Part shown: in pieces, positions 1 to 64,000 of the stretch
How positions within the stretch are numbered: position 1 is the first letter of the stretch
Layout: the number at the start of each line of letters is the position of its first letter
Origin: Promethearchaeota archaeon
Lineage (GTDB): Archaea > Asgardarchaeota > Lokiarchaeia > Sigyniarchaeales > SOKP01
Assembly: GCA_016839765.1 (NCBI GenBank)
Contig: JAEOTP010000043.1
Coordinates: 32,001 to 96,000, forward strand
DNA length: 64,000 bases
Direction of reading: 5' to 3'
Program-made: the position numbers and the translations under genes
The notes under the pieces: model-generated
Database searches by the model: none
Seen by the model: the letters and a program-made list of their open reading frames with translations, nothing else
What the model was told of the DNA's origin: nothing

Positions 1-230
1 TTTCTACTTCAATTCTTCCGATTCGTCCTGACTTTTGAAGATCTCTTAAATCGAGATCTAAAAGGAGACCCTCAGTTTAGCCGATTTAGCCGAAATGGCT
101 TTAAAATTTACCTTTGACCAAATATGGCGCCAACTATATCGCTTTTTTCAACCACTCCCTTAATTTCAAATTTTGTTTCAATAATATATTTTGTAGTAAA
201 ATCTACCTGATTATTTGTAATCTTGATCAC
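1..230 (-). CDS. dnaG: Archaeal DnaG-type primase / exosome-associated DnaG, 5' part (runs off the window), interrupted by a 37-nt insert at 77-113
   Basis: Manual translation: exon 1 (230-114) VIKITNNQVDFTTKYIIETKFEIKGVVEKSDIVGAIFGQ; exon 2 (76-1) TEGLLLDLDLRDLQKSGRIGRIEVE, the conserved archaeal DnaG N-terminus. Start is GTG at 230 or ATT at 221. Confidence 0.9.
77..113 (-). other. Candidate BHB-type (relaxed HBh') intron in dnaG mRNA
   Basis: 37-nt insert with in-frame TAA; its removal restores GQ-TEGLL. Exon GGUC pairs with intron GGCU, each followed by AA|A; intron-side helix GGU/AUC. Confidence 0.7.
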
Positions 231-802
231 TTCCGTATTACTTAATTAAAATTTATTTCTTTATTTTTATGAGATAATTATAATCTTAAATGATTTCAAA
301 CATTTTAAATTGAAAATATGATTTTTAGTTCAGTTTTTTTTGTGTATTTTAATTTTAAATGCTTTTAAGTCATCAATAAATAGATGATCAATTTAAATAA
401 ATAATTCTTTCCATTTATTTTTTGCTGAATAAAAAGGCAAACAAAATTGTTTGCAGCCATAACATCTCCATAGGATATTTATTTTTAAAGAAAATATTTA
501 ATAGATATTGATGAGTCTTTATTGGAATAATATGCTATTAAGAAGGTTTTCAAATTTAAATAAAAAGAAAATCAAATTCAAATTGAGTACTAATATAGGG
601 CGATTTTATTTTTACTTTGAAAAAGAAAATAATGAAAATTCTTCTGTTAATGGTAAAATCATATTTTTCCCTAAAGATGTCGAAATTACTCAACAGTTAT
701 AATATAATTTGAAATGATTAAAATTCAAATAATTATATTATTATAATAGAACTTAATTCTCTTCTATGTTTTAATTCATCTTAAGATTATCAAGTTAATA
801 CA

Positions 803-1858
803 ATGATTGATAAAATAGTTGTGTTTGGAGGCAAAGGCGGTGTTGGAAAAAGCTCAATTAGTGCTGCAACAGCCGTAAAGCTTTCGGAATTAGTTCCCAC
901 TAAAAAAATTCTATTAATTTCATTTGATATTGCACATAATTTAACTGACATTTTTGGAATCACTATAAACAGTAAAATAACTCCTATTACGGATAACTTA
1001 TGGGCAATTGAACCTGATCCAAATCTTTATGCTGAAAAATATACAAAAGATTTAGTGGAAAAAATGAAAACTCTTATAAAACAAATGCCTATCATTGGAA
1101 ATTTACCTCAAATCGAGAAGTTTATTAATACGACATTCACAGCAGATTCTATCCCATTGGCTTTAAAAAATGCGATGTTTTTCCAAAAATTACTAGATGC
1201 AGAAGATCTTGATACTCAAGAAATTCAATTTGATATCATCGTAGCAGATTTTCCTCCCACAGGAAATATGGTGGCTCTTTTCGAAATTCCCGAAGATCAA
1301 GTTAAAGTTGTTTTGAAATATTCTTTAAATTTTTATAATTCAATTAGAGGGGCAATTAGAAATTTCTCTAAAATGTTTAGACAGCTAATTAAACCTTTTG
1401 ATGATGGAAGCTATGAAAAAAGAAGAGAATTAGGAAATGAAATTTTTAACATGGTAGTAGAACTTGAAAAACGTGGAGAAAGAATAAGCGAATTAATTCA
1501 TAGTGTAGGATCCTTACGATTGGTCACTATCGCTGAAAGACCTAGTTTTGAAGAAATAAAAAGAGCACGAGATTTAACTAAAAGATATATTTCCCTTCAT
1601 GCTGTTCATATAAACATGTTAACTCCCGAAGTAAAAAAATGCGAATACTGTAAAAAGATGAGATCTAACCAATTAAAATTTACATCAGAAATTAAAAACG
1701 AGTTTAAAAAATTAAGAATTTGGGAATCAGATCGCCTTATTGATGAACCAATTGGATTAGACGGGATAAAAAAACTCGCCACGGAAGTGTATGGAAATGT
1801 TACTGCAAATGAAATTTTGAATCCTCTAGTTAAGATGAAAAAAATGAATAAAATTTAG
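803..1858 (+). CDS. ArsA/Get3 (TRC40) family ATPase
   Basis: GKGGVGKSS deviant P-loop, SFDIAHNL, DFPPTG switch II, C-terminal CEYC. Confidence 0.85.
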   Translation: MIDKIVVFGGKGGVGKSSISAATAVKLSELVPTKKILLISFDIAHNLTDIFGITINSKITPITDNLWAIEPDPNLYAEKYTKDLVEKMKTLIKQMPIIGNLPQIEKFINTTFTADSIPLALKNAMFFQKLLDAEDLDTQEIQFDIIVADFPPTGNMVALFEIPEDQVKVVLKYSLNFYNSIRGAIRNFSKMFRQLIKPFDDGSYEKRRELGNEIFNMVVELEKRGERISELIHSVGSLRLVTIAERPSFEEIKRARDLTKRYISLHAVHINMLTPEVKKCEYCKKMRSNQLKFTSEIKNEFKKLRIWESDRLIDEPIGLDGIKKLATEVYGNVTANEILNPLVKMKKMNKI

Positions 1859-3123
1859 GTCCCTTCAAGGTATCCATGGATATAATTGTATTGTTCCCCA
1901 GTCAGTTCATCAATTTCAATGCCCATTGATTGTAATTTTAAATATCCTACTTTATTATCTATTTCTGTTGGAATCTCGATTATACCAGGTTTGAAGGACC
2001 CTTTATTTTTAACAATATACTCAGATATTAATGATTGTAAAGCAAAAGACATGTCCATTACTTCACTTGGATGACCTTCAGATAATACTAAATTAGCTAA
2101 TCTTCCTTTAGCAAGTAAATAAATCTTTTTACCACCTGGCAGAGTCAATTCTTCTACATGTTTTCGTATTGGTTTTACTTCTTTAGCATAGTCATATAAT
2201 TGTTTAGTTGGAATTTCAATATCAAAATGACCTAAATTCCCAAGAATGACACCATCCTTGAATGTGTCAAATATTTCAGGTTTAGGTGGAATAACATGCT
2301 TACATCCTGTAGCTGTTAGAATTACATCTGCCTCTGGAAGAGTTTTAAGAATAGGTTTTACATCAAATCCTGCAAATTTGGCTTGTAAGGCTTTTATTGG
2401 ATCCACCTCTGTTACAGTCACATTTGCACCTAAACCTTTTGCTCGTAATGCCATCCCTGAAGAACAATGACCATATCCTGCAATAACAACATCCTTTCCA
2501 GCAAATAGTATATGCATTCCATATATTGCTGAAATGACCCCTTGTCCTGTGCCTAGCTCATTATCAAATTGATTTTTGCATCGCGCATCATTGACTGGAA
2601 ATAATGGTACTTTTAATACACCCTGTTTATCCATAGCTCTGAAGCGTTTTACTCCGGTTGTAGTTTCCTCTTGACATCCAATTATAATACCTTCTTCAAT
2701 TAATTCAGGAAATTCTTTATGTGCCGTTACAATCATATCTGCTCCATCATCTATCAAAATATTTGGTTTTGCTTTCAAGCATTGTCGTATACACCAGTAA
2801 AACTCTTCATCAGTATTTCCATGCCAAGCAAATACATTAACTCCCTCTTCAACTAAAGCTGCAGCTACATCGTCTTGGGTTGATAATGGATTGCTGCCAC
2901 ATAAATAAACCTCTGCTCCTCCTGCTTTAAGTGTACGTGCGAGATTTCCAGTTTCTTTAGTAATGTGTAGGCATCCCGCGATGACCACACCCTTCAATGG
3001 TTTTTCTTTTGTAAATCTTTCACGAATAATTTTAACCGTTACTGGCATTTTTCTTTCTGCGATATATAATGCTTCTTTTCCCTTTTCAGCTAATGATTCA
3101 TCAGCAACTTTATAATTTACCAT
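1855..3123 (-). CDS. ahcY: Adenosylhomocysteinase
   Basis: GCLHITKET, SNPLSTQDDVAAAL, EETTTG, GRLANL, GHPSEVMDMSFA. Confidence 0.97.
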   Translation of the reverse strand: MVNYKVADESLAEKGKEALYIAERKMPVTVKIIRERFTKEKPLKGVVIAGCLHITKETGNLARTLKAGGAEVYLCGSNPLSTQDDVAAALVEEGVNVFAWHGNTDEEFYWCIRQCLKAKPNILIDDGADMIVTAHKEFPELIEEGIIIGCQEETTTGVKRFRAMDKQGVLKVPLFPVNDARCKNQFDNELGTGQGVISAIYGMHILFAGKDVVIAGYGHCSSGMALRAKGLGANVTVTEVDPIKALQAKFAGFDVKPILKTLPEADVILTATGCKHVIPPKPEIFDTFKDGVILGNLGHFDIEIPTKQLYDYAKEVKPIRKHVEELTLPGGKKIYLLAKGRLANLVLSEGHPSEVMDMSFALQSLISEYIVKNKGSFKPGIIEIPTEIDNKVGYLKLQSMGIEIDELTGEQYNYIHGYLEGT

Positions 3124-3243
3124 TTAAAGTTCACTTTCAAAGTTTTACTTTTAATAATTTTAATTAACTAATAAAGATATTTTTGGTTAAATGCAAATAT
3201 TTATATATTTAATTTGACAATTAATTAATAATATACAAGAAAA

Positions 3244-4494
3244 ATGCAAAATTGTAATATTATGAGTAGTAGTAAAGATCGAGTGGAAGCCCAACACTTT
3301 ATAAAGAATTTAAGTGGAAAAACCAAATTTGTTATATCAAAAAATTCACGTGCGATAGGACTCTCTAGACAAACATATCAAAACAAACTTGATAATTTGA
3401 GATACCAAAAAATAATTACCAATTTTACAATTAATATTAATCCAAATATTCGCCCAAATAATTTGAAATATGTAATGATTGAAATAAAAACTAACCCTAA
3501 AGAACCTGAATTAGTCGAAGAACTCTTAAAAATTCCGCAATTAAGAATGTTAGATGGAATATTTGGAGATTTTTCTCTGTTTGCATTATTTATTTTTAAA
3601 TCTCCCGAGGAATATTATCAGATATTGAATAACATTGATAAAACTATGTCAAAATCATATTTTAAGAAATATCAGATAATCGAAACTATTAAGGTGTTTA
3701 AAACAAATGGAATTAGCTTGAGAGACTCAAAAATCTCATTTACTCTTGGAAAAAAAATCAATTTAAAAGAAATTGCTAAAAATTCTGCGAATATCGAATA
3801 TAACCCACAGAAATTTCCGGGCGTTGTTATGAAGATAGAAGATCCAAATGCTACAATTTTGATTTTCTCAACTGGTAAAATAGTAGTAACTGAATTTAGA
3901 AAAGAAATAGGAGCTAAACAATTAATAGATAAAGTTGCCCAAGAGATAAGAAAAACAGGAATTCAACTAGAGAAGAAGATTAGTCAAAATTTTTATATTG
4001 ATGAGATAGATTACCTTATTTTAAAAATATTACAAGATGACCAAGGATTAAGACCAATTTCTACATATGAAATCAAAGATTTGCTAAATGAAAAGTATAG
4101 AATGACTTTAAAGTCTCTGAACAAAGACGATATTTCACAATCAACTATTCATAACAGAATTAAAAAACTCGAACAACAAGGTGCTATCTTAAATTATACA
4201 GTGAATTTTTGTCCAAAAAAAATAGGCTTTAAAGGCAAATATCTCCTTCGTATTAAACCAAAAGATCCATCAAAATATAATGAACTTGCTCTTAAACTGG
4301 ATATGCACAAAAATATTACTGATTTATTTCGAATAGGCGAACAATATGGATTATTTGCGATTGTTAGAGTGGAAAAAATTGAAGATTTTGCCTCTTTTAT
4401 CAAGGATCTATATAGTTCAGAAGAAATTGAAGATACATACACAAGCTTTGTTTTAGATGAGTTGAAACCTTATACTAATTTTATCCTTTTTTGA
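3244..4494 (+). CDS. Tandem Lrp/AsnC transcriptional regulator with an inserted single TBP repeat
   Basis: Two HTH+RAM modules (GLSRQTYQNKLDNL; ISQSTIHNRIKKLEQQGAI) flank a TBP-like segment EYNPQKFPGVVMKIEDPNATILIFSTGKIVVT. Confidence 0.85.
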   Translation: MQNCNIMSSSKDRVEAQHFIKNLSGKTKFVISKNSRAIGLSRQTYQNKLDNLRYQKIITNFTININPNIRPNNLKYVMIEIKTNPKEPELVEELLKIPQLRMLDGIFGDFSLFALFIFKSPEEYYQILNNIDKTMSKSYFKKYQIIETIKVFKTNGISLRDSKISFTLGKKINLKEIAKNSANIEYNPQKFPGVVMKIEDPNATILIFSTGKIVVTEFRKEIGAKQLIDKVAQEIRKTGIQLEKKISQNFYIDEIDYLILKILQDDQGLRPISTYEIKDLLNEKYRMTLKSLNKDDISQSTIHNRIKKLEQQGAILNYTVNFCPKKIGFKGKYLLRIKPKDPSKYNELALKLDMHKNITDLFRIGEQYGLFAIVRVEKIEDFASFIKDLYSSEEIEDTYTSFVLDELKPYTNFILF

Positions 4495-4582
4495 AATTCA
4501 AATGATTTTAAATTAGTTTTCCAGAGAGTTTTTAAAAAATTTAAAGAATATTAATTTATTTACTTTAGAATCATTTTTTTAT

Positions 4583-6673
4583 TTGTATATTATGAATTAT
4601 TTTTATGAAATCTTAAATAAACGGATAGGTTATTCTAGAGTCGGGAGAATCAAATTATCGAAGGAACCTAAGAAATATGTAAAGACTCCTAACGTTATTC
4701 TCCCTATGCGAAATTTTCTATTGAAAAATGTTAACTTCTTAGAAGAGTTTGAAGACCATGAAATTTTTTTAATATCAAAAGAAGTTTTCCTAAAAATAGG
4801 TTTTTTGCGCGATAAGTTTAGAAATACAGCTTTTATTTTCACCCATACAGGTACACTACAAACATTTATAGAAATTTTAGAGAATAATATTGACATCTTC
4901 TCGGAAGATAATATTATTCTTCTAATCCCTTTCAATATCCCAACGACAATTCTTGATGAAAATTTTGCTAAAAATGAAATCTTATATCATCTTAATTCAG
5001 TAAAAAAACTCTTAGAAAATTTTCCAAATCTTAATTTTGGGTTAAGTATTAAAATATTTGAACATCCACAATTCCTTGATCTATATAGTCCATTAATAAA
5101 AGAAAATAAAAATATTAAAATATTAAATTTAATTGACTTTTTCACTGCTAATACTAATTTTAGAAATGTCTTGGATTTAATTATTAGCATTAAACAAAAC
5201 TTTGATAATAATTTAGTTTTAATGGCTTCAGGACGGATTATCCCAAAGTATTTTCCAATTTTAATTTACTTAGGTATCGATCTTATTGATAGCTCATATT
5301 TACTTTATTTAACTTCAGAGAATTTCTATGATACAATAGAATTTTTACTTCCAATTTATAAAGTAAAGTATTTTCCTTGTTCATGTGTAGCTTGTCAAAC
5401 AAAATTAAAGAACTTCCAAAGTATGAAATATTCAGATGAAATATTTGAATATTTGTGTCTACATAATCTAATAACAGCAAAAACTTATATGAATAAAATA
5501 AAACAATATTTAAGGACAGAGGATTTCCGAGCATTTGTAGAAAAGACCTCATTTGATGATGTTCTAATCGTTTCAATATTAAAAGTATTAGATAGACAAT
5601 ATTTTGATTTAATAAAGTATGAGACTCCGATAACAGATTCTTTCTCGACAGTTAAATGCTTTGGTCCATCTTCTTACTATAGGCCAGACTTTCATCAATT
5701 TAGGGAGAGGTTAATAAAATATTTTTTACCTGAACCGTGGACAAAATTGATTATAATTTTTCCTTGCTCTGCAAGAAAGCCATATTCAGCATCAAAATCT
5801 CATAAGAAATTTCACAGTGTTTTAAGGAAATTTCCGGATTTCCCGGATTTTCAAGAAATTATTCTTACTTCCCCTCTTGGAGCTATACCACGACAGTTAG
5901 AAAATGTCTATCCTGTAAATTCATATGATATATCTGTAACTGGATTTTGGGATAATGAGGAGATTGATTTAGCTTCTCAAATGTTGGTTGAACTACTTAA
6001 GAAGTATAATACAAAAATCCCTATTATATGTCATGTAAGTGATAAAGGATACAAGGAAATTGTTTTAAGAGCACAAAAACAACTGTCTAACCAATTTTAT
6101 TTTACAGAGGTCTACAAAAATCTTACAACTTCTGATTCATTGAAGTCGCTGGAGAACATCGTAAATAATTTAAAAGATATTTTTATTTTAAAGGAAAATA
6201 TACCAAAGTCGAAGTATTATTCAAAATCGTGGGTTCGAAAATTAGTTAAAATTGCTGATTATCAGTTTGGTTCTAATATTGGTATGAAAATCTTTTCAAA
6301 AGGAATAAGAGTCAAGAAAAATAATGTGAGTAAAAATTTAGATATTATTGATATTGAAAACAAAAAATTATTAGGAAAATTTTTGGTTAAGACGGGTCAA
6401 ATTGAATTAACATTAATTGGAGCAGAAATTTTATCAGCCATTGACAAAGAATTTAATATTTTGGTCTTTGATGGAGATTTAATAAAGGGAAATACTCTTT
6501 TTAGACCAGGAATTGTTGAATTTAGTCAGAATCTTATCCCAAATAATTATGTTATTATTTTGGATAAAAGTAAAAAAAGTGTGATTGGACTTGCCAAATT
6601 AATTGTTGGTTCAAATTATATAAAAAACTCAAGTAATGGAAGGATTGCTAAAGTTTATGAAAAAATCAGTTAA
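4583..6673 (+). CDS. arcS: Archaeosine synthase subunit alpha (ArcS/TgtA2) with C-terminal PUA domain
   Basis: TGT-like N-terminus with CSCVAC..H zinc site, PCSARKPYSASKSH, TSPLGAIPR, PUA-like C-terminus; adjacent to RaSEA. Confidence 0.88.
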   Translation: MYIMNYFYEILNKRIGYSRVGRIKLSKEPKKYVKTPNVILPMRNFLLKNVNFLEEFEDHEIFLISKEVFLKIGFLRDKFRNTAFIFTHTGTLQTFIEILENNIDIFSEDNIILLIPFNIPTTILDENFAKNEILYHLNSVKKLLENFPNLNFGLSIKIFEHPQFLDLYSPLIKENKNIKILNLIDFFTANTNFRNVLDLIISIKQNFDNNLVLMASGRIIPKYFPILIYLGIDLIDSSYLLYLTSENFYDTIEFLLPIYKVKYFPCSCVACQTKLKNFQSMKYSDEIFEYLCLHNLITAKTYMNKIKQYLRTEDFRAFVEKTSFDDVLIVSILKVLDRQYFDLIKYETPITDSFSTVKCFGPSSYYRPDFHQFRERLIKYFLPEPWTKLIIIFPCSARKPYSASKSHKKFHSVLRKFPDFPDFQEIILTSPLGAIPRQLENVYPVNSYDISVTGFWDNEEIDLASQMLVELLKKYNTKIPIICHVSDKGYKEIVLRAQKQLSNQFYFTEVYKNLTTSDSLKSLENIVNNLKDIFILKENIPKSKYYSKSWVRKLVKIADYQFGSNIGMKIFSKGIRVKKNNVSKNLDIIDIENKKLLGKFLVKTGQIELTLIGAEILSAIDKEFNILVFDGDLIKGNTLFRPGIVEFSQNLIPNNYVIILDKSKKSVIGLAKLIVGSNYIKNSSNGRIAKVYEKIS

Positions 6674-7754
6674 GTCTAGTTCAATTGTCGAAAATATTAA
6701 AGAAATTAGAGACAAAACAATTTTAAAGAGGAAAAATTTTACAAGCGATCAATTAAATAAACCAGTTAGTTTTTGGATAAAGGATGATCGCCTTTTAAAT
6801 GAAAAAGGAAAGGAATTTACTATTATCTTAAGAACTAAAGGGTGCAGCTGGGCATTAAGCGATAGTGGGGGATGTTCAATGTGTGGATATATAAATGATT
6901 CCAGTATTGAAAGTATAGACGATAAACATATTATCAATCAAGTAAATCATGCTTTTCAATCAAAATTGGAAGAAATTAGAATTGAAAGAAAGAATTTTAT
7001 ATTTAAGATTTTTAATTCTGGGAGTTTTTTCGATGAGAGTGAAATCTCTGAAGAAGTAAGGAACCATATTTATCAGAAAGTATATGAGAGTGATAGGATA
7101 CAAGAATTTGTTATTGAATCTCGCTTAGAATATATTTCAAAAATGAAATTAATAGATTTAAAAAACCAACTAAATGATAAATATATTGAATTAGCGATTG
7201 GCCTTGAAACGGTTAATGATTATATTAGAAACACTTATATAAATAAATCAATGTCTTATGATGATTTTATAAAAGTTTTTCGCATTTGCAAAGAAATTGG
7301 AATCGGAGTGAGGGTATATTTACTATTTAAACCCCCCTTTTTAAATGAACAAGGTGCTATAGACGATTGCGTCAGATCTATTATAAATCTAATTAATTTA
7401 GGAGTAGAAACGGTATCAATAAATCCTATAAATATTCAAAAAGGTACATTATTAGAATATTTATGGTATCAAAATCGTTATAGACCTCCATGGTTTTATT
7501 CTCTTTTTAAAAGTTTACGCAAAATCCATGAATTAAAAAAAGATTCAACATTTCCTCGTCTAATTTCAGATCCATCTGGAGCTGGAACGAAACGAGGGAT
7601 TCACAATTGCCTAAAAAGAGAATGTAATCAAAAAATGATAAGCATTCTTCGAAATTTTGTATTATCACAAGATTTTAACTATTTAAATAAAAAAGATGCA
7701 TATTATGATTGTGATTGTTTGACAAGATACCGTCTTCAAAAGAATTTCCATTAA
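6636..7754 (+). CDS. Archaeosine biosynthesis radical SAM protein RaSEA
   Basis: ILRTKGCSWA..GGCSMCGY, KIFNSGSF, IGLET, YRPPW, RGIHNC; overlaps arcS. Confidence 0.88.
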   Translation: MEGLLKFMKKSVKSSSIVENIKEIRDKTILKRKNFTSDQLNKPVSFWIKDDRLLNEKGKEFTIILRTKGCSWALSDSGGCSMCGYINDSSIESIDDKHIINQVNHAFQSKLEEIRIERKNFIFKIFNSGSFFDESEISEEVRNHIYQKVYESDRIQEFVIESRLEYISKMKLIDLKNQLNDKYIELAIGLETVNDYIRNTYINKSMSYDDFIKVFRICKEIGIGVRVYLLFKPPFLNEQGAIDDCVRSIINLINLGVETVSINPINIQKGTLLEYLWYQNRYRPPWFYSLFKSLRKIHELKKDSTFPRLISDPSGAGTKRGIHNCLKRECNQKMISILRNFVLSQDFNYLNKKDAYYDCDCLTRYRLQKNFH

Positions 7755-7986
7755 ATATTAGTAATAGTTTATCCAAAGATCGGGATAAATTATTAATTTT
7801 CGAAAAACAAACAATTTTATAGTTTTCCTTAAAAAAAAAATTTATTTTCATTTTCAATAATTTTTTCAAGAGAAATTAATGAAAATATTCATACCATTTT
7901 TGTAAAAATTCACCCCAAAAAGGTTATATTTAAATATTGCCTTTCAATTTTCTACTCTATATTTTATTAGTTAAGTAGGGTTATTC

Positions 7987-8235
7987 TTGAAAAACTGGAT
8001 TAAGCTAAACCTATTCTATCTCGGAAAATCTAAGAAGCATTATATTTTCAGAGCTAAAAGATGGAATAAAAATTTTGAGACTATATCACATAAATCAGTT
8101 TTCAATGAGAATTATGAAGAGGTTGGTAACATCAAAGAAATATTTGGTCCTATCAATATGCCATTTGTCTCTATAAAATCTTTACCAGATATGCAGTTTG
8201 GTTTAGAAAATAAGTTTTATATTAAAAATCGTTAG
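7987..8235 (+). CDS. gar1: H/ACA RNP subunit Gar1/Naf1 family
   Basis: VGNIKEIFGPINMPFVSIK motif; immediately upstream of tfb, as in many archaea. Confidence 0.75.
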   Translation: MKNWIKLNLFYLGKSKKHYIFRAKRWNKNFETISHKSVFNENYEEVGNIKEIFGPINMPFVSIKSLPDMQFGLENKFYIKNR

Positions 8236-8283
8236 CAAACTTATAGAATTTTTAGCAATTCACAATTTTAAAAGGTGTAAAGT

Positions 8284-9243
8284 ATTTCGAGTTGGAATTA
8301 TATAGAAGTTCTACCAAAAAAAGAAATTTCTATTGAAGATGATAATTGTACCGAATGTGGTAAAAAAATCATAAAAAATTCTGATTCACTTTTGGTTTGT
8401 GAAGAGTGTGGCTTAGTCCATTCGGGAAATCATATTGATCGTGGTCCTGAATGGAGAGCATTTGATGCTGATCAGAAGAAAAAGAGAACTCGAACTGGAG
8501 CGCCAATGACTTATATGATTCATGATAAAGGTTTAAGCACAATGATTGATTGGAAAAACAGAGACATTTTTGGCAAGGAAATTCCCGCAAAATCAAGGGG
8601 ACAAATCTATAGATTACGCAAATGGCAAAGTAGAATAAGGGTATCCGATGCAACAGAGAGAAATCTGACTTTTGCACTAAGTGAATTAGATCGCATGGCT
8701 TCAAATTTAGATCTCCCTAAAAATCTTCGTGAGTGTTCCGCAAAAATATATAGGGATGCGGTCGATGCTCACCTCATAAGAGGACGAAGTATTGAGGGTG
8801 TAGCTGCAGCAAGTTTATATGCCGCTTGCAGAATGTATAAAATACCTAGAACATTGAATGAAATTGCCGAAGTTGCTCGGGTGGATAAAAAGGAGATAGG
8901 AAGATCTTTCCGTTTTATATCCAATGAATTGGTCCTTAATTTGAATCCAACTAAACCCCTCGATTTCCTTACCAGATTTATTTCTGAGCTAGAACTAACA
9001 CATGATTGTCAAAAAGCAGCTAAAATAATTATTAAAATAGCAGAAACTCGTGGGTTGACGTCAGGAAGAGGACCGACAGGAGTTTGTGCAGCAGCCATTT
9101 ATGCTGCAAGTATTTTGACCAAAGAAAGAAGGACACAAAGAAAAATTGCTAAGATTAGTCAGGTAACTGAAGTTACTGTCCGTAATCGATTCACAGAGCT
9201 TATAGAGAATTTAGATTTGGGCATCTCATTAAAAAAGAAATAA
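8284..9243 (+). CDS. tfb: Transcription initiation factor IIB (TFB); true start lies upstream of the tracked ORF (8392) and is uncertain
   Basis: Zn ribbon CTEC...CEEC (first half upstream of 8392), [11 protein letters not shown]-reader, two cyclin repeats ([16 protein letters not shown]). Confidence 0.95.
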
Positions 9244-9378
9244 ATTTCTATTTTTAATTTTCTTTTTTATTTTTCCACTTTAATAATAAAAAAAATGTTA
9301 TCCTAATAATACAACATTTAAAGATTCATTTCTATCACTTCTATCATATCAGTATGCATTATTGATAGGTCAGATTTT

Positions 9379-9729
9379 ATGAAGATGGAAAAGACAAAGT
9401 TAATAAACCAAACTGAAGTCAATTATTTTTTACATCGAGTAAAAAAACACTTTCCCAATTTTGTCGCCGGAGTTATTACAGACCGTAATGGTTTTCCAAT
9501 TGGTTCAAGTATCTCAAGTAGATTATGGGTACATGAAAATACATTAGCTTTAGGTGCAATATCAAAACATAAAGAAAAAATAATAAAAGATCCAAACCTA
9601 GTCCAATTAAAATTTGATATTGATAAGAATAAGAGATATAAACTATTTATATTATTAGAGAAAACTAAGAGCTATAAAGATGGAATTAAACCATTAAAAG
9701 AAATTATTAGATCGCAAGAATTATTCTAA
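9379..9729 (+). CDS. Roadblock/LC7-like protein (divergent)
   Basis: Helix followed by VAGVITDRNGFPIGS, typical of a Roadblock N-terminus. Confidence 0.55.
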   Translation: MKMEKTKLINQTEVNYFLHRVKKHFPNFVAGVITDRNGFPIGSSISSRLWVHENTLALGAISKHKEKIIKDPNLVQLKFDIDKNKRYKLFILLEKTKSYKDGIKPLKEIIRSQELF

Positions 9730-9892
9730 TGCATTTAAGCCATTCTTGTTTTACTTTTTAGATTTTATTCGTAGCGTAAGACAGACCATTAATATGCGAA
9801 TTAAATTTTTATAGATGAAGCTATACTTAGTAAGTAAGAAAGATTGAATTTTATGTGATTTTTAAATAAATTCTTTATAATATATTCTGAGG

Positions 9893-10372
9893 TTGAGGCT
9901 ATTGAGTTATTCTCAAGATGAGGCATTATTAAAGAAAATAGTACATGATCTAATCAATAGCACGCCTGGATTAAAAAATGTTATTCTTATTGATGATACT
10001 GGAATAACAATAATGAGTGAGGCTAAATTTACGTTTTTAAATGAAGATGATATTTCTGTTGAGAAAATTGGGGCAATAGGAGGAGCAGTCTTTACAGCAG
10101 GAGAAGAACAAGGGCATATTTTAGGATATGGAGAGATAGACCTCCAATTTACGGAATATTACAAGGGTATGATATTCTCAGTTAAAGTTGGTAAAGGAAT
10201 TCTCTGTATCGCAACAGATAAAAATGTACAAATAGGATTTGTACGTGCAATTATGAAAAAATATGCTCCAAGAATAACAACAATTTTAAACCACTATCTT
10301 CAAGCAGATCAGGGTGAAATTAATAAAGAGTTAAAAGAATTATTTAGCTCAGATACCCTCGGTTTATTATAA
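9893..10372 (+). CDS. Roadblock/LC7 (MglB/LAMTOR-like) protein
   Basis: GLKNVILIDDTGITI, IGAIGGAVF, LCIATDKNVQIGFV; start probably TTG 9902. Confidence 0.8.
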   Translation: MRLLSYSQDEALLKKIVHDLINSTPGLKNVILIDDTGITIMSEAKFTFLNEDDISVEKIGAIGGAVFTAGEEQGHILGYGEIDLQFTEYYKGMIFSVKVGKGILCIATDKNVQIGFVRAIMKKYAPRITTILNHYLQADQGEINKELKELFSSDTLGLL

Positions 10373-10391
10373 TATAATTTTGTTGCTTAAA

Positions 10392-10456
10392 ACACTAACT
10401 CTTTTTTATCACGTAATGGATAACCCATAAAATCAAAAACCATTCTCGTGTTAGGC
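10392..10456. repeat. Diverged direct repeat, copy 1 (copy 2 at 10983-11049)
   Basis: Identical 20-bp core ACACTAACTCTTTTTTATCA, then similar TAATGGA..CCAT..AAAATCAAAAA..TCTCGTG..AGGC. Confidence 0.85.
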
Positions 10457-10587
10457 GAATCCTTAGCTCTCTAAAAATGAAATTTCCAATTATGATCTAG
10501 AAAAAAATTTATACAATCATGTCAATACTATAATTTGCAATAAAAAGTGTTAAAAAATTAGAAAAAGAAATCTATGGTGAGAAAAAT

Positions 10588-10881
10588 TTGGGCAAAGCGC
10601 TTGGTGTTGTGGCTTTAATTTGTAGTTTATCTGGAATATTTATTTTATATCTATTTTATATTGTATGTTATGGTTATTCTTCTGGTCCGACACAACAACA
10701 AATGATTATAATCTATATAGTACCCCCGCTTCCAATCGTAGCGATAATTTGTGGGGCAATTCAAATGTTGATAAAGGATGTGCCTGGCGACAGAAGCAAA
10801 ACTGCAATAGCAGGAATAGTGATTGGAACTGGAGCAATATTATTTTATGTATATCTTCTTTTAGTAATAATAACTACATAA
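10588..10881 (+). CDS. Small membrane protein (three predicted TM segments)
   Basis: Hydrophobic segments, AIAGIVIG motif, GGTGA RBS before TTG. Confidence 0.7.
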   Translation: MGKALGVVALICSLSGIFILYLFYIVCYGYSSGPTQQQMIIIYIVPPLPIVAIICGAIQMLIKDVPGDRSKTAIAGIVIGTGAILFYVYLLLVIITT

Positions 10882-10982
10882 ACAACATCATTAAAGCGTA
10901 AAGGATCCTCACTCGTTATGTTTCTATAATTTTAATTTTGAATCCAAAAAAAAGTAAGAGTAAGCATAGAATGTCGCCTGAT

Positions 10983-11049
10983 ACACTAACTCTTTTTTAT
11001 CATTTAATGGAAACACCATGAAAATCAAAAAAGCTCTCTCGTGAAAGGC
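10983..11049. repeat. Diverged direct repeat, copy 2
   Basis: Matches 10392-10456. Confidence 0.85.
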
Positions 11050-11150
11050 AGTAATCTCTATGCCGTTTTGGGACATAATCATATCTGCAATTAGGGTTGC
11101 TGACTCGAACCTCATCGCATTGGAGTATACCTTTGCTTGGTTAAGAGCCC
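11031..11150 (-). ncRNA. Candidate structured ncRNA (~120 nt), family unknown; strand tentative
   Basis: Locally GC-rich; terminal stem GGGCUCUU/GAGAGCUU running into a U tract; internal hairpins GCAA/UUGC and GGCA/UGCC; TTTAATAA at 11184-11177 upstream. Confidence 0.45.
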
Positions 11151-11360
11151 GTATTTTTTGCAGTTTAAATTATTGATTATTAAATTCAGGATGTTCGCAT
11201 TTTTTTGCACATATAATCATCATAGTCATATATGTCCTCGATAATGCAATTACTCCATCATTATTTTCCCAATAATATAATAAAACAATATAGCTAAAAA
11301 GTTTATATATTTTTTTTGATAAGGCTCAATATTTCATCATAAGAACCAAGAATTTGTTGA

Positions 11361-11400
11361 ACCTTAGGAAGGATTTAATAACCTTAGGAAGGATTTAATA
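11361..11400. repeat. Perfect 20-bp tandem duplication
   Basis: ACCTTAGGAAGGATTTAATA x2. Confidence 0.95.
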
Positions 11401-11417
11401 ATATTAAAATTTAATTT

Positions 11418-14400
11418 TTATTGATAAATTGTTTCAACCCAATTTTCTAACTCTAAATATAATTTTTTTAACTTATTGATCTGTTCTTCTGTTGCATCCC
11501 AGTAATTTCTATTTTCTGCTTGTAACATATTTCTAATTATATCCATCATTGCAAATCTATTATTTTCAATAAGTGCCTCTCGAATTTCCTCATTTTCTAC
11601 ATATTGTTGATAGCTTTTATCCCAAATCCAATTATCTACAGCATGAGCTGTTGCTGCGAGTCCTAAAACATTCTCAACACGTTCAGCGACTTTTTGACCA
11701 CCATGATATTTATGCTTCAGCAAGGATTTTATCCATTGAGGATTCAAGTTACGCGTAATTGCTCCTTCTTTTATACTTTTTTCCAGACGATCTACTTGAA
11801 TTTTTTTTCTTGAGGTGTCAGCAATATATACATTTGCTTTTTCACCACTAAGGTGTTCATGAGTTCTGGCTAAACCTCCTGTAAATTCATAATAATGGTC
11901 TAAATCTGTAATATGATATTCGCTTGAGTCTCTAATCTGACTCATTAAATTGATTTTACTTACTGTTTGAGAAAATGTTTTTGGGCTCTTTTTAACATTT
12001 TGATTTTTCATGTATGCAAAACTCATATTATTAATATAATCATCAACGAGTTCTTGTTCTTCTTTCCATTTTCCAGCAGAGATTATATTAGTAAGATTAG
12101 TATTGTATTTTCCTGGAGGAGGACCAAACACCCTTGCATTGGGAACCTCAACTTCCTGATTTTTAAGTTCTATATACGTTTTTTTAACAAAATTCTTGTC
12201 TAGAGGCTCATCTAATTCTGCTACAGTCTCAATTACGTGATTAATCAACTCTAATAAAAAAGGAAAAGTATCTCTAAATATTCCGCAAATTGTAATAAGA
12301 ACATTAATTCTTGGATGAGTCATTTCTTCTAAAGGAATTACTTCAAATTCAGTAGTCCAAATAGATTTATTTTTTATTGCTCTTACACCTAAATAATTAA
12401 AAATTTGACCTATTGTTTCGCCACCAGTTTTCATAGTCTCAAATGCCCATAAAACCACGCTAACTGTTTCAGGATATTTATTATTTTCATTATAATATTT
12501 TTTTAATAGTCTCTCTGCGATTATTGATCCTCTTTTATAAGCAGTGGTATTAGGGATTAATCTGGGATCAAAACCATAAGAATTTCTACCTGTTGGGAAG
12601 ATATGAGGTGAACGGATGGTATCTCCACCCAATCCTGGTTCAATATACCCTCCTTCTAACGCATGGACCAAATTTTCCATTTCCATAGAGTTATCCATTC
12701 TGTATATAAGATCAATGATCCAATTCACGAAAAATTTCTTTTCTTGATCGGTAATTTGAAAACTTAATACAAGAGAACTTGATATTCTATCTATATTAAA
12801 ATTATTTATGTTCGCGGAGGCGTTAATTTGATTTAATATTTGGTTAATAATACCATTAAGTTCATCTGACGCATTTTTTTTTTCTTTGAATAATTTTGAT
12901 ATAAATGTGTCGATTTCCTCTGGTTTTTCTACAGAATTTAATAGTATCATATTAATAATATCTTTTTTCTCCTGATCATTGTATTTTTTACCCAATATGT
13001 GTAAACCCATAGGAATTATCGATGTTTTATACCGATATAATATATCCTCTAATTCGGAAACACTATTATACTCTAATTCTAACTTTTCTGCTAAGTCTTT
13101 TATTTCTTTTTCTAAATCTTCAATTCTTTCGGATTTTACATGATCAGAAGAATTTTTAAGATTAAAATCGAATTCAGATTGGTATTCCTTTATCAATGTT
13201 TCTAAATTTTCTAATTCTTCATATAAATCAGAATTTTTGAATGATGGACCAGCATGATTAATAATTAATGCATTTCCCCTCCTTTTAGCAATTGCAGATT
13301 CACTGGTATTAGTAATATGATAATAATAGAGATTTGGAATATCCCCTAATAAATTCATAGGGTAATCCCATAAACCACCAGCACATTCCTTACCTGGTAA
13401 AAATTCTTCAGTTCCATGTGTTCCAATGTTTATAACAGCATCTACATCTAGTATTTTTTCAAGATATCTATAAAAGGCTATATATTGATGATGTGGTGGC
13501 AAATTTTTATCATGATATTCATTCGGATCTCCAGTAACAGTACTTCGGGATGGTTGTAAGCATAAATACAAATTATTTAACTTTATAATTGGTAGTTTTA
13601 TGTTTGAATTTTCGGTCATGATTTTACCAATGGGAGTACCCCAGAATTTATACGTATCATGCTTTAATTGCTCTGGCAAATCGGAAATTAAATTTAAATA
13701 GTTCTCTTTATCTAAGATAATTCCATTGAAGTTTGGAGCCTTAATGTGTTTTACTTTATTTACTGAGCCTCCTTCAATAAAAATATCAGCAAGGTTTTTA
13801 TCCTCAGGGATATTTTTTACATTATATCCTTCATTAGCGAATTGATTAATTAGATTGCGAACTGATTCAGATACATCTAAATAGGCTGCGTTTCCAATCT
13901 TATCTTCGCCAGGAGGATAATTATAAATAATTAGAGCAATAATTTTTTCTGAATTTAATTTAATTCTTAATTTTAACCACTTTCTAATTCTATTACATAC
14001 TAAAGATATATTTTCAGTTATAGGAGCAACTTCTAGTACATCTGAATGAATTTTTTCAGAATATCCCAGGTTTTTGATACATCCAACAGTGATCATCTCA
14101 AATCTACCATCAAGTTCAGGCATTACAATAGCAATAATTTGATTGATGGGGATAATTCCTTCTTTGGATTCTACATATTTTTCTAAAGGCATATCAAATT
14201 GAATAATTGGATTGAAATGAGGAACATCCATTTTTTTAAAAAGATCTAATGTAACAGAACCGTCTCCGCCAAAAGGACCTCCATTTAGTTGAAAATATTG
14301 AAGATTTATTACACCACTTACAATGCTTTTATTATTTTGCAAGAAAAACTTTTGATAGGCTTCCAAATTCGTTAATACATCTGAAAATACAGGAATAACA

Positions 14401-15227
14401 TTAAAATCTGTTAAATTCTTAATAAACTCTTCTACTATAGGGAGTGATTGCTCAAAATACAATCCGCCATAAAAAAATAAGCCAAGTGTTTGTTTTTGTA
14501 AATTAATAGGTTTAACTTTAAAATAATCTTCTAAATTACCAAAGTATCGATTCAAATTGATATCATAAATTCCAAATGAAGGAATTTTGAGAGGCTTTTG
14601 GACTTTTAGGTCTTTATACCCCATGTAATGTTTTAGTAAAAAAAGTATCATATTTTTATGATTTTCGGCCAAACCACCAAGACCGTAAACCCAATAATCC
14701 ATCATTAAACCCCAATATCTAGCATGTCTCAATACTTTAATAGGAAAAATTTTACCCATCGTTTTCATTAAATTAGTCATTTTTTGCCCGAATCTTACAC
14801 CATTAGTTATATCAGGGATTTCATCTATTCCGTATTCTGTTTGTTGAGGTGAAGGGATTCTTCGTGCAAAGAATGGGCCCATTTTGGTTAACCTCCTGAT
14901 TTCACTATTTCCTCCTACTAAAGCTATGATGGTTTTTGAGTTAAACAATTTAGGATTTTCATTTTCCATTTTTTTATAAGTATCCACTAATAGCTCAACT
15001 GTTGGACAATTCCCTCTAATATCAATCAGCATAATTCGTGATTCGTAAATTTCTTTTATGAATTCATCTTTAGTTGTTTTACCAGAATCAACATCATTTA
15101 AAAAATATACTTTAAAATCAAATTGCTTTCCAATTTCTCTATAAATCTGAGAAATACACTCTGTTAACCATTTTGTAAATACACTAGCTGAAATTAGTGT
15201 AATTTTAGGAATTTTTTTACTAATCAT
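11418..15227 (-). CDS. cobN: CobN/magnesium chelatase H subunit family
   Basis: MPELDG, YNYPPG, PPHHQY, GTHGTEEFLPGK, PTGRN, LDHYYEF. Confidence 0.9.
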   Translation of the reverse strand: MISKKIPKITLISASVFTKWLTECISQIYREIGKQFDFKVYFLNDVDSGKTTKDEFIKEIYESRIMLIDIRGNCPTVELLVDTYKKMENENPKLFNSKTIIALVGGNSEIRRLTKMGPFFARRIPSPQQTEYGIDEIPDITNGVRFGQKMTNLMKTMGKIFPIKVLRHARYWGLMMDYWVYGLGGLAENHKNMILFLLKHYMGYKDLKVQKPLKIPSFGIYDINLNRYFGNLEDYFKVKPINLQKQTLGLFFYGGLYFEQSLPIVEEFIKNLTDFNVIPVFSDVLTNLEAYQKFFLQNNKSIVSGVINLQYFQLNGGPFGGDGSVTLDLFKKMDVPHFNPIIQFDMPLEKYVESKEGIIPINQIIAIVMPELDGRFEMITVGCIKNLGYSEKIHSDVLEVAPITENISLVCNRIRKWLKLRIKLNSEKIIALIIYNYPPGEDKIGNAAYLDVSESVRNLINQFANEGYNVKNIPEDKNLADIFIEGGSVNKVKHIKAPNFNGIILDKENYLNLISDLPEQLKHDTYKFWGTPIGKIMTENSNIKLPIIKLNNLYLCLQPSRSTVTGDPNEYHDKNLPPHHQYIAFYRYLEKILDVDAVINIGTHGTEEFLPGKECAGGLWDYPMNLLGDIPNLYYYHITNTSESAIAKRRGNALIINHAGPSFKNSDLYEELENLETLIKEYQSEFDFNLKNSSDHVKSERIEDLEKEIKDLAEKLELEYNSVSELEDILYRYKTSIIPMGLHILGKKYNDQEKKDIINMILLNSVEKPEEIDTFISKLFKEKKNASDELNGIINQILNQINASANINNFNIDRISSSLVLSFQITDQEKKFFVNWIIDLIYRMDNSMEMENLVHALEGGYIEPGLGGDTIRSPHIFPTGRNSYGFDPRLIPNTTAYKRGSIIAERLLKKYYNENNKYPETVSVVLWAFETMKTGGETIGQIFNYLGVRAIKNKSIWTTEFEVIPLEEMTHPRINVLITICGIFRDTFPFLLELINHVIETVAELDEPLDKNFVKKTYIELKNQEVEVPNARVFGPPPGKYNTNLTNIISAGKWKEEQELVDDYINNMSFAYMKNQNVKKSPKTFSQTVSKINLMSQIRDSSEYHITDLDHYYEFTGGLARTHEHLSGEKANVYIADTSRKKIQVDRLEKSIKEGAITRNLNPQWIKSLLKHKYHGGQKVAERVENVLGLAATAHAVDNWIWDKSYQQYVENEEIREALIENNRFAMMDIIRNMLQAENRNYWDATEEQINKLKKLYLELENWVETIYQ

Positions 15228-15251
15228 TTTTTTAAAATAAGAAATGTGATT

Positions 15252-17228
15252 TTATGATAAATCTTTAAGAATTCCTTCTATTGATAAAACTTGATTTAGA
15301 TTTCTTTCATTTAAATGATCTAGATGATGATAAATAGCATTAGCAGCTTCTGAAAGTTTTTTATTAATTTCTAATTTAACATCTGAATTTTCAGTATCTA
15401 TAATAATTATATTTATTTCATTATTTGCAATATATTCTCCAGTTTTAATAATATCTTCAATAGGATCATTGAAATATACATTACCTCTCGCATCAGTTAA
15501 AAGAATGATTAATGGTATATATCCAGTATTTTTACGATTTTCTTCGAGAGCAATATCTACTGCCTTCATTAATCCTGCAACCAATGGAGTTGTTCCTCCA
15601 GTTGGAACATCTTTTAATAACTTATATGCTAAATCCGTGCTCCTTGTCGGAGGTAATATGACTTCAGCTTTATCTTTTCTAAAGACTATAAGAGATACTT
15701 TATCCCTATAGACATAATTACTTTTTAGAATTGAAAATATTGTACCTTTAACAGATTTCATTCGCTCATTAGCCCCCATAGAGCCAGATGCGTCAACACA
15801 GAAAATAACTAAATAGCTAGATTTTCCTCTCCTTTTTTTAATATGAATATGATCTTCCTTAATTAGGAGATGCTCTCCATTTTGTACCAATAATTGATTT
15901 TCTGAGTCTAAGGCAGCACTATTTATAGTTTCATTAATGGCAATATCACTAGCTTTTGAAAAATCAAACTTACGAGGTTTTCTACCGCCTAAATATTTAG
16001 CTTTTGAATCTCTGGTAGGGTGAGTAACTCTCTGGCCTGAGACATTCAATAATGCCCTCCTTTTTTGATCTTTTATCAAATCTCCTGTTTTAATAGAGGT
16101 ATCTATCTCAAAAATTTCTTCCTGATTGTTGAAAATTTGTTTATCCTTAAGGGAATCTTCAAATGGTCCTTGATTTTCAGTGAAATCAGAAGTTTCCCGT
16201 TCATTGAATAAATCTTCAATATCTTCTTCATTTAAGGTTTGTTCTTCGAATGGAAGTCTTCTTAGCCTATGATTGAGGGCGAGTTTAGCTGCTTTTTTTA
16301 TGTCTTCTTCAATTACCTCATCTCTTCCTTCAAATGCTGCTAAAGTTTTAGCTGTACGAGTAATTGTTATATCTGCTCTATGACCATCTACTTGAAAGGC
16401 AATACAGATTTTTGCAATTTTTTTTAAAAAATTTTCAGAAATAACAACTTGATTTAAAAGCTTTTTAGCATTAATAATCTTGCTTCTTAATTTCTTTTGT
16501 TCTTTTTCAAACTTTTTTAAGAAATTATGAGGATTATTTTGAAATTCCTCAACATGTTTAACAATCTGAACACGCTTGTCAATATCTTTAATTCTTTCTA
16601 CATCAACACTTAATCCAAATCGGTCTAGTAACTGAGGTCTTAGATTTCCCTCTTCAGGATTCATTGTTCCAACTAAAATAAAATTAGAAGGATGATGAAA
16701 ACTAAGACCTTCACGCTCAATTATATTTAATCCCATAGCAGCACTATCTAAAAGAATATCAGCAACATTATCCGCTAAGAGGTTAACTTCATCAATATAA
16801 AGAATATTTCTATGAGCTTCAGCTAAAATTCCTGGTTCTAAAGATTTTAATCCCTCCTTTAATGCTCTCTTAATATCGATTGTACCTACAACCCTATCTT
16901 CAGTAGCATTTATAGGAAGAGTAATAACCCTCATCTTTTTACTATCGATATCATTTTGATTAATTTGATTGTTTTGGTATTTTTCTAGGCAAGAATGACA
17001 CATTTCTTTTTGATCGTAAGGATTGCAATTAAAAGTACAAGATTTGATATATTCTATTTCTGGTAATATATCAGCCAAAGCTCTAACTGCTGTTGATTTA
17101 GCTGTTCCTTTCATTCCACGTATCAATACTCCTCCAATTTTTGGATTTACCGCATTTAAAGTTAGTGTTAATTTCATTAAATCTTGACCAATTATCGCGG
17201 TAAAAGGATAAACAATTTTATGAGTCAT
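15252..17228 (-). CDS. Chelatase AAA+ subunit, ChlI/ChlD-type with C-terminal vWA domain
   Basis: [53 protein letters not shown]. Confidence 0.92.
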
Positions 17229-17416
17229 ATTAAAAATTAATTTAATTATTTTTAGAATTCATACTAAATTATAATTTTTTCATATCGAATAAGTTTTTAA
17301 AAAATTTAAGAATTTCTTTTTTAAATTATATAGAAGTAGGTGCGAATATTTTTCAAATAAATCTTAAGCGAGGCTGGAAAAAATATCAAAAGTAAGAGAG
17401 AAAAAAAATAAATTTT

Positions 17417-18961
17417 CTACTTTTTAAATTTATTAAAAGCTTTTATACCTATTACGAGTATTATAGTAGAATATAGCGTTAATAGACCCAGATTCAATAA
17501 TGTATCTGGATGACTTAAAGGAAGCCCATTCAGCAGTAGATTTTGTAAAGCAACAACAGCAAATCTAGTGGGAAGCCAAGCAGCTATAGCCTTCATAGTT
17601 TCGCCAAAAAGCTCAATAGGTACGAAAATACCACTAACCATTGCTAATGGAATTATAATTATCCATACGCCTCCACCTGCAGAATCAGGATCTTTAAATA
17701 CAGGTGCTAATGCTAAAGCTAGAGCCAATAATAAGAAGGAAAATAAGAACATAGTTAAAATAATCCCTAAGATACCGTCAAGCAACGAATACATGATAGG
17801 ACTCCACCCAAATAAACCCAGGATTAAGGCTCCAATTCCAAATTGCATAAAAATCAGAATAATATTTGAAGCAATATTTGAAATTATTATTTCCCAGTTA
17901 GTCACTTCTGTTGAGGCAAGACGCTTATATATCCCATCTTTTTTTTCTCCAGTAAGAATCACAAGTGCAAATGAAAGAATTGTCATTGGACCATAAAGTA
18001 GATATCCTGGAGCTGAAAACGTGATGTTATTTACAACTTGTCCAACAGTGCTTTTTTTCCCATGTGGCAATTCAATTTCTAATGGATTATTGTTAATGAT
18101 GCTTGATAACACTTGTACGAAAATATTTTCGATTGTAGCTTGTACAGCTGGAGATACTGTTTGAAGAAAATAGATTTCAAAACTTAGCGTGGAAAAAGGA
18201 GTTGAATTAGGAATCATGTAATTATATTTTAAAGGGATAGTAATGTTTGAAGTGGCGTTTAATATATGAAAATAATTATTTGCTAATGACAGAAACGTAC
18301 CAATTATGTAATAATTTTTTGAGAGTGAGGTACCATTACGGAATAAATAACTCATATTAACGTCCCACGAACCATCTAAGCCTTTTAAGAAATTTTGGTT
18401 AATTATTAGCATTCCATCGTAGTTATAATTGTTAAAGTCCGATAAAATGTTATTTCCTTCAGTTTTATTATAGTATGTGAATTTAAATAAATGGGAAGTA
18501 GTTGAAACTAAAGATATGTAAAAATCCAATATTGAAAAATTTGCTGAGGTAGATGTATCATTGTTCCAAAAAGCTATATTCACAAAAGATCGATTTTCAA
18601 GATATGATTCGTAACCTTCAGGAAAATAAAGATATGCTGTAATAGTTCCTTCTAAAGCTGCTTGTTTGGCTTCTTCTAAAGATGAATAATTAACTAAATT
18701 TATTCCGTTTATCTCATCAGTAACTTCATAGATATAACTCAAATTAAATTGTGGGTGTATGCCATAATTTGCATTAGTAGTATCATCATCAATCCAACCA
18801 ATATTATAGGTTGTAGTTGTATCACTGAAATCTATGCCTCCAAAAATCAATCCTAATAATAAATAATATATAACGGGTATTAATATTAAAAATCCAAGAG
18901 TTTTTGGATTTCTAATAAATCTCATAAGATTTTTTTTAATAAGTACTATTAATCTTGACAT
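17417..18961 (-). CDS. ABC-2 type transporter permease
   Basis: N-terminal TM, large extracellular loop, C-terminal TM bundle, SGIFVP motif. Confidence 0.88.
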   Translation of the reverse strand: MSRLIVLIKKNLMRFIRNPKTLGFLILIPVIYYLLLGLIFGGIDFSDTTTTYNIGWIDDDTTNANYGIHPQFNLSYIYEVTDEINGINLVNYSSLEEAKQAALEGTITAYLYFPEGYESYLENRSFVNIAFWNNDTSTSANFSILDFYISLVSTTSHLFKFTYYNKTEGNNILSDFNNYNYDGMLIINQNFLKGLDGSWDVNMSYLFRNGTSLSKNYYIIGTFLSLANNYFHILNATSNITIPLKYNYMIPNSTPFSTLSFEIYFLQTVSPAVQATIENIFVQVLSSIINNNPLEIELPHGKKSTVGQVVNNITFSAPGYLLYGPMTILSFALVILTGEKKDGIYKRLASTEVTNWEIIISNIASNIILIFMQFGIGALILGLFGWSPIMYSLLDGILGIILTMFLFSFLLLALALALAPVFKDPDSAGGGVWIIIIPLAMVSGIFVPIELFGETMKAIAAWLPTRFAVVALQNLLLNGLPLSHPDTLLNLGLLTLYSTIILVIGIKAFNKFKK

Positions 18962-18977
18962 TTCTTGATCCCTCCCG

Positions 18978-19964
18978 TTACTCCCTTAAAGATCTTCCTG
19001 TTAATGCTAAAAATACATTTTCTAGACTATTTCTCTGAATACCAACATCAACAACTTGTAATCCGTTATGCGTAAAATTTTTTATAATTTTACCTATTTT
19101 TCCAACTCCGTCCATTGCACTTACTCTTGTCTCCATTTCTTCTTCAAGGTAAAATGCATCTAGGACATACTCATTATTCTTTACTTCTTCAATGGATTTT
19201 AGAAGCTTTTCTCTTGTTCCTTCAATTTTTAGAAATAACATATCCCCTTTACCTATTGTCTCTTTTAAGTGTTCTGGGGTACCCTCAGCAATGATCTTTC
19301 CATAATCAATTATCGCTAATCTATCTGAAAGTATATCTGCTTCGTCCATATAGTGAGTCGTTAAAAATATTGTCTTATCACGTTTTTTCAATTCAAAGAT
19401 ATAATCCCACATTAACCTTCTCGTTTGAGGATCTAATCCTGCTGTAGGTTCATCAAGAAATAGGATGCTAGGATCATGAACTAATCCAATAATTAAATTT
19501 AACCTTCTTTTCATGCCACCACTTAATTTTCGAGCTTTAGTTTTACGTTTTTCCTCCAATCCAACTTTATTAATTAGATTATTGGCTCTTTGCTTAAGAA
19601 TTGACGAATTAACCGTATACATTTTTCCGAAGAACATTAGATTTTCATATACAGTAAGTTCTTCATAAAAAATGTTTTCTTGTGGTGCTATTCCTATAAG
19701 TTTTTTTACTTCTGTTGCTTCTTTTACAACGTCAAAATTATTTACTCTACCTTCTCCGCTTGTCGGTTTTAGGTAACAAGAAAGAATATTAATAGTTGTT
19801 GTTTTTCCGGCACCATTAGGTCCTAAGAATCCAAAGCATTCTCCCCTGTTTATTTTAAAAGAAATCTCATCTACTGCCTTTACATCTCCAAAATATTTCT
19901 TTAAGTCTTTAACCTCAATTGCAACATCATTGTTATTTACTTTTTCAAGTTTTGCAGATTCCAT
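18978..19964 (-). CDS. ABC transporter ATP-binding protein (DrrA-like)
   Basis: GPNGAGKTT, LSGGMKRR, FLDEPTAGLD, TTHYM. Confidence 0.95.
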   Translation of the reverse strand: MESAKLEKVNNNDVAIEVKDLKKYFGDVKAVDEISFKINRGECFGFLGPNGAGKTTTINILSCYLKPTSGEGRVNNFDVVKEATEVKKLIGIAPQENIFYEELTVYENLMFFGKMYTVNSSILKQRANNLINKVGLEEKRKTKARKLSGGMKRRLNLIIGLVHDPSILFLDEPTAGLDPQTRRLMWDYIFELKKRDKTIFLTTHYMDEADILSDRLAIIDYGKIIAEGTPEHLKETIGKGDMLFLKIEGTREKLLKSIEEVKNNEYVLDAFYLEEEMETRVSAMDGVGKIGKIIKNFTHNGLQVVDVGIQRNSLENVFLALTGRSLRE

Positions 19965-20155
19965 TTTTTATATCTCTTTTTTTTAGATTTTTTTTGGTTT
20001 CATCTTTGAGTAACCCATATTCTTTATTAAAAGGTTTTTTAGACCAATTTTTAGTTAATATAGTAAAAGTATTTAGATATTTATAACAGAAAGTTAGAAC
20101 TTTTTTAGTTAAGAAATTTTTACTATATTTTTTTTAAAGGAATCATTTTTAATTT

Positions 20156-20758
20156 TTGATGGAAGTACTTTTCTTCATTAAATCTAGCAGTGTAGACATT
20201 ACAAATTATACAATTAAAGATATTCCTGGTTCATCCGGAAGATTAGATGTAATTTCTAGATGTATTCTTGCTGCCTTATTGAACCTAAAAGGATTTAATA
20301 ATAATATCCAAATTTGGGTATTTTTAGAAAAATATGGTACTTTTATATTTAACCCTGAATCATTTGATGAGGAGGTATTTCCAAAAAATGAAATTCTACT
20401 TACAGAATATTTTGTAGATTTAATCCTAAATAGAGCAGGTCAGCTAAGGTATAGTAAAAACCCTTTAAAAAGGATTAAATACATTAATCAAGATATCTTT
20501 AATACATTGAAAGCCTATAAAAAGCAAAAATATTCTATATATGTTCTAGACGAGAGTGGACAAGATTTCTTTAAATACATAAAAGAGATATCATCACAAG
20601 AGCACATTATTTTCGTTATTGGCAGTCAAACAGGTGAAATATTAAAATCAATAGAATTGATTGAGTTAAATCTACCAAATTTAAGTTTAGGAACTCAATC
20701 ATATTTAGCTTCTTCCGTAATTCGATTAATAAGATTAAATTTAAAGTTATTAATATGA
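20156..20758 (+). CDS. trmY: tRNA (pseudouridine54-N1)-methyltransferase, SPOUT family
   Basis: DIPGSSGRLDVISRC, LDESG, LSLGTQSYLAS. Confidence 0.8.
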   Translation: MMEVLFFIKSSSVDITNYTIKDIPGSSGRLDVISRCILAALLNLKGFNNNIQIWVFLEKYGTFIFNPESFDEEVFPKNEILLTEYFVDLILNRAGQLRYSKNPLKRIKYINQDIFNTLKAYKKQKYSIYVLDESGQDFFKYIKEISSQEHIIFVIGSQTGEILKSIELIELNLPNLSLGTQSYLASSVIRLIRLNLKLLI

Positions 20759-20774
20759 AAAATTTTTTATTTTA

Positions 20775-21506
20775 ATGAATGTTAAAATTATAATATCTCT
20801 AAATTCGAAAGCGGCAATAAAAGTGAGTGAAAAAGAAAAAGCGAATATCAAGAGACAAAATCAAAGAAAGCTACTTGATAAATTTATTGATCATCCAGTG
20901 AGGCTTTTAATTAAGCATAATGTCTCTCCTAATTCTCTTTCTTTTATTGGTTTTATATTTTCTATTGCTGCTGCTTTTTTTATTTCAATTGGGGGGCTCC
21001 ACTTTCCAATATGGTCGGCTTGGATTGTACCTTTTCTAATGTTTTGGGCTGGAGCTTTTGATGTTTTTGATGGGGAAGTTGCTAGAAGAACTGGTCATAA
21101 TTCAAGAGCCGGAGCATTCCTAGATTCAAATTTAGATAGATTATCTGATGCTGTAATTATTTTAGGTTTGATATTTGGAAATTTAATCGATTATCTATGG
21201 GGTTATATCCTTCTCTTTTTAGTAATAATGATTTCTTATATAAGAGCGCGCGCTGAAAATATGGGAATTGAAATGGAAGGGGTAGGATTTATGGAAAGAG
21301 CTGAAAGACTTATAATTTTGTGGTTCGCTTTTATTACTGAGTTTTGGATCTTTTATTTATCTAATCTTATATATGGCTCTCATTTCAAAGAATTTTTTCC
21401 TATTTTCATTATAATATATACAGGATTACTTGTTTTTACCATCCTCCAGAGGCTTTTATATTCATTTAAATCGTTGCATGAAATTGATAAAGAAAAATTG
21501 AAATAA
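20775..21506 (+). CDS. CDP-alcohol phosphatidyltransferase (archaetidylinositol-phosphate synthase-like)
   Basis: DVFDGEVARR..GAFLDSNLDRLSD, SYIRARAE, GFMERAER. Confidence 0.9.
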   Translation: MNVKIIISLNSKAAIKVSEKEKANIKRQNQRKLLDKFIDHPVRLLIKHNVSPNSLSFIGFIFSIAAAFFISIGGLHFPIWSAWIVPFLMFWAGAFDVFDGEVARRTGHNSRAGAFLDSNLDRLSDAVIILGLIFGNLIDYLWGYILLFLVIMISYIRARAENMGIEMEGVGFMERAERLIILWFAFITEFWIFYLSNLIYGSHFKEFFPIFIIIYTGLLVFTILQRLLYSFKSLHEIDKEKLK

Positions 21507-21646
21507 AGAAGTTCTTCTAAAACAATACATTAAAATCACTCGATATTGTTGAAAATTTGAGAGAAAGAATAAATTTTTTAAGCTTTATCTTATTCAAATA
21601 ATTAGAACTAATTTCATCTAAAACGATACTAAAAAGGCTGATTTTA

Positions 21647-21919
21647 ATTCCTAAAAAGAGAAAAAGTGGCGGTAAAAGCGGTTCAAGTAAAGGTCAACAC
21701 TCAAAAGTTCAGTGTGCTAAATGTGGGCGCTTTGTTGCTCGAAGTAAAGCTAAAGCTGTGACAAGAAGAGTACCATTAGTAGATGGAAGAATGTATACAG
21801 AGCTTAAAAAATCTGGAACAATTATTCAAGCTCCCACTAAAACGAAATACTATTGTATTAGCTGTGCTATTCATTCTCATCAGATAAGTCAACGAGATAA
21901 GAGTTTAAGGAAAGATTAA
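21647..21919 (+). CDS. rps26e: Ribosomal protein eS26 (S26e), apparent ATT start; missed by the ORF track
   Basis: Manual translation (I/M)PKKRKSGGKSGSSKGQHSKVQCAKCGRFVARSKAK...YCISCAIHS...RKD*. Confidence 0.93.
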   Translation: MPKKRKSGGKSGSSKGQHSKVQCAKCGRFVARSKAKAVTRRVPLVDGRMYTELKKSGTIIQAPTKTKYYCISCAIHSHQISQRDKSLRKD

Positions 21920-21920
21920 G

Positions 21921-23915
21921 CTATAAATTAAGTGCTTTAAAGAACGAGGGTAAGGAGTATATTATTTCACAACCATTTTTACCTAAAACTTCAATTATCG
22001 CACGTATTAAGAAACTATCTTTTAACTCATCTGTGGGATTATATATTTTGACTTTTGCATTTGATTTTAATTTTAAAGAATAATTTTCGGCAATTCCAGT
22101 AAGATTATCATCAGTTCTTACAATTATCCCTAATAACCCTAACTCATAATGAGATACAATGAATAAATATTGAATCTCCTTTTCAGTATCTAGTTTTTCA
22201 AAATGAACAACTTCCAAATAATCTTCTTGAAGCTCTTTAGGTAATTTAAGGAATTGTATATGTGTTTTTTTTCCAGATATGTATGGAAAGGGAGTGTAGA
22301 ATAAAATGTTAAAGCTTGAAATTTTTTTAATCTGTTCATTATACTTCTCAATGTTTTTCACGGAATAAGCTTTGTCTAATAATAAATCCAATTTATCAAC
22401 CATCATGTCTTCTGCTGAATATCCGTTCACTACGGTTGCAATATATGCTCTTTTTAATTTTTCAATCAGAATGTCACTTCTAACTTTCAGTTTATAATCA
22501 ATACTAATTTCTAAAGCTTCATTATAAAGGTTTGCAGCAAGTTGCGAATGACCCAGGGCTAGGAAATAATCTCCCAATTCACCAAAAACGATTATTGCAT
22601 CTAAAAAGTTTTTTTCAAAATCCATATTTGAAACTTCTTCCATTATTCCCATCGCAGTTTTAGTCTCCTTTCCTTGAATATATAATGCAATAGCTTTACC
22701 TATTAGACATTTCAATTTTAGTTTATCATCCTTATAAATATCTGCTAGTTCTTCAGTAAAATTATAAGCCATAATTGCATTATCGTAAAGTCCATGAAAC
22801 AGTAGGATAAGTGCTTTAACATAATTTAGAGTTAAGCATGTTTGGTGATTATGTATTATGGTTGAGAATAATGCAGCTCTTTCAAGTGAATCTATAGCCG
22901 TGTTAACTCTTCCTAAGGAGACTAAAATAAAAGCCCGTAAAAACTCCATCTTAGATATCTCAGAGCAAATGAGAGATTCTACAATCTCATAACTTCTTAG
23001 TTTAGTTAATTCCCCCGCTGCTAACTGTAATAATGAAATTAAAAATCTATTACCTTTTTTTAAAAGCTTAGCAGCCTCATTAGATTCATTTTTAACAATA
23101 GATTCACGCGCTCTCTTAAGATATTCTCTTGAAATCTTTAAATTTTCTAAAAAATTTTGAATTTCATGAATTTTTTCTTCCTCACTCAAAGGTAATTTTT
23201 GATCTTCAATAAATTTTTCTGCAATAGCGATTTCTTGAGGATATTTGCTAACTCCGATTTCAAATTTCATTTGTTCCTCTCTTTTATCAAGAGAATGAAC
23301 GTCTTGAGTTAATATAGAGTCTTGAGTAACATTTATAGCTTTTTCGATTAACCATTGTATTTTCTGTTCAGCAGGGTAAACATGGGCTCGTTCTATCATA
23401 TAATGTAAAGTATAATTCAAACTTTTTCTCCATAAAGTCTTAAAATAATTTCTCATTTGTTTATTCGGTATTGTCCTATTGATTTTAAGGAGAAAGCTTG
23501 AAAGAGATAAAATATTGACTTTATTTTTCAAGATAGATGCCGTATTTTTTGCTAATTTAAAATCATCTGTAACTATATGTATAGTCGAATCGTCATCCAT
23601 CAATCTTTCACTCAAAGCTATTAATGACAAATCAGGATCTTGAGCAGGGAACTTGATGTTCGATTTGTTTAACTCGTCCTTTATCATCTGAATTTCGGAT
23701 CGCAAAATTTTTTCAATATTTATAAAAGCTTTAAATCTTTCTTTAAAAGTATGAGGTGCTTTAATCTCGTTAAATACCCTTTCGGAAATATAATAATCAA
23801 GTCCTAATTCCTTTCCTGCATGGTCTAAATTTTTCAAAAAGTTCTTAGCTCTGATTGAGATGGCACAAATAAAAAAATTAGCATCGAAGACGATCCTTTC
23901 TTTTGTTTCAACCAT
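21921..23915 (-). CDS. PIN-domain protein with TPR-like helical repeats
   Basis: IVFDANF, QDPDLSLIAL, IVTDDFKL (PIN acidic residues); helical repeats such as LGDYFLALGHSQLAANLYNEAL. Confidence 0.7.
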   Translation of the reverse strand: MVETKERIVFDANFFICAISIRAKNFLKNLDHAGKELGLDYYISERVFNEIKAPHTFKERFKAFINIEKILRSEIQMIKDELNKSNIKFPAQDPDLSLIALSERLMDDDSTIHIVTDDFKLAKNTASILKNKVNILSLSSFLLKINRTIPNKQMRNYFKTLWRKSLNYTLHYMIERAHVYPAEQKIQWLIEKAINVTQDSILTQDVHSLDKREEQMKFEIGVSKYPQEIAIAEKFIEDQKLPLSEEEKIHEIQNFLENLKISREYLKRARESIVKNESNEAAKLLKKGNRFLISLLQLAAGELTKLRSYEIVESLICSEISKMEFLRAFILVSLGRVNTAIDSLERAALFSTIIHNHQTCLTLNYVKALILLFHGLYDNAIMAYNFTEELADIYKDDKLKLKCLIGKAIALYIQGKETKTAMGIMEEVSNMDFEKNFLDAIIVFGELGDYFLALGHSQLAANLYNEALEISIDYKLKVRSDILIEKLKRAYIATVVNGYSAEDMMVDKLDLLLDKAYSVKNIEKYNEQIKKISSFNILFYTPFPYISGKKTHIQFLKLPKELQEDYLEVVHFEKLDTEKEIQYLFIVSHYELGLLGIIVRTDDNLTGIAENYSLKLKSNAKVKIYNPTDELKDSFLIRAIIEVLGKNGCEIIYSLPSFFKALNL

Positions 23916-24109
23916 AATTTAAAATTTTCAACAAATAATTTTTACTAAATTCATGAAAAAAAATTTTAACAATTATATTATAGATTAATTGTTTATATTG
24001 TTTTATTATGATTATTGAGGCTTCAATTTTTTTAGAACTGGAAAATTAAAAAATGAGAATTAATTGAATGGATTATCTTTTGATACTTAATATAATTATG
24101 TGAATTTTA

Positions 24110-24613
24110 ATGAAAATTATAAGTGTTATTGGTTATTCTGGAACTGGCAAAACTTTCTTAATAGTAAAGGCCATTATTTTATTAAAGCAACAGTTAAACT
24201 ATAACTGTTCAGTAATTAAAAATATTCATGAGCATAGAATAGATACACAGGGAAAAGATTCATATAAATTTACCGATGTTGGTGCTCAATATTCTATATC
24301 TAGAAATAAATTCAATGAAAATGTTATCTTCATTAAAAAGGATATTGAAATTCATAATATAATTGAATGGGTTGATGATGGTCCGTTAAAAACAGATGTA
24401 TTATTCATTGAAGGATTTAGAAATTTATCTTTTCCAACAATACTTTGTATAAATGATTTATCAGAAATCAAACCTCAGTTAACTAATCAGGTTAAAATGA
24501 TATCTGGTTTAATTACAACTAAACCAAGCGAACTTCAGGAAGAAAAAGGGATTCCAATAATAGATATTCATAAGGAATTTGACAAATTTCTGAATATTTT
24601 TAAATTAATATAG
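24110..24613 (+). CDS. mobB: Molybdopterin-guanine dinucleotide biosynthesis protein B
   Basis: IISVIGYSGTGKT, IDTQGKDS, LFIEGFR. Confidence 0.88.
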   Translation: MKIISVIGYSGTGKTFLIVKAIILLKQQLNYNCSVIKNIHEHRIDTQGKDSYKFTDVGAQYSISRNKFNENVIFIKKDIEIHNIIEWVDDGPLKTDVLFIEGFRNLSFPTILCINDLSEIKPQLTNQVKMISGLITTKPSELQEEKGIPIIDIHKEFDKFLNIFKLI

Positions 24614-24637
24614 TATTGTAAAAGGTAAAGGGAAGAT

Positions 24638-26575
24638 CTAGGATTTATGCCAATAAGGTGTAAGTTGTTGACACATTAGTTTGAAGTTTTCTTTTACATC
24701 CTTATTCTTATTAGAAATTTGGTCTAAAAAATATTTGTTTAATTTAGAATAAATCTCATTTTTATCTTTTGGATTTTTAATTAATAATCTAATTTCAGAT
24801 ATAAAGTCATTTAATGGGGAAATAAGCTCATTTATTAACCATTCTTCAAATGTAATTTGATCTTTGTAGGATATGAAATTGTAAGTTATAACAAATCTAG
24901 CGATATCCGTAAAATTATAAAATTTTTCGTCGAATTTTGATGAATGAACTTCAACTTTATATGACTTTAAATCTTCCATTAAGTAATTTCTATTCATACT
25001 AATAATATAATCTGGCCAAACATCATCTGATACGTTTAGATCCTGGAAAATGAATAATTCTAATACTCTTAAAGCGATATTTTTACCAATATATCTACTT
25101 CGAGGGTCAATAAAATTTTTAGATGCTTGGTTTGGATTAGTTTTAATGAATATTTTATCAATTAATGTATATAACATACGACAAACGTGATCTATTATAA
25201 TTGTGAATGAAAAAGGTTTATTTCCAGGATTTTCTGCTATTGATTTATTTTCTTGATCGATTAATGATAAAATCCTCAAATTTAAACTCCTAAGGAAGGT
25301 TTTAAAAAACTCATAATTTAAATGATTAATTTGTTTATGGAAAATTTTCTCAAAAAGTAGATCAAAATTATCAAAATTAGAAATGATTGAAAAGTAATCT
25401 AGAAAAACTTCAATGTCTTTAATAGCAGATGCATTAATTAGGTTTTTTAATTTTTTATTGCTTTGATTCAATTTTGATTTAAATTCTTTGGGTAAAAATA
25501 GCAAATCACCAACTTCAAACGCTTCTAAACTTCCACTACCAAAATAATACTTCATATATAGTAAGAATAAATTAAATTGCGATTTCACCGATGGTAAATT
25601 ATTCGCTTGAAAGGTGGAATATAAAGTGGATTTTTTATCAATAAAGTCGAATATTTTAATAAGAGCATTCTTCTTTTCTTCTGTGTAATTAAAATTCGCT
25701 AAAAAATCTCTTTTTATAACATCAATTTTTGAAAAAACTGAATCTTCAACACGCGCACAAACGAAATTTAAGAAATCTAATAATGGAGAAAAATTTTGTA
25801 ATAAATTACATTTTTTATAAAAATAATATAATAAATCTACCAATTTCTCTTTAGCAAATGGATATTCTTCCAAAGCAATTTGATATAGTCTTTCTCTTCC
25901 TTGTAATAATCTCTCATAATATTCATCTGGGATCCCTTTAAAATGTTTTAGAAAGTAATAAAGAAACATATAGTAATAACTTTCGAACATTTCATCATGG
26001 CTGTTCTTAATCACAATTAAAAAGTTGATAGTATTATTAACTTCACCATTTTTTATTACAGCCCCATCCAGGATTATATGAAACTTTTCTTGGAGTAGTT
26101 TTCTTAAAACAACTCCTAGTATTGAAACAATCAAATAAATATATCCGAAAGGTGAGGTTATACCATTGATATTGTTATTAGTTTTTCTCTTGAATTCATT
26201 AAAGTATTCTAGTTCTTCATTTGACAAAGAATAATTATATTCCAGAAATACAGTATCTTCTGATATTTTTTCTTTAATTACTAAATCTAAAGAATTGATA
26301 TTAAAACCACAAAAATTTAGTAAAAAATACTTAAAATACTCATGAAACTTTTGATAAAAAAATGAACTATATGTTTTGGTAATAATTCTTCTCTGATTCT
26401 TTATTCTAAACTCGTCCCATTCCGATTTGATTTCTTGTTTAAATTTGTTAAATTTATCTTCATTTTGGTTTAAAATGTCAAAAAAAATGTTTGAAGTGAG
26501 TTTAAGAGTAAATCTATCTCCCTTAAAATTTTCCCTTATTAATTCTAAAATATTACTTAATTCTATATTTTCCAA
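24638..26575 (-). CDS. Hypothetical protein (645 aa, helical, aromatic-rich)
   Basis: Long ORF with no recognised motif. Confidence 0.75.
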   Translation of the reverse strand: MENIELSNILELIRENFKGDRFTLKLTSNIFFDILNQNEDKFNKFKQEIKSEWDEFRIKNQRRIITKTYSSFFYQKFHEYFKYFLLNFCGFNINSLDLVIKEKISEDTVFLEYNYSLSNEELEYFNEFKRKTNNNINGITSPFGYIYLIVSILGVVLRKLLQEKFHIILDGAVIKNGEVNNTINFLIVIKNSHDEMFESYYYMFLYYFLKHFKGIPDEYYERLLQGRERLYQIALEEYPFAKEKLVDLLYYFYKKCNLLQNFSPLLDFLNFVCARVEDSVFSKIDVIKRDFLANFNYTEEKKNALIKIFDFIDKKSTLYSTFQANNLPSVKSQFNLFLLYMKYYFGSGSLEAFEVGDLLFLPKEFKSKLNQSNKKLKNLINASAIKDIEVFLDYFSIISNFDNFDLLFEKIFHKQINHLNYEFFKTFLRSLNLRILSLIDQENKSIAENPGNKPFSFTIIIDHVCRMLYTLIDKIFIKTNPNQASKNFIDPRSRYIGKNIALRVLELFIFQDLNVSDDVWPDYIISMNRNYLMEDLKSYKVEVHSSKFDEKFYNFTDIARFVITYNFISYKDQITFEEWLINELISPLNDFISEIRLLIKNPKDKNEIYSKLNKYFLDQISNKNKDVKENFKLMCQQLTPYWHKS

Positions 26576-26672
26576 ATTTACCCCAATTCAAACTTAAAAT
26601 AATAACGCTATTATCTAATAACCCTTAATAATATACCAAAGGTATATAAATACAATGAAAATTAGGAAATAA

Positions 26673-26788
26673 AAATGTTAACTTCGTAATTAAAGTTTCA
26701 CGAAATTTCTATTTAGAGGTGTTTTTTAGGCGATTTATACTAATAACATAAGTGGTGCATTGTTTAATTACAGAAGGAGTGAACATTT
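26673..26788 (+). ncRNA. Candidate structured ncRNA (~116 nt), family unknown
   Basis: Long interrupted terminal stem (AAAUGUU/AACAUUU, ACUUC/GGAGU, GUAAUUAAA/UUUAAUUAC) closing several G-U-rich hairpins; TATATAAA at 26643-26650. Confidence 0.5.
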
Positions 26789-26854
26789 AATTAATTTTAA
26801 TTATTACTTCATAGAAATAGATAGATCATTAAAGAAATAAACGGATACTTGTTT

Positions 26855-27895
26855 TTAATTAAAGATTTTTGTTATTTCATCAATTTCAGAATAAGTAAAG
26901 GGTTTTTTGATCCCTTCTTTATCTATAATTACGTTTTTTTGATTCTCAGTGGTAAATTTGCCAATAATTTCAGCCGTTACCTTTTTTTTTTTTAAAAATT
27001 CAACTAAATCCAATGCATATTCATTTTTAATTGAAATAAGTAGTGATCCAGAAGATATAGTACCCATTGGGTTTAAATTAAATACTTTACTTAACTCTAA
27101 TGGCTCTGGTAAAATTAATATTTTTTCTTTTTCCACTAAAACTCCTTTATTTGATGCAATAGTCAGTTCGGCAATACCTGTAGAAAGACCTCCTTCTGTA
27201 GGATCGTGCATTGCATTTATTTTAAAGTTTTTATTAGCTAAAAGGGCTTCATTAAAAATACTAATACCAGGATTAAATAGGTAATTTTTGCATTTATCTA
27301 TGAAATTTTTATTATATCCCTTCTGTAATAAAAGATCTTCTTTTTCTCTCCCAATGATCGAAGTTCCTTCAATAAAAATGCCTTTTGTTAAAATTAGTGA
27401 ATCATTTGGTAATACACCAGAAGATTTTACTAATTTTTCTTTTTCAACCTCTCCCAACAAGGATCCTATTACAATTGGCCTGTCAATTCCAACGGTCACC
27501 TCAGTATGGCCTCCTATCACTGATATATCTAATGAATCACATGTATCATGAATACTTTTGAAAATTTCCTCTATTAATTCTTCGTTAGTTCTTTTTTCTG
27601 GTAATAAAATAGTTGATTGAAACCATTTGGGGGTAGCTCCAGTGCATACTACATCATTAACATTAATAATTACAGAATAATAACCTATCTCGTCTGTAGC
27701 AAAAGTAATAGGATCAGTTTTTGCAACTAGATATATATCTCCCATATCAATAACAGCTGCGTCTTCACCAATTTTAGAGCCTAAAATTATCCTTTTATCT
27801 TTATTTTCAAAATCTGTAACAAAATCCTTAAGGATATTATTCAAGAATTTATGTTTTATTTTTCCAATGCTAAAAAATCTATTAGTTTTTTCCAT
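26855..27895 (-). CDS. AIR synthase-related (PurM/HypE/ThiL-like) protein
   Basis: GEDAAVID, KTDPIT, NVNDV, GGHTEVT, MHDPTEGG. Confidence 0.85.
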   Translation of the reverse strand: MEKTNRFFSIGKIKHKFLNNILKDFVTDFENKDKRIILGSKIGEDAAVIDMGDIYLVAKTDPITFATDEIGYYSVIINVNDVVCTGATPKWFQSTILLPEKRTNEELIEEIFKSIHDTCDSLDISVIGGHTEVTVGIDRPIVIGSLLGEVEKEKLVKSSGVLPNDSLILTKGIFIEGTSIIGREKEDLLLQKGYNKNFIDKCKNYLFNPGISIFNEALLANKNFKINAMHDPTEGGLSTGIAELTIASNKGVLVEKEKILILPEPLELSKVFNLNPMGTISSGSLLISIKNEYALDLVEFLKKKKVTAEIIGKFTTENQKNVIIDKEGIKKPFTYSEIDEITKIFN

Positions 27896-28090
27896 TTATT
27901 TACAACTCTTATAAGAAGGGAAGGAGAGTTTTTTTATTGAATAGGTTTAAATTATTATTCTAATCAAACAGTTAGATACAATATTTAGAATTAAGTAAAA
28001 ACAATATTTGGTCTTAAATAAATTTAAATACTTATAAAATTGTATTTATACATAAATTCATTTATAAAGCTTATAAAGAGACTGACAAAA

Positions 28091-28609
28091 ATGGGTTTTG
28101 GTAAAGCATTCGGATTTAGTTTACTAGCATATATAGGTTTAAATTTTCTATTTTTAATAATTGCTTATACTATAAGTGGAGAGCTAAATTTACTTTTTCA
28201 AGCTATTTCAAATCAACCACTAATACTTTTTGGATTGTTTTTAGGACCAATATATTTTTTCCCAGGATTAAATATATTGGGAATTTATTCATCAATCGCA
28301 ATAGGATCAACACCAGACGTACTAATCCTTGCTATTGGATCTGTGGTTTCTCCTTTTGTAGCATCGCTTATTGCCGGTAAAATGGGAGAAAATAAAGTTG
28401 GAAGTTTTGGAGGTTGGTTCGCCACAAGTATTCTCTGTTCAATAATTCTTGGAATATTTGCCTTTGTAGAACCGTTAGTATTAATCTCTTATGGCATCCC
28501 CTTTATAGATCCAACATCAACTTTTATAATATCTATAATGAGCGGAGCTGTAAGTGGAGTATTTTATGGCGCTTTTGCATTATTATTTACAAAAACAGAA
28601 TATTTTTAA
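28091..28609 (+). CDS. Multi-pass membrane protein
   Basis: About five hydrophobic segments; ATG at 28091 preferred over TTG 28040. Confidence 0.75.
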   Translation: MGFGKAFGFSLLAYIGLNFLFLIIAYTISGELNLLFQAISNQPLILFGLFLGPIYFFPGLNILGIYSSIAIGSTPDVLILAIGSVVSPFVASLIAGKMGENKVGSFGGWFATSILCSIILGIFAFVEPLVLISYGIPFIDPTSTFIISIMSGAVSGVFYGAFALLFTKTEYF

Positions 28610-29012
28610 TTTTTTTTAATTCTTATTATTTTTTCTTTTTCTAGAAGTCTGAAAAATATTCAATAAATTAGTACTTTTTAGTAAATTGCTAAAAATTTCT
28701 TTTAAATTTCTCTATTTTAAAAAATTATGCTAGTTTTTATAGAGATTTTTAAGAGTATAAGAAATACCACGAATCTATTATTTTAAATATTATTATATCA
28801 AATGATATTAACTGGTTAACATTCATTACGTTGTGAAATTAATATAAGATTAACAATAGTATATGTAAAATTCGACTAATTTACTTTGAAATACAATGAT
28901 TTTGAGAAAAATAATTGATAATTTATGCGACAAAATTTCAGAAATCATTTTTTACATTATAAAAGTCTACTAAAGGCAATTTTTATATGATAATAATAAG
29001 TGATAAAAAGAT

Positions 29013-29291
29013 ATGAGCTCAGGGAAAATTCTCAATACTTACCAATTTAAAGTGAGTAATAAATTTGACTTAAGTTCAGATTTTATTTATAAGGAAGAAA
29101 ATTTGATTAGTAATCCTCTGGTTCTTGAACCATACATTAATAGTCTGGAGAATATTCTTTATAGAATAATTGAGATTCACTTTTTATTAAAGACTAATCC
29201 AAACTTATCTAATAATCAAAGATTAGATTATTGTAAAGCTGAAAGGAACTTAATGATCCAATATTTAAAAGAAGTTGTAAAAAAGGTTTAA
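29013..29291 (+). CDS. Hypothetical protein
   Basis: 92-aa ORF with ATG, convergent with the next gene. Confidence 0.5.
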   Translation: MSSGKILNTYQFKVSNKFDLSSDFIYKEENLISNPLVLEPYINSLENILYRIIEIHFLLKTNPNLSNNQRLDYCKAERNLMIQYLKEVVKKV

Positions 29292-29295
29292 ATAC

Positions 29296-30738
29296 CTAAT
29301 CAATTTCAAAATTATGAAATTTTAAATAGTCTATATAGTTACAATATAAAGATAAACTAATGGCAGCATCTCTTAAAGAAAAGTAATAAAGAATTCGTTC
29401 CTCATGTAATACTTTTTTAGTGGATGAAAATCTTTGTGACAATTCAAGGGAATCTGCTATGCTTGGTAAACATATTGCAAAAGGTTTATCTGTTGTTTTT
29501 TTTACCTTCACCAATCTTTTAAACACATGATTATAGATAAAATGTTGCCATAAAGGTATTATTAAAATATCAATATTAGGATCCGCTTTAACTATTTCAA
29601 TACATTCTATAAATACTTCCACTACGAAACCAAGAGCTCCTAAATCTACTGGATTTCTTATGTTTACATTCTCATATGGAAGTATATTACTGAGTTTTTC
29701 TTGCGAAGTTTGAGTTAATTCGGGCACTCTTAAATTATGGGATGAAAATAAATCTGTGGAATTTACTGAATTGCCTCCACCAGGAGTAATAATTCCAATA
29801 TTTCTCCCATTAGGAATGTGTTTGTGATATAATAATTCAAAAGTTTTTATTGCATTCCAAAATTGTTCATTATCCTTAACTAAAGTCGCACCTGTCTGTT
29901 TAGCCATTGAATTCCAAAATCTCAAATCGCTTGCAATCGCACCTGTATGGGAAAAAGTTGCACGAGAACCATCTTTCGTATATCCTCCTTTCCATATAAT
30001 TACAGGTTTTTTTATTGTTGTTTTTTTTAATTCTTCAAAAAAAATGTGCCCGTTACCTGAACCAAAAGACTCTAAGTATGCAGCTATGACTTTAGTTTTA
30101 ATATCTGAACTATAATGTTTAATGAAATCAATACAATTCAAATCTATTTGATTGCCGAATGAAACCCCATATCTAAGTCTCATATCTCTTTTAGAACTAG
30201 CTTCTATTAATTGATTTAAATGACCTCCCGATTGAGACATAAATGATATAGATCCAGGAACTACAAAAGGAGTGCTAAATGAGAATGCCATTCCTGTATC
30301 TGCGTTATAAGGCCCTAAACAATTAGGGCCAATAATCCGGGTTTCAGATCCATTAATTATATCTTTTATTTCTTGTTCTAATTGTAACCCTTCAAAATCA
30401 CCTGTTTCTGAAAATCCTGATGAAAAGATAATTACCCATGCAACTTTTTTCTCAACACATTCTTTTAAAACCTTAGGGATGATTTTTGTTTTTACAGAAA
30501 TATATACGGTATCAATGGGATAAGGTATATCTAATATTGAAGCATAACATTTCCAATCTAGAATTTTATCATACTTTGGATTAACTGGGTAAAAGGTTGT
30601 CGTCCATTTTGATTCTTTAAAAACACTTAAATACAACATTGAACCAAATTTGGAGTTTTCAGAGGCTCCAATAAAGGCTATATGCTTTGGGTAAAATAAG
30701 GTGTTAAATTTTTCAAAGTTGTATTCTGTTGAAACCAT
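29296..30738 (-). CDS. ADP-forming acyl-CoA synthetase alpha-like, CoA-binding protein
   Basis: IAFIGAS, YPVNP, SSGFSE, IGPNCLG, SQSGG, SHTGAIA, NPVDL. Confidence 0.88.
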   Translation of the reverse strand: MVSTEYNFEKFNTLFYPKHIAFIGASENSKFGSMLYLSVFKESKWTTTFYPVNPKYDKILDWKCYASILDIPYPIDTVYISVKTKIIPKVLKECVEKKVAWVIIFSSGFSETGDFEGLQLEQEIKDIINGSETRIIGPNCLGPYNADTGMAFSFSTPFVVPGSISFMSQSGGHLNQLIEASSKRDMRLRYGVSFGNQIDLNCIDFIKHYSSDIKTKVIAAYLESFGSGNGHIFFEELKKTTIKKPVIIWKGGYTKDGSRATFSHTGAIASDLRFWNSMAKQTGATLVKDNEQFWNAIKTFELLYHKHIPNGRNIGIITPGGGNSVNSTDLFSSHNLRVPELTQTSQEKLSNILPYENVNIRNPVDLGALGFVVEVFIECIEIVKADPNIDILIIPLWQHFIYNHVFKRLVKVKKTTDKPFAICLPSIADSLELSQRFSSTKKVLHEERILYYFSLRDAAISLSLYCNYIDYLKFHNFEID

Positions 30739-30963
30739 TTAACTAGAAAAAATATCGAATAGTTAAATTCTTTTTGATAGAATTCAGATACAAGTTAAAA
30801 TTCATCAATAGGAGGTTTTACTTTTCGAGTTAGTTTAATATTTTAACTTAATACTATTTAGGTTTTACATATTTATGTAAAAAACCAAATTTTTAATGTT
30901 AAATATAATTAGAGTACACATAATATTTCAAAATACAATAATTAAAAATAGTGAAGTTATAGA

Positions 30964-32421
30964 ATGGCAAGACCAAGCCCATTAGAAGTTTATGCCCTTC
31001 TTGATAAATCAAACTGTAAGGATTGCGGATACGATACTTGTATGGCATTTGCTACAGATTTACTCGAAAGAAAGATTAGGGTAAAAGATTGTACTCATTT
31101 AATTCAAGATCCTAAACAAGCAAAAAATCTTAATAAATTGATAAAAGTAGTAACTCCTCCTCAAAAACCCGTAATAATTGGTACAGGAGAGAGACAATGT
31201 GAGATTGGAGGTGAAGAAGTGTTAATGCGTCATCAACTCACATATTATAATCCCACTGCCCTATTTTTAGAAATAGCTGATGAGGATCCTAATATAGAAG
31301 ACACAGCAAAATATTTAACAGATTTAAAGATTGAAAGAATTGGTGATGTTTTAACTCTTGATGGTATTGCATTAAGATGTGTATCCGGGGATTCAGAACA
31401 ATTTAAACTAGCTGCTAAAAAATTAACAGAAGCTTCAAACCTTCCAATTATGTTATGTTGCTTAGATCCGGATTTATTATTAGCAGCAGCTGGAGAAATT
31501 AAAGAAAAAAAACCTTTGTTATATGCTATTACAAAAGATTCTTGGGAAAAAATAGGAACTTTTGCAGTTCAAAATGGTTTGCCTGTAGTAGCAGTCTCAA
31601 ATAATTTGGATGAATTAATATCTATCAGCGCTACATTGAAAAAATTAGGGGTTAAGGAAATAGTTTTAGATCCTGGTACTTTTTACGGCCCAGGTAAATT
31701 AGCTTACACCTATGATAAAATAATGCAAATTAGAAAAGCAGCGATAGATAATGAAGATGTTAATGCGGGATGGCCAGTAATGGGAGTACCTGCTGCATAT
31801 TGGAGTCAAGTTAAAGTAGAAAGCGATAAAGACCTTTGGTTACATCAATATCAAGAAGTAATTATGGGTGCAATCATGGAATCAATCGATACATCTTTAA
31901 TCGTACTACATACAGGCCAGAAAAAAGAGGAAATCTGGGCTTTATTAGCTCTGATGACTTTAAGACAATCTGTTTTCAGCGATCCTCGTGTGTATCCTGC
32001 TGTAGATCCGGGATTATATAAAATTGGAGAACCTGATGATATGGCACCTATTTTTGTCACTAGTAACTATCGGATGACGAAAATTCCTGTCGAACAAGAT
32101 TTACAAGGCGCAAATCTCAATTGTTGGTTGCTAGTAGCTGATACAGAAGGTATAGGAATTGAGAGTGCTGTAGCAGGAGGTCAATTTAACGCTGGTGGTA
32201 TAGCAGAAGCTGTAAAGGAGTTTAAAGCCTTTGATAATGTAAAACATAGAATATTAGTTCTTCCTGGTATGGCTGCAAGGTTAAGTGGAGCTTTAGAGGA
32301 CGAAGCAGACGCTTTTGTCGTTGTGGGTCCAAGAGATTCGAGTGGTATACCAAAATTTATGGAAATTCAATGGAAACCCGAAGAATTCATGAAAGAATAC
32401 GAATCCTGGTCAAAAGAATAA
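30964..32421 (+). CDS. cdhE: Acetyl-CoA decarbonylase/synthase gamma subunit (corrinoid Fe-S protein large subunit)
   Basis: NCKDCGYDTCMAFA Fe-S domain, IGGEEVLMRH, VTSNY, VGPRDSS. Confidence 0.92.
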   Translation: MARPSPLEVYALLDKSNCKDCGYDTCMAFATDLLERKIRVKDCTHLIQDPKQAKNLNKLIKVVTPPQKPVIIGTGERQCEIGGEEVLMRHQLTYYNPTALFLEIADEDPNIEDTAKYLTDLKIERIGDVLTLDGIALRCVSGDSEQFKLAAKKLTEASNLPIMLCCLDPDLLLAAAGEIKEKKPLLYAITKDSWEKIGTFAVQNGLPVVAVSNNLDELISISATLKKLGVKEIVLDPGTFYGPGKLAYTYDKIMQIRKAAIDNEDVNAGWPVMGVPAAYWSQVKVESDKDLWLHQYQEVIMGAIMESIDTSLIVLHTGQKKEEIWALLALMTLRQSVFSDPRVYPAVDPGLYKIGEPDDMAPIFVTSNYRMTKIPVEQDLQGANLNCWLLVADTEGIGIESAVAGGQFNAGGIAEAVKEFKAFDNVKHRILVLPGMAARLSGALEDEADAFVVVGPRDSSGIPKFMEIQWKPEEFMKEYESWSKE

Positions 32422-32459
32422 AAATCTTTTTCCTTTTTTTATATTTTTAAAAATTATAT

Positions 32460-33125
32460 TTATTCTAAAAGTGAATAAATCTTTTTCAGAGTTATTTCTC
32501 CTATACTATTTAGAACTAGTCCCTTTCCCTCCTTTAGTTCCTTTAATTGATTAGCTGAATGATGTCCCGTCAATACACCAATAAAGGGACAATTGAGGTT
32601 ATTAGACAATAGCACATCCTTAGGGTGATCTCCAATAACAATAATGTTATATCCTGAGTATTTATCTTGTAAAATCGTTTTCAATTTTGGATCTAATTTT
32701 CCTAACTCCTTTCTTTCCTCAGTTTCTCCTAAAATATAGTTAAAAAATTTCTTAATCTTTAGTATTTCAAGAATTCTTTCTGCCAATTCCTGTTTTTTAG
32801 AGGTAATTATGCCCATAATAAAGTTATTTTTCTTAAGCTCCCTTAATTTCTTCTTTACACCTGGTAGAAGATGCGATTGATAAATTCCTTTAGAACCATA
32901 ATATTCTCTAAAAGCAGATGATAATAGTGAGGGATCTAAGTTTGTTACCTTAGCAAACATTTCATTCAATGGTATTCCAATCATAATTTCTATTTTGGAT
33001 CGTTCTATTTCTGAAAAATTAAATTTTCTTAAAGCATAATTAAAAGAATTGGTTATACCTTCCTTATTGTTAATGAGAGTATTGTCTAAATCAAAACTTA
33101 AAATAATTTTTTCTCTTTCAATCAT
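32460..33125 (-). CDS. HAD-family hydrolase (phosphoglycolate phosphatase-like)
   Basis: FDLDNTL, ITSK, IGDHPKD. Confidence 0.88.
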   Translation of the reverse strand: MIEREKIILSFDLDNTLINNKEGITNSFNYALRKFNFSEIERSKIEIMIGIPLNEMFAKVTNLDPSLLSSAFREYYGSKGIYQSHLLPGVKKKLRELKKNNFIMGIITSKKQELAERILEILKIKKFFNYILGETEERKELGKLDPKLKTILQDKYSGYNIIVIGDHPKDVLLSNNLNCPFIGVLTGHHSANQLKELKEGKGLVLNSIGEITLKKIYSLLE

Positions 33126-33231
33126 AAAGATCTAAAGATCTCAGGTAGTATTTTTAATATTTAATAAAAAGTAAAAATTTAAAAAAAAGATATTTTAATA
33201 ATTTCAATAAACCAACGTAATTACATTGTGT

Positions 33232-34461
33232 TTATGTCATATATATTGTTAATAGCGGGTCTCCAAATATTTTCATTCCATATACTTCTTCCCAATGATG
33301 AAGTGGGATAATTTCTGGTCCATAAAACCAATCTTTAAAGGCTTCTCCGAAAATTTTTCCATTTTTAAGAGAATCATAGAATGGTTGATAGAGACTCATT
33401 CCTCCTGATCTAGCACATCCTATTACATTTAGCGCTTGACCACTAAAAAGATAATGCGTGGCGATATTATTTTGTATCATCAGATTAGCTGAAAAGCAGG
33501 AATATAAATTAAAGAATAGAGGTTGCGGTGCAGCATTATAGATATCATTATATGTTAATATACCATCATCAGCACTAGGAGAACCCCCTTGGTAAACGTT
33601 AATACCAAATTGTTGTTCAGTACCATTACAGTGAGCCATTACATGTACTAGTTCATAATTCGTAAAATTTGGATGTGTAGTGTCTGATATATTTGAAAGG
33701 AAATTTGCTGCATTGGTAGCATCATTACTAAAATAATTATAGTCAGACTCACAGGTAAGATTAGTTAATGTATACGCTGTGAAATTACTAATCCATTCAT
33801 CTCTATAACTTGCCCATTCATCATCGATATAAAGTAATGCTTTATGAGAACGGTTTGTAAGACCAATCCTTAAATTATGATCTCGAGAAAAGAAATTACT
33901 TAATGAAGTAATAGGATTAAACCCAATCTTAGATATTGTATATGGACTAATACGAGCAACCCAGATTTCTGGAAGTGCATCTGCAGTGCCGTTATTATGT
34001 TCTACATTATTGTCTGCGGCTCCAACATCGTAAAAACTATTTCCATTTACATCAGTCCAATTACCATCTAAATCCATCAAATAATAATCGCATGAGAAAT
34101 TGCGATACATAGACCAGGCCGAGTCCCAATACCTTGCTTTTGCAAATGGAAGCTTTCCTATTAAAATCGCACCTGTTAACCCATTTGTATAAGCTGTAGT
34201 TATATTATTCTTAAGTTGGCTAACATCATTAATTGACCAATTAATTACATCTGCATTATATCCTTGAGCTATAATATCTTGTTTATATTGATTGATTTCT
34301 ACAGATAAACTAGAATAAATTGTGGAATTGACATAAATATTAACTTTTAATCGAGTTTGACTTGGTTCTTCTTTAAAATATGGTAAGATAAGTGCTAAAG
34401 ATATGGCAGTGCCAAATAAGATTATTGTGGTGAGTATAATGGCTTTAACATTTTTTCTCAT
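33232..34461 (-). CDS. Membrane-anchored peptidase C25 (gingipain-like) domain protein
   Basis: N-terminal TM, ILIGKLP, CDYYLMDLDG, PEIWVARI, putative His (MAHC) and Cys (YSCF) dyad, FGDPLL. Confidence 0.7.
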   Translation of the reverse strand: MRKNVKAIILTTIILFGTAISLALILPYFKEEPSQTRLKVNIYVNSTIYSSLSVEINQYKQDIIAQGYNADVINWSINDVSQLKNNITTAYTNGLTGAILIGKLPFAKARYWDSAWSMYRNFSCDYYLMDLDGNWTDVNGNSFYDVGAADNNVEHNNGTADALPEIWVARISPYTISKIGFNPITSLSNFFSRDHNLRIGLTNRSHKALLYIDDEWASYRDEWISNFTAYTLTNLTCESDYNYFSNDATNAANFLSNISDTTHPNFTNYELVHVMAHCNGTEQQFGINVYQGGSPSADDGILTYNDIYNAAPQPLFFNLYSCFSANLMIQNNIATHYLFSGQALNVIGCARSGGMSLYQPFYDSLKNGKIFGEAFKDWFYGPEIIPLHHWEEVYGMKIFGDPLLTIYMT

Positions 34462-34593
34462 ATTTTAAACCCTTAATTATTTTTAGATTAAAAAATCTTA
34501 ATCAAATCTAAAATTGATCTTTATAATTACATAAAGTTTGAAATATATATTTATATGGTTAAGTGATCTGTAGGTGTTAAATTTAGAATGTTG

Positions 34594-36201
34594 TTAGGTG
34601 GCAATTTTAAAACCTTTAAACAACCGTAACAAGTACATTATTTCTTCACTACCTTGAATGATTCTTTGTATTCCATATGGAAAGTCTTGGAATTCAACTT
34701 GTTTCCCTTGAGAAACCCATCCTATAATTAACTGTACCATTTCCTTATATTTTTTTACCGTATGCCCTTTGGATTCAATTTCTGAAATAATTTTTTGAGC
34801 TTTCTTTATTTTACCATTTAAAATTGAAGATATTGCTGCTAAAACGTAAGATTGTACGATATGAGAATACCTTATTTTTTTTAGATTGGCTGCCTTGTAA
34901 TAATATTTATAAAGATTATTAATCATTTCATTAAGTAAAAAATCTTTTGCTGTATCAAGTTGCTGGTAAAATTTAATGGATTCTAAAATGAGTGTAGCTG
35001 CTGTATAAAATTCTTTATTCTTTAATCCTTCTTTCGCAATTATATATAATCCCCTAACTATTTGGTTAAAAATGCCAAATCTATTAAATTCTAATCGTCC
35101 TTCGATAGCAATGTCATAAGCATAAAGATAACTCTCAGTTGAATCATTTACATTTTCTGTTTTCCAATAATCGTCACCAGCTTTAACATAATGCTTATAG
35201 GCCATTTCTAAATTATTTAGTTCTTTAAATGTTACCGCTGCATTGAAAAAATTTGTAGCTGCATCTTCATATTCTTCAATTTTTTCTAAGTAATTACCAG
35301 CTAATACAAAGCATGATGCTGATTCAATGAGATTATTATTAATTTCTTGATAACATAAAGCAGCTCCACGATAAAATCGTGCAATTTTTTGAAAATTTTC
35401 CTTACTTTTTTCTAAGTTTTCTGCAAGGTTTATATAGGCTCCAGCTTCCTTTTTTGAGTAATGAATAAATTGATCCTCATCTTCGATTGATTCATATAAT
35501 TTCTTCAAGACTTGACAAATTTGAGCTATTATAAGATTATCATTTTCTCCTTCAATACTTTCATATAATCCATTAAAATACTCAACTGCTTCTTGAAGAA
35601 TATTTTTAGATTTACCTATTTCATCCAATTCTTCATAGCAAAAAGAGATTTGTTGGTAAGAATATGATGATAAATCATAATACTGATATTCTTTTGATAT
35701 ATCTATAGCAGAATCATAATATTTTATAGCTCTCTTAAAGTCATTAATTTTAAGATATAATTCAGCAATATTCTGATAATTTTGAGCAAACTTTCTAGTT
35801 TCATCAAACTCCTTTAAAAGCTTACTTTCTTGTTTAAGAAAATCTATACTATTAATTATGTTCTTTCTTTCTAATTTAGAATCACGCAATTTTTCTGCAT
35901 ATATATCTGCTATTCTTAAATAAATTTCCGCAATTTCATGCAACCTTGCCTGTAATTTGTATGTAATTATTTGATTTTCCCATAGTTTAATTGAAAATTT
36001 ATACAGTTTATTTGAATGATTGTTATTAAAATCTTCCAATAATTCAGCTGCGGTGTATAAAAATTCACCGGCTTCAAAGTAATCTCCAGATCCAACTATT
36101 TCATTAGCATACTCAATAGAATCTTCAATTAATTCTTGAATTTTTCTATCTCTCTCTTTTTGGACTTTTAAAGACTTGATACTTGTTACAAGCTCACTCA
36201 A
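34594..36201 (-). CDS. TPR/alpha-SNAP-like helical repeat protein
   Basis: Repeats such as SASCFVLAGNYL, AATNFFNAAVTF, AYKHYVKAGDDY. Confidence 0.7.
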   Translation of the reverse strand: MSELVTSIKSLKVQKERDRKIQELIEDSIEYANEIVGSGDYFEAGEFLYTAAELLEDFNNNHSNKLYKFSIKLWENQIITYKLQARLHEIAEIYLRIADIYAEKLRDSKLERKNIINSIDFLKQESKLLKEFDETRKFAQNYQNIAELYLKINDFKRAIKYYDSAIDISKEYQYYDLSSYSYQQISFCYEELDEIGKSKNILQEAVEYFNGLYESIEGENDNLIIAQICQVLKKLYESIEDEDQFIHYSKKEAGAYINLAENLEKSKENFQKIARFYRGAALCYQEINNNLIESASCFVLAGNYLEKIEEYEDAATNFFNAAVTFKELNNLEMAYKHYVKAGDDYWKTENVNDSTESYLYAYDIAIEGRLEFNRFGIFNQIVRGLYIIAKEGLKNKEFYTAATLILESIKFYQQLDTAKDFLLNEMINNLYKYYYKAANLKKIRYSHIVQSYVLAAISSILNGKIKKAQKIISEIESKGHTVKKYKEMVQLIIGWVSQGKQVEFQDFPYGIQRIIQGSEEIMYLLRLFKGFKIAT

Positions 36202-36535
36202 CTTTTCTAAGTAATCTCCATAATCTATATAGCTATCTTCTCGGAGGATCTATAATCAACCCTTTAGTTTATGCCAAATTCTATGTATAAAAATTAATAT
36301 ACACATAAAAAATACATGGTTTTTTAGAAAAATTTTAAAAGACATATTTGAAATGTCAATTAGCTTATTAATCCTCATATTTCATTTAAGACTATTTTAC
36401 AATTTTGAGATAAAACACTTTTTAAATTATGGAAATAGCTTTAAATATTAAAATAGTCTTATTAATATTAATTAAAATCAAAGTATTGATATAAATAAAA
36501 AATCAAGGTGTGTTAAAATAAAGCAAGTATCAGAA

Positions 36536-36727
36536 TTGTTAGAGACAGGATTGTATGAAACATTTAAGCCTGAGAAGAGAATGGTAGTAAGAGACCTTCT
36601 TAAAGAGTTAAACCTGGAGGGAAAATTTTTTGGAATCCTAGTTAACGGAAAAAAGGCTACCGAAGACACAGTTATTAGGGAAACAGACGAAATTATCATC
36701 CTACCCCACATTGCCGGGGGAAGTTAA
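36536..36727 (+). CDS. MoaD/ThiS/SAMP-type ubiquitin-like beta-grasp protein
   Basis: ILVNGK..DEIIILPHIAGG(S). Confidence 0.85.
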   Translation: MLETGLYETFKPEKRMVVRDLLKELNLEGKFFGILVNGKKATEDTVIRETDEIIILPHIAGGS

Positions 36728-36808
36728 AATTTATTAATTTTTTTAGAGAATCTCTTTATTTTTAATCGAATTTAGGTTAATAAACCTTCAATTTAATTTT
36801 TAATAAAA

Positions 36809-37789
36809 TTATTTGAGATCGATTTTTAAAAGATCTTGTGCTAAAATTGTATTAGGAAAAATTTCTTGAGCGTCTTTTAACAATTTTTCAGCATCTTCTT
36901 GATATCTTGAGGAAATATGAGTTAATATTAGCCGTTTTGCGTTCATTCTCAAGGCCATATTTGCGGCATCAACCGAAGTTGAATGTTTCTTTTCTTTAGC
37001 AATGTGATCTAATTCCTTTGAAAAGGTAGCTTCATGTATCAATATGTCTGAACCCTCACCAATACCTATTAACGAATCACAAGGAACTGTATCTCCTGAA
37101 TAAGTCACTTTTCTACCTGGACGTTTAGGGCCAACAATTTTCTCCTTAAACGGGTCTATTTTTTTTCCTTTAAAATCTATAATTTCGCCTTCTTGTAATT
37201 TCTTCCAAAGGTGACTTGCTGGGATTCCTAGTTCTTGTGCTCTCTCAGGATTAAATTTACCACTACGAGGTTTTTCTATAAACGAATAAGCAAATGTTAA
37301 TACTGAATGTTCAACTAAAGTATATTTTAGTATGTATCTTTTACCTTCAAAAATAATATTATTTTCAATTTCAATTTCTTTAGAAGGCTTTTCTGAATCT
37401 AAACCTTTGAATTCAATTAATTTTTTTTGCAGATGATCAATTTCAATAATCTTAATTGGATAATCTGCTTTTAATCCAAGAATTTTTCTATGCAAATACA
37501 AATATAAGTAAAGATTTCTGGGACCATAAATGGTGAGCGGAGCAGTCCTTTCAATTAAACCAAAGCGGAATAGAAGACCCGGAAGTCCTATTATATGATC
37601 CCCATGAAAATGAGAAATTAAAATATTTAGTGGTTTGTTAAATTTTAAACCCGCTTGATTTAAACGCCGTTGAAGATCTTCACCACAATCAAAGAGGATT
37701 AATTCATTTTTATATTTAAGAGCAATTGAGGGCAAGTTCCTTTCTTTGATGGGGATTGCTGCAGAAGAACCTAAAATAATTATTTCCAT
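36809..37789 (-). CDS. rnz: Ribonuclease Z
   Basis: FDCGE, SHFHGDHIIG, exosite, YSGDT, HEATF, HSTS, THISSRY. Confidence 0.95.
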   Translation of the reverse strand: MEIIILGSSAAIPIKERNLPSIALKYKNELILFDCGEDLQRRLNQAGLKFNKPLNILISHFHGDHIIGLPGLLFRFGLIERTAPLTIYGPRNLYLYLYLHRKILGLKADYPIKIIEIDHLQKKLIEFKGLDSEKPSKEIEIENNIIFEGKRYILKYTLVEHSVLTFAYSFIEKPRSGKFNPERAQELGIPASHLWKKLQEGEIIDFKGKKIDPFKEKIVGPKRPGRKVTYSGDTVPCDSLIGIGEGSDILIHEATFSKELDHIAKEKKHSTSVDAANMALRMNAKRLILTHISSRYQEDAEKLLKDAQEIFPNTILAQDLLKIDLK

Positions 37790-37795
37790 ATTTCA

Positions 37796-39115
37796 TTATA
37801 TAGTTTTTCTTAGCCGATCAATTTCTAGCCTTTGCTCAATATTCTGTTTGGTCAAGTCTTCAATAATTGTTTTTAATTCTTCAATTCTTAATATAAGCTT
37901 AGGGTTTTCAACTTCTTGGGTCTGAATATGAGTTTGGGCTGCTATGCTTAATTTATTTATATCATTCATTAATTCTGAAACTTTTTTATCCTTTAAACTT
38001 ATTTGATTTTCAAGGTCTTCATAACTTCTTTTAATCCTAATTGCTTCATTTTTTATTGTCGTAATTTCCTCATCTTTGGTCTTTAGGGCATTTTTCGCTT
38101 CATCTAATTGCTTTTGTAAAAAACTAGCCATTTCTCTCTGAATTTTTAAATTACTATCAATATTACTTTGAGGAACTGCTTCACTAGGCACTTTTTGATT
38201 TCCAGATGCCTTTAATTGTTCTTGAAGTATTGAGATTTGGGATTTAGACTTATTTAACTTAGTTTTTAACTCTTCGACAACCTGTTTAAGTGTTGGAGAT
38301 TGAGATGGGTCGTCCACTAAGCTTCTTTGTTCTCTTAATTCCTGAATTTCTGTTTCTTTATTCTCTAATTTAATTTTAAATTCCGCAATTTTATTTTCAT
38401 AGTCTTTAATTTTATTTTTAAACTTACTTTTATCTTTATAAGATTCTAATTTTTGTTTTAACTCATTATTTTCCCTTTTAGTCTTATTTAGTTTATTTTG
38501 TAGTTCTTCCAAAAGATTTTTGGAAATATTAGTACTGGTTACTGCTGCACTATCGTTGACAACTATTTCTGAAACGGATTCGTTTTTTTCGAGTTTTCGA
38601 TTTGATTCTGTCAATTGCAATTTTAAAGATTCAATTTCTTCTTCTTTTTCTCGTAAAACTTCGCTGAAATCACTGCTTCCAATATTCTTAAGTTTTAATT
38701 TCCGTATTAAAGATTCTTGTTTATTTATTTTATCCTGAAGTTCTTTTACTAAAATATTGAGGGGTGCTTTTTCTCTAAGATCCTCAACTCGAATAACAGA
38801 AGTAGATTTTTCTAGCAATTTTATATTATCAAGTTTTTTTTGGGCTTCAAGTTTATCTTTTCTTAAGAAGCCCATTCTATCCTTTAGTTCTCTAATCTCC
38901 CTATTCTTAGCATCTAATTCACTTTGTAATTTTGATTCTTTTACTTTTTTACTTTTCTTTTTAGAGGGTTCTTCTGACATAAGTTCATGCAATTTCATTA
39001 TTTCTTCTTCAAGATTGTCAATTTTATCGACATATCCTATGATTTCATTATCTTTTTTGTCAAGATCCTTCTTTAGTTCGTCAAGTTTCTTAAGTAATTT
39101 TTCTTCTTCTGTCAT
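37796..39115 (-). CDS. Long coiled-coil protein
   Basis: K/E/L-rich heptad pattern throughout. Confidence 0.75.
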   Translation of the reverse strand: MTEEEKLLKKLDELKKDLDKKDNEIIGYVDKIDNLEEEIMKLHELMSEEPSKKKSKKVKESKLQSELDAKNREIRELKDRMGFLRKDKLEAQKKLDNIKLLEKSTSVIRVEDLREKAPLNILVKELQDKINKQESLIRKLKLKNIGSSDFSEVLREKEEEIESLKLQLTESNRKLEKNESVSEIVVNDSAAVTSTNISKNLLEELQNKLNKTKRENNELKQKLESYKDKSKFKNKIKDYENKIAEFKIKLENKETEIQELREQRSLVDDPSQSPTLKQVVEELKTKLNKSKSQISILQEQLKASGNQKVPSEAVPQSNIDSNLKIQREMASFLQKQLDEAKNALKTKDEEITTIKNEAIRIKRSYEDLENQISLKDKKVSELMNDINKLSIAAQTHIQTQEVENPKLILRIEELKTIIEDLTKQNIEQRLEIDRLRKTI

Positions 39116-39190
39116 AGTTAGTTCAAATTGTTTAATTAGAAATTAATCCTATATATATCATCTTGCAATATATATTTTAATCTTTTTTAT

Positions 39191-41104
39191 TCAATAGATT
39201 TCAAAATCTTTAATAGAAAAATTCTTTTTAATTTTCTTTATTACGGGAAACAGACCTAAGAAATTAAGTAAAAGAAATACACCCAATAATATACCCATTA
39301 TTATAAAAGGTATTGAGATATGTGGTAAATGAACTCTATCGAATAAAACGATGGAATTTAAGATCATTCCTATCCCTAAACTTAATATTATTGATGGTAT
39401 TAATACATACAGTGTTTCTAAGAATAGAATTCTCCTTAAGGAGCGGAATTTTGAGCCAATAGCCCTCATGATTAAGAAATCTTTTGCTTTTTCGATAACA
39501 CCTCCTTTATGATAGTTATATACTGAAAGAACAGAAATTACTGCCATAATTACGATTAAAAATGTAGGATAGAGAGAGATATTTGTAATATAAGCTAAAT
39601 TGGTATCAAATGTTAAGTCAAGATTGATGAATGTAAACTCAGACCCTAGAGTACTATTTAGAATTGTTTCTAAATTAGATTTTAACGTAATATAAGAACC
39701 AGATTCGTATTTTAGCAATAATAAATTAATGTTTTCATTACTCAAATGTAATTCGTTCCTAAATATTTCAATATCTATATATCCAGTATAACCACAATAA
39801 AAACTATCGATCACTACTCCGCATGGATGAAAAGAATGGTTTAAATCTTCTAATAACATGCTTTGATCAAGTGCATAATCAAAAAAATTATAAGCTAGCC
39901 CATCTCCAATAACCATATAAACATGGGAATCACTGTCATTAAAAAATCTACCTTCTATTTCAAAATCATGTATAAATTTTGTGGAATTTATGCCCACTAT
40001 AGGAAATTTTCCACTTCTTTGCTGGCCTACACTAATACAAGTCCCATCCTCATAACAATGAGTCCCATATAATTCTTCAGCGTCGCTAAAAAAAATTAGT
40101 CTTTCATCGATTAGATCAATTTCTGTTAAATTATATAACTCCTCAATGTCTGATGTATTAAATAAATATTCAGGTTTTAAAAAATCAATACTATTTGAAT
40201 CAACAATAATATTTGGGTTTGAGAACATATTATACATCAACGTGTAATTAGATATCACATCCTTATGGCCAATTGCAACAATATTATCACCTTGAGATTT
40301 ATTTACCCATTCTCTCGAGGACGATCCTAAAACTAGAATTCCTAATGCTAATGTGAAAATTATGAGTGTGATGGTTGAAAACACAAAAAGATATCGCTTA
40401 AATTCTCCCTTTCTTCTTAAAGTGTTAACAATAGATATTTTAAAGTTATATCCAATTTTAGATAACCATTTGGGAATAAAGGTTAACCCTTTTCTTGCAT
40501 CATAATCATAAGGAATCTCTTTAGAAAAACTTTTAATGATTTTTTGATTCCCAAATTTTCTTAACATGTAACCAGGAATGATAAAAATACCACCTAGACA
40601 TGAAATAAACAAGATAAGTGTATAGAAATAATCAAATTTAAAAAATACTGAAGCTCCAAGAGAGGACGAGATTAATGCAAAGATTCCAAAAGAGAGTAAT
40701 CCGATAATAAAACCGATTATGAATCCGATTAGAAAGATTAGATAAATTTCAGTCAAATAATATCCATATAACTTTCTAGGAATAGATCCTAAGGCTCTCA
40801 TTATAGCAATATCTCGCTTTTTAGATACAATTAAAGTACTACTAATAATAATTACAATGATAAATGCTAATCCTATCATTAAACTTACAATTAAAATGCT
40901 GTAATTAGTGTAAATAATACTAATACCACCAGAGAAGAAATATGGATTTTCGAATTCATAAATAATAAAGCTGTTTAATCCTGTAGAGGTTGTTAAATAA
41001 ATTAAAAAAGTTGTAGCTGCTATAACTAAAATAACCATAAATAAATATGGAAATGATATTTCTCTCTTCCTGTAGAAATCCTTTAGTGCAAAATCAAGGG
41101 ACAT
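39191..41104 (-). CDS. FtsX/MacB-like ABC permease
   Basis: KRDIAIMRALG and FLIMRAIG motifs, two TM bundles. Confidence 0.85.
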   Translation of the reverse strand: MSLDFALKDFYRKREISFPYLFMVILVIAATTFLIYLTTSTGLNSFIIYEFENPYFFSGGISIIYTNYSILIVSLMIGLAFIIVIIISSTLIVSKKRDIAIMRALGSIPRKLYGYYLTEIYLIFLIGFIIGFIIGLLSFGIFALISSSLGASVFFKFDYFYTLILFISCLGGIFIIPGYMLRKFGNQKIIKSFSKEIPYDYDARKGLTFIPKWLSKIGYNFKISIVNTLRRKGEFKRYLFVFSTITLIIFTLALGILVLGSSSREWVNKSQGDNIVAIGHKDVISNYTLMYNMFSNPNIIVDSNSIDFLKPEYLFNTSDIEELYNLTEIDLIDERLIFFSDAEELYGTHCYEDGTCISVGQQRSGKFPIVGINSTKFIHDFEIEGRFFNDSDSHVYMVIGDGLAYNFFDYALDQSMLLEDLNHSFHPCGVVIDSFYCGYTGYIDIEIFRNELHLSNENINLLLLKYESGSYITLKSNLETILNSTLGSEFTFINLDLTFDTNLAYITNISLYPTFLIVIMAVISVLSVYNYHKGGVIEKAKDFLIMRAIGSKFRSLRRILFLETLYVLIPSIILSLGIGMILNSIVLFDRVHLPHISIPFIIMGILLGVFLLLNFLGLFPVIKKIKKNFSIKDFEIY

Positions 41105-41128
41105 GATAAAATTCCTCTTAGTGATTGG

Positions 41129-41881
41129 TTATTTCTGATCTACTTTAATAATACTTCCTTCCTCAAATGTAATAACCTTATCAGCAAGTTCAATTAAATA
41201 ATCATCATGAGTCGCAATAATTATTGTTTTTCCCTTATTTTTCATATCCTTAAAGAGATCCCTAATAAACAAGCTAGTCTTTTGATCTAAATTTGCTGTT
41301 GGCTCGTCTGCTAGTATTATAGGAGGATTATTAGCTAATGCGCGTGCTATTGCTACCCTTTGCTGTTCACCCGCAGAAAGCTGAAAAGGAAGATGTTCTC
41401 TTCTTTCTCCTAGACCAATTCTTTTTAATAGTTCAACAGATCGTTCTCTTTGTTCTTTTAGAGTCATCCCTGCTAAATTCATAGGGAATATTACATTTTC
41501 CTCGGCAGTCAAGGTGCTAATAAGATTATAATTCTGAAAGATAAAACCGGAATTTATTAATCTAAAAGTAGCTAAAGTTTCCTCCTCCATATCAGTAATA
41601 TTTACCCCACTATTATAAATAGTTCCTGAATTTGGAGAATCTAAACCTCCAATTAAATTTAACAGCGTAGTTTTCCCAGCACCAGAGTGTCCTTTAATAA
41701 CAATAAATTCGCTCTCTTCTACATTTAAAGACACATCATTCACGGCTCTAACTACAAAATCACCAATTTCATAGTCTTTAATTAGGTTTTTGGCGATAAT
41801 TATGGTATTTCCTTTTTCTAATTCTGGTTTAAAATTAGGCTCTTCCATTCTGTGCTCGTTGACTATTATATCTTTTTCCAT
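41129..41881 (-). CDS. ABC ATP-binding protein (LolD/MacB-like)
   Basis: GHSGAGKTT, LSAGEQQRVAIARAL, ADEPTANLD. Confidence 0.93.
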   Translation of the reverse strand: MEKDIIVNEHRMEEPNFKPELEKGNTIIIAKNLIKDYEIGDFVVRAVNDVSLNVEESEFIVIKGHSGAGKTTLLNLIGGLDSPNSGTIYNSGVNITDMEEETLATFRLINSGFIFQNYNLISTLTAEENVIFPMNLAGMTLKEQRERSVELLKRIGLGERREHLPFQLSAGEQQRVAIARALANNPPIILADEPTANLDQKTSLFIRDLFKDMKNKGKTIIIATHDDYLIELADKVITFEEGSIIKVDQK

Positions 41882-42036
41882 ATCTATTATATAATTTAAT
41901 ATTTTAAAGCTATTTTTCTAATAATTCATAGCTACTTAAAAATATTAATTGAAGGTTTTTGAATACATTTCAATATTATTATGTTTTTGGATATAATAAA
42001 TAAGATTTATATATCATCTTTTCATATTTCATCATT

Positions 42037-42208
42037 AGAGGGAAGTCGTGGATAAGTGTAAAAATATATAATATCCCCTAATTTCCTAATTAAACATCCA
42101 CGCGATTCGCGTGGCAAGGGTTACATGGTAACTAAGTCTTAGGTTTTATCCCCAAACTTAACCTCCTCGGAGGTTTCCTTTTCCCGACTCCTCTCTTCTC
42201 CTTTTTTT
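42037..42208 (+). ncRNA. Candidate standalone structured ncRNA (~165 nt), family unknown
   Basis: TTTATATA at 42006-42013; terminal stem 42037-42048/42185-42196; several internal hairpins; T7 tract at 42202-42208. Confidence 0.65.
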
Positions 42209-42314
42209 AAAGCTTCGTATAAACAAACCATTTTGTTAAAATTTATACATTATTAAGATTTTTAATAGTTAAGGTATATAATTATACAACGCAATTGAAT
42301 TAGGGATAATTATT

Positions 42315-42950
42315 ATGGATTTTGAGAAATTAACCGAATTAATTATAGAGTTAGAAGTAGATGATATTGCAGATGCTGTGAAAGAAGCTTTAGAAGTAGA
42401 TGATAAGGATCCATTTGATGTATTAAATGCATTAACAAAGGGTATGGATGAAGTTGGGAGAAGATATGAGGAAAAAGAGTATTATTTAACTGAATTAGTT
42501 CTAGCTGGAGAGACGATGAAAGAAGCATTTAAAATACTTCAACCAGCTTTAGCTACGTCTGACAAATCACAGGTTAAGACTAAGATCATTTTGGCTACAG
42601 TAAAGGGAGATAACCATGATATTGGCAAAAATATCCTTGGATCCTTGCTTTTGAGCTCAGGATTTGAGATTTATGACCTTGGAATGGACGTTGACGAAGA
42701 TACTATAGTGCAAAAGGTTAAAGAAACGGGAGCAACCATTGTAGGGTTAAGTACACTTCTAACTATGACTGTAGAACACATCAAAGTCGTTCATGAGGCA
42801 TTAAAAACAGCGGGGTTACGAGAACAAGTCAAGCTCATCGTCGGTGGTGCGCCACTCAACATGGAACTTGCCAAGAAACTCGGAGCTGATGACTTTGCAG
42901 ATGATGCTGTCGAGGGTGTAAAACATATTAAAAATTTTGCTGGAATGTAA
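42315..42950 (+). CDS. Methyltransferase corrinoid (B12-binding) protein, MtbC/MttC-like
   Basis: LTKGMDEVG cap domain, GDNHDIGKN, VGLSTL, VGGAP. Confidence 0.92.
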   Translation: MDFEKLTELIIELEVDDIADAVKEALEVDDKDPFDVLNALTKGMDEVGRRYEEKEYYLTELVLAGETMKEAFKILQPALATSDKSQVKTKIILATVKGDNHDIGKNILGSLLLSSGFEIYDLGMDVDEDTIVQKVKETGATIVGLSTLLTMTVEHIKVVHEALKTAGLREQVKLIVGGAPLNMELAKKLGADDFADDAVEGVKHIKNFAGM

Positions 42951-43159
42951 AAATAAAAAAAGATATTTCTTATTCTTTTTTCTTTAGTTTTAAATTGGTA
43001 TAAGAGCAAATTTATAGATAATTTATATTTTATAAAGGTTGTTTATTAGATACATTAATTTCTGCTTATAGTCCTTGTTCTTTTCTACTAAATTATAATG
43101 TGAATATTTAATTGTGTAAGAAACTGTAAATATATTGAATTTAGTAATTAATATGTATT

Positions 43160-43420
43160 TTGAAGGTGTTATTTAATTTGACACAAGAAATAGAATATGA
43201 TGATGAGTTAGATACCAGAGGTTTATATTGCCCTGAACCTTTATTTGAAGTTAGAAATTTTTCAGAAACATTGGAGGCTGGAATGTGTTTCAAAGTATTA
43301 TCAGACGATCCAGCTGCCGAAGAGGATTTAAAGAGATGGGCAAAAAGAACTGATACTGAGTTAGTTGAATTTCATAAAGAAGGGGAAGATTTAATTTTTT
43401 ATTTCAGAAAGAAGAAATAA
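43160..43420 (+). CDS. tusA: TusA/SirA sulfur carrier
   Basis: LDTRGLYCPEP, DDPAAEEDL; start probably TTG 43178. Confidence 0.88.
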   Translation: MKVLFNLTQEIEYDDELDTRGLYCPEPLFEVRNFSETLEAGMCFKVLSDDPAAEEDLKRWAKRTDTELVEFHKEGEDLIFYFRKKK

Positions 43421-43433
43421 GAGGTAGAAAAAA

Positions 43434-43793
43434 TTGGAAGAAAAATATATTTTATATGTTCAAACAACGGATGCTCCAGAGAGACAATACTCGCCTTTAA
43501 TTTTAGCACAAACAGCTAGGGCAATGGATATTAAAGCAACAATATATTATCTCGGAATGGGTTTAAAAATCTTAAAACCTGGCGTAGCAGAAAATATTCA
43601 AGTTGGGGAATTTCCTACAGTTAAAGAGATGATAGATAAATCACTTGATATGGGTGTTGAGATATTAGTATGCGAAGCATCAAAAAGGATGTTAGGTTGG
43701 GAAAAAGTTGATTTAATTCCTGGAGCAAAAATCGTGGGCGCAGCTACTTTAAATGATTTAGTATTAGAAGCAGATGCTACTCAATGGTTTTAA
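43434..43793 (+). CDS. DsrE/DsrF-like sulfur relay protein
   Basis: GVEILVCEAS, GAKIVGAATL. Confidence 0.82.
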   Translation: MEEKYILYVQTTDAPERQYSPLILAQTARAMDIKATIYYLGMGLKILKPGVAENIQVGEFPTVKEMIDKSLDMGVEILVCEASKRMLGWEKVDLIPGAKIVGAATLNDLVLEADATQWF

Positions 43794-43862
43794 ATATGGT
43801 GAGATCTTTTAAAACGATGTTAAATTGTTTTAAATATTAAAAAAGTTAGGAGGTTAATTAAT

Positions 43863-45053
43863 GTGAGCATATACTTGGATAACCAGGCAGCTAAACCTGT
43901 GGATGAGAGAGTTATTTCAGAAATGTTGCCATATTTTAGAGATAAATTTGCGAATCCTGCTTCTTTACATGCTGATGGTGATATAGCCACTGACATTTTA
44001 GAGAAGTCAAGGGAGATGGTGGCAGATTTTATAAATGCTCCGAATCCATCAGATATTATTTTTACTTCAGGAGCAACAGAGTCAAATAATTTAGCAATAA
44101 TCGGTGCTGCTAACTTTTATAAAAGAAAAGGAAATCATATAATTATTTCTGAGATAGAACATATTTCTATTTTGAATATTGCAAAATATTTGGAAAAGCA
44201 AGGATTTAAAATAAGTAGAATCCCCGTTGACAGATATGGTATAATACGTTTGGATAAATTAGAGAATTTGATCAATGATAGTACAATTTTAATATCTGTT
44301 GCATCAGCTAGTAATGAAGTGGGTTCTATCCAACCAATTGAAGAAATAAGTAAAATTGCAACTAAAAACAAGATTCTTTTTCATACAGATGCAATTCCTA
44401 GTGAAAGTACTTTATCAATTGATGTCCAAAGTGTTCCTATTGATATGATTACTTTATCTTCTAATGATATTTATGGACCACGTGGAGTTGGAGCCCTATA
44501 TTTGAAAAAAGGAGTGAGAGTTAATCCAATTATTATAGGAGGAGGTCAAGAAAGAGGTTTCAGATCAGGTTCTGAAAATATCCCCGGTATCGTTGGATTT
44601 GCTAAAGCTGCTGGTATTATGAAGAATGAAATGCCAAAAGAGGTCGAATATCTTAAAGGGTTAAGAGATAAATTAATCAGTGGAGTGCTTGAAATAATAC
44701 CAAATTCCCATTTAAATGGTCATCCAGAAAAACGGCTGGCCAATAATGCTCATTTTAGATTCGATTATATCGAAGGAGAATCTTTAATCTTGCAATTAAA
44801 AGAACATAATGTCGCTGCCGCTACGGGATCTGCATGTTCTTCTAAAACTTTAGAACCTTCACATACTTTAATAGCAATGGGACTACTCCATGAAGAGGCA
44901 CATGGAAGCTTGTTAGTCTCCTTAGGAAGAACAACAAAACTAACTGACATTAACAAAATAATTGAGGTATTACCCGGAGCAGTAAAAAGATTAAGAATAA
45001 TGTCTCCTTTAACTCCTCCTGAATTATTAAAAAAATATAAAGAGGTGAAATAA
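43863..45053 (+). CDS. iscS: Cysteine desulfurase, IscS/NifS type
   Basis: IYLDN, FTSGATESNN, GGGQERGFRSGSEN, TGSACSS; PLP-lysine region reads SSNDIYGP. Confidence 0.9.
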   Translation: MSIYLDNQAAKPVDERVISEMLPYFRDKFANPASLHADGDIATDILEKSREMVADFINAPNPSDIIFTSGATESNNLAIIGAANFYKRKGNHIIISEIEHISILNIAKYLEKQGFKISRIPVDRYGIIRLDKLENLINDSTILISVASASNEVGSIQPIEEISKIATKNKILFHTDAIPSESTLSIDVQSVPIDMITLSSNDIYGPRGVGALYLKKGVRVNPIIIGGGQERGFRSGSENIPGIVGFAKAAGIMKNEMPKEVEYLKGLRDKLISGVLEIIPNSHLNGHPEKRLANNAHFRFDYIEGESLILQLKEHNVAAATGSACSSKTLEPSHTLIAMGLLHEEAHGSLLVSLGRTTKLTDINKIIEVLPGAVKRLRIMSPLTPPELLKKYKEVK

Positions 45054-45057
45054 AAGA

Positions 45058-45852
45058 ATGAAATCAACTCAATATTCTGAAAAAGTTCTAGACCATTTTC
45101 GTAACCCAAGAAATGTCGGAGTTATCGATAATCCAGATGGTTATGGAAAAGTTGGAAATCCAGTATGCGGGGATCTTATGGAGATTTTTATTAAAGTAAA
45201 AAAAAATGAGGCTGGAGAGGATATTATAGATGATATTAAATTTAGAACTTTTGGATGTGGTTCTGCCGTTGCTACATCTTCAATGGTAACAGAAATGGCT
45301 ATGGGTATGAAAGTTGCTGATGCCTATAAAATTACTAGAAATGATGTTGCAGATGAATTAGAAGGTTTACCACCAATTAAGATGCATTGTTCAAATTTAG
45401 CTGCTGATGCATTAAAGGCTGCAATCGATAATTATAGGCTCGGTACTACTTCTGAAGTTGAAGTTGCAACTTCCTGTAGTATACCTGATATCAAAGTTAT
45501 TCTTGGTTTAGAAGATTTTGTTGGAAAAGGTGTTTTTAAAGAAGTAGATGATTTATTTAAATTTAAAGATAAAAGAGTTTTAATATTAGACACAGGAGAT
45601 AAATCACTTGAACTTGCTCTGGAATTAATAAAATATACAGGGAGAGTCATTTTATTAACATCTGCTAAAAATACGCCTGGTTCAGAAGAATTAAAGAAAA
45701 AATTAAAGAAATCTGATGTGAAAATACTGTATGAGTCTGAATTACTTGAAGTAAAAGGAACTGACGATGTTGAAAAGGCTGTGATTCATGACTTTGATGA
45801 GGATGAGAATTATGAACTTTTTATTGATACAGTAATTTATTTAGAAAACTAA
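45058..45852 (+). CDS. iscU: IscU/NifU scaffold with a C-terminal degenerate thioredoxin-reductase-like Rossmann domain
   Basis: YSEKVLDHFRNPRN, GNPVCGD, FGCGSA, LPPIKMHCS, plus ~120-aa extension. Confidence 0.9.
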   Translation: MKSTQYSEKVLDHFRNPRNVGVIDNPDGYGKVGNPVCGDLMEIFIKVKKNEAGEDIIDDIKFRTFGCGSAVATSSMVTEMAMGMKVADAYKITRNDVADELEGLPPIKMHCSNLAADALKAAIDNYRLGTTSEVEVATSCSIPDIKVILGLEDFVGKGVFKEVDDLFKFKDKRVLILDTGDKSLELALELIKYTGRVILLTSAKNTPGSEELKKKLKKSDVKILYESELLEVKGTDDVEKAVIHDFDEDENYELFIDTVIYLEN

Positions 45853-46093
45853 TAAAACTAAATTATTATTTTTCAATATTTTTTAAAATATTTTTGTAAA
45901 ATTCTATGCTTTTTCTTAATTTATTTTTTTATAATTTTTAATTCATAAATTCTAAACAAAATAAGTTTGATTATATTAGATAATATTTTAATTTGTGATA
46001 TAATTCATAAAGATGAGGTTTATATGAAACATTTAACTTGAATTATTAAGTTATGATATCAAATTACACAACCTTAAAATAGTTGAGTAAAAT

Positions 46094-48484
46094 ATGCAAA
46101 GAGTTGTAATTATTGGTGGAGTTGCTGGAGGGGCTTCGGCAGCAGCTCGTTTAAGAAGATTAAGGGAAGATTTTGAGATAATTGTTCTTGAAAAGGGCCT
46201 TTTTGTTTCATTTGCGAATTGTGGTTTACCTTATTATGTAGGAAATGTGATTAAAGCGCGTGAACAATTAGAACTGATGACTCCTGAAGATTTTTTCGAT
46301 AGATATAATATCGATGTGAGAATAAACCATGAAGCATTATCCATCAATAGAGAAGAAAAAACTGTAATTATTAAAAATCTTGAAATTGATAAAGAATATA
46401 CTTTAGAATATGATTATTTAATCCTTTCTCCTGGCGCATCTCCTATAGTTCCCCCTTTTAAAGGGTTGGAAAAAGTTCCAAGTTTTACACTTAGAACAAT
46501 ACCAGATGCTGTGAAAATAAGAGAGTTTGCCGAGAAAAATAAAGTGAAACATGTCACTATAATTGGGGGTGGATATATCGGTTTAGAAATGGCTGAAAAC
46601 TTGAAAGAAAGAGGAATAAGAGTCAAAATAGTTGAGATGCTTGATCAAGTTCTTTCACCATTAGATAAAGAGATGGCTCAATTTGTACATCAAGAATTAA
46701 TTTTAAATGGGGTATGCCTTCAATTAGGAGATGCTGTAGATTCATTTGAATGTGATAAAAATAAATGTAATTATGTGATACCAAAGAGCGGTAAAAAAGT
46801 TAAAACTGACATGATAATCTTATCTATTGGAGTTAAACCTGAAAATAAGTTAGCAAAAGATGCGGGTTTAAAACTTGGACCAAAAGGGCACATAGTAGTA
46901 GATGAAAATATGCGGACTTCAGATCCTTATATTTTTGCTGTAGGAGATGCAGTTCAGACTGTAAATTTTGTTACCAATGAACCAACAGCTATTCCTTTAG
47001 CAGGTCCTGCAAATAAACAAGGAAGAATCGCAGCTGATAACATTGCTGGAAGAACTTCTAAATATAAAGGCGTTTTAGGAGCTTCTGTTTTAAAAGTCTT
47101 TGATCTAACAGTTTCTTTTGTAGGATTAAGCGAAAAACAACTAACCAATACAGATATTAAATTTGAAAAAATATATGTGCATCCAAATAATCATGCTGGT
47201 TATTATCCTGGGGCCATTCCAATCACTTTAAAGTTGCTTTTTGAAGCTAAAAGTGGTAAAATCTTAGGAGCTCAAGCAGTTGGAGGTCCAGGGACGGAAA
47301 AACGTATAGATGTGATTTCAACTGTAATAAAGTTTGGTGGAACTGTATTTGATTTGGAAGAGTTAGAACTTACTTATGCGCCTCCGTTTGGTTCCGCAAA
47401 AGATCCTCTCAACATGGCAGGGTTTGTTGGAGCAAACATTATAAAAGGCGATCATCCCATATGGCATTGGGAAGATTTACCAGAAATACAACAAAATAAC
47501 AGTTTCCTTCTTGATGTCAGGACTCCAGAAGAATATGCAGTAGGAACTATAGAAAATGCAGTAAATATAAATGATTTAGAATTGAGAAACAGATTAAGTG
47601 AGATACCAAAAGATAAAGATATTTATGTGTTCTGTGAGGTTGGGTTTAGAGGGTATTTAACAACGAGACTATTGGTACAAAAAGGTTTCAATAATGTTTA
47701 TAACCTTACTGGGGGATATAAACTATTTAAGACTGCAGCTGCTACTACACAGGAAATTGCCGAAGCTTGTGGACCACCAGAAGAAATCATCGAAGAAATG
47801 ATTGATAGAAAGACTATTGAAACCGATGAATTTATGGAAGTTGATGCATGTGGTATTTCGTGTCCAGGTCCATTAAATGCTCTCATACAAGGGCTTGAAA
47901 GTCTGCCTCAGGGTAAAAAGCTAAAGATTTATGCTACTGACCCAGGGTTTAAATCCAGTGTAGAGGCTTATGTTAAGTTAAATGGAGGGGTAAATTTAAT
48001 AAAAATAGGTAAAGAAGAAGGTAAACTAGTTACGATATTAGAAAAGGGTGAATTAACTTCCGATGAACTAGAAGGTCCTGTTAAAGCTAATAAGAGGACA
48101 AGAGCAGAATTGAGAGCTCTAGATACTCCTTCTTTATCAATAATCAGTACTGATGAACTTTTTGAAAGAATTGATACAGAAGATTGTCCTGCAATTTTAT
48201 TAGATGTACGAACACCACAGGAATTTCATGGTATAAAAGGTCATATTAAAAATGCGAAATTAATACCATTAGGAGAGTTAATGAACCATGTGGACATGCT
48301 AAATGAGTATATAGATAAAGAAATTGTAGTAATATGTGAAGCTGGTGGCCGCTCAATGATGGCTGCTCAACTTTTAGTAAGAGCAGGCTTTAAGGATGTA
48401 CGAAATTTATCAGGCGGGATGAGAGTTTGGCACAGAAAGGGATACCCTATAGAAGGAGAATATAAATATCATTATAACATTTAA
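46094..48484 (+). CDS. CoA-disulfide/persulfide reductase-rhodanese-TusA-rhodanese fusion
   Basis: GGVAGG, SFANCGLPY, GGGYIG, YAPPF; rhodanese FCEVGFRG; TusA DACGISCPGP; second rhodanese ICEAGGRS. Confidence 0.9.
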   Translation: MQRVVIIGGVAGGASAAARLRRLREDFEIIVLEKGLFVSFANCGLPYYVGNVIKAREQLELMTPEDFFDRYNIDVRINHEALSINREEKTVIIKNLEIDKEYTLEYDYLILSPGASPIVPPFKGLEKVPSFTLRTIPDAVKIREFAEKNKVKHVTIIGGGYIGLEMAENLKERGIRVKIVEMLDQVLSPLDKEMAQFVHQELILNGVCLQLGDAVDSFECDKNKCNYVIPKSGKKVKTDMIILSIGVKPENKLAKDAGLKLGPKGHIVVDENMRTSDPYIFAVGDAVQTVNFVTNEPTAIPLAGPANKQGRIAADNIAGRTSKYKGVLGASVLKVFDLTVSFVGLSEKQLTNTDIKFEKIYVHPNNHAGYYPGAIPITLKLLFEAKSGKILGAQAVGGPGTEKRIDVISTVIKFGGTVFDLEELELTYAPPFGSAKDPLNMAGFVGANIIKGDHPIWHWEDLPEIQQNNSFLLDVRTPEEYAVGTIENAVNINDLELRNRLSEIPKDKDIYVFCEVGFRGYLTTRLLVQKGFNNVYNLTGGYKLFKTAAATTQEIAEACGPPEEIIEEMIDRKTIETDEFMEVDACGISCPGPLNALIQGLESLPQGKKLKIYATDPGFKSSVEAYVKLNGGVNLIKIGKEEGKLVTILEKGELTSDELEGPVKANKRTRAELRALDTPSLSIISTDELFERIDTEDCPAILLDVRTPQEFHGIKGHIKNAKLIPLGELMNHVDMLNEYIDKEIVVICEAGGRSMMAAQLLVRAGFKDVRNLSGGMRVWHRKGYPIEGEYKYHYNI

Positions 48485-48643
48485 TATTTAATTTTCTTTA
48501 ACTGTTATTTTTTAAATTATTCAACTTAGTTGCGTAATATCTATAGTTTATAAGTATAAAAGTTAAAATAAGCCAAATAATTATAAACTCAACAAAATTC
48601 ATTTGTTACTAAAATTCAAAATTAAACATAAGAGGGTAGAATT

Positions 48644-49234
48644 ATGAAAGAAACTGCTAAAAAATTATTTACCGCCTATGTTGGTGAGTCTCAAGCAAGA
48701 AACAGATACACTTTCTTTTCAAAAGTTGCTAAAAAAGAAGGATATGCTTTGGTTTCTAATATATTTCAGGAAACAGCAGATCAAGAGAAGGAGCATGGAT
48801 CATGGTTTTATAAAATGCTTCAAGGCTTCAAAAAAGAAGAATCATTTGATGAAATGAAAGTATTACCTGATGCAGAATTCCCTACAACCCATGGAACCAC
48901 TGTCGATAATTTAAAATCTGCAATAGCAGGAGAGAACATGGAGTGGCAAACACTTTATCCCGATATAGCTGAAACTGCAGAAAAAGAGGGTTATCCTGAC
49001 ATTGCAAAAAGAGTACAAGCAATTATACGTGCAGAAAAGCATCATTCAGAACGATATGGAAAACTACTTAAATTAGTCGGTGACGATGCGTTCTTTAAAC
49101 GAGGCAAAAAAATCGTTTGGATCTGCATGGAATGTGGTTATGAGGTAGAAATGGATCATTTACCAGAAGATTTCAAATGTCCATCATGTGATCATCCGAG
49201 GTCATATTATAGGAAGAAATGTGAAGATTTCTAA
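48644..49234 (+). CDS. rbr: Rubrerythrin
   Basis: GESQARNRY, EKEH, EKHH, CMECG..CPSCDH. Confidence 0.95.
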   Translation: MKETAKKLFTAYVGESQARNRYTFFSKVAKKEGYALVSNIFQETADQEKEHGSWFYKMLQGFKKEESFDEMKVLPDAEFPTTHGTTVDNLKSAIAGENMEWQTLYPDIAETAEKEGYPDIAKRVQAIIRAEKHHSERYGKLLKLVGDDAFFKRGKKIVWICMECGYEVEMDHLPEDFKCPSCDHPRSYYRKKCEDF

Positions 49235-49325
49235 AATAAGTATAAAATTTTTAATTTAAAATCAAAATGGTTAAATAATAAACTGAATGAGATAAGAACA
49301 ACAATTTATTAGAGTGAAAATTTAT

Positions 49326-49718
49326 ATGCAACAAAAGGAAATATATAAATGTGCTATTTGCGGAAAAGTTATGGAAATTCTAAATCCTGCTGCTCCAGAG
49401 ACAATCTGCTGTGGACAGCCTATGCAGTTAATGGAACCACAATGGAAAGAATGGAAAACTGAAAAACATGTTCCTAAAATTACTGTTGACGTAAACAAAG
49501 TAACTGTTGATGTCGGAATCTCAATGGGTACCCCACACCCTATGACAGAAGAACATTGGATTATGTGGATTGAAGTTATTTGTAAAGATAGTTGTTATGA
49601 GAGACGATTTTTAAATCCTGGTGATGAACCTAAAGCAACTTTTACTTTTGCTAATCCTGAGGGCCTAATAGCAAGAGAGTATTGTAATCTTCATGGACTA
49701 TGGATTTCTGAAAAATAA
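49326..49718 (+). CDS. dfx: Desulfoferrodoxin (2Fe superoxide reductase)
   Basis: YKCAICG..CCG, EKHVP, HPMTEEHWI, YCNLHGLW; ATG at 49326. Confidence 0.93.
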   Translation: MQQKEIYKCAICGKVMEILNPAAPETICCGQPMQLMEPQWKEWKTEKHVPKITVDVNKVTVDVGISMGTPHPMTEEHWIMWIEVICKDSCYERRFLNPGDEPKATFTFANPEGLIAREYCNLHGLWISEK

Positions 49719-49774
49719 TTTAAAAATTTTTCTTATTTTTTTATTTTTTATTTTTAATTTTAATTGAGTTAAAG

Positions 49775-50323
49775 ATGGTAAAGAATAAAGCAATTATTTT
49801 AGATAGAGACGGCACATTAATCGAAGATAAAAATTATGCATATAAAGTAGAAGATTTTGAAATTTTACCAGGGGTAATTGAGGGTTTAAATCAACTTAAG
49901 GAATTATTCTTGTTTTTTATAGTGACCAATCAATCTGGTATTGGAAAAGGCTACTACTCCGTTGAGGATTTTCATAATTTCAATAATCATTTATTAAATA
50001 CACTAGACAAGAATAATATAAAAATAGAAAAAACCTATTTCTGCCCCCATTTGGCAGAAGATCATTGTGAGTGCAAGAAACCTAAACCTAAATTTATACA
50101 ATTAATAGCTAAAGAACATAATATTAACCTAAAAGAATCATGGGTTATTGGAGACCATCCATCAGATATTCTTTTTGGTTTGAATGGAGGATATAAAACA
50201 GTTTACCTTCGAACAGGACATGGAGAAAAACATATAGAGGAATTAGAGCAAAAAAGTATTAAGCCTGATATTATCACTGATCATTTTTTAAAAGCTAGTC
50301 AATCAATACTTAAAAAAATCTAA
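49775..50323 (+). CDS. GmhB/HisB-like HAD phosphatase
   Basis: LDRDGTL, TNQSGIG, CPH..CECKKP, IGD. Confidence 0.88.
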   Translation: MVKNKAIILDRDGTLIEDKNYAYKVEDFEILPGVIEGLNQLKELFLFFIVTNQSGIGKGYYSVEDFHNFNNHLLNTLDKNNIKIEKTYFCPHLAEDHCECKKPKPKFIQLIAKEHNINLKESWVIGDHPSDILFGLNGGYKTVYLRTGHGEKHIEELEQKSIKPDIITDHFLKASQSILKKI

Positions 50324-50419
50324 TTAACTTATTCTAAGCTTACTAATAATAACAATTTCGTAATATAATAGTTATTAAAAAATAATAAGAAAAAATAAGA
50401 ATGATTAAAAATTTACGGA

Positions 50420-51598
50420 TTATCTATCTCTTTTAAACACGCTTGGCATAGCGTGTTCATATCTTTTCATTGCAAATCTAGATATGATGATTCTTTGAAT
50501 TTCGCTTGTTCCTTCATAAATTTGATATAGTTTTGCATCTCTAAATAATTTCTCAACTGGATAAGTTCTTAAATATCCATATCCTCCATAAATTTGAACA
50601 GCTTCTGTGGTTACATTCATAGCTACATCAGAAGCAAATGCTTTCGCTATTGAAGAACTCATGTTATTATCTAAACCTTGATCTGCTTCCCAAGCGGCCT
50701 TATGCGTCAATAATCGTGCTGCTTCTATATCTTTATACATATTTGCAATCTTTTCTTGTATAACTTGATAATTTCCAATAGGTCTCCCAAAAACCTCTCT
50801 TTTTTGGGCATAATCGATTGAGTATTCCATCGCTGAACGCGCACATCCTACAGCAAAAGCTCCAATAGCAGGTCGTGTGTTCGCAAAAGTTTGCATAGCT
50901 AAAACAAAACCTCTTCCTGGTTTTGCTAAAATATTTTCTTTAGGTATTCTCACATTTTTCAAGCTTACTGCTACTGTATTTGACGATCTTTGACCAAGCT
51001 TTGGAATATGTTTCCCTAATCTTACACCCTCGGCTTTAGTATCAACAATAAACGCTGCTATCCCCTTATGTTTTTTTTCTGGATCTATAGTGGCAAATAC
51101 AGTGATATAATCTGCATAACCGCCATTTGTTATCCAAAATTTACTACCATTTAAAATATACTCATCTCCATCCTTTTCAGCCTTGCACTTCATTCCAGCA
51201 ACATCAGATCCCATAGCTGGTTCAGAAGTAGCAAATGCGATTAATTTAAACTCACTTGTTAATTCGGTTAAAATTCTTTGCTTTTGTTCGTCATTTCCTC
51301 CGATCACTATTGGTTCTGCTCCAAGATTATTATCAAATACTGATGTTGCTATACCAGGACAAGCTGATGAAATTTCTTCAACCACAATACACGAGTCTAA
51401 TAATCCATATCCAGGACCTCCATATTCTTTAGGAATTCCTAAATTAAGTAAGCCTTCTTCCCAAGCCTTTTTAATAACAGGTAAAGGAAATTCTTCTGAT
51501 TCATCATATTTTCTTGCTACAGGTAAAACCTCTCGGATTGCAAATTCTCTTGCTTTTTGTTGAAGTGCTATTTGCTCTTCAGTTAATTTAAAGTCCAT
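50420..51598 (-). CDS. Acyl-CoA dehydrogenase
   Basis: SEPAMGSD, LNGSKFWITNG, GGYGY, IYEGTSEIQR. Confidence 0.95.
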   Translation of the reverse strand: MDFKLTEEQIALQQKAREFAIREVLPVARKYDESEEFPLPVIKKAWEEGLLNLGIPKEYGGPGYGLLDSCIVVEEISSACPGIATSVFDNNLGAEPIVIGGNDEQKQRILTELTSEFKLIAFATSEPAMGSDVAGMKCKAEKDGDEYILNGSKFWITNGGYADYITVFATIDPEKKHKGIAAFIVDTKAEGVRLGKHIPKLGQRSSNTVAVSLKNVRIPKENILAKPGRGFVLAMQTFANTRPAIGAFAVGCARSAMEYSIDYAQKREVFGRPIGNYQVIQEKIANMYKDIEAARLLTHKAAWEADQGLDNNMSSSIAKAFASDVAMNVTTEAVQIYGGYGYLRTYPVEKLFRDAKLYQIYEGTSEIQRIIISRFAMKRYEHAMPSVFKRDR

Positions 51599-51613
51599 CT
51601 CAATTCACTCTTT

Positions 51614-52822
51614 TTATCCCATCTTTTCAACTAATTTGTCAATTATACTTTTAAAATCCAAATCTTCTGGTCTTGGAACAAATTTTAACTCTATTTTTTC
51701 ATCCAAAACATCAATACCGGTGGTTTTCAGTTCTTTAATTATTTCTTTAACTGCCCCTCCACCCCAACCATAAGATCCAAAAGCCATACCTATTTTATTC
51801 ATAGGTTTTAATCCTCGTTGATAGCTTAAATACTCTGCAACTAAGGGATATAGACCATTGTTTAGTGTTGGGCTTCCTACTAAAATAGCTTTAGCTTTCA
51901 TTGCCTCAGTAATAACATCAGAGTAATCTGCATTTGTTAATCTAAATCTCTTTACTGTTATGCCTCTATGGCTGATCTCTTTAAATAATTCTTTAGCAAT
52001 TTTTTCAGTACTACCCCACATTGTATCATACACAATCAAGACACTTTTTCCATCAATTTCTCCTGCCGACCATTTTTTATATGCTTCCACAATTTTGCCG
52101 ATGTGGGTTCGCCAGCAAACTCCATGGGAAGGGCAAATAATATCAATAGGTAAGGCTCCAACTTTTGGTAATACTTTTGCTATAAGTCCCGATAAATGGA
52201 GCAAAATATTGGCATAATATTTCTCTGCTTCCCACATTATTTCAGAAATATCATTTTCATCATCCCATCGCATCGATGTAGCTAAATGTTGTCCAAAAGC
52301 ATCATTTGAAAATAAAATATTTTTTCCATTTTCATCTATCATAAAAGATACCATTGAATCAGGCCAATGAATCATAGGTATTGGTACAAATGCAAATTTC
52401 TTACCGTTTCCAATATCTAATGTATCACCTTCCTTGACTGCTCTAATCTTATCAAATACTTCAGATTCTACTTCTTCATGGAAGTGAAGTCTTAAATTAT
52501 CAACTCCTCTTGTTGAAGCGATAATTTCAGCATTCGGTAAATGCTTAAGTAAAAGGGGAAAAGAACCAGAATGATCCATCTCAACATGATTTATGATTAA
52601 ATAATCGATTTCTTTTGGATCACACACATCTTTTATGTTTTTTAAGTAGTATTCAAAATAAGGACGCTTTACTGTATCAATTAAGACTGTTTTATTCCCT
52701 GATTTAACTATATACGCATTATAGGAAGAACCTTTATGTGTTGAGTATCCATGGAAATTTCTAACTTCAAAATCGATATATCCAACGAAATTTACATCTT
52801 TCATTAATTCTAAATGTGTCAT
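51614..52822 (-). CDS. fprA: Flavodiiron protein (FprA; O2/NO reductase)
   Basis: NHVEMDHSG, HWPD, SNDAFG, PSHG, flavodoxin DTMWGSTE, FGSYGW. Confidence 0.93.
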   Translation of the reverse strand: MTHLELMKDVNFVGYIDFEVRNFHGYSTHKGSSYNAYIVKSGNKTVLIDTVKRPYFEYYLKNIKDVCDPKEIDYLIINHVEMDHSGSFPLLLKHLPNAEIIASTRGVDNLRLHFHEEVESEVFDKIRAVKEGDTLDIGNGKKFAFVPIPMIHWPDSMVSFMIDENGKNILFSNDAFGQHLATSMRWDDENDISEIMWEAEKYYANILLHLSGLIAKVLPKVGALPIDIICPSHGVCWRTHIGKIVEAYKKWSAGEIDGKSVLIVYDTMWGSTEKIAKELFKEISHRGITVKRFRLTNADYSDVITEAMKAKAILVGSPTLNNGLYPLVAEYLSYQRGLKPMNKIGMAFGSYGWGGGAVKEIIKELKTTGIDVLDEKIELKFVPRPEDLDFKSIIDKLVEKMG

Positions 52823-53016
52823 TATTCAATTCATCAATTTTTTAGGATTTATTTTATTATCTATGTTTAGTTTCATCACGATTATAAATTTAATTTCTAT
52901 ATCTCATAAAAAGTTTTTAAGATTGAATTATTTGGATTATAAATTAATGAATTATGTTGTTTCTAAAAAAATTCCCCCTAAAAATTAAAAAAAAGAATTA
53001 GTATTAATGTATACTT

Positions 53017-53157
53017 TTAATCTGAGATTTTTGTGAAGAAACTCTTATCTACTCCACATACAGGGCATACCCAGTCATCAGGTAAATCCTCAAATTTAGT
53101 ACCTTCGGCATCTTCATCATATACATAGCCGCAAGCACCACATTCCCATTTTGCCAT
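53017..53157 (-). CDS. Rubredoxin (46 aa; missed by the ORF track)
   Basis: [46 protein letters not shown]; GAGG RBS upstream. Confidence 0.95.
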
Positions 53158-53275
53158 GGTATAAACAACCTCTTGTTATAAAAATTAATTTTAAATTGTT
53201 TGGATTTGTTAATCGAATATTTATTAAAAATATTAATTTAATATTTTATAAATACGAAACTATTCTGATTGTTGA

Positions 53276-54337
53276 ATGAGCTTAGATTCAAAAATAACTT
53301 CGAATAAAAATAAGGAAAACATAAAAGAATTCGACATTTTAAGAGGATTTGCTATAATATTTGTTGTTATAATCCATACTTTTGGTTTAGTTTATCACTA
53401 TAATGAAGGGATTGAATATCTTCTAACATATGGTATTATTTTCATTATAGCACAATCAGCTGTACCAATATTCCTTTTTATTTCTGGTTATTTTTTGCGT
53501 TTAAAATATGTAAATCAAAATTCTTTAAAATCAATTTTTAAATCTAGAGTTAAAAAAATAATTCTGCCGTATCTATTATTTTCAATAATTTATCTTTTAT
53601 ATAATAACTGGAGATTCAATCTAAATACGAATTTTTTAGAAGGGATTTATCAAATATTAACATTTTCTGTAGAATTTCATTTCTGGTTTCTTGGGTTATT
53701 AATTTCTTTTTATATATTCTTTCCGTTAATAAATAAATGTTTTGAAAAATTTAATAAGGTTAAGCTTTTAGCTGGCTCATTTATTTTACAAGTAATATGG
53801 GTTGTTCTTGAAATTAGCACATATAAACAATTTTTATTTAATCCAGATATGCAAGTATTAATTTTTTTTATTAAACACACTTTTATCTCTTATATCTTTT
53901 ATTTTATTTTAGGTATGTATTTTGCTGAGAATTATAACCAGATTGTGGATAAATTAAATAATAAGAAGAGACTTTTTATAGAAATACTAATTTTAATCCC
54001 TTCAATTTTGTTAAGCTATTATTATATCATGGATTTAGTATATTTTAAATTAATAACCTTGCCTTTAAGCATACTAGCAATATTGATTTTTTATAAAGTA
54101 AGTCTTTATTTGAAAGAAAGGAAAATAGGAAATTTACTTGGTTTTTTTGGAAGATATTCATATGGCATTTATTTAATCCACCCCTTAATCACTAGTTTGA
54201 TAGGACAAATATTTGAAATTGGAGCTCTGTTCTACTTAATATTGTTTATTAATGTATGTGTTTTTAGTTTATGCATAATTTACCTCATCAATCTTTTACC
54301 TTATAGTGAGATTTTAATAGGAAAAGTTAGGAAATAA
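53276..54337 (+). CDS. Acyltransferase-3 (OafA-like) membrane protein
   Basis: DILRGFAI..VVIIH, AVPIFLFISGY, HFWFL, SYGIYLIH. Confidence 0.88.
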   Translation: MSLDSKITSNKNKENIKEFDILRGFAIIFVVIIHTFGLVYHYNEGIEYLLTYGIIFIIAQSAVPIFLFISGYFLRLKYVNQNSLKSIFKSRVKKIILPYLLFSIIYLLYNNWRFNLNTNFLEGIYQILTFSVEFHFWFLGLLISFYIFFPLINKCFEKFNKVKLLAGSFILQVIWVVLEISTYKQFLFNPDMQVLIFFIKHTFISYIFYFILGMYFAENYNQIVDKLNNKKRLFIEILILIPSILLSYYYIMDLVYFKLITLPLSILAILIFYKVSLYLKERKIGNLLGFFGRYSYGIYLIHPLITSLIGQIFEIGALFYLILFINVCVFSLCIIYLINLLPYSEILIGKVRK

Positions 54338-54539
54338 CTCCTTAAATCCTATTTTAAATCCTATTTTAAATAAAAATCTTATGTATTATTCCAAGTCCTT
54401 TTTAATAAAAAAATTCTTAGATGAACGACACTTCGGACATCGATAATTATTTTCTAATTTTTCAAAAGGAATCTCTTTCTCTCCATTAATATATAAATAA
54501 TTGCATCTTTTACAGCGATATATTGTCATAATTTAAGCC

Positions 54540-55880
54540 TCAATTTTTAATAAATTCATCTTTAGAACCACCACATCCCACACATTTGAAATCAGCTGCT
54601 AAATCTTTGAACAAAACTTCCATTTCTGTCTCATCATATTCCCATCCACAACTAGGACACCTCCAAATATACAATTCAAGTAACTCTTTCATCATATCTT
54701 TATTAATTTCTTTGTTCATATTTTGACTTACAAAACTGAGATTTTTACTCTCCCCAAATAAAATCGCACCCTTTAGTTTATTATCTTTTAGTACAATCTT
54801 CTGATAACAACAATCTTTCTTATCAGCTTTTCTTAAAATTTCCCAAGCTCCGCTTTCTTCTTCAGGAGGGTTAATTTGTCCGATTGAAGTTAAATTAATT
54901 CCTACAATTTTTAGGGTATTTTTGGGAGTTGTGCCACTATACTTTATCTTTTCTTTTCCTAGAATGTAAGAAGCTAATATCTTAGATTGCTCAACACATG
55001 CGGGAATAATACCGTAGATTTGATTATTATATTCTATACAATCTCCTAATGCAAATATATCTTCCATACTAGTTTCTAGGAACTGATTTACTACTATGCC
55101 TCTATTTGTATTAATTCCCGCATCTTTAGCAATATCAATTGTTGGTCTTATGCCTGCTTGAATTAACACTATCTCACTTTTAAAAATTCTGCCATCCTTT
55201 AATTTAATTCCCTCAACTTCCCCATTTATTAAAATTTCTTCCGTTTCTGCACCTAATACAACTTTAATACCCATTTTCTCTATTTCTGCCTTAAGCATTT
55301 CTCCACATTCAGTATCTAATTGACGTGGTAAAAGGCGTGGAAAAAATTCTACAACTGTAGTATCTAAATTACAATCTTTTATTTGACGAGCTAATTCTAG
55401 TCCTAATAATCCGCCTCCTATGATAATAGCCCTTTTTACTTCGTTTCCTTTAATATATTCTCTGATATTTAAAGCATCATCAATAGATCTTAAAGTAAAG
55501 ACCCCCTTTCCAACCATACTAACAGCATTTTTAATAGAGGATGGTATGTTTGGGATACTACCCAGAGCAAGAACTAATTTATCATATGATACTGGTTCTT
55601 TTCCGCTTTCAATAATTAGTTCTTTCTCACTAGGTTTAATTTCAACGATTTTTTTTCCCAAATAAGAATCAATTCTGTTATTTGTATACCAATCCTCATT
55701 ATAAACTATTAAATCTTTTATTTTTATTTTTCCGGGAATAAGTTCTGGCGTTTTTATTCTCCAATAATAGGGATAGGGTTCTTGAGAATAAATATCAAGT
55801 TCAACTTCTTTATCTAAAGCTCTGATATTTTGAGCAGTGAAAATCCCAGCAATCCCGTTTCCAACAATGACAATTTTCAT
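54540..55880 (-). CDS. NAD(P)H:rubredoxin oxidoreductase-like flavoprotein with C-terminal rubredoxin domain
   Basis: GNGIAG, GGGLLGLE, ALGDC; C-terminal CPSCG..CVGCG. Confidence 0.85.
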   Translation of the reverse strand: MKIVIVGNGIAGIFTAQNIRALDKEVELDIYSQEPYPYYWRIKTPELIPGKIKIKDLIVYNEDWYTNNRIDSYLGKKIVEIKPSEKELIIESGKEPVSYDKLVLALGSIPNIPSSIKNAVSMVGKGVFTLRSIDDALNIREYIKGNEVKRAIIIGGGLLGLELARQIKDCNLDTTVVEFFPRLLPRQLDTECGEMLKAEIEKMGIKVVLGAETEEILINGEVEGIKLKDGRIFKSEIVLIQAGIRPTIDIAKDAGINTNRGIVVNQFLETSMEDIFALGDCIEYNNQIYGIIPACVEQSKILASYILGKEKIKYSGTTPKNTLKIVGINLTSIGQINPPEEESGAWEILRKADKKDCCYQKIVLKDNKLKGAILFGESKNLSFVSQNMNKEINKDMMKELLELYIWRCPSCGWEYDETEMEVLFKDLAADFKCVGCGGSKDEFIKN

Positions 55881-55970
55881 AGAATTAATAGGTTATTCAC
55901 CGTATTTTAAACTTATTATTATAGGTTGAAAATTCTTCATGCTTCAATTTAATTTTCAATTTTTAATTTC

Positions 55971-55990
55971 AATTAGAACATGTTCTAATT
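55971..55990. promoter_or_regulatory. Perfect 20-bp palindrome, putative operator (GAACATGTTC core)
   Basis: AATTAGAACATGTTCTAATT between the divergent NROR and cooS genes. Confidence 0.65.
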
Positions 55991-56091
55991 TAATTTTAAA
56001 TCAAAGCGAACATTTGTTATGTTTAGTTTATAAGAACCAAATTTATTAATTAAATTATCTTAAAAAACAAAACAAAAAGAGGTTATGAATC

Positions 56092-57996
56092 ATGGAAGGA
56101 GAAAGAATTTCTTATCATAAATCTGTTCAAAAAGTATATGAACGCATAAAAAATGATGGAATGGTTAGTATTTGGGATCGCTTTGAAGCACAAGGATTTG
56201 GAGGAAATCCTGATAAACGATGTCCATTTTGTCTAAAAGGTGCTCGCTGTGATTTATGCTCTAATGGCCCTTGTCGCGCTGATGCTTCTATTGATAAAAG
56301 GGGAGTATGTGGAATTACTGCAGATGGAATGGCCATGCGAATGATGCTTCTTAGAAATGTAATGGGAACTTCAACCTATCATTATCATACCGAAACTACT
56401 CTAAGAACATTAAAGGCTACAATTGAGGGAAAAACCCCTTTTAAAATAAGTGAACCTGAAAAGTTAAAAAATTTTGCAAATCGTCTTGGAATTGATACTT
56501 CTGGTGATATTAACCAGATTGCGTTGAGATTACATAATTTTGTTAAAGAAGATTTTAATCGCTCTTATATCGAACCAAGTAAAATTGTGGAAGCCTTAGC
56601 TCCAAAAGAAAGGCAAGAAGTATGGAGAAAATTGGGTATATTTCCGGGCGGCGTTTACGGAGAAATGATGTTTTCGACAAGCTCATGTTTAACTAACGTA
56701 GATGGTTATTATGCTAGTCTTGCCTTGAAAGCCATGCGTTTAGGAATAGCTATGGCATATCAAAGTCAAATTGTGAATGAATTCATCCAAGACATTTTAT
56801 TTAACGTTCCGAGACCCCATAAAATGCGGGTAAATCTAGGAGTGTTAGATCCTGATTATGTTAACATCTTACCTAATGGTCATGAACCATTCTTAGGATT
56901 TGCCATGGTTCAATTAGCACGTAAACCCGAATGGCAAGAAAAAGCGAAGTCTGTGGGCGCAAAAGGATTAAGAATTATAGCTAATATAGAAACTGGTCAG
57001 GAGATGATCCAAAGATGGGAAATGGATGATGTATTTTATGGTTTTACTGGAAATTGGATTATGCAGGAAGCAGTTTTTGCAAGTGGATGCATTGATGCAT
57101 TTGTTTGTGATATGAATTGTTGTATGCCTATTGATCCTCTATATGCAGAAAAGTACAAATTCAAATTAATCCCTGTATCAGAGGTGGTTGTTTTTGAGGG
57201 AGTTGATGAAAGAGTTGATTATATTCCAGAAAAAGCAGAGGAACAAGCAGCTAAATTACTTCAAATGGCAATAGATAACTTTAAAGAACGACGTGCTGAT
57301 ATTGAGCCTGTTACTGGACTCGATATCAATGAAGCTGTGGTTGGATTTTCTGCTGAAAGCATATTGGAAGCATTAGGAGGCACACTTGAACCATTATTGG
57401 ATGCTATTAAAGATGGAACAATCAGAGGGATTGCAGGATTAGTATCTTGCACAACTCTTCGTGATAATGGTCAAGATGTCCATACTATTGATATTGCAAA
57501 AGAATTAATAAAGAGAGATGTTTTAGTGTTATCAATGGGATGTGGAAACGGCGGACTCCAAGTTGCTGGTTTATGCTCACCAGAAGCAAGGGAGTTAGCA
57601 GGACCAGGACTTAAAGCTCTTTGCGAAAAACTCGGCACTCCACCAGTTTTAAGTTATGGAACTTGTACAGATACCGGTCGCGTGGCAGATCTTGTTGCAG
57701 CGGTGTCAAATGCCTTAGGAGGTGTTCCAATCCCCGATTTACCCGTTGTTGCTGTTGCACCAGAATATATGGAGCAAAAGGCTACGATTGATGCTATTTT
57801 TGCCTTAGCATTTGGACTTTACACTTATGTTAATCCGGTTCCTACAGTTACAGGAGGTCCGGACTTAGTTAAACTCTTAACTATAGATTGTAAAGATATA
57901 ACTGGCGGTATATTACACGTTGAAACTGATACGAAAGAGGCTGTTGATGCTATGTTAGAGCATATCGAATCAAATAGGAGAAAACTCGGAATTTAA
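56092..57996 (+). CDS. cooS: CooS-family (Ni-CODH/HCP superfamily) protein with atypical cluster ligands
   Basis: CDLCSNGPC..GVCG, NGHEP, DMNC, GTCTD, EQKA; IETG where CCTG is typical. Confidence 0.85.
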   Translation: MEGERISYHKSVQKVYERIKNDGMVSIWDRFEAQGFGGNPDKRCPFCLKGARCDLCSNGPCRADASIDKRGVCGITADGMAMRMMLLRNVMGTSTYHYHTETTLRTLKATIEGKTPFKISEPEKLKNFANRLGIDTSGDINQIALRLHNFVKEDFNRSYIEPSKIVEALAPKERQEVWRKLGIFPGGVYGEMMFSTSSCLTNVDGYYASLALKAMRLGIAMAYQSQIVNEFIQDILFNVPRPHKMRVNLGVLDPDYVNILPNGHEPFLGFAMVQLARKPEWQEKAKSVGAKGLRIIANIETGQEMIQRWEMDDVFYGFTGNWIMQEAVFASGCIDAFVCDMNCCMPIDPLYAEKYKFKLIPVSEVVVFEGVDERVDYIPEKAEEQAAKLLQMAIDNFKERRADIEPVTGLDINEAVVGFSAESILEALGGTLEPLLDAIKDGTIRGIAGLVSCTTLRDNGQDVHTIDIAKELIKRDVLVLSMGCGNGGLQVAGLCSPEARELAGPGLKALCEKLGTPPVLSYGTCTDTGRVADLVAAVSNALGGVPIPDLPVVAVAPEYMEQKATIDAIFALAFGLYTYVNPVPTVTGGPDLVKLLTIDCKDITGGILHVETDTKEAVDAMLEHIESNRRKLGI

Positions 57997-58081
57997 AATT
58001 CTTTTTTTTTATTTCTTTTTTCATTTTTATCTAATACAATAATCATTTACAAAATCATCAACTTTTTTTTGGATGTAGATT

Positions 58082-58097
58082 TTCGAATATGTTCGAA
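58082..58097. promoter_or_regulatory. Putative operator, copy 2
   Basis: TTCGAATATGTTCGAA, with extra half-sites at 58103-58120. Confidence 0.55.
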
Positions 58098-58177
58098 TTT
58101 AGTGTTCGAATTTTTGAACAGAATGCGTTAAGAATAGTATTAAAAAGTAGGAAATAAAAGAATTATTTAGAGAAAAA

Positions 58178-59638
58178 ATGAAAAAGAAATCCAAAACACA
58201 TATTATAATTTTTATGACATTAATAAATCTTTTCGCTTTATCGTCTCTAATTATTAATTATAATCTCACTTTTAATGTGGGAAATGGTGGTAGTAGTTCA
58301 GAATATTACGATAAAGCTAATTTAGATAATGAAAGTTTAAAGCTCTCAAAAATATCGGGAAACATTCATATCATCAATAATTCAGGGTGGGCAGATTTCA
58401 GAAACGATGGAAATTGTACGGGTTCAGGCACGTATTCCGATCCTTATGTAATTAAAGATTTGGTAATCGATGGCGGAGGTTCGGGAAGTTGCATCTTAAT
58501 TGAGAATTCTAACGTATATTTTAGAATTGAAAATTGTACTCTTTACAATTCGGCAGGTGAATTCCCTAATGCGGGAATCCGATTATCAAATGTTGATAAT
58601 TCTCAATTAATTAATAACAATTGCTCATTTAATTACTATGGGATATATTTAAAAGAAAGTAAAAATAATCAGATTTCAGGAAACACTGCAAATAATAATG
58701 GTTATGGGATAGAAATAGCTTGGAGTAATTACAACATGGTTTCAGGAAATATAGCAAATAACAATTATGATGGGATAGGTTTAGTAATAAGGTTGAGTAA
58801 TTATAACACCATTTCGGGAAACACCGCTAAATACAACAGGACGGGGATATGGGTATTAGACAGTAATAAAAACAACATTTCAGGAAACGATGTAAATTTC
58901 AACAGCTATAATGGCATTTTTTTATATCGTAGTGATAATAACGAGATTTCAGGAAACACCGCAAATAACAATGATTATGGGATACGAATAGAATTTTGTA
59001 ATAATAATCAGATTTCGGAAAATATAGCAAGTCACAATAATGATTATGGGATATATTTAGAAAATAGTGATGATAATCAGATTTCGGGAAACAATGCAAG
59101 CTACAACGCTGATGATGGAATAAAATTAGAGCATGGTAATAATAACATCATTTCGGGAAACACCGTAAATAACGATTATGATACTGGGATACTTTTATTT
59201 TTTAGTAGCAACAACATCATTTCGGGAAACACCGCAAATAACAACGGCAAGGATGGGATATATTTATCTCTTAGCGATTATAATACGGCTTCGGAAAATA
59301 GTGTAACTAACAACACCACTGGGATATATTTATCTCTTAGCGATTATAATACGGCTTTGGAAAATAGTGTAACTAACAACACCACTGGGATATATTTAAG
59401 GGAAAGTAATAATAATATTGTTTCAGGAAATAAATTAACTGGAAATGATGAATGCATCGTAGAAGAAAATTGTCAAGGAAACAAATTTAGTGGTAATGGT
59501 GATTGCATTTATGGTCAAGGTGATGGTGAAGGATTTCCTTTAGAATTGATTATAATAATCTCGATTATCAGCGGAGGGGCAGTTATTGGCGTAGCAACCC
59601 TCCTGTTAATAAGACGCAAAAAAATTAGGAAAAAATAA
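58178..59638 (+). CDS. Surface NosD/CASH parallel beta-helix protein with N- and C-terminal TM segments
   Basis: GSGTYSDPYVI, repeated NNxISGNxAxxNxxGIxL, C-terminal TM plus basic tail. Confidence 0.88.
   Translation: MKKKSKTHIIIFMTLINLFALSSLIINYNLTFNVGNGGSSSEYYDKANLDNESLKLSKISGNIHIINNSGWADFRNDGNCTGSGTYSDPYVIKDLVIDGGGSGSCILIENSNVYFRIENCTLYNSAGEFPNAGIRLSNVDNSQLINNNCSFNYYGIYLKESKNNQISGNTANNNGYGIEIAWSNYNMVSGNIANNNYDGIGLVIRLSNYNTISGNTAKYNRTGIWVLDSNKNNISGNDVNFNSYNGIFLYRSDNNEISGNTANNNDYGIRIEFCNNNQISENIASHNNDYGIYLENSDDNQISGNNASYNADDGIKLEHGNNNIISGNTVNNDYDTGILLFFSSNNIISGNTANNNGKDGIYLSLSDYNTASENSVTNNTTGIYLSLSDYNTALENSVTNNTTGIYLRESNNNIVSGNKLTGNDECIVEENCQGNKFSGNGDCIYGQGDGEGFPLELIIIISIISGGAVIGVATLLLIRRKKIRKK
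59254..59398 (+). repeat. 66-bp in-frame tandem duplication (~2.2 copies, one mismatch)
   Basis: TGGGATATATTTA recurs at 59254, 59320 and 59386; encodes GIYLSLSDYNTA(S/L)ENSVTNNTT twice. Confidence 0.92.
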
Positions 59639-59683
59639 CTTTTTTTTAAAGATTGGTTGCTCATATAAGAAACTAATATATCT

Positions 59684-59699
59684 CTTGAACATGTTCGAA
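59684..59699. promoter_or_regulatory. Putative operator, copy 3
   Basis: CTTGAACATGTTCGAA just upstream of an AT-rich TATA-like stretch before the ferredoxin gene. Confidence 0.6.
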
Positions 59700-59735
59700 A
59701 TTAAAAATATATAATCACTTCCATTTTTTTTAAAC

Positions 59736-60521
59736 ATGACTGAAGTAAAACAACATAAATTAATAAAACGAAAAATTATCAAGATCGATGAAGATCTTTG
59801 TACAGGATGCGGTAATTGTGTCCTAGATTGTGCAGAGGGAGCTTTAAAAGTAATCGATGGAAAGGCTAGGGTTATAAATGAAGTTTTCTGTGATGGTCTG
59901 GGTGCGTGCATTTCTGGTTGTCCTGAGGGCGCGCTTGAAATAATCGAACGAGAGGCTCTGGAGTTTGATGAGGAGGCTGTTGAGAAACATTTAGAGACTA
60001 TGAAACATAACGAAAAAGTTGAAACAGACCAATTGAAAAAAATTGTTGCTGAACATGCTCATCAATGCGGTTGTCCTTCAGCTCAAACGATGGTATTCAG
60101 TGAGCCAGAAACTAACTCAGAAGTAACAGGAAAGATTTCCTCAGCTCTACGGCAATGGCCTGTTCAAATGCATTTAATCAATCCACGAGCTCCATATTAT
60201 CAAGGGGCGGATGTATTATTATCAGCGGATTGTGTTGGTTTTTCCTATGGTGATTTTCATAGAGACTTCTTAAAGCAAAAATCGATTGCGATTGCTTGCC
60301 CTAAACTTGATCAAGGTAAAGAGATTTATATTGAAAAAATTAAATCATTGATTGATGACGCTAAAATAAACACCCTTACCGTTGCGATTATGGAAGTTCC
60401 TTGTTGTTCAGGCTTATTAGCTTTAGCTCAAGAAGGTGCTAAACGAGCAACCAGAAAGGTTCCTATCAAATATATTGTTGTAGGCGTCCAAGGGGATATT
60501 TTAAAAGAAGAATGGATATAA
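59736..60521 (+). CDS. 4Fe-4S dicluster protein with Cys-rich C-terminal domain
   Basis: CTGCGNCVLDC, CDGLGACISGCP, GCP, QWPVQ, ADC, IACPKLD, MEVPCC. Confidence 0.85.
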   Translation: MTEVKQHKLIKRKIIKIDEDLCTGCGNCVLDCAEGALKVIDGKARVINEVFCDGLGACISGCPEGALEIIEREALEFDEEAVEKHLETMKHNEKVETDQLKKIVAEHAHQCGCPSAQTMVFSEPETNSEVTGKISSALRQWPVQMHLINPRAPYYQGADVLLSADCVGFSYGDFHRDFLKQKSIAIACPKLDQGKEIYIEKIKSLIDDAKINTLTVAIMEVPCCSGLLALAQEGAKRATRKVPIKYIVVGVQGDILKEEWI

Positions 60522-60538
60522 TTTTTCTATTATTTTTT

Positions 60539-61192
60539 TTAAGATTGAAACATAACTTTTTTTTTAATAATTTTTCTTAACATAACTGATAAAGCAGATT
60601 TTGATTTGCCCAATTTATTAGCTAGTTCTTCTAATGATATTTTTCGAGGGATTTCAAAAAACCCTAAGCTTAGAGCTTTATCCAGAATTTGGGATTCTTC
60701 CAAACTTAATTTATATCTTTCATCATCAAGATCATAAGGGGCTTTTCCAATTCTCAATAAATCATAAGAAATATTTTTTTCTTCAAAGAGCGTTAACAAT
60801 TTATCAATTCTCTCTCTGCTCGAAATTAGCCTCCAGTAAGCATATCCTTCTTTGACTCTAACTGGAAAATTAACCAGTACCCCACATTGAATTACAGCAT
60901 ATAATAAGTAGGGATCCTTTGTTTTTACATTAATTCTAACTTTGGTTTCTTCCTTTTCTAAAATACCAAATTCGAAAACTGAGGCATGATTTTTAATTTT
61001 TTCTATAATAGAGTCTATATTATAATGCATGATCTCAATTATTGCATTTCCGATTGACTTTTCAAGATCGTATGGTAAAAAATATTCAATTTCCATTCTA
61101 ACGTCCTGAAAATTATTGAAAATATCTGCGAACCACAGGTCTTTCGGAAATTTAATTTTGATTCTTGCTAAACTTGTTTTGCTTGAATCCAT
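60539..61192 (-). CDS. Bacterio-opsin activator-type (HTH_10) regulator
   Basis: ALSLGFFEIPRKISLEELANKLGKSKSALS. Confidence 0.85.
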   Translation of the reverse strand: MDSSKTSLARIKIKFPKDLWFADIFNNFQDVRMEIEYFLPYDLEKSIGNAIIEIMHYNIDSIIEKIKNHASVFEFGILEKEETKVRINVKTKDPYLLYAVIQCGVLVNFPVRVKEGYAYWRLISSRERIDKLLTLFEEKNISYDLLRIGKAPYDLDDERYKLSLEESQILDKALSLGFFEIPRKISLEELANKLGKSKSALSVMLRKIIKKKVMFQS

Positions 61193-61277
61193 TGAAGGTG
61201 GTAGTCTTGAAGAATTTAAAATATTTTTTAGAAATAATTGGTAATTATAAATAAGAAATAAAAATAGTAATATTATT

Positions 61278-61883
61278 ATGGAAGAAAATAAGACCCTTCT
61301 GTTAGGAATTTGTGGAAGTCCCAGAAAGCAAGGTACTGAATTTTCTGTTCAATATGCTCTAAATTATGCAGCAGAGAAATTTAATTTTGAGACCGATTTT
61401 TGGACTGTTAGAAATAAAGAGATTAAATTTTGTATTCATTGTGATTATTGCATCCGTGAAAAAAAAGGGTGTGTTCATGAGGATGATTTACAAGAATTAT
61501 ATCCTAAGTTAGAACGAGCAGAATTCTTACTTTTTGGCACTCCTGTCTTTCAAGGAAATTTGTCTGGTCAGTTAAAGACTGTGATGGATCGTTGTCGAGC
61601 ACTAGTAGCAAAAAATCCGGGTGTTTTTAAAAATAAAATTGGAATGGCATTAGCAGTTGGTGGTGATCGAACCGGCGGACAAGAGATTGCAATTAGGAGT
61701 ATTTTAGACTTTTTCCAGCAAAATCATATTATTACTGTTTCTGGAGGGGCATTTGGTGCAAATTTAGGAGCAAGCTTATGGACAAAAGATAAAGGAAAAG
61801 AAGGAATTGAACAAGATGAAGAAGGTCTAAGATCCATAAGAAAAGTCATTAAGAGATTAGCCGAATTTAAGAATAAAATCTAA
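61278..61883 (+). CDS. Iron-sulfur flavoprotein (Isf; flavodoxin family)
   Basis: GSPRK, CIHCDYC..C, GTPVF, GGQE. Confidence 0.88.
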   Translation: MEENKTLLLGICGSPRKQGTEFSVQYALNYAAEKFNFETDFWTVRNKEIKFCIHCDYCIREKKGCVHEDDLQELYPKLERAEFLLFGTPVFQGNLSGQLKTVMDRCRALVAKNPGVFKNKIGMALAVGGDRTGGQEIAIRSILDFFQQNHIITVSGGAFGANLGASLWTKDKGKEGIEQDEEGLRSIRKVIKRLAEFKNKI

Positions 61884-61957
61884 CAACTATGTTCTATAAT
61901 TAATTATATCTTACGAAAAATCTTGAAATAAAAAAAAAATAAAAAAACAATAACACT

Positions 61958-62254
61958 TTAATTAAGATCAAATAATTTTTCAGCTTCTTTTTCTCTGAGG
62001 CCAGAGATACCCCATAACTCCTTAAACCAGTATTTTCCTTTATGAATAACTACAGGAGTATTGACAATACATCCATCAGCATCACAGAACGTTGTAAGAA
62101 AGTTGTCATCGTGTAGAAGTTCATGTACAAATTCCTCGTCATTAATGTCCCTTTCAACATATTTAGCATTACGTTGATCTAACCATTCCTTTAACTCATG
62201 GCAGCGTGAACAACCTTCTTTCGTAATCAAAATAGGTATTTTCATTTCAGCCAT
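61958..62254 (-). CDS. Glutaredoxin-like protein
   Basis: GCSRC, NTPVVI; additional FCDADGC. Confidence 0.8.
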   Translation of the reverse strand: MAEMKIPILITKEGCSRCHELKEWLDQRNAKYVERDINDEEFVHELLHDDNFLTTFCDADGCIVNTPVVIHKGKYWFKELWGISGLREKEAEKLFDLN

Positions 62255-62388
62255 AATCTTTTACCTTCTTAATATGAATATCATTTGATATTACTAAGAT
62301 ATCATTTAGAAATAAAAAAGGTTTATATTCTAATTTATTAATTGGAAATACAAGAATATGATAATAGAATACGAATTATGTGGAATTA

Positions 62389-63465
62389 TTATATTAATTG
62401 CTGTAATATCCATCTTAAAGCTTCAACGACTTTTTCATCTTCAGTTAAAACATTAATAGCGAAATATTTGACTAACATACCACACTCTGCTAATTCATCT
62501 AAATCAAAATTCTTATAGATAAAATTAGGATCCACTTTCTCTTTATTATAAAATTTATTTCCAATAATTACAATTGGCATGTATTCCCCTTTATCTAGGC
62601 ATCTATTTAACACTAATTGAAATATATCAATAGCGTCTTTTAAAGAATCTTCATTTGAAGCATTAAAAATAAGTATAAAGCCTTGGGCGTTATCCATACA
62701 TTCATCATAGAGTTTAGCATATTCTCCTTTACTTTCATCCTCAATACATTCGTAGGTTAAAATTTCTATATTTTCAATGATAAAATCGTAGATCTTACTG
62801 ATCATATCTCTTTTTTTATCATTGTCTTTATACTGTAAAAATTGTATGACTTCTAAATTCTTTAGCAATGTTGTTTTACCTGACTTAGGAGGTCCAAATA
62901 TGTATAGCTTTTTTAATTCTCCCTTTGCAATAATTGGTGTTGGCACAGCTATTTCTGGGGATATTATCTGATAATATTTATAAAAAATTTCTAAAAATTG
63001 ATTTTGAAATTCCTCTGAACCCAAACTCAGTAAATCCTGCTGGCTTTTTCGATTTTTCTCAGTATGAAGAATTTCAGTCAATTCTTTTAAATTACTTATT
63101 TCTTTTGCAAAATTTTCTAGTTCTGGTATTTTTGATTCTAAATATCTATATACATCTGTAATTTCATCCTTAAAATAGGCTGCTCTTATCATATATGTAA
63201 TCATTAAAAGATCCTTACCACCTCTAGCGAATTCTGAATCAATATAAAAAATATTATTGATTGTTTGGTATTTACGATAAGAAAAAATAAAACTACCTTC
63301 ATGTTCTTGAAATTCAAGGATTCTTCCTAAATCAGGATGCTCTTTAGTATCGATAGGTGAACTACAATAAAAATTGGATGGTCCAATTATTGAATCAAAA
63401 TATGATAAACACAAAATTGATTCGCTTGAAACATTTAGTGAAGAGGGAATGGACTTACTTGACAT
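62389..63465 (-). CDS. Longin/uDENN-like domain fused to a degenerate Ras-superfamily small GTPase
   Basis: N-terminal LSYFDSIIGP; C-terminal GPPKSGKTT, AQGFILIFNAS, PIVIIGNK. Confidence 0.75.
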   Translation of the reverse strand: MSSKSIPSSLNVSSESILCLSYFDSIIGPSNFYCSSPIDTKEHPDLGRILEFQEHEGSFIFSYRKYQTINNIFYIDSEFARGGKDLLMITYMIRAAYFKDEITDVYRYLESKIPELENFAKEISNLKELTEILHTEKNRKSQQDLLSLGSEEFQNQFLEIFYKYYQIISPEIAVPTPIIAKGELKKLYIFGPPKSGKTTLLKNLEVIQFLQYKDNDKKRDMISKIYDFIIENIEILTYECIEDESKGEYAKLYDECMDNAQGFILIFNASNEDSLKDAIDIFQLVLNRCLDKGEYMPIVIIGNKFYNKEKVDPNFIYKNFDLDELAECGMLVKYFAINVLTEDEKVVEALRWILQQLI

Positions 63466-63598
63466 TATTCTAGAAAATGATAGTGCATCAGTCTAAATTA
63501 TATAAAAGACATGGTCAATTTTATATCAAACGATTTTAGTTAAAAAAAATCTAAAATTTTATAAAACAAACTCAAATAATAATGATTCTTAATCATTC

Positions 63599-64000
63599 TC
63601 AATGGGCTTGCTGAAATAGAAATTCAGCTCTTTCCAATATTAATTGGTTAATTGATGGTATAAAGCTGTTGATTAACTTTTCGTCATATATAAGAGCGGA
63701 ACCACGATTAAACATTAAAATTACGCCAAAAGCACCTTCGTTATCTTTTTTGAAATACATATTAGAACTGAAGCCTGGAGTTGCCCCACCATGCCCTTTA
63801 AAATTTTCTGAGTAAAGGAACCATCCTAATCCATAGCCTTCCCAATTAAAACCTTCCACTGAAGTTCCAGTAAGTGATACATGATTAGAGTGTATTAATT
63901 CAACACTTTCAGGATTTAATAATTGAGTTCCATTATATTCACCTTGATTCATATAAGAAATCAAATATTTTGCCATATCTGGTATTGTACTTCTTAAACA
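63599..64000 (-). CDS. Serine hydrolase / beta-lactamase family, C-terminal part (begins beyond the window)
   Basis: GYGLGW, GHGGATPGF; frame stays open to the window edge. Confidence 0.8.
   Translation of the reverse strand, partial: CLRSTIPDMAKYLISYMNQGEYNGTQLLNPESVELIHSNHVSLTGTSVEGFNWEGYGLGWFLYSENFKGHGGATPGFSSNMYFKKDNEGAFGVILMFNRGSALIYDEKLINSFIPSINQLILERAEFLFQQAH

Follow-up and report, generated by a model that had tools for sequence, protein, structure and literature searches.

A probable bulge-helix-bulge intron in the dnaG message of an Asgard archaeon

The dnaG gene of a Promethearchaeota archaeon is interrupted by 37 nucleotides close to its start, and the dnaG message very probably needs RNA splicing. 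The interruption is read here, with high confidence, as a pre-mRNA intron with a relaxed bulge-helix-bulge (BHB) motif of the HBh'/BHL type, excised by the splicing endonuclease EndA and joined by the ligase RtcB. An mRNA intron had been proposed in a first-pass annotation made from the DNA letters alone. That proposal is now supported by the fixed position of the insert among relatives, an exon-intron helix kept through double changes, purifying selection, a single gene copy, the presence of genes for EndA and RtcB, and one joined RNA contig. The window analysed is a stretch of 64,000 nucleotides, C17:32001-96000, of a 3.3-Mb, 96%-complete genome. Its host had been described as Asgard-like, in agreement with its nearest relatives, which are recorded mostly as Promethearchaeota.

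On the minus strand, dnaG begins with a GTG at position 230 and runs for 39 codons ending in GAIFGQ, followed by the 37 additional nucleotides (Table 1). Removal of positions 77-113 gives a 395-aa open reading frame in which GAIFGQ/TEGLL is restored and which continues past the window edge to C17:31006. The two halves of the protein abut on the profile NF003108, where exon 1 occupies positions 1-26 and exon 2 starts at 27. The first-pass annotation had described this insert with its in-frame TAA, its exact removal to restore GAIFGQTEGLL, and flanks free of decay; the first two descriptions hold, and the third agrees with purifying selection on both exons. The 60x source contig, from DNA run X1, carries the insert across the junction with 0 differences, and the insert is also present in a 96%-identical contig from a separate study. 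A search of the 96%-complete genome found no second copy of dnaG.

Table 1. Features of the dnaG locus (window coordinates) and of related genes and inserts elsewhere in the genome.
Feature	Position	Strand	Basis or remark
dnaG exon 1 (GTG start to Gln39)	114..230	minus	NF003108 profile positions 1-26
Probable dnaG intron, 37 nt, phase 0, in-frame TAA at 110-108	77..113	minus	exact skip in RNA contig
dnaG exon 2, first part; continues outside the window to C17:31006, 356 codons	1..76	minus	open reading frame and profile
Exon strand of central helix (GGUC), then bulge AA^A; predicted cut 114/113	116..119	minus	
Intron strand of central helix (GGCU), then AA^A; predicted cut 77/76	79..82	minus	
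5' strand of intron-side helix h' (GGU; most relatives GAU), partner AUC at 85-83	110..112	minus	
Inner hairpin AGCC/GGCU, 5-nt loop ending WUC; 3' arm repeats the 3' splice-site sequence	88..100	minus	
Putative offset exon-exon pairing, exon-1 side: GCC of Ala35, UUU of Phe37; partner 73-68	120..128	minus	inferred
Putative offset exon-exon pairing, exon-2 side (GAG GGU)	68..73	minus	Gly42 third base constrained in intron-bearing genes
Upstream region present in joined RNA contig, possible 5' UTR	231..364	minus	contig end (364) is not evidence of a start site
EndA catalytic subunit with L1/CSL loop	L192:1453-2058		second subunit on another contig (L193)
Mevalonate kinase BHB-type insert, 31 nt	L196:300-330		in 19/29 genus genomes, one compensatory change
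RNase HII BHB-type insert, 30 nt	L197:298-327		in 7/30 genus genomes
Rag/Gtr1-like GTPase insert, 30 nt, perfect 4-bp helix	L198, about 917-946	minus	

Other kinds of intron were considered and set aside. A group I, group II or spliceosomal intron does not suit an insert of 37 nt whose skipped ends are not GT-AG and for which an Rfam search gave no match, and a GT-AG reading by way of GTAAAT near the 5' end of the insert does not restore the frame. A sigma-70 scan of the locus was also set aside, as not apt for archaea. The 3' splice-site sequence occurs twice in tandem (window 77-96); splicing at the first copy would keep 9 nt, including a stop, in the message, and the inner hairpin would hide this upstream copy.

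The dnaG loci of relatives were gathered from genomes and metagenomes, and a spliced alignment of the N-terminus was made for 152 distinct loci. An insert follows Gln39 (site 1) in 52 of them and lies inside the Ile32 codon (site 2) in 7, and the remaining 93 have neither. The site-1 inserts comprise 41 distinct sequences of 29-43 nt, all of which carry an in-frame stop within five codons, including those with lengths divisible by three. Both exons display a strong excess of synonymous change, as do the insert-less genes. The conserved position, the stops and the synonymous excess together exclude artefact and decay. The checks suggested in the first-pass annotation lead to the same conclusion: an assembly error is countered by the insert's recurrence in the 60x contig, in the second study and in 52 distinct loci, a decayed gene beside an intact copy by the unsuccessful search for such a copy and the constraint on both exons, and the anticipated inserts at the same codon in relatives exist, with the central helix kept and double changes present.

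The distribution of the site-1 insert is patchy. Loci with no more than 15 differences from the exons of this genome all bear an insert, and the six closest have it almost unchanged. Presence or absence on the DnaG tree requires at least 10 changes; the root of this tree is not fixed, so that gain is not separable from loss, and the patchiness itself means that many relatives do without the intron. It looks like a tolerated passenger, repeatedly gained and lost at an invariant motif, and not like a required switch.

The boundaries of the insert are consistent with four DNA-equivalent registers, only one of which, the one chosen in the first-pass annotation, gives a 4/4 central helix (GGUC:GGCU) together with the intron-side helix. 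This central 4-bp exon-intron helix is paired in 41/41 distinct site-1 inserts, with each boundary two bases beyond the 3' end of its strand, which upholds the earlier placement of both cuts after the second bulge base. The intron-side helix h', next to the 3-nt bulge, is paired in 92.7% of cells among the 41 inserts and the inner hairpin in 95.5%, with 5 double changes. All helices together are paired in 96.5% of cells, versus 17-53% when the partners are slid. The wobble base of Gly38 tracks its intron partner: in 45 loci GGYC stands opposite GGCT, and in 7 loci GGRC stands opposite GTCT or GTTC. A purine occupies this position in 67/100 genes without a site-1 insert. Within-family double changes all lie in one clade and thus count as about one or two events within this family; an independent-pairs test of covariation was underpowered, with 2 supported pairs only.

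The strict hBHBh' motif is not formed at this junction. An exon-exon helix directly beside the 3' bulge is absent, since the first pair would be U-C, and the pairing is offset by two bases; because this helix does not adjoin the 3' bulge, the motif is of the relaxed form. An offset pairing of UUY:GAR and GCY:GGU beyond a 5-nt 3' loop is plausible in view of the third base of Gly42, the most constrained among the checked codons in insert-bearing genes (entropy 0.57 versus 1.95). The earlier designation of a relaxed HBh'/BHL form with a weak exon side is accordingly kept in its first part, and "weak" is better replaced by "offset". When the dnaG junctions alone are folded as naked RNA with nearest-neighbour energies, the BHB fold is the minimum-energy structure in 0/41 and lies a median of 7.6 kcal/mol above it (11.4 in this genome). 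RNAalifold, applied to the site-1 junctions, did not recover the BHB fold and preferred a competing one.

Evidence at the RNA level comes from the metatranscriptome run X20, in which one 340-nt contig with a depth of 3.2 skips exactly the 37 nt. Compared with the dnaG gene described here, the 91 nt of exon 2 in the joined contig show 0 differences, and the roughly 250 nt that comprise exon 1 and upstream sequence show 8 differences and 4 gaps. In insert-less loci, the number of differing positions is at least 12 of 92 for exon 2 and at least 18 of 117 for exon 1, and among the collected dnaG loci only insert-bearing ones are as close as the X20 contig. For this reason the simplest reading of this single contig, from RNA without matched DNA, is a spliced mRNA from the insert-bearing clade. 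Another X20 record (record 12), which reaches 8 nt into the insert, was set aside because it fits a precursor or an exon-1 end alike, as were the remaining X20 pieces, which belong to distant relatives. DNA run X1 also holds a joined dnaG contig, with a depth of 8.6 and an identity that is not listed. It probably represents an insert-less relative, given that such relatives are common and that the 60x contig of X1 itself reads through the junction with the insert in place. Two separate contigs of a de Bruijn assembly would not be expected to have 31-mers in common.

Inserts of the same type occur at other positions in dnaG and in other families. Those at the second site (Ile32 codon; L009, L029, L050, L105, L170, L181 and L183) are 30-37 nt long, in phase 2, with BHB-type ends, and have never been seen together with a site-1 insert. 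The same Gln boundary is also interrupted in families f9 (2/2) and f13 (3/3 examined), both outside the class of this genome, by inserts of 31-34 nt whose interiors are unrelated; their central helices are paired at 3/4 or 4/4, and one is a perfect GGTC:GACC. In family f17 (15/15 examined; L260-L266, L269-L275, L277), an insert of 28-31 nt is found 13 nt past site 1; the helices are 4/4 and the intron stems long. There are thus three dnaG sites within 35 nt, each in a different codon phase and all of one geometry, which is independent support that the geometry matters. The use of site 1 in three families may mean that it is ancient or that it is a hot spot. In a DnaG-profile survey of 251 genomes, the gene is split at profile positions 25-29 in 20 genomes among the best matches listed, and most other genomes among the matches listed have an intact dnaG. 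In L009 the 5' segment that bears the site-2 insert differs from its counterpart in L115 and L116, and exon 2 is nearly identical in all three, a pattern that points to recombinational transfer or to a chimeric assembly.

The genome encodes two EndA paralogues (C72 and C82) and RtcB (C25). The alpha subunit of EndA keeps the catalytic Tyr, His and Lys, and its KPR aligns with K44-P45-R46 of 3p1z, the best-matching structure, an Aeropyrum enzyme. The second paralogue is without the His, as a structural subunit would be. The L1/CSL loop confers broad specificity on EndA (PMC12397907), a broad-specificity loop has been reported for Asgard EndA enzymes (PMC5829648), and relaxed motifs are cut by this EndA type (PMC5829648, PMC12397907). 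The host feature of cbf5-type introns is therefore present, namely a hetero-oligomeric EndA with a broad-specificity loop, plus a ligase gene, and we infer that EndA cuts and RtcB joins the dnaG RNA. ARAGORN returned only 31 tRNA calls genome-wide (17 with introns, several dubious); this low count is consistent with multiply interrupted tRNA genes having been missed.

In the proposed mechanism, the last bases of exon 1 would form a 4-bp helix with the 3' end of the intron in the folded dnaG transcript. A 3-nt bulge and the intron-side helix would mark the 5' site, and a looser loop the 3' site. In each bulge a two-subunit EndA would cut behind the second base, and RtcB would join the exons to encode the 395-aa DnaG. 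The enzyme or the context would presumably select the BHB fold over its competitors, and the excised intron may be released as a circle. An unspliced message would yield a 40-residue peptide. Archaeal DnaG is best documented as an RNA-binding subunit of the exosome with an N-terminal RNA-binding domain (PMC4227792), so that a role of dnaG in replication need not be assumed; the intron seems to fall inside this domain. A regulatory link between the intron and the role of DnaG is possible and unsupported, and the coupling of DnaG expression to EndA activity put forward in the first-pass annotation is a conjecture.

Comparable inserts interrupt three more genes of this genome, with 31 nt in mevalonate kinase and 30 nt in both RNase HII and a Rag-like GTPase; every one of them has a 4/4 helix in one register (Table 1). 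These inserts suggest that mRNA splicing is routine in the gene expression of this organism. Every insert that was checked falls in an invariant motif no more than about 55 codons from the start, a place at which an imprecise loss would be costly. The dnaG, mevalonate kinase, RNase HII and Rag inserts have in common an inner hairpin whose loop reads C-RNWUC-G; the pattern was fixed after inspection of those inserts, and the loop motif occurs about once per 10 kb. It was not found, one partial match apart, in the introns of 14 tRNA-like regions of this genome. An ab initio genome scan for BHB motifs joining open frames recovered dnaG and gave no enrichment over frame-breaking decoys, and no genome-wide count of introns is therefore given. 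With the inner-loop motif added, the scan gave 5-6 hits versus 0-2 in decoys, three of them credible (dnaG, mevalonate kinase and the Rag-like GTPase); one hit, on C67, proved to be two neighbouring genes. The inner-loop motif combined with BHB, with no frame filter, was not enriched genome-wide (58/642 versus 6-8% in decoys). The frame of eS31 is broken between its zinc knuckles (L199, about 290-325), and the shared inner loop motif is seemingly absent from that insert.

Several other explanations have to be weighed. The insert might be removed from RNA by another enzyme, or with a helper that reads the inner hairpin, and not by EndA and RtcB alone. The preference for competing folds in both the energy calculations and RNAalifold speaks for this, as does a hairpin with a C-NNWUC-G loop, which is retained by the mevalonate kinase, RNase HII and Rag inserts and by the majority of those at dnaG sites 1 and 2 and which goes beyond known EndA recognition. 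Yet EndA geometry fits the boundaries of every distinct site-1 insert and all three dnaG sites, inserts of types B and C and of f9, f13 and f17 are without the loop motif, and the motif with BHB has no genome-wide enrichment; another enzyme or a helper is accordingly regarded as improbable. Excision at the DNA level, or segregating insert-less alleles that serve as template for the joined RNA, would account for the joined contig in DNA run X1, and the comparison of L009 with L115 and L116 indicates that close relatives can differ in intron content. The uniformly insert-bearing loci within 15 differences, the six nearest nearly unchanged, nevertheless make this very improbable; moreover, there are many insert-less relatives with an identity of about 83%, which fall inside the 80% setting used, the G-U pairs among the covarying ones suit a helix of RNA, and no recombinase or flanking repeats were seen near dnaG.

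Translational bypassing as in T4 gene 60, with the ribosome hopping over 37 nt of an unspliced message, finds some encouragement in a stop one codon past the junction and a hairpin-rich gap. It is scarcely credible when the take-off and landing codons are not matched (CAA or CAG versus TAA in most), the gap varies from 29 to 43 nt, inserts at other sites are in phases 1 and 2, and joined RNA exists. A pseudogene or an assembly artefact is suggested only by the broken state of the gene as annotated, in which a TTG at codon 90 would give a truncated 306-aa open reading frame, and has almost no chance of being correct against many independent assemblies, a single copy and the strong synonymous excess in both exons.

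Splicing of dnaG by EndA and RtcB would most closely resemble that of the cbf5 pre-mRNA intron of Desulfurococcales and Sulfolobales (Watanabe 2002, Yoshinari 2006; PMC2738675). In both, a short coding-sequence intron has a mostly relaxed BHB motif with cuts, predicted ones in dnaG, between the second and third bulge base, the EndA is hetero-oligomeric, the interior is variable, and presence is patchy, in cbf5 with secondary losses. Most cbf5 introns likewise relax the strict exon-side helix (PMC2738675). A 2020 paper described cbf5 as the sole such case besides a 5' UTR intron of Haloferax (PMC7714728). The latter, the BHB intron of Haloferax volcanii HVO_1309, is also an mRNA substrate of the tRNA splicing endonuclease, but it is untranslated, the reading frame is independent of it, and the EndA is of another type (PMC7714728). 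Non-canonical tRNA introns of Asgard archaea and Thermoproteales, as described in two reports (PMC11291895; bioRxiv 10.64898/2026.10.13.758758), share the motif, the enzyme and a similar size, and have been repeatedly gained in Asgard lineages, as the dnaG inserts seem to have been, although their hosts are tRNA genes; the passages searched in both reports make no mention of mRNA introns. In contrast to cbf5, dnaG is another gene in another phylum, with three sites in 35 nt, one of them used in three families with unrelated interiors, and its genome holds further interrupted genes. Splicing of cbf5 was shown by cDNA and enzyme assay, whereas that of dnaG is indicated by one RNA contig.

In eukaryotes, a short frame-shifting intron is removed from the HAC1/XBP1 mRNA by an endonuclease and a tRNA ligase. 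The nuclease there is Ire1, which acts on stem-loops under stress control; the dnaG case is without shown regulation. A literature search covering few subscription journals found no paper on mRNA introns in Asgard archaea or in dnaG. Within the literature searched, archaeal coding-sequence splicing was previously confined to cbf5, and dnaG would be the second gene family. It would add an Asgard case with three insertion sites and support at the RNA level, and its intron gain and loss can be traced on a shallow tree. On balance, though with clear reserve, a broader proposal is favoured: in several Asgard lineages, EndA and RtcB would splice the mRNAs of many conserved genes as a matter of routine, mini-introns would have been repeatedly gained at invariant motifs near gene starts, and the inner hairpin, shared by many inserts in this family, would mark a spreading family or a helper site. 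If true, a genome-scale, spliceosome-free mRNA intron system exists in the closest relatives of eukaryotes, and standard annotation truncates such genes, so that Asgard gene catalogues would hold falsely truncated core genes. Such a system bears on the origin of intron-containing protein genes before the spliceosome.

Elsewhere in the window, positions 3244-4494 encode a 416-aa Lrp/AsnC-like open reading frame with an apparent single TATA-binding-protein repeat in the middle of the protein.

Follow-up and report, generated by a model that had tools for sequence, protein, structure and literature searches.

Gene context and domain layout

In the window, the whole stretch of 64,000 nucleotides that was analysed, an open reading frame on the forward strand (3244-4494, 416 aa) encodes a tandem Lrp/AsnC regulator into which a TATA-binding protein (TBP) lobe has been inserted. 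The surrounding gene order, with ahcY in divergent orientation followed by lrp, an arcS-like gene, a radical SAM gene, gar1 and tfb, does not depend on whether the insert is present, which shows that insert-bearing and insert-less loci are orthologous. The features of the locus are as follows.

1855-3123, minus strand: ahcY, S-adenosylhomocysteine hydrolase (Pfam), the divergent neighbour in nearly all loci and a candidate target
3124-3243, no strand: divergent intergenic region common to ahcY and lrp
3200-3207, plus strand: putative TATA-like box of lrp, a block of columns conserved in carriers and secondary losses
3244-3257, no strand: 14-bp palindrome resembling an Lrp operator, conserved in position; candidate autorepression site
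3244-4494, plus strand: gene for the tandem Lrp/AsnC regulator that contains the TBP lobe (ORF, Pfam, homologue starts)
3271-3429, plus strand: first helix-turn-helix (HTH), aa ~10-62, diverged but conserved (model helices; alignment to FFRP N-termini)
3460-3714, plus strand: first RAM (AsnC ligand-binding) domain, aa ~73-157 (Pfam, model)
3718-3966, plus strand: inserted segment, aa 159-241, with the TBP-fold core at 3730-3963 (Pfam, phmmer, superposition, linker comparison)
3814 and 3865, plus strand: codons of F191 and F208, inside the inserted segment
3967-3999, plus strand: ancestral linker of 11-12 aa between the Lrp units, retained after the insert (pattern as in the insert-less L070/L074)
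4000-4203, plus strand: second winged HTH, aa 253-320 (HTH_24 and HTH_AsnC-type)
4231-4473, plus strand: second RAM domain, aa 330-410 (PF01037; Z 11.7 to FFRP-DM1)
4583-7754, plus strand: arcS-like (TGT/DUF5591/PUA) and radical SAM (RaSEA-like) genes (domain content; conserved neighbours)

The arcS-like and RaSEA-like genes are presumably archaeosine synthesis genes, a name that we assign from domain content and general knowledge. The TFB frame is open upstream of its first TTG (8392), at 8281-8391, where the first zinc-ribbon Cys pair lies, and no ATG, GTG or TTG follows the stop at 8278-8280 in that stretch.

Residue 7 of the lrp product is a Met (Met7, 3262) in at least 90% of homologues, and the true start of the frame is probably this codon rather than 3244. 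The ATG at 3244 is inside the conserved DNA palindrome, which would explain the apparent Met1, and there are homologues with TTG or CTG at this place. A start at 3262 implies an ahcY-lrp gap of ~138 bp; the 120-bp divergent ahcY promoter of the sequence-only reading would then be too short. The intergenic region could be aligned across 66 loci. The palindrome, a pattern picked after seeing the data, lies exactly 4 nt before Met7 and at the matching position in most of these loci, whether or not they carry the insert. Operators of Lrp/AsnC regulators are AT-centred inverted repeats of 13-17 bp. Apart from being one base shorter, the palindrome is similar to the Ss-LrpB site (PMC2715240), and its position downstream of the TATA-like box suggests autorepression of lrp. 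Scanning the whole genome with the palindrome matrix gave 30 non-coding matches that had no shared theme, and a sigma-70 promoter scan, of a kind unsuited to archaea, matched chance. Two TTAATTAA palindromes at 3160-3167 and 3221-3228, also conserved in position, flank the divergent TATA-like boxes; they may serve as additional operators or as places where the DNA melts.

On the 416-aa protein, Pfam identified the AsnC ligand-binding domain twice and one HTH above threshold. The helices of the first HTH lie at aa 10-23, 31-37 and 42-54 in the model. The HTH-then-RAM layout is present throughout the aligned family members (PF01037 in 60/60, HTH_24 in 57/60), and both HTH-RAM units are visible in the predicted models of the window protein and of an insert-less orthologue. 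The full-length AlphaFold2 model is of low confidence (pTM 0.41). The model of the insert-less orthologue P0118 (pTM 0.77) is a compact single unit, and in this prediction the RAM dimer core is an intrachain pseudo-dimer within one Lrp chain. Its top structural match is NirDL, a tandem Lrp-fold protein (Z 17.9, rmsd 5.5 A, 275 residues), which brings in the alternative that the protein is a siroheme decarboxylase (NirDL/AhbAB) and not a regulator. Against this resemblance of fold stand an identity of ~11%, Ahb model scores of 18-20 with cut-offs of 125-140, and the His-x-Tyr-x-Arg motif, found in none of 121 homologues; moreover, the best sequence matches are regulators such as FL11, LrpA and AsnC, with FL11 as the best profile match (E 6.5e-15). 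The enzyme identity was rejected on the Ahb scores and the absence of the motif, and it retains practically no probability.

A single TBP repeat between two Lrp modules

The claim from which this work departed, that one TBP repeat lies between two HTH-RAM Lrp modules, is borne out by Pfam, phmmer and the fold model alike. The TBP profile PF00352 matches once, at aa 165-237 (E 1.3e-21, 76.6 bits with a cut-off of 22.9), beside the two AsnC domain matches. A phmmer search with aa 155-250 retrieved archaeal and eukaryotic TBPs, the best being that of P. woesei (1PCZ, E 1e-29), and solved TBPs were the only PDB sequence matches of the same segment. In the AlphaFold2 model, aa 163-249 can be laid over one lobe of human TBP (1CDW) with Z 11.8 and an rmsd of 2.0 A over 84 residues; the superposed region equals residues 71-158 of yeast TBP, so that a helix-grip lobe fold is predicted. 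The chain contains a single repeat, whereas the general factor has two, and the NCBIfam TBP models scored 43-66 bits, below their cut-offs of 181-347. The protein thus belongs to the Lrp/AsnC family and carries a TBP-superfamily domain, but it is not a TBP. The bounds first given for the repeat (aa ~164-240) delimit the TBP segment correctly, but the foreign segment really extends over aa ~159-241 and is followed by the old Lrp linker (aa 242-252).

About 95 independent homologues combine AsnC and TBP domains, their sources being named Promethearchaeota (Lokiarchaeota), and both insert junctions are crossed by a contig of another study (window 3352-4161, 24 differences). Homologues in this number, together with contigs of other studies across the junctions, rule out a chimeric assembly, which the sequence-only reading had named as a possible refutation. 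The fusion is real and maintained under selection, but it is optional: the lobe is shared by these homologues, and close orthologues without it also exist.

Origin of the lobe

The genome has one native TBP, encoded intact on contig C67. With repeat 1 of this protein the insert shares 55% identity, with repeat 2 36%; all of the 57 inserts tested are nearer to repeat 1 than to repeat 2 (mean 48% vs 31%), and they nest in the repeat-1 clade of the TBPs of the lineage (support 95/92). As judged from identity and phylogeny, the lobe was copied from the N-terminal repeat of TBP in its own lineage. The long forms of the insert retain a remnant of the acidic N-terminal tail of TBP, which indicates that the 5′ half of tbp was captured, and a short Gly-Ile motif common to both insert ends suggests entry by microhomology.

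Duplication of tbp is frequent in the family, with 1-4 paralogues per genome. In L129 and L132-L139 there are up to four full-length tbp paralogues, whose identity to the main TBP goes from 75% down to 37%. Free single-repeat TBP genes of the repeat-1 type (115-118 aa) occur in two relatives, at L140:2344-2691 and L141:2182-2538, both on the minus strand, in a shared location close to pyrB and to a gene for a ribosomal protein; the strand-1 Asn is retained in the former and absent from the latter. The inserts of L009, P0051, P0055 and P0066 have more TBP-like ends, in which the start of the first strand of the second repeat replaces the old linker, and they were possibly refreshed from native tbp by gene conversion. 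A second origin for the TBP-like inserts of L009, P0051 and P0055 was considered and set aside, a single clade, and with it a single origin of the insert, not being rejected (p-AU 0.62).

Distribution, loss and probable exchange

Among 161 genomes of the class, the tandem Lrp is confined to the family of the window. The insert is present in at least 37 of 135 family genomes, distributed over five genera, the count being a lower bound taken from frame lengths. In a midpoint-rooted tree built from the Lrp halves without the insert, all carriers fall into one clade, outside which the linkers are all 11-12 aa long. Inside it, clean losses left linkers of 9-15 aa that join the first residues of the insert to the last of the linker, and there were at least three partial deletions. 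On this tree the insert was acquired in one clade and later lost several times. The linker of P0101, once taken for a deletion scar, is of the ancestral type and was dismissed as such.

The state of the insert has to change nine times on a tree made from arcS and the radical SAM gene downstream of lrp (eight changes are forced by strong branches), against four on the Lrp tree. Robinson-Foulds (RF) distances are 62-64 between the Lrp tree and the trees of these neighbours and 30 between the two neighbours; the ahcY tree is also discordant, though too conserved to resolve well. The discordance of lrp with its neighbours suggests that alleles of other lineages replaced the resident one in place, and the gene seems to have been exchanged. 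L053 and L082, as well as L047 and L087/L088/L093, are near kin by their neighbour genes and have very unlike lrp alleles (about 62% vs 84% identity to the N-half of the window protein), contrasts that likewise suggest replacement in place.

Selection and conservation of the DNA face

Over the 26 genomes in which both genes occur, the insert has a mean identity of 54%, as against 95% for TBP repeat 1, a rate more than 10-fold above that of the donor; the two Lrp halves reach 85% and 80%. The dN/dS of the insert is 0.23-0.30 by maximum likelihood and 0.40 by counting; the Lrp halves have values of 0.07-0.18, and TBP has 0.004-0.03. An omega of 1 was rejected for the insert (2dL 173). On these codon rates, neutral evolution of the insert is rejected, and purifying selection acts on the lobe in a relaxed form.

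The residues of the DNA face were compared in 97 distinct inserts. Both DNA-kinking Phe had been recognised in the sequence as retained, and they are indeed present as F191 and F208, the equivalents of yeast F99 and F116; the former is invariant (97/97) and the latter is kept in 87/97. Lys or Arg occupies the R98 site in 93/97, the R105 site in 79/97 and the K120 site in 92/97, three positions that we take to be phosphate contacts in yeast TBP. Together with a Leu/Val ridge, these residues make up the outer part of the TBP DNA face, which the lobe retains. The centre of the saddle, which in TBP is formed by strand 1 from both repeats and reads bases with Asn69, Val71 and Thr124, has fared differently. 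The Asn-x-Val of strand 1 is found in 6/97 inserts, the strand itself is shortened, and the Val71 site holds polar or charged residues in either register. T124 is retained in 42/97 and G125 in 69/97. The loss of the strand-1 Asn and the replacement of the conserved Gly in the window protein (E217) had been read correctly. N249 was tried as the second Asn of TBP and dropped, because insert-less linkers with a matching pattern show that it is not derived from TBP. At the stirrup that contacts TFB, the window protein has N187 and Q189, neither of them acidic; Glu stands at the first acidic position in 0/97 inserts, and both sites are acidic in 7/97. In M. jannaschii TBP, TFB can be bound by the N-stirrup, but that stirrup is fully acidic. 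The roles of yeast N69, V71, F99, L114, F116, V122 and T124, and the need for acidic residues of the C-lobe in the contact with TFIIB, are described in PMC12529657.

Function of the lobe

The loss of the saddle centre and of the stirrup bears directly on the earlier proposal that two lobes from an Lrp oligomer rebuild the TBP saddle and supply or compete with TBP at chosen promoters. The retained Phe pair, the part of this proposal that stood, is consistent with it, and Lrp proteins, whose working unit is the dimer, form higher oligomers (PMC2995911). Furthermore, the TATA-like box of carriers departs slightly less from the consensus, with 0.5 mismatches against 0.9 for loss lineages and 1.4 for outgroups, kin not being independent in this comparison. 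The rest of the evidence goes the other way. A pseudo-dimer within one chain would bring one lobe per operator, and the chain ends of the lobe would leave it where a second lobe would sit, according to the 71-158 overlay and TBP geometry. Native TBP is intact in 27 of the 30 carriers searched, and two of the other three have it 69-74% complete. Close orthologues dropped the lobe repeatedly and kept the gene order, the TATA-like box and the palindrome, which makes a saddle that replaces TBP unlikely; the 66-locus alignment revealed in carriers no lost promoter elements that would demand a private TBP. Co-folding of two lobe copies (aa 156-250) scored 0.02 against a mark of 0.42 and is not evidence either way. 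Altogether, the rebuilt saddle is highly improbable. The wider scenario, in which the lobe, tethered to an Lrp on its operator, acts in transcription initiation by joining another lobe or by kinking TATA-like DNA in advance, so that a ligand-controlled regulator carries a part of the basal machinery and a useful allele spread between Asgard lineages, appears quite unlikely.

The rate of evolution leads to another explanation: the lobe could be a tolerated passenger, inserted by chance and retained since its misfolding would harm the host protein, while it drifts and is being deleted. The divergence from the donor, the partial deletions and clean losses, the frequent duplication of tbp with its free half-TBP genes and the lack of any promoter difference found are what such a passenger would leave. 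In contrast, the exposed Phe and the basic residues of the DNA face persist when other surface sites change freely, and an insert kept in so many genomes of five genera is more than a passenger would lead one to expect. We regard this possibility, the second in likelihood, as serious although unlikely.

A conserved exposed face of Phe, Leu and Val would also suit a protein-contact module, whose concave face binds a protein, for instance the DNA face of native TBP or of a paralogue, and holds TBP near the promoter or away from it. TBP domains act as protein hubs elsewhere (PMC3597702), and Lrp activators operate through TBP (PMC2995911). However, the conserved ring of Lys and Arg fits a phosphate backbone better than the basic face of TBP, and the supposed partner is nearly invariant while the lobe drifts. 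This role is thus rather improbable.

The most likely role, to which we assign a probability of about one half, is that of an accessory piece that grips, kinks or wedges DNA and is not a private substitute for TBP. A folded lobe that retains the outer DNA face fits such a role best. The single-chain pseudo-dimer of two HTH-RAM units would bind a palindromic operator, probably repress its own gene and perhaps also control ahcY; this control, and Met, homocysteine or SAH as possible ligands, are conjectures from gene neighbourhood. The linker between the units received, in one clade, a copy of the 5′ half of tbp, and from there the tethered lobe would wedge into the minor groove or clamp phosphates with weak specificity, adding affinity or a kink beside the operator on A/T-rich DNA; Lrp complexes must pay the cost of DNA bending and wrapping. 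The invariant or near-invariant face residues, the rejection of omega = 1, the closeness to repeat 1 and a host folded as a pseudo-dimer argue for this accessory role. Residue-class changes per site are a third as frequent on the DNA face (7.3) as at other exposed sites (21.0), sites not being independent, and single TBP domains next to domains that bind DNA have been described before (PMC3597702). At the codon level, by contrast, the constraint on the DNA face is only slightly above that on other exposed sites (omega 0.33 vs 0.46), and strand positions may be conserved for the fold alone. The insert is also less basic than its donor (mean net charge +3.3 vs +7), it was repeatedly deleted among orthologues, and the full-length model is of low confidence. 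To our knowledge, no single TBP lobe binds duplex DNA.

Comparison with known systems

In the archaea that are nearest to eukaryotes, half of a universally essential general transcription factor has here become part of a gene-specific regulator. Natural alleles with the whole lobe, with part of it and with none exist at 75-85% identity, so that the effect of a single lobe on DNA, which studies of the one-domain ancestor of TBP have not settled, can be tested directly. Even if inert, the lobe would illustrate well how a domain is captured and decays and how alleles are exchanged. The full-text literature yielded no description of a fusion between Lrp and TBP, or of a recent TBP half inside an Lrp protein, subscription literature being partly covered. 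In a search of 1.84 billion sequences the best 150 matches were full TBPs, and the atlas matches, all below 0.8, serve as leads only. Single TBP domains outside TBP are already known; a recent TBP half inside Lrp is apparently undescribed.

With TBP itself (P. woesei 1PCZ/1AIS, yeast 1YTB and the TBP of this genome) the lobe has in common the fold, the intercalating Phe pair and several phosphate-binding basic residues. It differs in being one repeat with a truncated strand 1, in the loss of the Asn69 and Val71 sites and of the acidic TFB stirrup, in its more than 10-fold faster evolution and in being dispensable. The regulators FL11/PH1519, LrpA, LysM, Ss-LrpB and Ptr2 share with the window protein the HTH and RAM units and a palindromic AT-centred site near their own start, putative in the window protein, whereas the window protein has two diverged units in one chain, pocket loops unlike the usual Thr-Gly-x-x-Asp pattern and a candidate site of 14 bp instead of 13 or 15. 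Several archaeal Lrp proteins bind no amino acid. Ptr2 recruits a separate TBP, whereas the window protein carries a TBP lobe. NirDL (4CH7) likewise has two Lrp-like units fused as a pseudo-dimer, but it is an enzyme, whose motif and family scores are absent from the window protein. Single TBP domains outside TBP have been described in RNase HIII, DNA glycosylases, monopartite euryarchaeal proteins and Q8TJ64_METAC, the last a rare fusion with a winged-helix repressor domain (PMC3597702). The domains of RNase HIII, of the glycosylases and of most monopartite proteins are only distantly related to TBP, whereas the lobe of the window protein is a recent, traceable copy inside an Lrp regulator and, unlike the other single TBP domains, occurs with carriers and non-carriers side by side.

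Follow-up and report, generated by a model that had tools for sequence, protein, structure and literature searches.

A family-wide, single-copy noncoding RNA gene in Asgard archaea with predicted membrane-protein mRNA targets

The window, by which we mean the whole 64,000-nt stretch of Promethearchaeota DNA analysed here, carries a genuine noncoding RNA gene that is family-wide, present in single copy and covered by no Rfam model. The interval 42037-42208 is very probably a functional RNA gene independent of its neighbours, and the RNA, previously undescribed, is by kind most likely an ordinary trans-encoded base-pairing sRNA. As to function, comparison of sequences leads us to consider it reasonably probable that this sRNA masks the ribosome-binding sites of membrane-protein mRNAs. 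The literature searched contained no description of this RNA and none of a regulatory small RNA in Asgard archaea. The gene is family-wide and single-copy, its architecture is clear, and its predicted targets are concrete: a membrane enzyme of the polyprenol/steroid-reductase family and MFS exporters of the drug/metabolite type. It would be the first such sRNA candidate with concrete targets in Asgard archaea, and its homologues provide the seed alignment from which a new RNA family could be defined.

A preliminary description of the window had listed a promoter, a terminal stem, internal hairpins, a CCUAAUU repeat and a T7 run, all of which lie where it had placed them (Table 1), and had read the whole as a new archaeal ncRNA equipped with a promoter and a terminator of its own. 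That reading is upheld by the lack of an Rfam match, the single copy, the fixed TATA distance, the U-run and the covarying arms. The GGAUA/UAUCC hairpin that it had also named is present in the window sequence but is not conserved in homologues.

Table 1. Positions of features of the RNA locus and its surroundings in the window, and of two genes on other contigs (C6, C60) of the host genome.
Feature	Position	Strand	Basis or remark
BRE/TATA promoter, AAG-ATTTATATA	42003..42013	+	TATA start 31 nt before first stem base
TATA box, TTTATATA	42006-42013	+	Sequence
P1 terminal stem, 5' arm	42037..42057	+	P1a 42037-42048, P1b 42050-42057; partner 42177-42196
P1 terminal stem, 3' arm	42177..42196	+	Fold and arm-pairing test
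P1a, AGAGGGAAGUCG with CGACUCCUCUCU	42037-42048 with 42185-42196	+	12 positions; one A.C mismatch, one G.U
P1b, imperfect extension of terminal stem	42050-42057 with 42177-42184	+	Fold
Core (seed) AAUAUCCCCUAAUUUCCUAAUUAAA, single-stranded, near-invariant	42070..42094	+	Homologue comparison, unpaired probability
Repeated CCUAAUU	42077-42091	+	Sequence
Weak AU hairpin UAAUU-UCCU-AAUUA inside core	42079-42092	+	UCCU is the loop
Inserted hairpin CCACGCG-AUU-CGCGUGG	42098..42114	+	Clade-specific: window's near relatives only
Hairpin GUUAC/GUAAC	42120-42132	+	GUUAC arm (42120-42124) clade-specific
Second conserved block AUGGUAAC	42125..42132	+	Paired here with clade-specific GUUAC at 42120-42124
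Third block (C)UAAAUUUUAUCCC-AAA, U-rich	42143..42156	+	Conserved in g1, g21, g22, g27
P3 hairpin AACCUC-CUCG-GAGGUU	42160..42175	+	Helix changes with pairing kept
Pyrimidine spacer UCUCC and U7 terminator	42197..42208	+	T7 run at 42202-42208
RBS of adjacent corrinoid-protein gene, GAAUUAGGGAUAA	42297..42309	+	Partial complement of core
Corrinoid (B12-binding) protein gene, MtbC/MtaC type	42315-42950	+	Start 106 nt downstream of RNA
Steroid_dh gene, steroid-5-alpha-reductase family (PF02544), 252-aa membrane protein	C6:26006-26761	-	Outside window
Argonaute-like ORF, 768 aa	C60:51-2357 (locus L188)	-	Weak Piwi match

The architecture is shared among relatives, in which the RNA measures 110-180 nt (~165 nt in the window) and whose shortest forms, of ~110-130 nt, consist of P1, a large loop, usually P3, a pyrimidine spacer and a U-run. 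Conserved across homologues are the promoter, the covarying terminal stem, the 3' hairpin and the U-run. Specifically, of 54 distinct homologues 49 have a TATA-like box whose start is 29-33 nt ahead of the first base of the stem, and a T-run of 4-11 lies within 14 nt after P1 in the 54 homologues measured, the U-run being weaker in three g18 copies and one g1 copy. On the plus strand the minimum free energy is -46.7 kcal/mol vs -33.0 +/- 3.7 kcal/mol for 200 shuffled sequences (z -3.75), and none of the shuffles is as good. The minus strand at 42037-42208 is equally foldable (z -3.5), and folding energies over 53 homologues leave the choice of strand undecided; the strand assignment therefore rests on the promoter and the terminator.

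In homologues, P1 is a long imperfect terminal stem of 15-20 bp with an outer portion AGAGGG/CCCUCU and an inner portion that varies (GUCG/CGAC, GCCG/CGGC, UUGAGAAAA/UUUUCUCA, CUCGAGAAAA/UUUUCUCG, ACCAAAAAAAGC/GCUUUUGUUGGU and CUCGCGAAAU/AUUUCCGGGA). Because MAFFT and covariance-model (CM) alignments shift the register of this stem—its bulges move from copy to copy—we compared cognate with non-cognate arms in an alignment-free manner. Cognate P1 arms pair at a mean of -20.9 kcal/mol vs -15.7 kcal/mol when the two arms come from different RNAs, a difference equalled in none of 5000 permutations; the relatedness of the homologues inflates this result, but its direction is clear. A model-fitted alignment, imperfect in that some rows are misplaced, has 90.7% paired cells vs 49-62% in slid controls, and double changes in 18 of its 20 pairs. 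P3, which lies near the 3' arm in most homologues and is missing from the g23 and g27 copies, likewise varies with pairing retained (CCUC/GAGG, AGCC/GGCU, AUCUUAA/UUAAGAU, GUCCAAAAC/GUUUUGGAU). Across the collected homologues, then, the arms of the terminal stem covary, and on the strength of these comparisons the stem covariation shows selection at the RNA level.

Searches against known families returned nothing that would name the RNA. With Rfam 15, no model reached its gathering score anywhere in the window, the interval 41880-42320 gave chance-level matches alone at E<10, and two short homologues gave nothing at E<1. Tested classes could be set aside in agreement with the preliminary description, which had judged by eye that the element is not a tRNA, SRP RNA or RNase P RNA: ARAGORN finds no tRNA or tmRNA in the window, the host SRP RNA sits elsewhere (C33:47569-47807), and the host RNase P RNA lies at C6:6091-6415. 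The host SRP RNA scores 71.9 bits against the Archaea_SRP model, below the 96.5-bit gathering score and over model positions 67-307 only, and is either divergent or partly matched. A MITE or other repeat, which the preliminary description had named as a reading to be checked, is also rejected, since there is one full-length copy in the host genome (3.32 Mb, 96% complete) and one CM match per genome in relatives.

The gene is confined to one family as far as it has been traced. BLAST found homologues in 28 of the 36 genomes of the host genus, and a covariance model built on 12 same-genus homologues matched 76 of the 131 genomes in the host family, each of them exactly once, with positives in g1, g18, g21, g22, g23 and g27. 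These counts are lower bounds, given that two genomes (G016 and G023) scored negative yet carry the RNA with a hairpin inserted in the core; when insertions at the CCCCUAA|AUUUCC site are tolerated, about 100 copies come within reach. A diverged copy occurs in g19, and homologues are present in at least seven genera of this one Asgard family. The syntenic locus of one g20 genome holds no RNA. Beyond the family, the model found no match in 19 genomes from three sister families of the order, and a search of ~265 more genomes of the phylum for a 24-nt core pattern, with up to three mismatches allowed, gave no more matches than chance would. Upstream of the B12-gene orthologue in the sister families there was no recognisable homologue; one genome of sister family f4 (G045, L088:1340-1445) has at this place an unrelated candidate structured element that starts UUAGAGAGGUAAG, ends GCCCUCUAC, contains an internal hairpin GCCUAUAC...GUAUAGGU and does not share the core.

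What is most conserved at the locus is the core. In most homologues, whatever their genus, the segment AAUAUCCCCUAAUUUCCUAAUUAAA has no change or a single-base change, while in the same genomes the neighbouring ABC ATPase protein is 65-75% identical and the FtsX permease ~50-60%. Its predicted exposure is high, with unpaired probabilities of 0.87 for AUAUCCCC and 0.97 for the UCCU loop. The stretch that the preliminary description had labelled a linker is the most conserved part of the RNA and probably the functional one. The hairpins around it are another matter: the CCACGCG hairpin and the GUUAC arm are insertions of the window's own clade, and other lineages have different hairpins, or none, at the site of the former. 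The alternative CGUGG/CCACG pairing proposed earlier can form in the window sequence, but it hangs on this clade-specific insertion and is not conserved.

Insertions into the loop are themselves hairpins and occupy two sites, either after CCUAAUUAAA or between CCCCUAA and AUUUCCUAAUU. At the second site, six loci (L037, L052, L054, L085, L166 and L167) carry a self-complementary hairpin of 25-30 nt; such insertions occur in several g1 and g18 lineages, and four of them end in (U)GAUGAGGA. The inserts of L052 and L054 terminate in UUGGGG, a sequence that might mask the seed's CCCC.

Two further blocks accompany the core. The AUGGUAAC block is kept family-wide, g19 excepted, and the third block, whose conserved form is CUAAAUUU(UAUCCC) at 42143-42156, is reduced to CUAAAUUU in g18. 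One might speculate that the third block is an Lsm/SmAP-type site or a second C-rich seed. A small ORF starting from AUGGUAAC was considered and rejected, because indels between the second and third blocks are not multiples of three; in the window copy, moreover, a stop follows after five codons. The invariance over ~25-33 nt, together with the AUGGUAAC and CUAAAUUU blocks, exceeds what a seed needs and is unexplained by the predicted pairing.

Predicted partners for the core emerged from the pattern search itself, which exposed second loci in many g18 genomes that, on the opposite strand, are gene leaders. These leaders contain AAUUAGGAAAUUAGGGGAU(AU), a perfect complement of 19-21 nt of the core, followed after 2-9 nt by an AUG and an open frame of 420-428 aa encoding an MFS_1/MFS_3 transporter, nearest to the DHA3, Mef and EntS exporters. 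The exact 19-mer followed by AUG occurs in 13 of 54 g18 genomes, each site standing ahead of an MFS_1/MFS_3 gene, and twice in each of G154 and G102, before tandem copies; all other exact 19-mer matches among 135 genomes are antisense to the sRNA gene itself. A conserved AT-rich box lies ~20 nt upstream of the leader motif, which suggests that the g18 MFS mRNA would start at or just before the motif.

The g18 loci L096-L106 (e.g., L098:1508-2805) hold DHA3/Mef-like MFS genes, often in tandem arrays of 2-4, whose short leaders consist entirely of the 19-21-nt sequence antisense to the sRNA core. Among the MFS copies, the one at G089:C55:5107-5970 is a pseudogene with four stops. For the host orthologue of the MFS transporter no complementary site was seen in the sequence at hand, its contig (C96) starting 20 nt before the gene; another host contig, C57, has ...TATATAAAGGAAAAATTAGGAATTTAG, almost a copy of the target motif, at its very end. 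Breaks in the assembly may conceal other target leaders.

In the host genome itself a different gene stands out. When start regions were ranked by the energy of their duplex with the core (6673 candidates), the Steroid_dh gene headed the list (-26.0 kcal/mol; runner-up, -23.6 kcal/mol). Its leader carries UUAAUUAGGAAAUUAGG, a 17-nt perfect complement of the core located 12-28 nt before the AUG (gene and leader together span C6:26006-26830, loci L002/L145). Among g1 orthologues, 12 of 19 Steroid_dh leaders reach -15.5 kcal/mol or lower (e.g., with the motifs AAUAGGAAAUUAGGGAU, AUUAGGAAACUAGGGAU and AAAAUUGGGGAUAU) vs 1.1% of random host start regions, though orthologous leaders are not independent samples. 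This complementarity is absent from the Steroid_dh leaders of g18, g21, g23, g27 and g28. The targets predicted in the host genus and in g18 would therefore both be membrane proteins, but different ones, and because they differ between genera, no single target explains the family-wide invariance of the core.

Two other occurrences of related sequence deserve mention. In a genome of the host genus (G035, L113:~1440-1510), AAUUAGGAAAUUAGGGAUUU lies directly after a TATA-like box in the leader of another transporter-like gene, which starts with TTG and whose N-terminus resembles, by eye, GPH/MFS_2 symporters. In g19, where a compensatory change in sRNA and target was looked for, the only extra hit (G071, L192:480-500) is AUAUCUCUUUAUUUCCUAAUU, which differs at a single position from the variant sRNA core of that genome; it reads in the sense direction, lies immediately past the stop codon of a P-type-ATPase-like gene rather than in a leader, and may be a 3'UTR copy, a paralogue or chance.

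Taken as a base-pairing sRNA, the RNA would work as follows. It would be transcribed independently and act in trans, the terminal stem joining and protecting its 5' and 3' ends and holding a large loop open, so that the loop would display a C-containing single-stranded segment (AUAUCCCC, the UCCU loop and AAUUAAA). Pairing would be initiated by AUAUCCCC and the UCCU tetraloop with SD-like AGGGGAU/AGGA and would extend into the upstream leader; the resulting duplex over the ribosome-binding site would block initiation, or mark the mRNA for decay. In the host genome the target would be the Steroid_dh gene on contig C6, and in g18 the DHA3/Mef-like MFS exporters. Expression of the RNA, pairing in vivo and the direction of regulation are what we infer from these patterns.

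Such a mode of action has archaeal precedent. In Methanosarcina mazei, sRNA162, sRNA154 and sRNA41 are trans-encoded sRNAs that mask ribosome-binding sites. Like them, the RNA described here is a standalone, structured gene of ~100-250 nt that has its own promoter and a U-run terminator, is restricted to one lineage and has a conserved single-stranded segment complementary to the SD/start region of trans-encoded mRNAs. Unlike them—and with no sequence or Rfam relationship to them—it belongs to an Asgard family, presents its seed in a large loop closed by the terminal stem rather than in hairpin loops or at the 5' end, and has an unusually long invariant stretch, with some target matches perfect over 19-21 nt. 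Bacterial sRNAs of the RsaE/RoxS type use C-rich seeds to pair with G-rich SD sequences, and the unpaired C-runs here (AUCCCCU, UCCU, AUCCC) could similarly pair with purine-rich, SD-like AGGGGAU and AGGA; in sequence, structure and domain of life, however, the two are unrelated. The seed here also differs in matching specific leaders rather than a generic SD, because the general SD of the genome is GGAGGUGAU. A general anti-SD mimic was rejected given this SD and a 16S 3' end of GGAUCACCUCC. Genome-wide, ATTAGGGGATAT sites fall mostly within coding sequence (Leu-Gly-Asp-Ile codons) and are uninformative.

Among other explanations, we regard it as unlikely, though worth weighing, that the RNA is chiefly a protein-binding or RNP-scaffold RNA (a sponge or cofactor) in which a protein reads the CCUAAUU repeats, AUGGUAAC and the U-rich blocks, and the mRNA complementarity is secondary or lineage-specific. 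An invariant stretch longer than a usual seed, two further conserved blocks that have no predicted partner, targets that are not common to the genera and the tolerance of hairpin insertions at fixed loop sites would all fit such a role. The paired 5' and 3' ends, large pyrimidine-rich loop and oligo-U end recall Y RNA and vault-type RNAs, but here the loop is invariant rather than the stem, and TROVE/Ro (PF05731) was absent from a search, with positive controls, of the 96%-complete host genome. The gene context, too, indicates no partner protein, and protein binding does not predict exact antisense matches of 19-21 nt placed precisely at start codons in many genomes. Distinctly less probable is that AATTAGGAAATTAGGGGATAT is a DNA operator, a transcription-factor site common to the sRNA and the membrane-protein genes, of which complementarity is a by-product. 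The motif, in double-stranded form a TTAGG direct repeat, is indeed common to the MFS genes, the Steroid_dh genes and this locus, it stands just downstream of the promoters of the MFS and Steroid_dh genes, and sharing it as DNA would yield the same complementarity. At this locus, by contrast, the motif runs the other way and occupies ~+34 to +58 of a predicted transcript that covaries; at least six homologues split it by the 25-30-nt self-complementary insertion, hardly tolerable for an operator, and the covariation of the flanking stem points to selection on RNA.

The setting of the gene raises the question of regulation in cis. Genera g1 and g18 retain the order of divergent ABC ATPase gene, RNA and corrinoid gene, and in some g21 and g23 genomes, too, the B12 gene follows the RNA. 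The preliminary description had placed a B12-binding protein gene ~110 nt downstream, correctly (its start, at 42315, is 106 nt away), and had suggested a switchable leader, in which termination or read-through at U7 would control that gene. Two things speak for this: the conserved order and, in the clade of the window, a ribosome-binding site of that gene with partial complementarity to the core. The RNA also resembles the cobalamin riboswitch (RF00174) in being structured and lying ahead of a gene for a B12-binding protein. We nonetheless hold such a leader or riboswitch to be very improbable, because g22 keeps the RNA without a B12 gene at the locus: six g22 loci, and likewise the g27 locus, have the RNA beside the ABC gene and no corrinoid gene (one g21 locus has the RNA and the corrinoid gene but no ABC gene). 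Neither RF00174 nor any other riboswitch model matched, even at E<10, in line with the earlier statement that the sequence departs from the cobalamin riboswitch consensus. Unlike RF00174, moreover, the RNA has its own terminator, and beyond the U-run, ahead of the corrinoid gene's start, conserved TATA-like boxes mark a separate promoter for that gene. The hairpin on which the proposed switch depends is confined to one clade. The B12-gene ribosome-binding site was set aside as a conserved target, its duplex with the core being modest (-14.0 kcal/mol) and its motif not kept family-wide. This removes a false lead, in that the locus is not a new B12 riboswitch.

Least probable of all, in our estimate, is a precursor of an Argonaute guide, in which the invariant 21-nt segment would be excised or presented, loaded into an Argonaute-like protein and used to silence complementary transcripts or 5'UTRs. 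What makes it conceivable is the near-perfect complementarity over 19-21 nt to the g18 targets and the presence in the host of an Argonaute-like ORF; against it, the segment is single-stranded instead of lying within a precursor duplex, a signal for its processing was not seen, and the Piwi match of the ORF, at 25.6-27.1 bits, is below the Pfam cut-off of 28.9. The nearest solved relatives of this ORF are prokaryotic Argonautes (Rhodobacter sphaeroides Ago and a short pAgo), and by these sequence matches it is a long pAgo-like protein. If the guide reading were true, fully complementary 5'UTRs would be cleaved or silenced in the manner of plant miRNAs, and the prokaryotes nearest to eukaryotes would possess an endogenous guide RNA encoded in the chromosome.
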